The notes below the pieces were generated by a model. The model had not been told where the DNA came from and searched no databases. It saw only the letters and a list, made by a program, of their open reading frames with translations. Below are positions 1 to 13,689 of a stretch of DNA of 13,689 bases, one piece after another. Origin of the DNA: Candidatus Hermodarchaeota archaeon (GTDB lineage Archaea > Asgardarchaeota > Thorarchaeia > Thorarchaeales > Thorarchaeaceae); assembly GCA_048885865.1 (NCBI GenBank), contig JBHLLF010000061.1, positions 1 to 13,689 on the forward strand, read 5' to 3'. Made by a program: the position numbers and the translations under genes. Within the stretch, counting starts at the first letter, position 1; each line of letters begins with the position of its first letter.

Positions 1-164
1 CTCCTACGGTGGATTAACGCCAGTTTCCCGGCGGTGTCCACCTCCACAGGGTAGGTTAGCGACACTACTGAGCCGTTCGCGACGGACTCGGATGCGAGCC
101 CGTTCCACTTGCATGTCTTAACCCCAAGCCGATAGCAGTGTCCTCTAGCAGGATCAACTAGAGT
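1..164 (-). rRNA. rrs: 16S rRNA, 5' end (continues beyond the left edge of the window)
   Basis: Minus strand from 164 reads ACTCTAGTTGATCCTGCTAGAGG...TAAGACATGCAAGT...ACGGCTCAGTA...TAACCTACCC...CGGGAAACTG, collinear with the archaeal 16S 5' domain (ATTCCGGTTGATCCTGCCGGA...). The exact mature 5' end is +/- a few nt. Confidence 0.96.
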
Positions 165-457
165 TGATCACAATCATACACCTTAGCAAGGTAGACCTGA
201 GTAGTAGAAGGTCTAGTGTACGACTTTTTTACACACATGAACTTAGCTTGATGAAGTACAGGCGTAACGGGGATAGTTGGTGAACTTACCCAATTAACCT
301 GCACACTGCTGAGCATATCTTAGACAAGAGGGGATTCCAGCACAGTCGCACCGGTCTATCTCGTGTCCGCATCTTATTCTCGCGCCTGGAAATCGCGGAC
401 CATCATCGCTTGGCATTCGCCGACAGCATCAGGTCTGACACCGTTAGGGCGCGAAGG
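165..457 (-). other. 16S pre-rRNA 5' leader (external transcribed spacer)
   Basis: Lies between the TATA/BRE at 481-495 and the 16S 5' end. Contains several hairpins (minus strand: GGTGTCAG/CTGATGCT, GTCCGC/GCGGAC, GTGCAGG/CCTGTAC, TAGACCT/AGGTCTA). TSS estimated from TATA spacing. Confidence 0.7.
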
Positions 458-480
458 CAGTAGCAATCCCGCGGCATCCG

Positions 481-495
481 AATAAAAAGCTTTCC
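481..495 (-). promoter_or_regulatory. rRNA promoter (BRE + TATA)
   Basis: Minus strand GGAAAGC-TTTTTATT: purine-rich BRE followed by an archaeal TATA box, pointing toward the 16S. Confidence 0.75.
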
Positions 496-560
496 AAGGG
501 TCCACTGTTTCAGCCCCCTTTGCGCAATTCGAAACACAACGAAGGACCCTTGGCACATGA

Positions 561-1595
561 TTAGGTTGTCATCGTTTGTTCTGGAGTCTTTTCCCGACCC
601 ACGAAACCGACTATACTGACCAGCAATAGCAGGGTTGGTCCAACGATTAATCCAGACCATGTGAAAACGGCAAGGCCAGAGAATAAAGCTAGCTTCAGGA
701 TGCCGCTGGAGTCATTCTTCCACCCGGTCTTAAGAGCCCTCAGCGTAGCTATGCCAATTAATATCGGGAATGATGCGAAGAGTAGCGTTACTACCACCTG
801 AGCGTTTGCAGTAACTTGAAGCAAGGCCCAGACCATCTGATACAGGAGTGCCAGTCCACTACCAATGAACAGGAGTCCAGAGATGACACCAGCCCATGTC
901 AGAGCGTCATTCTCGATTCCTTGTTCTTTGCCTCTTCTTGAGTAGAAGATGATGCCAAGAATAAGAGTAATGAGCCATGGAGATAGGATGGCCAAAATGT
1001 GCTGCCCTTCCCATAGATGGATTATCATTACATTGAAAGCCACAAGAATCCACTCATCAAATGTGAACTCCTCTTGGAACCCAATAGCAAGGGCATATCT
1101 CTCATGTTCTGCCTCGTCATAGATTGCTAAGTAGTATGTCCCGGTTTCAGGAATTGTGGTGTCAATGTCAAGGATTTCGAAAAAGGCAGACGGTGTGAAC
1201 CCCTCATACTCTTGAAGGAGTGAGAGGTCATCGTAGATCACATAGCCTGCACCTTGAGGTATCTCGATGTAGTCTGGAGCCGGAGTGGTATTAGCTATTC
1301 CCGGCCCAATTAGAATAAGGATAGGCCGAAACGCAGAAGCCTCTAGTTCTGCAGGTAAGTTCAGTATGAGTCGTAGCCGATCTCCAGCACTCATATCAAA
1401 TGTGTAATAGTGAGCTTCACCGGCTTCATGTAGCTCATGATACATGACCCAAGACTTCAAGGGGTCCTCTATTTCTAGTGCTGTGTCAAGACTGCTACCC
1501 GGTTCACCTCCCACCGGTACATGTGCAGTAGCACCTTGGGCAAGAATGAGTAGAATCACAGCGGCGGCTAAGAATAAAACAGGGCGATTTCGCAT
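561..1595 (-). CDS. Uncharacterised membrane protein: signal peptide, extracellular beta-rich (PPC-like) domain beginning with His, and about 4-5 C-terminal TM helices
   Basis: 344 aa. Signal peptide MRNRPVLFLAAAVILLILAQGATA|HVP with an AxA site; YYTFDMSAGDRLRL...PETGTYYLAI resembles PPC-type beta-sandwiches; hydrophobic C-terminal third. A TATA ~24-29 nt upstream suggests a leaderless mRNA. Confidence 0.85.
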   Translation of the reverse strand: MRNRPVLFLAAAVILLILAQGATAHVPVGGEPGSSLDTALEIEDPLKSWVMYHELHEAGEAHYYTFDMSAGDRLRLILNLPAELEASAFRPILILIGPGIANTTPAPDYIEIPQGAGYVIYDDLSLLQEYEGFTPSAFFEILDIDTTIPETGTYYLAIYDEAEHERYALAIGFQEEFTFDEWILVAFNVMIIHLWEGQHILAILSPWLITLILGIIFYSRRGKEQGIENDALTWAGVISGLLFIGSGLALLYQMVWALLQVTANAQVVVTLLFASFPILIGIATLRALKTGWKNDSSGILKLALFSGLAVFTWSGLIVGPTLLLLVSIVGFVGREKTPEQTMTT

Positions 1596-1604
1596 AATAT
1601 TTCC

Positions 1605-1628
1605 ATTAACTATTGTTAATATAAGAAG
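1605..1628 (-). promoter_or_regulatory. TATA box of the 344-aa gene overlapped by an inverted repeat (candidate operator)
   Basis: Minus strand TTATATT at 1624-1618; ATTAAC-TATT-GTTAAT at 1605-1620 lies between the TATA and the ATG. Confidence 0.6.
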
Positions 1629-1714
1629 TTTGCTATTGGTATCACTAGGAAAGGCTCGTTGATTTCAACATGGATTAAGCAAAGCTGGTACTGGTCGATG
1701 AGTAATACTTCCAT

Positions 1715-1821
1715 AGAATAAAAGGTGATGGAAGGGCGGGGCGAGAACCCCGCCTTTCATTAGCAGAGCCTGGAGGTTATGGCTGCTGCACGCAGTTGTC
1801 GAGCTTCTTCCATCAAATCTG
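1715..1821 (-). ncRNA. Candidate structured small RNA / leader RNA (unassigned family)
   Basis: TATA (TTTATATT, 1851-1844) upstream; 9-bp closing stem TGATGGAAG/CTTCCATCA (1815-1807 with 1734-1726); hairpins GCAG-C-AGCC/GGCT-CTGC and GGCGGGG/CCCCGCC; followed by CCTTTTATT. The strand is inferred from the promoter and U-tract. Confidence 0.5.
1760..1813 (-). CDS. Candidate 17-aa leader peptide / small ORF MEEARQLRAAAITSRLC
   Basis: ATG lies ~8 nt after the predicted TSS and ends in tandem TAA TGA at the base of the GC hairpin. Too short to support by composition. Confidence 0.25.
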   Translation of the reverse strand: MEEARQLRAAAITSRLC

Positions 1822-1843
1822 TATATCAGACATACGAATCGTG

Positions 1844-1851
1844 AATATAAA
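1844..1851 (-). promoter_or_regulatory. TATA box for the candidate small RNA/leader
   Basis: Minus strand TTTATATT, flanked by the inverted repeat ACGAATC (1835-1841)/GATTCGT (1877-1883). Could also act on the + strand (AATATAAA). Confidence 0.5.
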
Positions 1852-1972
1852 GGCAGGATGAACGATAACTCTGTATGATTCGTCTAGCAAGACTCTCCGC
1901 AGAAATATGACTGAAAATCGAAGAAATCGCTTTCTAGCAGCGGGGATTAATCACCAATTCACTCAATTGTCA

Positions 1973-1987
1973 TGGATGAATCATCCA
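1973..1987. promoter_or_regulatory. Palindrome TGGATGA-A-TCATCCA, candidate operator
   Basis: Perfect 7-1-7 inverted repeat 46 bp upstream of the membrane protein/wHTH operon. Confidence 0.45.
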
Positions 1988-2033
1988 ATCACAATAAAGA
2001 CGCAAGAGGAAAGTCTAGGAAAGGCGTACGTCA

Positions 2034-2663
2034 ATGCAGGCAGAAGTGATCGCATTAATCAGACTCGACCTGCTCTTTGAGAGCATCAGTGGCATAATTG
2101 CCATGATAATCGCATACTACGCTACGAAGGCCTACAACCTGACTGAACAGAAGAGGCTCTCTGACCTATCCACGGGCTTCTTGGTCCTTGCAATTGGAAT
2201 GTTCAGCCATGTCATTGGAACATGGTGGTTCTTTGTAAGACTTGGAATAGAAGGCCCAGTCCCTGATTTGGAAACGACTATCAATGTGGTCACTCTTACA
2301 TACCATTTCCTGCAGATCATGGCCTATGTGTTGTTTGCCATTTCCACAAGAAGAGGTGGAAGAATCAAGCAACCCGAGATGGTCATGTTCATGGCACTGC
2401 CCATCCTGATTGATGCGAATCTCGAACTGATTACGGTATTCCTGATGTTGGTTGTTGTCTTGCAGGCATTGCTTAACTATGCAATGGGAAGGAGCAGATT
2501 CGGGCTGTATGTGCTAGGTGGATTCTTCCTGATTTTTCTGAGCCACATATTCCTTCTTACTGCAGGAGAGAATGTCATCAGATATCTCCTAAGTCAGGCA
2601 TTACAACTCCTTGGCTTCTTGACACTCTTGCTCATGCTGTATAAGGTAGGCAAAGCGGAATGA
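2034..2663 (+). CDS. Uncharacterised 6-TM membrane protein built from two 3-TM repeats
   Basis: 209 aa with six hydrophobic segments. E16/A30/Y34/G48-F49 recur as E131/A145/Y149/G163-F164; SH and LQ motifs occur in both halves. Confidence 0.88.
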   Translation: MQAEVIALIRLDLLFESISGIIAMIIAYYATKAYNLTEQKRLSDLSTGFLVLAIGMFSHVIGTWWFFVRLGIEGPVPDLETTINVVTLTYHFLQIMAYVLFAISTRRGGRIKQPEMVMFMALPILIDANLELITVFLMLVVVLQALLNYAMGRSRFGLYVLGGFFLIFLSHIFLLTAGENVIRYLLSQALQLLGFLTLLLMLYKVGKAE

Positions 2664-2953
2664 GTAGAAAACGGGCGTATCGCTCCAAGATGCGCATCCT
2701 CGCCGATATGATGCGCGCCATCCAGAGTGAGGGTGAGGACGGAGCAGGTCCGACAAAGATACTCTATGCTGCCAATCTTTCCCATGATAGATTGACTCAG
2801 TATCTTGATGAGCTTGAGGATAAGGAACTTATCAATCGGATTGGAGATGGTGAAAGCAACAGAGTCTATCATCTCACAGAGAAGGGGAGAGAGTTCCTGA
2901 GTGAGTTTGCGAAGATGGAGAAGTTTTCCGAGGCATTTGGAATCGAGATTTAA
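2660..2953 (+). CDS. Archaeal winged-helix DNA-binding protein (COG3432/Sso10a-like HTH)
   Basis: RSKMRILADM...TKILYAANLS...YLDELEDKELI...YHLTEKGREFL matches the family pattern. ATGA overlap with the upstream gene. Confidence 0.9.
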   Translation: MSRKRAYRSKMRILADMMRAIQSEGEDGAGPTKILYAANLSHDRLTQYLDELEDKELINRIGDGESNRVYHLTEKGREFLSEFAKMEKFSEAFGIEI

Positions 2954-2962
2954 CGATGCCTC

Positions 2963-2974
2963 AAAGGTTTTAAG
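2963..2974 (+). promoter_or_regulatory. tRNA-Ala promoter (BRE+TATA)
   Basis: AAAGG-TTTTAAG ~27 nt before the tRNA. Confidence 0.7.
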
Positions 2975-3001
2975 AAATACATCTTGGAGTCTCAAAGCCA
3001 T

Positions 3002-3109
3002 GGGCCGGTAGATCAGACTGGTAGATCGTCTGATTCGCAAAATCATAGGATTTTCCCTGTGAATCGGGTCTTCAGAAGGTCGCGAGTTCAAATCTCGCCC
3101 GGTCCACCA
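3002..3109 (+). tRNA. tRNA-Ala(CGC) with a 31-nt intron at 37/38 (3040-3070); CCA encoded
   Basis: Acceptor GGGCCGG/CCGGTCC with G3:U70, A73, CCA; D-stem GATC/GATC; anticodon stem TCTGA/TCAGA, loop TT-CGC-A; T-arm GCGAG-TTCAAAT-CTCGC. BHB: central helix TTCG/CGGG, bulges CAA and TCT, intron helix AATCATAGG/CCTGTGAAT. Confidence 0.95.
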
Positions 3110-3166
3110 CTCTTCAGCCTCTGCCGGATGCTAATGCATTTTAATGATAATCTCTCAATTTGTGCT

Positions 3167-3562
3167 ATGCCAGAAATTCTACGAAAAGAACTAGACATGA
3201 GTTTCGAAGATGCTGTCAAGAGAGTCGAGAAACTCACTGAGGAAGGAGGCTTCACAATTCTGCTTACCAAGGGTATGCATGATATGTTCAAGAAGAAATT
3301 GGGAATTGATGACTATCCTCGCAGAACGTTTATTCTTGCATGTTCTGCAGACTTAGCAAAGAAAGCGGTTGATGTGTCTCCAGATATGTCCCTTGTCATG
3401 CCATGCAGCTTCGTGATTGCAGAGGAAGACGACAAGGTTGTGGTCACACATTCCTCAATAATGAAGATGGGCGTAGAGCTTGGTTTTGCTCCAGAAGGCC
3501 CAATGAAGCCAATCATAGAGGAAACTGGAGAACGCGTCCATAAAGTATGGGACAGAATTTAG
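3167..3562 (+). CDS. DUF302 family protein
   Basis: Start moved to ATG 3167 because the longer ORF runs through the tRNA. MSFEDAVKRV...GFTIL...KKKLG...ILAC...MPCSFVI is the DUF302 pattern with two Cys. TTTTAAT at 3139-3145 suggests a leaderless transcript. Confidence 0.85.
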   Translation: MPEILRKELDMSFEDAVKRVEKLTEEGGFTILLTKGMHDMFKKKLGIDDYPRRTFILACSADLAKKAVDVSPDMSLVMPCSFVIAEEDDKVVVTHSSIMKMGVELGFAPEGPMKPIIEETGERVHKVWDRI

Positions 3563-3619
3563 ACTCCAGACCAACCAAATACAGCGGGCGAAAGCTTCAC
3601 TAGATACCATAATCTGATT

Positions 3620-4405
3620 ATGGACATGGTCGACCCAATACAGAGTCAGTGGGAAGCCAACTCTCGGGCCTTCGCTGATTTAATAGATCAGAAGGGCACC
3701 CCACATCACCAACACATCCTCAATCCCTGTGTGGAATATCTAATGGGAGATGTGAAAGGGAAGATACTGCTTGATGCCGGATGTGGAGAGGGCTATTTAT
3801 CACGACACTATGCTCAAAAGGGAGCCATCGTCACCGGAGTGGATATCTCAAATGGACTCATCGAGATTTGCAGGTCTCTGCCAGTCAATAATGTCAACTA
3901 TCATGTAGGCGACATCTGTGACCTCGATTTCATTAAGAATCGTAAATTTGACATTGTTCTCTGTAATCTGGTGTTGCTCAATACGCCTTGTCTGAATGAG
4001 GCGCTGAATGAGTTCTATCGAGTCCTTAAGCCGGGTGGGACATTGGTCTTCTCGGTTGTCCATCCATCATTCAACTTCTATGGGCCGGGTAAATGGGAAA
4101 TGGGTGATAGAGACATTGATACTAAGAGAAGAAAGGGATTATTCTTTAGAGTGGATCGATATTTTGATGAGCGGGAGTACGAGCACATATGGAAGACTCG
4201 AACAGGAGAGTATTTCCCGCAGCCGATAAGCTTCTTTCATAGAACGCTCACAACCTATATTCGCGCAGTCATCGACTCTGGTTTCATCATCTCTAGAATT
4301 GAAGAGCCTCGACCCGTGGTTGATGATGATTTCTTTGAGAGAGAACGCAGAATACCATTCTTTTTGGTTGTGAAAGCCAGAAAACCTTCCACCGATAGCA
4401 CCTGA
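3620..4405 (+). CDS. Class I SAM-dependent methyltransferase
   Basis: LLDAGCGEG motif I, VTGVDIS, FDIV, RVLKPGG, then HP and FHRTL motifs. The start could be 3626. Confidence 0.92.
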   Translation: MDMVDPIQSQWEANSRAFADLIDQKGTPHHQHILNPCVEYLMGDVKGKILLDAGCGEGYLSRHYAQKGAIVTGVDISNGLIEICRSLPVNNVNYHVGDICDLDFIKNRKFDIVLCNLVLLNTPCLNEALNEFYRVLKPGGTLVFSVVHPSFNFYGPGKWEMGDRDIDTKRRKGLFFRVDRYFDEREYEHIWKTRTGEYFPQPISFFHRTLTTYIRAVIDSGFIISRIEEPRPVVDDDFFERERRIPFFLVVKARKPSTDST

Positions 4406-4457
4406 TAACCATAAATGTGTGTAAGTCTGCTTGCAATAAGAAGGGGTTTTGAAAGGA

Positions 4458-5348
4458 ATGCCACTGAACCTAGACGAATTGGATTACCTGAGCATGGGAC
4501 AGAGAGTCAGACTGCATCGTCTGATGTATGAACATGGCCCAGGCAATGGCCGCATGCTTCTTTTGCCTATAGACCAAGGGATGGAACATGGCCCAGTTTC
4601 GTTCTTCCCTAATCCACCGAGTGAAGATCCTGAGTTTCAGTTCAAACTCGCTGACGAGGGAGGCTACTCAGGAATTGCCTTGCACCTTGGACTTGCAGAG
4701 AAATATGGTCCGAAATATGCTGGAAAAGTCCCAATCGTACTGAAGGTCAATGGGAAGACAAAGATACCTCCCGACTCTCATGCTATGTCTCCAATGACTG
4801 CTTCTGTTGAGGATGCGGTCAGGATTGGTGCGGACGCCATTGGATACACATTATACGTTGGCAGTCCTCGCCAAGTTGAGGACATGAATCAATTCAGGAA
4901 GGTAAAGGCAGATGCAGACCGCTATGGAATGCCGATAATCCTCTGGTCATATCCTCGTGGTGAGGCGGTTGACAAAAAGGGAGGAAAGAAGTCACTCTAT
5001 GCAATTGACTATGCCGCTAGAATAGCCAACGAACTAGGAGCAGCTGCCGTCAAGCTCAACGTGCCTGAGGAGGACCCGAAGAAACGTTCTGAACAGCCGG
5101 CTCCTTATGACACGCTAGAGCTCAGCTATGAGGAAAGAGTGAGAAAGGTCATCAAGTCTGCAGGAAAGACCTTGGTGCTTTTCTCTGGAGGAAGCATGTT
5201 GAGTGACGAGGACCTTCTATACAGGGCCAAGGTCTGTCTTGAGGAGGGAGCAGCTGGACTCCTCTTTGGTCGAAACCTTTGGCAAAGAAAATGGGAAGAT
5301 GCCTTGGAAATAACCGAGAAACTCAAGAAGATGATGTTGAAACTCTGA
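4458..5348 (+). CDS. fbaB: Class I (DhnA/archaeal IA-type) fructose-bisphosphate aldolase
   Basis: IDQGMEHGP, LKVNGKT, WSYPRG, ELGAAAVK (Schiff-base Lys), SGG, GRNLWQ. Start is ATG 4458 or TTG 4449. Substrate inferred from the family. Confidence 0.88.
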   Translation: MPLNLDELDYLSMGQRVRLHRLMYEHGPGNGRMLLLPIDQGMEHGPVSFFPNPPSEDPEFQFKLADEGGYSGIALHLGLAEKYGPKYAGKVPIVLKVNGKTKIPPDSHAMSPMTASVEDAVRIGADAIGYTLYVGSPRQVEDMNQFRKVKADADRYGMPIILWSYPRGEAVDKKGGKKSLYAIDYAARIANELGAAAVKLNVPEEDPKKRSEQPAPYDTLELSYEERVRKVIKSAGKTLVLFSGGSMLSDEDLLYRAKVCLEEGAAGLLFGRNLWQRKWEDALEITEKLKKMMLKL

Positions 5349-5415
5349 GAAGCTGGAATGTGCTCATCCCAAAGCCTTTTCCTATGGTTTGGTTCTGGTG
5401 CACTGAGTGAGAGGA

Positions 5416-5850
5416 ATGGCTGAGGAACCAAAACATTACACTGTCCAAGTGAATTGGGACCACGACAAAGGAGGATATGTTTCCGCAGAAGGAAAGCAGA
5501 GCATCAAGATGGTCAGACCGAAGGGTGAAGAAAGCGAACTGGATTCCTATACACCAGAGCATCTCTTCGTCGCTTCAGCTACAGCCTGTTTTATGAATTC
5601 ATTCATCTATTTCACCAGAAAAATGCATATCGGATTCAAGTCATTCGAATGCCAAGGAACTGGCATGCTGGAGCAAATTGGAAAGAGTTTCGAGGTCACG
5701 AAGATTGAGATCAAGTCAAGAGTGGTAATCGAGTCTGACGATCTGCGTTCGAAGATTGAAAGAGCCCTCTACCTTGGCCATAAGTACTGCTTCATAGGAA
5801 ACAGCATGAAGGCATCCATTGCCTATGAGGACGAGATAATAGTAGATTGA
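5416..5850 (+). CDS. OsmC/Ohr family protein (paralog 1)
   Basis: TPEHLFVASATACFM...HKYCFIGNSMK, the two-Cys OsmC pattern. ATG 5416 follows GTGAGAGG. Confidence 0.9.
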   Translation: MAEEPKHYTVQVNWDHDKGGYVSAEGKQSIKMVRPKGEESELDSYTPEHLFVASATACFMNSFIYFTRKMHIGFKSFECQGTGMLEQIGKSFEVTKIEIKSRVVIESDDLRSKIERALYLGHKYCFIGNSMKASIAYEDEIIVD

Positions 5851-5920
5851 ACAATGAGTGTTCTCCTATTCCGAACTCTTTTTCCGAATGGCTCGTAGCA
5901 GGAAAACTAAGTGAATCAAG

Positions 5921-6355
5921 ATGAGCAACGAGTCACATGAATACAATGTGAGAGTTAATTGGATACACGGAAAAACTGGCAAATTCATAATAGGGAGGAA
6001 ACCCGAAATCACGATTGCATCTCCTCCTGAATTTGGTGGACCTGAAGGAATTGTGTCTCCAGAGGACCTCTTTGTTGGAGCTGCTACATCCTGTTTTATG
6101 ACAACCTTTGTTACATTCACTGGGAAGATGAGATTCGACTTCAAGTCTTTCACTTGCGAAGGCAAGGGAACACTTGAACGGGTCGAGAAAGGCTTCCAAT
6201 TTACTAAGATAGAGCTGGATGCGCATGTGGTTGTGGCTTCGCAAGACCTTATACCAAAGGCAGAGAGAGCTCTGGAATTGGCAGGGAAGTATTGCTTGGT
6301 ATCTAACAGCATGAAGTGCCCCACGGAACACCAGAACAATGTGTCAGTCGGATGA
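5921..6355 (+). CDS. OsmC/Ohr family protein (paralog 2)
   Basis: SPPEFGG...SPEDLFVGAATSCFM...KYCLVSNSMK. Confidence 0.93.
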   Translation: MSNESHEYNVRVNWIHGKTGKFIIGRKPEITIASPPEFGGPEGIVSPEDLFVGAATSCFMTTFVTFTGKMRFDFKSFTCEGKGTLERVEKGFQFTKIELDAHVVVASQDLIPKAERALELAGKYCLVSNSMKCPTEHQNNVSVG

Positions 6356-6358
6356 TTC

Positions 6359-8821
6359 TCATTCATCTGGGAGAGGAGTAACAAAGATTACTTCCTCAGA
6401 CTCAGGAAGCGTGACCTCAGTGCCTTGGCCTTTTGGATCAGTGAAGTGCAGCTTCTCAATCCCATGCATCGCCTGAAGGTCTTTTGCCCATGGCTCTAGG
6501 TTGGGGGAAATCCATGCTTCAGCCAGCCCTTTGCGCAAGGATAAGCCGTTCTCCCGCTTGAACTTCCAAAAACCACCGTTGGTCTTGAGAAGAAGATCAG
6601 TATATTCGGTCAATTTCGACTTCCAATTATCATGTGTGGATGGATAGGCCTCCCCATGAATCCCCTTGCTGGAGTATAGCTCGCGATAGATTTTGTCCGT
6701 GATGTAGGGTGTAATCGGAGCCAAGGCTTTTAGTATCAAATTCAGGGTTGTGTGAAGAGCATACCATCCTGACTGTTGCTCCTCTTTTGAGAACCTGCCC
6801 TCTGAATTGAAACACCGTCCTTTCAGCATCTCAATGATATGATCCGCAAAGAGGTTCCAAGTGAAGCCACGGATCTCAATGGTGGGTCTATGGAAGTCCA
6901 AGACGTCGCAGTCTGGCAGAATCTTCTCAATGACAGCATTTGACTCTGCGAGTATCCATTGGTCGACGGGTGTGAGTTTCTTGAAGTCAATTTCTTCAGG
7001 CACAGGAAACATCGAGATGAATCGAGCGATGTTCCAGAGCTTTGTGATGAACTTGGACACCCCAGCCAGACGATCTTCTGCGAACCGGATATCACTTCCA
7101 AGTCCCGCTTCCATCACGCCAAATAGCCGCATCGAGTCTGCGCCATATTTCTCAACGAATGGCATGGGTGGAGGTGAATTGCCCTTTGACTTGCTCATCG
7201 TTTCGCCTTTCTCATCCACCACATGGCCCGATATCCACATCTCGCTGAATGCAGGTTTTTCCGTGAGCTGGTATATCCTTAGCAAAGAGTAGTATAGCCA
7301 AGTCCTCACAATGTCCTTGCCCTGAGGTCGCATGACATTTCCAAAAGCTTTCTTGAAAAGCTTCATGTCACGTGGGTATCCGGCAACATACATACCACTG
7401 ATTGATGAGTCCATCCATGTGTCGAATGTACGATCCTCTCCAGTGAATCCTTCCTCAGCATCACACTTTGGACACTTTGAGAATGGCGGGTCGTCTTTCC
7501 AAGGTTGATAGTACTTGAGTTCACCTGCTTCTGGTACTACAGGCGCTTTACAGGAGTTGCAGTACCAGATTGGAATCTCTGTTCCGTAGTATCTTCTCCT
7601 AGACACCGGCCAATCCACGGTCACACGGTTCAACCAGTCAATGAGGATTTGTCGGTGATGTGACGGAAAGAAGGTACCTTGCTTTGCAATCTCCATCAAT
7701 TGGTCAATGAAGTCCACCTGTTTTACGTAGTACTCCTCCATAGCGATGAACTCGATGGGTGTCTTGCTTCGCCAGCACAATGGTACTCGCTGCATAGATT
7801 GCTCTTGGTCATAGAGAAGGTCTTGCTTCTTAAGCTCAGCAATGATTGCAGCTCGAGCCTCTGCAATCCTCATTCCAGAATAATCGCCTGCGGCATCAGT
7901 CATTCTCCCATCAGGAGATATAGCGGCGATCGGCCTGAGGGCATAATCACGGAATGCCATTACATCAGCTTGATCGCCGTAGCTGCATACCATGAGAGCC
8001 CCAGTTCCAAACTCCATCTGTGCAGTTGGACTCTCAATGATTGGAACTTCCTGATTGAAAAGCGGCACCTTTGCTTTCAGTCCCGCATATCCCTGATAGC
8101 GAGAATCATCAGGATGAATGAACACTGCCCCACAGGCACAGAGCAGTTCCGGGCGTGTTGTTGCTATCTTGATGGGGTCTTTGCCTTCTACATGAAAGTA
8201 CAAGTAATGTAGCGTGGTTGGCCGCTCGGAGTATTCAACCTCTGCATCAGCAATTGTCGTGCCGCAGTCGAAGCACCAGTTGTTAGGCCTATAATCACTG
8301 TACACGAGCCCCTTATTCCAAATGTCAATGAAAGTGTCCTGTGTCACAGCTCTATATTTGGGATCGTCAGTCCTATAGCTGCCTTCGTCGTCGTAAGTGT
8401 TGAAGCCAATCCCAAGCCGCTTGAACCCATCAACAGTAATCTTTTCATCTGCATCAAGCCGCTCTTTGCACTTCTGCAGGAATAGGTCGCGAGGGGTTTC
8501 ATGCATGCTAAGACCAAGATCTTTCTCCACTCTCACTTCTACTGGGAGACCGTTACGGTCAATCCCGAGAGGAAAATTCACCTCATACCCTTGCATTCTC
8601 CGGTACCTTGCATTAATGTCAATCTGAGTGTAGTGAATCACCTGGCCGACATGCATAGGACCTGATAGGTAGGGGGGTGGCGTGTCTACGCTGTAAATCG
8701 TCTTCCCAGAGTTGGGATTGAACGCGTAGGGATCTTCCTTGGACCAAACCGCGAGAATCTCCTCCTCGGACTCTGGCTTCCATCTCTTCGATTTTATTGC
8801 AGGTTCTAACTTGTCTGGCAA
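6359..8821 (-). CDS. valS: Valine--tRNA ligase, archaeal type
   Basis: DTPPPYLSGPMHVGQ (HIGH), TTRPE editing domain, DWPVSRRRYYG, FDTWMDSS, TMSKSKGN (KMSKS), GADSMR. Start set at TTG 8821 behind an AGGAGA SD (8836-8831). Confidence 0.95.
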   Translation of the reverse strand: MPDKLEPAIKSKRWKPESEEEILAVWSKEDPYAFNPNSGKTIYSVDTPPPYLSGPMHVGQVIHYTQIDINARYRRMQGYEVNFPLGIDRNGLPVEVRVEKDLGLSMHETPRDLFLQKCKERLDADEKITVDGFKRLGIGFNTYDDEGSYRTDDPKYRAVTQDTFIDIWNKGLVYSDYRPNNWCFDCGTTIADAEVEYSERPTTLHYLYFHVEGKDPIKIATTRPELLCACGAVFIHPDDSRYQGYAGLKAKVPLFNQEVPIIESPTAQMEFGTGALMVCSYGDQADVMAFRDYALRPIAAISPDGRMTDAAGDYSGMRIAEARAAIIAELKKQDLLYDQEQSMQRVPLCWRSKTPIEFIAMEEYYVKQVDFIDQLMEIAKQGTFFPSHHRQILIDWLNRVTVDWPVSRRRYYGTEIPIWYCNSCKAPVVPEAGELKYYQPWKDDPPFSKCPKCDAEEGFTGEDRTFDTWMDSSISGMYVAGYPRDMKLFKKAFGNVMRPQGKDIVRTWLYYSLLRIYQLTEKPAFSEMWISGHVVDEKGETMSKSKGNSPPPMPFVEKYGADSMRLFGVMEAGLGSDIRFAEDRLAGVSKFITKLWNIARFISMFPVPEEIDFKKLTPVDQWILAESNAVIEKILPDCDVLDFHRPTIEIRGFTWNLFADHIIEMLKGRCFNSEGRFSKEEQQSGWYALHTTLNLILKALAPITPYITDKIYRELYSSKGIHGEAYPSTHDNWKSKLTEYTDLLLKTNGGFWKFKRENGLSLRKGLAEAWISPNLEPWAKDLQAMHGIEKLHFTDPKGQGTEVTLPESEEVIFVTPLPDE

Positions 8822-8889
8822 AACATCAATTCTCCTTGATGTCAACAAGGCTCAGCTGGTGCTGATTCAATCCGCTGAATGGAGTGTGG

Positions 8890-8903
8890 ATTAAAAGGCT
8901 TAT
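8890..8903 (-). promoter_or_regulatory. valS promoter (TATA)
   Basis: Minus strand ATAAGCC-TTTTAAT upstream of the valS SD. Confidence 0.55.
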
Positions 8904-8935
8904 GGGCAAATCCGTTTGACCACGAATCCTAAGCG

Positions 8936-8980
8936 AAAAAGAAGCCAGGGGGACAATGAAAGAACTGTTTCATCGCCCCC
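8936..8980 (-). terminator. Hairpin plus U-tract terminator of the 280-aa gene
   Basis: Minus strand GGGGGCGATGAAA-CAGTTC-TTTCATTGTCCCC (13 bp, 2 G.U), then TGGCTTCTTTTT; starts 11 nt after the stop. Confidence 0.7.
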
Positions 8981-8991
8981 GCAGGGTATTC

Positions 8992-9834
8992 TTAAGCCCA
9001 AAGTCTTCGGCCTATCAATAGGCCTACAATGAGAGTGACAACGCCGATTCCAGCTGCTACAACCAAAGGGACATCCATGCTTAGATTAAGTCCTCCGCCA
9101 GGAAAGCCTGTTGTTTGCACCAACTCGTACGATTCGGTCACGTCGATTGTCGTGTTCTCGTTCTCCCAACTCGTGAATTCAGTGTAACTCAAATCAATCA
9201 GGACGCCATCTTCATCAAAGCTTGACGTGTAGGTATAGATTCTTGTGCCATTGAGATTCTCAGCCAAGTCTTCCATTGACACTTCGATTTGGAATGCGAA
9301 TCTTCCATCACCAATTGACTGACTAATTAGTGTGGATGAGTTATCAGCTTCAGTATCATCGATTGCATCGTTCCAGTCCGTTTCATGAGTGCTCCAGATC
9401 GGATTCACAAAAAGATGCGCTCCCCAGTCGTTCCAACTGTCTTGGGGATATGGAACAACATTTGCGCTCTCTGACCGATTATTTGAGTTAGAGTCACTAG
9501 TTGAGAGATCCCAGTACACCTTTTGATTCTGAAAGTCAACTGATTCGTTGTGGTCTACGTAGAATAATGCACCCCACCAGACATATCCCTGATAGTTGTA
9601 GTTGATGACATCCTCGCCTCCAACTTCGCTTATATTATAGACATAGACCCTGAAATCGCCCGTGATCGAATAGTCATATGAAGGGTCATTATCCACCTGA
9701 GTAGATTCCTGATAGTAAGTCGCGCTGTAGTAGTAGATCCTTCCTTCAACGTCAGCTCTGACAGGTACTGCCGTCAGAGTCGCCATCAATAATCCAATCG
9801 CCATTGAAACGAGAATCATCTTCCTAGAGATCAT
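8992..9834 (-). CDS. Secreted, C-terminally membrane-anchored acidic surface (glyco)protein
   Basis: Signal peptide ending VRA; D/E/S/T/N/Y-rich body with 7 N-x-S/T sequons; GFPGGG linker, TM helix and RR tail. GGTGA SD at 9845-9841; TTTTATAA at 9887-9880. Confidence 0.87.
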   Translation of the reverse strand: MISRKMILVSMAIGLLMATLTAVPVRADVEGRIYYYSATYYQESTQVDNDPSYDYSITGDFRVYVYNISEVGGEDVINYNYQGYVWWGALFYVDHNESVDFQNQKVYWDLSTSDSNSNNRSESANVVPYPQDSWNDWGAHLFVNPIWSTHETDWNDAIDDTEADNSSTLISQSIGDGRFAFQIEVSMEDLAENLNGTRIYTYTSSFDEDGVLIDLSYTEFTSWENENTTIDVTESYELVQTTGFPGGGLNLSMDVPLVVAAGIGVVTLIVGLLIGRRLWA

Positions 9835-9963
9835 CTTTCGTCACCATGCGAAAACTAGCTGTTAGATTCGTTTATGTTCTTATAAAATGGAGTCAGATGT
9901 CTTATACCCACGGTACCGAAACAGTTAACTCTTAAATCTTAACTATCGTTATTGGTGGCATGG

Positions 9964-10944
9964 ATGGATTATGTAAAGCTCGGCCGCACAGGATTGAAGG
10001 TATCACGCTTTGTCTTGGGGACAATGCAGATGGGATGGATAGTAAAAGAAGATGATAGTTTCAAGATTCTCGATGCAGCTTTGGATGCAGGAATTACAGC
10101 ACTCGACACTGCAGACATCTATTCGAAATGGGGTGATGGGTCGTATGCCGGGAAGTCTGAAGAAATCCTAGGAAGATGGATCAAAGACCGAGGAAATAGG
10201 GAAGATCTCATTCTAGCGACAAAGGTTCGTGGAGAGATGAGTGAGATGCCAAATGATGCAGGCCTCTCACGCACGCACATTCTCAACTCGGCGGATAGGA
10301 GCTTGGACAGATTGCAGACTGAATGGATTGATCTATACCAGAGCCACTGGTTTGATACAGATGTGCCTCAAGAGGAAACTCTGAGAGCTTATACAAAACT
10401 CATCGACGACGGTGTGGTCAACTATATAGGTGCTTCAAACTTCACAGCTGCTGAGCTTGTAGAGTCATTCTGGGTCAGTGACAAAAACGGGCTAGCGAGA
10501 TATGACTCACTTCAGCCACCTTATAGCCTAGCAAGAAGAAGGGATTATGAGAAACATCTTGAGCCAGTTATTGTCAAGTATGGTCTAGGCGTAATCAGTT
10601 ACAGTCCACTGGGGGGCGGGTTCCTAACCGGAAGATACACCAAAGATGCTTCTCCAGACTCTAAGAGGGCGCCGACAATTGGGACCAGGTATGGAAAGGA
10701 ACGAAACTATAGAATCGTAGAAGTTCTTGAAGACCTAGCGGTCGCATATGATGCATCGGCAGCCCAGATTGCATTGGCATGGATATTGACTAGGAATACT
10801 GTCACCGCGCCCATTGTTGGTGTCAACACCTTGGAGCAGTTGAAGGAGAATCTTGGCGCTTTTGAGATAAAACTCTCCAATGATGACTTAGAAAGGCTGA
10901 ACACTGTGTCAGACTGGGAAGAGATGGACTATTTGGCACGATGA
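9964..10944 (+). CDS. Aldo/keto reductase (Tas/YajO-like)
   Basis: LGRTGLKVS, DTADIY, LATK, SLDRLQTEWIDLYQSH, YIGASN, YSPLGGGFLTG, AQIALAW, QLKENL. GGTGG SD before ATG 9964. Confidence 0.95.
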   Translation: MDYVKLGRTGLKVSRFVLGTMQMGWIVKEDDSFKILDAALDAGITALDTADIYSKWGDGSYAGKSEEILGRWIKDRGNREDLILATKVRGEMSEMPNDAGLSRTHILNSADRSLDRLQTEWIDLYQSHWFDTDVPQEETLRAYTKLIDDGVVNYIGASNFTAAELVESFWVSDKNGLARYDSLQPPYSLARRRDYEKHLEPVIVKYGLGVISYSPLGGGFLTGRYTKDASPDSKRAPTIGTRYGKERNYRIVEVLEDLAVAYDASAAQIALAWILTRNTVTAPIVGVNTLEQLKENLGAFEIKLSNDDLERLNTVSDWEEMDYLAR

Positions 10945-11062
10945 TTAATTCTAGTAAGCTCAATCGCCTTTCGAAATATCGTCAATCCTGTCCATTCAAG
11001 AAAGCTTCTTTAATGCCGCGAAGAAAATGTAGTTGTTCGGAGATTGTACCAGGGGACTCGAA

Positions 11063-11746
11063 ATGCGAGCTGTTCTGAAACTAGGAGGTTCACTCCTTTA
11101 TGATGACACGGGCCGGATTCTCATCAACACGGTGAGAGACTATGCAAAAGGAGTGGACTTCATCGTTGAAGACGGTCACAGCATGGTCATCGTAGTTGGA
11201 GGTGGAAGGCCAGCACGAGTCTTCATATCTGCTGCGAGAGCACTAGGAGCAAGCGAAACTCAGTGTGACTGGTTGGGAATCAAAGTCGCACGTAACAATG
11301 CTGAGCTGTTCTGTGCTGCCCTTGGTGATATTGCATATCCAAAAGTTGTGGAAACGCTAGACGAACTTGAGACCGCCATCCAATTCGGAAAGGTGGTTCT
11401 TATGGGCGGTCTAAACCCAGGTCAATCCACCAATGCTGTTGCAGCTCTTGCCGCTGAAACTGTAGAGGCGGATTTGCTGATGAATGCAACTAACGTGGAT
11501 GGAGTCTATGACCGAAACCCCAAGATATCAGGTGCAAAGAAGCTTGATACCGTGACTGTTGATCAGCTGAGCAAGATACTGGCGGAATCGGGCACTCGCG
11601 CAGGTGAGTACAAACTGTTCGATCCTGTTGCGATTCGTGTGGTGGGAAGGTCTAAGATTCCAACCGTCATCTTCAATGGAAATGACCCTATGAACTTCCG
11701 TCAAGTGATGAAGGGTGCAAGAATTGGTACTAGGATAGTACATTAG
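11063..11746 (+). CDS. pyrH: UMP kinase, archaeal type
   Basis: VLKLGGS, VVGGGRPAR, DWLGI, PGQSTNAVAA, ATNVDGVYDRNP, AGEYKLFDPVA, GTRI. AGGGG SD; AAAGCTTCTTTAAT promoter-like element at 11001-11014. Confidence 0.95.
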   Translation: MRAVLKLGGSLLYDDTGRILINTVRDYAKGVDFIVEDGHSMVIVVGGGRPARVFISAARALGASETQCDWLGIKVARNNAELFCAALGDIAYPKVVETLDELETAIQFGKVVLMGGLNPGQSTNAVAALAAETVEADLLMNATNVDGVYDRNPKISGAKKLDTVTVDQLSKILAESGTRAGEYKLFDPVAIRVVGRSKIPTVIFNGNDPMNFRQVMKGARIGTRIVH

Positions 11747-11757
11747 CCGAACAAACC

Positions 11758-12087
11758 ATGTCTGAAAGGGGAAACCAAGAGTTGAGAAAATTGCTCGAGA
11801 AAGTATTTGCATCACGGGCTCAGACACGAGTAGTTCAGCACTTTCTGGAACGTCCTAAGGAGTTCTTCAATCTTAGCAGAATTGCCAAGGAAACTGGCTT
11901 GGCACACTCGACTATTCATCGCGTGATGCAGCCTCTTGTGGATATGGGTCTCGTGAAGGAGATCAAGGTCGGACAGCAGATTCGACTCTTCATCCTCGAA
12001 ACTGAAGAAACAAAGAGCAAGATCCTTGCAGACTTTTACGAGCAAATCAAGCCGCTTTTGGAAGAGATGCCACCTGAGAGGAGCTGA
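11758..12087 (+). CDS. Winged-helix DNA-binding protein (ArsR/MarR-like fold)
   Basis: FNLSRIAKETGLAHSTIHRVMQPLVDMGLV HTH plus wing (IKVGQQIRLF); 11 bp after pyrH. Confidence 0.87.
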   Translation: MSERGNQELRKLLEKVFASRAQTRVVQHFLERPKEFFNLSRIAKETGLAHSTIHRVMQPLVDMGLVKEIKVGQQIRLFILETEETKSKILADFYEQIKPLLEEMPPERS

Positions 12088-12098
12088 AAGGCGCTATA

Positions 12099-12890
12099 CT
12101 ATTTTTCAATGAGAAACTCGATCAAGGTCTTGTTGAGTTCATCAGTCATCTGAACATTTGGCGAATGACCGCACCCCTCAAAGACCTTGAGTCTTGACCC
12201 CTTTATCCCTTCATGAAGTGTTCTTCCTAGTTCAAGATTTATGATTCGATCTTCCTCTCCATGGATTACTAGAGTCTTTGATTTAATATTGGACAGTTGC
12301 TCCGTGAAATCAATCGTAGAGAATCCGAGCCCCGCTGCCAAGACTCCTTCAGGATTTGTGTCAGCTGACTTATCCTTCAGATACTGAACCATCTCGGGGT
12401 TATTCTCAATCCACTCATCACTGTAGCCACTTCGAAGAGAGGTCCAGAAGTAGGCCTCGTCACCACCATCAACCTGTGCCTCTCTCCAGCTATAGACAAC
12501 ATCAATCAAATCCTCCGTTATCTTAGGAGTAGTATCAATCAGGACCAACTTATCGACTCGTTCTGGGTACCTGATAACAAAGTTCTGGGCCACCAAACCT
12601 CCCAATGAAATGCCAACGACATGCACTTTTTCATGGCCAAGATGCTCTAGCAGCGCGTTCAGGTCATCTGCAACCATATCTGGTGGAATCATCATTCCAA
12701 GCTCTTCCACTGTTGTCTGCCCATGCCCTCTTAGGTCGGGCATAATAAGGTGGAAACGTGCTGCGAGGGCTTGTTCTTGAAATTCCCATCCGCGGTGGTC
12801 TCCACCAAGACCATGAATCAATAGAACCGGATCGCCCTCACCTACGGTCTTGTAGAACATCGATATATCATCGTGGTCAAAGCGAGGCAT
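12099..12890 (-). CDS. Alpha/beta-fold hydrolase (PcaD/MhpC-like)
   Basis: LLIHGLGG, DLRGHG, GISLGG nucleophile elbow, GEEDRI, GCGH. Start at ATG 12890 behind AGGAG. Confidence 0.93.
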   Translation of the reverse strand: MPRFDHDDISMFYKTVGEGDPVLLIHGLGGDHRGWEFQEQALAARFHLIMPDLRGHGQTTVEELGMMIPPDMVADDLNALLEHLGHEKVHVVGISLGGLVAQNFVIRYPERVDKLVLIDTTPKITEDLIDVVYSWREAQVDGGDEAYFWTSLRSGYSDEWIENNPEMVQYLKDKSADTNPEGVLAAGLGFSTIDFTEQLSNIKSKTLVIHGEEDRIINLELGRTLHEGIKGSRLKVFEGCGHSPNVQMTDELNKTLIEFLIEK

Positions 12891-12955
12891 GATATCCGCT
12901 CCTGAAGTATTCGGGCGCAAATCCAACGGATAAGCTTGTCGAAGTGGTGAATGCC

Positions 12956-12971
12956 AAAACTGCTAAATATA
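12956..12971 (+). promoter_or_regulatory. tRNA-Leu promoter (BRE+TATA)
   Basis: AAAACTGC-TAAATATA ~23 nt before the tRNA. Confidence 0.7.
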
Positions 12972-12994
12972 GACTCGACTGAAATCCATACACT

Positions 12995-13136
12995 GCCGAG
13001 GTAGTCAAGAGGCCAAAGACGGTGGACTCAAGATCTAAGGCTTTGACGCCCATGGGATATCCACTCCCGTAGGGGTTCGCTGATTGGCTGCCAATCAGCG
13101 CCCAAATCGCGAGTTCGAATCTCGTCCTCGGCACCA
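12995..13136 (+). tRNA. tRNA-Leu(CAA) with a 26-nt intron at 37/38 (13033-13058) and a second 30-nt insert/intron at ~46/47 (13077-13106); CCA encoded
   Basis: Acceptor GCCGAGG/CCTCGGC, A73, CCA; D-stem GTC/GAC; anticodon stem GTGGA/TCCAC, loop CT-CAA-G/A; variable arm TCCCGTAGGGGT; T-arm GCGAG-TTCGAAT-CTCGT. Removing both inserts yields an ordinary 86-nt class II tRNA. Confidence 0.93.
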
Positions 13137-13251
13137 CATCTTTCTGAAACTTATCATGTAGTGCTATTCAAAAGAAGGAGGGCCACTCACTTTGCATCCA
13201 ACGCGAGTACTTCTTGAAGGATGAGAGAAGATTCATTTCGGGGTTCATCTG

Positions 13252-13272
13252 CTTCCTTCTGGGAGAAGGGAG
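13252..13272. terminator. Hairpin between the convergent tRNA-Leu and 125-aa gene
   Basis: CTTCCTTCT-GGG-AGAAGGGAG, 9 bp with one G.U on the + strand; 8 bp from the stop of the 125-aa gene. Confidence 0.4.
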
Positions 13273-13280
13273 GAAATCAG

Positions 13281-13658
13281 CTATTCTTCAGACGGAAGTT
13301 TATGGGGAGGAGCATCATCCAGAGTCAACTCGCGTGCAACTAATGCACGTAGGTAGGAATCAATAGACCTGAGGCGCTGTTCATAGGTCAGATCACTATC
13401 CTGAAAGGCTCTCCGACTCATAGCATGATAGCGTCCTTCAACCTTAATGACGATTGTATTGCTCTCAGTCCTGACCAAGCGTATCAGTGGTTGCTGTTGA
13501 ATATACATAATCAGCTCTAACCATTTCTCAGCAGTACTTGGATTCAGACCAATATCCTTCAGCTTGGACTTTGGAATAGGATCATTGTTTTCCTCAAGAA
13601 GTCCGAAAATCGCCTGTGCTCTTTCAAGAAGGGTCCGTCTTGAACTCAATCGATTCAT
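13281..13658 (-). CDS. Hypothetical protein with a probable N-terminal winged-helix domain
   Basis: 125 aa. ERAQAIFGLL...PKSKLKDIGLNPSTAEKWLELI looks like helix + HTH, followed by a beta-hairpin (IRLVRTESNTIVIKV) and a helical tail. Confidence 0.75.
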   Translation of the reverse strand: MNRLSSRRTLLERAQAIFGLLEENNDPIPKSKLKDIGLNPSTAEKWLELIMYIQQQPLIRLVRTESNTIVIKVEGRYHAMSRRAFQDSDLTYEQRLRSIDSYLRALVARELTLDDAPPHKLPSEE

Positions 13659-13670
13659 CTCACATTCCAG

Positions 13671-13682
13671 TACAATATTGTA
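13671..13682. promoter_or_regulatory. Perfect palindrome TACAATATTGTA, candidate operator
   Basis: 12-bp perfect palindrome 12 bp upstream of the ATG of the 125-aa gene. Confidence 0.5.
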
Positions 13683-13689
13683 TCTATAG

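Follow-up and report, generated by a model that had tools for sequence, protein, structure and literature searches.

To our knowledge, few routes leading from a membrane signal to transcription have been characterised in archaea. In bacteria, BlaR1-BlaI and MecR1-MecI each combine a membrane sensor with a co-transcribed winged-helix (wHTH) repressor, and both are autoregulated via palindromic operators. In the archaeon H. volcanii, pHV3 carries a canonical 3-TM DUF7521 gene (HVO_RS00945, whose 103-aa product scores 41 bits to DUF7521 and serves here as our reference protein) that adjoins an HTH_20 wHTH gene (HVO_RS00950), and we take these two to be HVO_B0192-B0193. The latter genes are co-transcribed (PMC8406309), and the haloarchaeal DUF7521/HTH pair is reported to be strongly up-regulated both when cdrS is repressed and when qarA is deleted (PMC8406309; bioRxiv 10.1101/2025.11.10.687552).

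Here we compare these systems with a locus from a Thorarchaeota genome (Candidatus Hermodarchaeota archaeon, contig JBHLLF010000061.1), which lies within a 13,689-nt stretch of DNA referred to below as the window (Table 1). The original prediction had read the locus as a divergent unit of three genes set between an rRNA promoter and a tRNA, with a 344-aa surface protein (P344) on one side of an unusually long spacer and, on the other, a 6-TM membrane protein (TM6) translationally coupled to a small wHTH protein (wHTH). ORF and Rfam analyses agree with this description in the set of ORFs, the rRNA and tRNA flanks (ARAGORN called no tRNA at 3002-3106), the spacer and the ATGA overlap of the TM6 and wHTH genes at 2660-2663. 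The spacer is indeed far longer than the remaining protein-gene spacers in the window (438 bp vs ~43-143 bp), apparently because it accommodates three promoters and a separate RNA gene, and the palindromes and RNA structure claimed for it are also there. What did not hold was the grouping of three: the TM6/wHTH pair is conserved, but P344 adjoins TM6 in only six close genus-mates.

Table 1. Coordinates of the features of the locus, numbered from the first nucleotide of the window.
Feature	Position	Strand	Remarks
16S rRNA 5' end	1-164	minus	upstream flank of the locus
P344 gene (344 aa)	561-1595	minus	ORF
Spacer	1596-2033		438 bp, between the P344 and TM6 genes
P344 promoter region	1606-1625	minus	TATA-like CTTATATTAA plus inverted repeat
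Inverted repeat TTAAC-N4-GTTAA	1606-1619		in the P344 promoter region
TATA-like CTTATATTAA of P344	1616-1625	plus-strand coordinates	~20-30 nt from the P344 ATG
Structured small RNA gene	1717-1822	minus	core 1727-1814, 88 nt
TATA box AATATAAAG	1844-1852		adjoins the distal palindrome
GGATGAA half-site	1856-1866		with the distal palindrome
Distal degenerate palindrome TGTATGATTCGTCTA	1872-1886		in the interval separating the operon from the divergent RNA gene
Proximal operator-like palindrome TGGATGAATCATCCA	1973-1987		5 nt upstream of TATA-like ACAATAAAGA
TATA-like ACAATAAAGA of the TM6/wHTH operon	1991-2000		
TM6 gene (6-TM membrane protein, 209 aa)	2034-2663	plus	ORF, first gene of the conserved pair
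wHTH gene (DNA-binding protein, 97 aa)	2660-2953	plus	ORF, HTH_45/Sso10a-like
Intron-bearing tRNA	3002-3106	plus	Rfam tRNA 55.9 bits; bounds the operon downstream

Judged by homology and gene order, TM6 and wHTH form a conserved two-gene unit that is widespread across archaeal phyla. Every Thorarchaeota locus having TM6 shows the order TM6 then wHTH with an overlap of 0-4 nt, the two genes are adjacent in 39 of 47 Thermoproteota loci (24/31 and 15/16 of those sampled), and the same arrangement recurs in Nitrososphaerales and in metagenome loci, with the overlap reading TTGA in one remote case. A single clade has the two genes unlinked, and even there the genome encodes a wHTH of ortholog grade. 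Co-occurrence was tallied by hand across 301 Thermoproteota genomes, 105 of them TM6-positive: a wHTH match at E <= 1e-12 was present in all 105 of these vs 78 of the 196 TM6-negative genomes, while all 52 genomes with a match at E <= ~5e-24 were TM6-positive, such that ortholog-grade wHTH occurred in TM6-positive genomes only. Because adjacency, order, overlap, genome co-occurrence and operator travel together, these comparisons support TM6 and wHTH being a functional pair; the gene-neighbourhood and co-occurrence check proposed originally thus came out in favour of these two genes, co-located and co-occurring across phyla, but not of P344, which is not co-located. No TM6-wHTH fusion protein was found among the TM6 relatives, which is weak evidence, and the only TM6 fusion seen joins it to Ig-like domains. 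The cassette, which has no described function, is carried by about one-third of the sampled Thermoproteota and by most genomes of this Thorarchaeota family.

TM6 itself is a tandem 3+3 TM repeat composed of two DUF7521-like 3-TM units. Six helices are predicted (AF2, pLDDT 77), and the N- and C-terminal repeats align to one another with moderate repeat homology (hhalign E = 8.6e-5, probability 60%); with an odd helix count per repeat, they must be inverted relative to each other. The symmetric intramembrane residues of the original prediction were recovered in that E16/E131 and S57-H58/S170-H171 occupy symmetric positions of the repeats. When the Thorarchaeota family is aligned, E16 does not vary and the conservation of E131 and H171 reaches 90% or more, but H58 is often Arg, and in the wider TM6 family the positions of E16, E131, H58 and H171 are seen in the consensus only, with no invariant columns.

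The kinship of TM6 with DUF7521 (PF24365) appears borderline. A Pfam hmmscan of the protein gave 26.5 bits vs a cut-off of 27 (residues 21-71), a six-frame search gave the TM6 gene 28.9 bits and placed six of 19 matching genomes of the family over the cut-off (G000 included), and the model matches the N-terminal repeat only. One TM6 ortholog carries the NCBI name 'DUF7521 family protein', and the TM6 profile aligns to the H. volcanii DUF7521 protein over 37 columns spanning TM1-loop-TM2 (hhalign E = 4.8e-5, probability 68%), where the N-terminal repeat shares the motif YxAxxxY...R/K...L..GF. The two systems are further alike in that a small wHTH gene directly adjoins the membrane gene in the same operon. 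They differ in that the H. volcanii protein is a single 3-TM unit, a form (~80-100 aa, three TM helices) from which TM6 departs with its 209 aa and six helices, in that its partner is HTH_20 (ArsR-like) rather than HTH_45, and in that the gene order is reversed.

A profile search returned TM6 relatives in 289 representative clusters. Since one relative has four Ig-like domains N-terminal to its TM6 domain, the TM6 N-terminus is probably outside the cell; the TM1-TM2 loop (residues ~28-49), which is the most conserved part of the protein, is probably cytoplasmic. The AF2 model has one disordered loop, at 109-126; its other loops are no longer than ~12 residues, and it has no sizeable extracellular domain. 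Searched against the PDB with Foldseek, TM6 had no match at E <= 0.001. Several other identities were considered and set aside: a 7TM/GPCR-like fold, for which VIA-align Z values of up to 14.1 are generic and near the level common for helical bundles; HisKA_7TM, for which the ESM Atlas score of 0.77 is too low (the other matches there are unnamed archaeal clusters); and rhomboid or site-2 proteases, whose motifs are absent and whose folds were not matched.

The second gene of the pair is easier to place. wHTH matches Pfam HTH_45 (PF14947; 3e-20, 72.5 bits vs a cut-off of 25.5), NCBIfam Sso10a_fam (NF053610; 68.2 bits vs 60) and PDB 1r7j (E = 5e-6), on which grounds it can be assigned to the HTH_45/Sso10a family, as a homolog of the DNA binders Sso10a1 and Sso10a2 (PDB 1r7j, 4hw0). 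HTH_45 is its sole Pfam domain, in keeping with the claim that it lacks a ligand-binding domain. It has no Cys, no invariant His in the homolog alignment, no Cys/His metal motif of the ArsR/SmtB type, and no ArsR-type match (HTH_5/HTH_20) at E <= 0.1 in Pfam. Sso10a proteins are reported to be abundant and to bind DNA in an architectural role (PMC4941522, which mentions no membrane partner), and the NCBIfam model whose cut-off wHTH exceeds is named 'Sso10a family chromatin protein'. Both points would fit a general Sso10a-like chromatin protein, whose linkage to TM6 has no regulatory meaning and next to which the palindromes belong to another factor. We consider this quite improbable, given that a specific palindrome accompanies the pair in different phyla and keeps a constant place in the promoter, that the gene overlap is conserved, and that ortholog-grade wHTH keeps to TM6-positive genomes. 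wHTH also differs from the Sso10a chromatin proteins in having a C-terminal tail, with a conserved F..FG motif, that is shorter than the long coiled coil described for them, and in being tied to a membrane gene and a specific palindrome.

The core of that palindrome, GATGAWTCATC, occupies 1975-1985 in the window and begins 59 nt before the TM6 ATG. Of 21 non-redundant Thorarchaeota loci, 20 have it at -59/-60, and exact copies stand between -39 and -71 in Thermoproteota loci L043, L049-L052 and L056. Most Thorarchaeota loci also have a distal site, between -118 and -161 (core 1874-1884 in the window), and the remote loci L037-L039 have the near-identical GTATGAATCGTCTA after the TATA. When the whole 3.58-Mb genome was scanned with a PWM, the proximal site was the best-scoring of all (25.0) and the distal site the fifth best; the exact palindrome occurs five times in the genome, with the other four copies inside ORFs or at an ORF start. 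Because the palindrome sits at a fixed position upstream of the pair and recurs as exact copies in another phylum, it is likely that the TM6/wHTH operon is autoregulated through it, and a putative operator beside the BRE is compatible with repression or activation alike. Among distant loci, 29 of 51 had no site within two mismatches. Beyond the pair's own promoter, the genome-wide scan revealed no clear regulon, most other high scorers being inside ORFs. One high-scoring site was intergenic, at position 4086 of contig C26.

On balance, we favour by a small measure a self-regulated, kinase-free cassette in which TM6 would be the sensor and wHTH the regulator. wHTH would probably dimerise and bind GATGAWTCATC: on the proximal palindrome, which abuts the BRE/TATA, it would control its own operon, probably as a repressor, and on the second palindrome, in the divergent promoter region, it may also control the small RNA. 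TM6 would bind or release wHTH on a signal sensed within the membrane, which may be an ion, a proton or a lipophilic ligand at a buried Asp/Glu/His/Gln network. In outline, this arrangement resembles BlaR1-BlaI and MecR1-MecI, with the membrane gene first, a small wHTH gene second, palindromic operators and no kinase. Unlike BlaR1 and MecR1, TM6 has neither an HExxH metalloprotease motif nor an extracellular sensor domain, and the families are unrelated; proteolytic signalling by TM6 is not indicated.

The lack of a clear regulon fits at least as well a second reading, in which wHTH itself would respond to a ligand in the cytoplasm by derepressing the operon, and TM6 would serve as the output, such as a small exporter or channel working through its buried acidic residues, with no signalling contact between the two. 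Inverted 3+3 repeats with conserved intramembrane Asp/Glu are typical of small transporters, and TM6 has both; it also lacks a sizeable extracellular domain, the genome's strongest operator belongs to the promoter of the pair itself, no clear regulon was seen, and the H. volcanii order of regulator then membrane protein is that of arsR- or cadC-type operons. On the other hand, a 97-aa wHTH with no Cys or extra domain leaves little space for a ligand site, the membrane-first 4-nt overlap kept across phyla suggests matched production of two partners, conservation of TM6 peaks in the probably cytoplasmic loop rather than in a pore-like feature, and no transporter fold was matched. We regard this repressor-plus-effector reading as unlikely, though a serious competitor to the sensor–regulator cassette.

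A more far-reaching form of the sensor–regulator reading is one that we hold only tentatively, as possible but doubtful. It takes the cassette to be an ancient kinase-free pair, present in Asgard archaea and Thermoproteota and split in Halobacteria, in which a 3+3 inverted-repeat protein would directly gate an Sso10a-type binder of GATGAWTCATC, with an output that in Thorarchaeota would include the divergent small RNA. The predicted operator makes the cassette directly testable. It would give a specific regulatory role to members of Sso10a/HTH_45, which are mostly viewed as chromatin proteins. For the haloarchaeal DUF7521/HTH operon, one of the transcripts under the strongest regulation in two H. 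volcanii studies, the cassette supplies a working hypothesis.

The product of the divergent gene P344 combines a predicted signal peptide, an ectodomain of the PPC-like beta-sandwich type and, at its C-terminus, a membrane domain of several helices (AF2, pLDDT 87). The predicted ectodomain fold resembles PPC/collagen-binding domains, with a Foldseek match to the ColG collagen-binding domain 1nqd (E = 1.6e-5, target TM-score 0.68); the only Pfam match, to PPC (PF04151), is sub-threshold at 15.6 bits vs a cut-off of 25.9. Unlike those domains, that of P344 begins with an invariant His-x-Pro and is joined to membrane helices. Look-alikes in the ESM Atlas fall into unnamed clusters, mostly from Methanobacteriota. 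A mature N-terminal His had been proposed for this protein, and His25 and Pro27 (ATA|HVP) are in fact invariant in 27 homologs; the signal-peptide cleavage that would expose the His is predicted. By sequence, P344 matched no known histidine-brace family (CopC, YcnI and LPMO being examples).

Outside the six genus-mates, P344 is found on other contigs or 127 kb away (G012, G020, G024, G023) with varying neighbours, and the upstream neighbours of TM6 likewise vary between genomes. Read from its sequence, P344 appears to have its own promoter, a block that lacks the palindrome and is conserved in the six genomes having this arrangement; in G001, ~450 bp carrying a gene for a 163-aa Zn-ribbon protein are inserted between this block and the RNA gene. 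Being adjacent in six genus-mates only, and apparently under a promoter of its own, P344 is not part of the TM6/wHTH module. This bears on the regulatory scheme first proposed for the three genes, in which TM6 senses Cu, Ni or heme, wHTH controls the divergent N-terminal-His capture protein, and a nearby DUF302 gene belongs to the regulon. The invariant His25 directly after the signal peptide speaks for such a scheme, as do weak Foldseek matches of the ectodomain to the copper proteins MopE and CorA (5e-4 and 1.4e-3, with low TM-scores) and the adjacency of the three genes in the six genus-mates. Against it, P344 lies elsewhere in other genomes, has its own TATA, and is separated from the operators by the RNA gene. 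Nothing was found that points to metal or heme: wHTH, without Cys, has no metal-binding motif, and H58 of TM6 is not conserved. As for DUF302, its synteny holds within the family only and there is no operator upstream of it. In the loci examined from other phyla, no homolog of P344, DUF302 or the methyltransferase was near the pair, and all three genes are local neighbours only. Overall, we judge the metal or heme scheme very improbable.

Finally, the sequence in the middle of the spacer has the features of an independent small RNA gene, the transcription of which we infer. Its core consists, in order, of P1 (8 bp), CGACAACUGC as a conserved single strand, a hairpin P2 that varies and a GC hairpin P3, followed by a pyrimidine-rich tail, and it folds stably (MFE -41.1 kcal/mol, z = -4.65). 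A 17-codon ORF inside it was rejected as coding, as a 1-nt indel shifts its frame between genera, and so was an anti-SD role for the P2 loop, the sequence of which is not conserved outside the genus. No Rfam match was obtained at the gathering threshold, and those of a permissive scan were at chance level (E > 2). The RNA would be encoded on the minus strand, because all four of the four one-sided changes in its helices pair as G-U there and as A-C on the plus strand. The RNA shows covariation, and the same architecture was shared by 18 of 19 homologs, even with quite different P2 sequences. By covariance model, the RNA was single-copy, present in 18 of 26 genomes of the family and in 0 of 124 other Asgard genomes; among the genomes searched it is confined to this Thorarchaeota family, and would represent an additional unclassified Asgard RNA.

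Comparison across genomes establishes that the genes for TM6 (a 209-aa six-transmembrane protein) and wHTH (a 97-aa winged-helix protein) form a conserved pair, coupled in translation and accompanied by a putative operator that is conserved along with them. The locus belongs to a Thorarchaeota (Asgard) metagenome-assembled genome, going by the source names of close homologs, and its layout, with three genes, ATGA overlap and 438-bp spacer, is just as originally noted (see table). In the Thorarchaeota family, wHTH lies directly downstream at every locus having a TM6 gene, and the upstream neighbour of the pair varies (Zn-ribbon protein, aminopeptidase-like, amidohydrolase or secreted protein). 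A TM6 profile search recovered 289 representative clusters, whose named members include Korarchaeota and Nitrososphaerales, and at loci from Nitrososphaerales and from metagenomes TM6 is again followed by this wHTH, the codons of the two genes overlapping (as TTGA at one locus). Among 301 Thermoproteota genomes sampled, 105 were positive for the TM6 profile; in two sets of loci checked, wHTH was immediately 3' of TM6 at 24/31 and 15/16. In tallies made by hand, which count related and hence non-independent genomes, wHTH was matched at E <= 1e-12 in 105/105 TM6-positive versus 78/196 TM6-negative Thermoproteota genomes, and the 52 genomes whose match reached E <= about 5e-24 were all TM6-positive.

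Features of the three-gene locus and its spacer
Feature	Position	Strand	Remark
16S rRNA 5' end	1-164	minus	flank of three-gene block
P344 gene, 344 aa	561-1595	minus	
Spacer between P344 and TM6 genes	1596-2033		438 bp, far above other protein-gene spacers in window
TATA-like box of the P344 gene's own promoter	1616-1625		about 20-30 nt from ATG
RNA gene, independent	core 1727-1814; covariance-model match 1717-1822	minus	88-nt core
Distal degenerate palindrome copy and half-site	1856-1886		beside second TATA at 1844-1852
Proximal palindrome TGGATGAATCATCCA	1973-1987		5 nt upstream of TATA-like box
TM6 gene, 209 aa	2034-2663	plus	
wHTH gene, 97 aa	2660-2953	plus	overlaps TM6 gene as ATGA
Intron-bearing tRNA	3002-3106	plus	other flank of block

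The seven exceptions in the set of 31 belong to one clade and have an ortholog-grade wHTH elsewhere in the genome. In this GC-rich clade (L055, L057, L060-L064, L100-L104) the adjacent wHTH has been lost from the TM6 gene, which sits between genes for a secreted protein of ~190 aa and an Asp/Asn-tRNA synthetase-like protein; wHTH stands alone ~150 kb off, adjoining an aspartate carbamoyltransferase-like gene.

The co-location of all three genes held for TM6 and wHTH, adjacent across phyla, but not for P344, the 344-aa protein encoded divergently, whose gene is beside the pair in six genus-mates only. It is on other contigs or 127 kb from the pair in four genomes (G012, G020, G023, G024), copies separate from the pair also occur in two more (G004, G016), and its neighbours are unrelated between genomes. 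Near the pair outside the Thorarchaeota family, no homologs of P344, the DUF302 protein or the methyltransferase were found, which argues against the suggested place of DUF302 in the regulon. The original observation is confirmed and its interpretation partly supported: the unit is a phylum-spanning, uncharacterised and putatively autoregulated TM6/HTH_45 cassette, as opposed to a three-gene metal module.

P344 itself could be assigned to no family. Its confident structure model (pLDDT 87) predicts a PPC/collagen-binding-type beta-sandwich ectodomain (1nqd, 1.6e-5) followed by a helical membrane domain; a WEGQ motif is conserved at the boundary with the membrane. Residues His25 and Pro27, which come immediately behind the predicted signal peptide, are invariant in 27/27 homologs. 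Look-alike clusters are unnamed and mostly from Methanobacteriota.

The 438-bp spacer, originally taken as a shared regulatory region, does contain palindromes and RNA structure, but it is three separate parts: the P344 promoter, an RNA gene and the operon control region. The TATA-like box of P344 is conserved wherever the gene is present. One genus-mate (G001) has an inserted gene for a 163-aa Zn-ribbon protein that separates this promoter from the remainder of the spacer and so lies between the RNA and P344 genes. Several genus-mates carry such a gene (161-163 aa, multiple CxxC) beside the RNA gene (L015:927-1418 in G001, L005:2501-2986, L008:2491-2982), and this placement suggests that the window arrangement arose by local rearrangement.

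The RNA core comprises P1, a single-stranded stretch of conserved sequence (CGACAACUGC), P2, which covaries, and a GC hairpin, P3, and its fold is stable (MFE -41.1 kcal/mol, z = -4.65). All four one-sided stem substitutions are G-U on the minus strand and A-C on the plus strand, and 18 of 19 homologs, each folded separately, gave the same P1/junction/P2/P3 shape, with unrelated P2 sequences. By covariance model the RNA is single-copy in 18/26 Thorarchaeota-family genomes and present in 0/124 other Asgard genomes; Rfam gave no match for it. The TM6-wHTH pair was present at 11 of 12 fetched RNA loci, and the RNA is opposite in strand to TM6 wherever both coordinates were reported. An 'anti-SD' sequence in the P2 loop was discarded, as it is not conserved outside the genus. 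This structured RNA, specific to one Thorarchaeota family, and the TM6/HTH_45 cassette are the main findings here.

In the operon control region, the core GATGAWTCATC begins 59-60 nt upstream of the initiation codon at 20/21 non-redundant Thorarchaeota loci, and most loci have another copy between -118 and -161. Several Thermoproteota loci have the exact core 39-71 nt 5' of the pair, and a metagenomic lineage, whose wHTH is 41% identical, has the near-identical GTATGAATCGTCTA 3' of the TATA. The 3.58-Mb genome holds five exact copies, of which the four besides the proximal site fall within ORFs or where one begins; a weight matrix ranked the proximal site first and the distal site fifth genome-wide. 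The simplest reading of this pattern is that wHTH would bind the palindromes and autoregulate its operon. The position of the putative operator beside the BRE is compatible with either sign of regulation. The second-best matrix match, TGGATGAATCATACA, lies outside the window (contig C26, position 4086); being intergenic and adjoining a TATA-like box, with an 82-aa Cys-rich ORF about 90 nt downstream, it may be a second target.

Pfam places wHTH clearly among the HTH_45 winged helices (3e-20). Its score for the Sso10a family exceeds the NCBIfam cut-off, and it resembles the Sso10a1/2 structures in sequence (1r7j, E = 5e-6). TM6 is at the Pfam DUF7521 cut-off (26.5 bits versus 27; 28.9 bits in a six-frame search), with six predicted helices (AlphaFold2, pLDDT 77); fold searches gave generic helical-bundle matches and nothing more specific. 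Because its halves align in register (hhalign, E = 8.6e-5, probability 60%) and its profile matches the TM1-loop-TM2 motif of an undoubted 3-TM member of DUF7521 from H. volcanii (E = 4.8e-5), the predicted '2x3-TM' architecture is reasonable, if only moderately supported. On H. volcanii pHV3, a DUF7521 gene with a single repeat lies directly beside an HTH_20 gene, a pair that we take to be HVO_B0192-B0193. HVO_B0192-B0193 are co-transcribed and strongly regulated (PMC8406309; bioRxiv 10.1101/2025.11.10.687552).

With wHTH presumably bound at the co-conserved predicted operator, TM6 may control it by contact. Such contact is favoured by the coupled gene order, in which the membrane protein precedes wHTH, by the highly conserved, probably cytoplasmic TM1-TM2 loop of TM6, by the invariant C-terminal F..FG tail of wHTH, and by the one fusion to other domains encountered in the TM6 family, a 1033-aa metagenomic relative (P0280) in which four Big_3_5 Ig-like domains precede the TM6 domain and place its N-terminus outside. 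The main rival explanation is that wHTH represses an exporter- or channel-like 6-TM effector, which would fit the inverted-repeat topology and buried acidic residues of TM6 as well as the fact that no regulon is apparent. There is no sign of the Cu/Ni or heme sensing once considered possible for TM6: wHTH has no Cys, and His58 of TM6 is frequently Arg.

Elsewhere in the window, the intron-bearing tRNAs at 3002-3106 (+), read from sequence as tRNA-Ala with a ~30-nt insert in the anticodon arm, and 12995-13133 (+) were seen by Rfam and missed by ARAGORN. Tandem OsmC-like genes, 5407-5850 (+) and 5921-6355 (+), lie 3' of genes for a DeoC/LacD-family aldolase and a class I methyltransferase.

Follow-up and report, generated by a model that had tools for sequence, protein, structure and literature searches.

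To judge from its sequence, the minus strand of the window (by which we mean the whole 13,689-nt stretch of archaeal DNA analyzed here) encodes, at positions 1820–1717, a real and previously undescribed structured small RNA that is specific to one family of Asgard archaea and matches no known RNA family. Probably it is a new, separately selected sRNA that acts in trans, most likely as a protein-bound scaffold, and not a regulator of the adjacent 344-aa gene. The earlier note had given that regulatory role first place and kept a stand-alone sRNA of ~100 nt as its fallback; it is the fallback that the RNA's own promoter, its T-rich tail, and its conservation irrespective of neighboring genes now favor. 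The predicted length is ~95–105 nt, the start being placed by the spacing from a TATA box and the end by a U-tract. In one search of sequencing runs, those that hold the locus were all DNA runs, from sediment, mangrove and soil, with no RNA runs among them.

The architecture can be read directly off the minus strand. The TATA box, TTTATATT, occupies 1851–1844, 28 nt upstream of where P1 begins. The 5' strand of P1, UGAUGGAAG (1815–1807), is the perfect complement of its 3' strand, CUUCCAUCA (1734–1726). Between them come the junction strand J1/2 (1806–1790; family consensus A-N-A-Y-CGA-N-R-A-CUGC-R); the bulged hairpin P2 (1789–1763), in which GCAG-C-AGCC and GGCU-CUGC enclose the loop AUAACCUCCA; the purine-rich junction strand J2/3, UAAUGAAA (1762–1755; family consensus ..UGAAW); and the hairpin P3, GGCGGGG-UUCUCG-CCCCGCC (1754–1735). 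P3 directly abuts the 3' strand of P1, and since no linker separates them the two helices should stack. The module is followed by CC-UUUUAUU (1725–1717), the likely termination signal, and by a repeat of AUGGAAG at 1714–1708; a 17-codon ORF, MEEARQLRAAAITSRLC, starts at 1813. All the features that the earlier note had listed—TATA box, stems, GC hairpin, U-tract, ORF and AUGGAAG—are found where it had placed them. When 1825–1705 is folded, the minimum free energy structure is exactly this three-way junction (-43.1 kcal/mol, z = -3.59), and only 1 of 200 shuffled sequences folds as well. As we picture it, the RNA consists of an invariant P1 (8–9 bp) and a 7-bp GC-rich P3 stacked end to end, with P2, free in sequence, hanging from the conserved junction strands, and a 3' end that would read A-CC and then run into a U/C-rich tract.

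The element occurs once in the window's genome, as judged by a search with the 161-nt region around it, and this sets aside a simple repeated terminator or MITE, an outcome that the earlier note had named as one that would count against it. BLAST finds the same region in 22 of 36 relatives within the family and in none of the other families, and in distant relatives the match coincides exactly with the limits of the predicted RNA. From 21 sequences we built a covariance model, which matches 1816–1721 of the window at 101 bits and detects the RNA, always as a single copy, in 69 of the family's 86 genomes, all Thorarchaeota metagenome-assembled genomes (MAGs), representing 14 of the 16 genera. 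The class has only one other family, the sister family, and the model detects no copy there, nor in 124 genomes from 26 other families of the phylum. In most family genomes without a match either the entire locus is missing or the contig breaks off at it, and because the genomes are MAGs such absences are soft. The RNA therefore appears confined, as far as we have searched, to one Asgard family of Thorarchaeota-type MAGs.

Wider scans agree. An exact-pattern search of ~186,000 species genomes returned 57 loci, 52 of them in records titled Candidatus Thorarchaeota, Promethearchaeota or unclassified archaeon, titles that identify the carriers as Asgard archaea. The remaining five are bacterial and are not members: none scores above 35 bits, whereas no archaeal sequence falls below 55; two are plain hairpins, and the others are apparently chance matches in GC-rich DNA. 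Metagenomes contributed 46 further contigs, for a total of 81 distinct sequences once non-archaeal chance matches are set aside. E-values from a home-made covariance model are rough, and we rely instead on the clean separation of bit scores, members falling between 55 and 101 and everything else at 35 or below. Two genera depart from the pattern: g2 has a 60-nt form from which P2 has been deleted (33 bits), and g12 has a degenerate form (~19 bits). Some lineages, evidently, can dispense with part of the RNA or with all of it.

Comparison of homologs for covariation, which the earlier note had proposed as a check, bears the structure out. In a model-based alignment of 55 sequences, 91.4% of the cells are paired; sliding the partners by one to three columns leaves no more than 59.8%. 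In 98 cells both partners have changed, against 31.3 ± 4.8 in shuffled alignments, and none of 500 shuffles reaches the observed covariation score; an alignment of 37 sequences gives the same picture. The signal resides entirely in P2, where seven of the eight modeled pairs are changed on both sides. This arm has ~30 unrelated sequence types and varies in length from ~16 to 41 nt, and when the segment is folded alone it forms a hairpin of 5–12 bp in every full-length member. The sequences are related, so that shuffle-based statistics overstate significance, but ~30 independent solutions to the same hairpin make the case robust despite this kinship. Pairing in P2 is strongly supported by covariation, and because the element is conserved, it is far more than a product of chance.

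The rest of the molecule behaves differently. Almost no sequence change is seen in P1, in P3 or in the junction strands. The eight inner pairs of P1 are unchanged or altered only to G-U, with 99.5% of cells paired, and its 3' strand is invariant across the alignment; the stem of P3 is fixed except for G-U changes, its loop varying in both sequence and length. In J1/2 the CUGC is almost invariant and the CGA at least 90% conserved. P1 and P3 do not covary because there is hardly any variation in them, and their support comes from perfect complementarity and from changes limited to G-U. Folding energy does not reveal which strand is transcribed: the opposite strand of the window folds about as stably (-42.3 kcal/mol, z = -2.12), and the sense strand is the more stable of the two in only 20 of the 55 sequences. 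The one-sided changes in P1 and P3 are more telling. Ten produce G-U and one produces A-C, an excess that fits pairing on the minus strand, and the promoter and the T-rich tail, being on this strand also, count toward the same assignment.

That the element belongs to no described RNA family, as the earlier note had suspected, is confirmed by Rfam 15, which has no match to it at gathering score. Across the whole window, at those scores, the database recognizes nothing besides two tRNAs with introns and, at the edge of the contig, the 5' end of a 16S rRNA. A permissive scan of 1600–1950 gives skipping-rope RNA (RF02924) as its best hit, at 17.8 bits compared with the 36.7 required. Skipping-rope, a motif described from bacteria, does resemble the Asgard element, for in it too a terminal helix closes a multi-stem junction whose nucleotides are conserved, and it is likewise an orphan of comparative genomics with no known function. 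The match rests, however, on a generic closing helix and a GC hairpin, and the Asgard RNA has no counterpart to the model's first hairpin.

Several specific classes were considered and rejected. ARAGORN reports no tRNA, no tRNA or tRNA-Sec model matches at E-values up to 10, and the P3 loop has no conserved sequence of the kind a tRNA-like gene would show. A canonical 5S rRNA (contig C5) and RNase P RNA (contig C4) are encoded elsewhere in the same genome, and SRP RNA is present in another genome (G034) that also carries the element, so it is no stand-in for a housekeeping RNA. The catalytic core of the hammerhead comprises CUGANGA, GAAA, and the A15.1-U16.1 pair with H17. J1/2, at 14–16 nt, contains CUGC-R rather than CUGANGA, the base of P3 lacks an A-U pair, and no Rfam ribozyme model matches, which disposes of the hammerhead and the other small self-cleaving ribozymes. 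Box C/D RNAs carry RUGAUGA and CUGA boxes within a K-turn, and H/ACA RNAs a pseudouridylation pocket and an ACA box. The UGAUGG of our element is fully Watson-Crick paired in P1, and inspection of the alignment reveals no tandem G-A pairs; the tail is ACC rather than ACA, and no Rfam model of the snoRNA type matches. Thirty-nucleotide bulge-helix-bulge mini-introns are common in Thorarchaeota, and the P2-less form in g2 raised the question of whether P2 might be one. Its length of ~16–41 nt speaks against this, as do its flanks, J1/2 and J2/3, which are not complementary. What the element does have are the attributes of a generic trans-acting sRNA: a TATA box at a fixed distance, a T-rich tail, and an invariant sequence amid changing neighbors.

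The 54 distinct loci fall into two states of one locus: promoter followed by gene and RNA, and promoter followed by RNA alone, the conserved promoter being the same one in every case. In 24 of the 31 loci of the second kind, a motif of the form TTCAT-N6-7-CTTTATAT precedes the RNA core by 23–34 nt, a distance from which transcription is predicted to start at P1 or a few bases before it. The other 23 loci contain an inserted gene, and in 20 of these the same TTCAT motif lies before the ATG of that gene instead, mostly by 27–31 nt (range 4–31), a spacing that implies a leaderless mRNA. The gene encodes a secreted protein of ~185 aa with a signal peptide, which belongs to no Pfam family and falls only among 'hypothetical protein' clusters in a language-model atlas; in the window's own genome it was not found convincingly. 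Where it is present, the RNA begins at its stop codon or within 14 nt of it, and no separate TATA box is visible. In 13 of the 23 loci P1 opens with the three bases of a UGA stop; in the other 10 a UAA or UAG lies 7–14 nt upstream of the RNA. Relative to the reading frame of the stop codon, the RNA is placed differently from locus to locus, which rules out read-through or recoding of the upstream gene. The comparison thus shows genera in which the promoter drives the secreted-protein gene, with the RNA beginning at or over its stop codon, and others, including the window's genome, from which the gene has gone, leaving the promoter to drive the RNA alone.

Such a layout invites comparison with CpxQ and SroC, the enterobacterial small RNAs derived from 3'-UTRs, in that in 23 loci out of 54 the RNA sits at or within 14 nt of an upstream stop codon and no separate promoter is visible. 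It differs from them in that, in the window's genome and many others, the RNA is predicted to be a primary transcript. CACC follows P1 directly in ~50 of the 55 sequences, the A-CC coming after an 8-bp helix, and a T-rich tract follows the RNA in 36 of the 54 loci. A long GC-rich helix with T's after it, at the end of a transcription unit, also has the look of a 3'-end element.

Might it be just that: a structured terminator or stability cap, acting in cis on whatever the promoter transcribes, originally the mRNA of the secreted protein, and having no function in trans? We regard this as rather unlikely, yet a good deal speaks for it. The element is always at the 3' end of its unit and abuts the upstream stop in those 23 loci; P1 and P3 together make a GC-rich helix of 15–16 bp, which T-rich sequence follows in the 36 loci just mentioned; two Acidobacteriota contigs contain plain hairpins of the same words, and in one a run of T's comes next; and P2 has been lost in g2 and the element has decayed in g12. 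Against it, the invariant parts are equally invariant with or without the upstream gene, while the proteins encoded on either side have diverged to 45–55% identity. Equal conservation in both states of the locus indicates that the RNA is under selection of its own, and where the gene has gone and the promoter fires straight into the RNA there is nothing left to terminate, so that such invariance is not what one expects of a mere terminator. Nor does a simple hairpin need a fixed junction strand of 14–16 nt, or helices fixed in sequence, and archaeal transcription needs only oligo-T in order to terminate.

The gene on the far side of the RNA tells us what it does not do. The earlier note had placed a riboswitch or attenuator ahead of the 'His protein', the 344-aa membrane protein encoded on the same strand at 1595–561, which in the window does begin 131 nt downstream. 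Synteny already contradicts this. The 344-aa gene follows the RNA in only 6 of the 54 loci, at distances ranging from 76 to 581 nt, and a conserved TATA box of its own precedes its ATG by ~20 nt (1624–1616 in the window). In the other loci the downstream gene is most often a convergent M1 aminopeptidase (~30 loci), or else a zinc-ribbon protein (11) or a TatD hydrolase (7). The zinc-ribbon protein has only weak, sub-cut-off matches to Pfam zinc-ribbon families and was not found convincingly in the window's genome. With no recurrent downstream gene, and with a convergent one in ~30 of the 54, the element does not qualify as a riboswitch or other cis-regulatory leader, and no riboswitch or leader family in Rfam matches it.

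The proposed switch fares no better. Of the three partners that the earlier note had assigned to 1734–1728, the one in P1 is conserved. The other two are there in the sequence of the window, but they have not been maintained: the downstream copy of AUGGAAG (1714–1708), the partner that would bypass the terminator, recurs in 2 of 54 loci, and the pairing of J2/3 with the 3' strand of P1 (the 1754–1760 region) is imperfect and degrades in relatives. No expression platform is left. Translational coupling through the 17-codon ORF falls as well. In relatives the ORF ranges from 4 to 77 codons, its ATG is missing in three loci, and within a single genus a 1-nt indel shifts its frame while the nucleotides CGA-CAA-CUGC are kept. 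Frame lost and nucleotides kept means that conservation is at the level of RNA, and the same evidence—length, frame and start codon all unconserved—rejects a leader peptide or small protein. That the leader of the 344-aa gene contains a riboswitch or a translation-coupled attenuator we consider very improbable, and the trans-acting RNA that we prefer would leave that gene unregulated.

What lies on the other side of the promoter is more constant. A divergent operon begins with a six-helix membrane protein (2034–2663, plus strand) that is DUF7521-like, its match to Pfam PF24365 scoring 26.5 bits, just under the cut-off of 27. Its gene adjoins the RNA in 49 of the 54 loci, and it shares the RNA's narrow range, being present in 24 of 26 genomes of the family and in none of 124 others. 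The second gene (2660–2953, plus strand) encodes a winged-helix regulator of the HTH_45 family (PF14947, E = 3e-20) and is present in 44 of the 54 loci. Upstream of the RNA's TATA box is a block of GAATCAT-type repeats, in the window CTAGACGAATCAT...TCGTTCATCC (1887–1856, minus strand), that is the most conserved part of the intergenic alignment across genera; it resembles an operator and may bind protein. A perfect palindrome, GATGAATCATC (1975–1985), adjoins the TATA-like box of the divergent operon (~1991–2000) and has the word GAATCATC in common with that block. A possible gene in the same interval, 'orf57' (1907–2080, plus strand), is unlikely to be real, since the conserved stretches in it are those of the promoter and operator blocks, and since it starts upstream of the TATA-like box of the operon.

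These shared operator-like words make it plausible that the RNA is co-regulated with the membrane-protein/HTH_45 operon, and the HTH_45 protein itself probably sets its transcription. The palindrome does not define a regulon: GATGAWTCATC occurs 5 times in the genome against ~1.7 expected, too few to be significant by itself. The layout recalls bacterial pairs such as OxyR/OxyS and GcvA/GcvB, in which the sRNA gene is divergent from the gene of its own transcription regulator. Here too an sRNA gene lies head to head with a regulator operon, and repeated operator-like words stand beside both TATA boxes of a shared control region. The Asgard locus differs in being archaeal, with TATA/BRE promoters and an HTH_45 protein, in that its regulation can be surmised only, and in that the pairing of sRNA and regulator is broken in one genus. 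There the promoter, the extra gene and the RNA are 7 kb away from the divergent operon and still together; the repeat block, too, stays with the RNA where synteny with the operon is broken (L045).

How the RNA works must be guessed from what has been held constant. We suggest that it acts in trans and that it most likely serves as a binding scaffold or as the RNA component of a specific RNA–protein complex, a role that would explain why the helices and the junction are fixed in sequence. Fixed helices, a fixed junction and a free hairpin would fit a ribonucleoprotein or scaffold better than they fit a base-pairing seed or a bare terminator.

The best case for a base-pairing seed can be made from P2, whose loop in the window exposes, unpaired, the C/U-rich word CCUCC (1776–1772), resembling an anti-Shine-Dalgarno sequence, with which the RNA might mask the ribosome-binding sites of targets, as Methanosarcina sRNA41-type archaeal sRNAs do by pairing with such sites. 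CUCC, CCUC or UCCU is found in 11 of 30 P2 types compared with ~4.5 expected from shuffles, and the complement GGAG is depleted, with 2 sequences against 12.4 expected. Yet this is the least conserved part of the molecule; the other 19 types have no such motif, in several of the P2 types the motif is base-paired, g2 has no P2 at all, and what is invariant lies outside the loop, so that we think this reading quite improbable. A target search with the junction is uninformative: the complement of the J1/2 core (TGCAGTTGTCG) occurs exactly 3 times in the genome against ~1.7 expected by our own calculation, and its 95 occurrences with one mismatch or fewer are at chance level and show no bias toward gene starts.

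A ligand-sensing aptamer, which would work like a riboswitch, in trans or on the transcript that contains it, and bind its ligand in a pocket formed by the conserved junction, seems to us a shade less probable still. The concentration of conserved nucleotides at a three-way junction from which a hairpin of free sequence projects is just what such an aptamer might show, and the linkage to a membrane-protein and regulator module, and to a secreted protein, would suit it. The absence of an expression platform and of any conserved downstream gene argues the other way, as do helices invariant in sequence, which are unusual in aptamers, and the single copy, with no second instance near related genes.

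One further resemblance deserves mention as a lead, not as a classification. Two coaxial helices capped by a hairpin loop and ending in a single-stranded A-CC bring to mind the minihelix formed by the acceptor and T-arms of tRNA, substrates of which type are acted on by RNase P and the CCA-adding enzyme. The tRNA genes of the window's genome end in A-CCA. The stack in the Asgard RNA is 15–16 bp, however, rather than 12; its loop varies and has no T-loop consensus; the terminal A is never encoded; and no tRNA model matches. If the likeness is more than superficial, the RNA could be the core of an Asgard-specific ribonucleoprotein or signaling RNA whose output is set by the DUF7521-like membrane sensor and the HTH_45 protein, its helix-plus-ACC end mimicking a tRNA acceptor, matured by RNase P, whose cut at P1 would free it from the upstream mRNA, and finished by the CCA-adding enzyme. 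We offer this as a speculation, and an unlikely one.

Almost no non-coding RNAs of Asgard archaea were found to have been described in our search of the literature, and these organisms are not yet genetically tractable. The present RNA is a clean case: single-copy, family-wide, with textbook covariation in one arm, rRNA-like invariance elsewhere, and a recognizable regulated promoter. Should its function be that of a mere 3'-end cap, its interest would be modest. As it stands, it provides a concrete target of ~95 nt in Thorarchaeota for metatranscriptomics, pull-downs and structural work, and the candidate regulon of which it seems to be part (HTH_45 operator, membrane protein, secreted protein and RNA) has a logic that can be tested in vitro. 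The locus also displays a 3'-UTR element and a free-standing sRNA gene as two states of one and the same locus. And if its end does mimic that of tRNA, the archaeal lineage nearest to the eukaryotes would have provided a new class of regulatory RNA, one that mimics tRNA ends.

Between the conserved promoter (TATA box at 1851-1844, minus strand) and the ~95-nt small RNA, a protein-coding gene is found at other loci: a family of ~185-aa signal-peptide proteins lies there at locus L011 (943-1503) and at 22 further loci. These proteins share the C-terminus Q-x-G-R-I-H-R, have no Pfam match, and are predicted to be translated from leaderless mRNAs. At 13 loci the gene runs directly into the RNA, the first three bases of the closing helix, P1, serving as its UGA stop. 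The gene was not found in the window's genome.

On its other side, the promoter faces the divergent operon of a DUF7521-like membrane protein and an HTH_45 winged-helix regulator, across a 438-bp spacer that contains two promoters (1856-2000 region). Related operator-like words, GAATCATC repeats, occur at both, among them a perfect palindrome, GATGAATCATC (1975-1985), that adjoins the TATA-like box of the operon; the recurrence of related words at both promoters suggests that a single regulator may govern the spacer in both directions. Two ORFs hereabouts look conserved by tblastn but are probably not genes: one (1907-2080, plus strand) overlaps the spacer's promoter and operator blocks, and the other (2594-3091, minus strand) lies opposite the HTH_45 gene and a tRNA gene. 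Both intron-bearing tRNA genes of the window (3002-3109 and 12995-13136) encode their 3' CCA genomically, ending in ..GGTCC-A-CCA and ..CGGC-A-CCA, respectively. A 16S rRNA gene (1-164, minus strand), of which the window holds the 5' end, runs past the start of the contig, leaving the rRNA operon interrupted in this assembly; the nearness of the RNA to this gene is particular to this genome.

The hairpin of variable sequence, P2 (loop at 1771-1780 in the window), is biased in its words when the P2 loops of relatives are included: C/U-rich words (CCUCC, CUCC, UCCU) are enriched, occurring in 11 of the 30 sequence types versus ~4.5 expected, and GGAG is depleted. Hairpins built of the same words as the stacked P1 and P3 helix (GATGGAAGGGCGGG...CCCGCCCTTCCATC) occur on Acidobacteriota contigs (L065, 1142-1232; L073, 3181-3265); these are plain hairpins, coincidental look-alikes of that helix.

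The RNA also occurs in two natural deletion variants. Genus g12 has a degenerate form (L117, 2841-2957, and L122), with an altered P3, the GC-rich hairpin, and a 20-nt insert preceding the 3' strand of P1. Genus g2 has a 60-nt form that lacks P2 altogether (L119, 2366-2425), followed on its 3' side by UUUUUU and then, from ~2491, by a gene for a zinc-ribbon protein. Proteins of this kind, 140-205 aa of repeated CxxC zinc ribbons, are encoded on the same strand immediately 3' of the RNA at 11 of the 54 loci compared, in several genera (for example, L007, 1688-2179; L006, 1591-2082; and L016, 1512-2129); the window's genome has a weak, partial match only. The zinc-ribbon protein is possibly an RNA-binding partner of the RNA.
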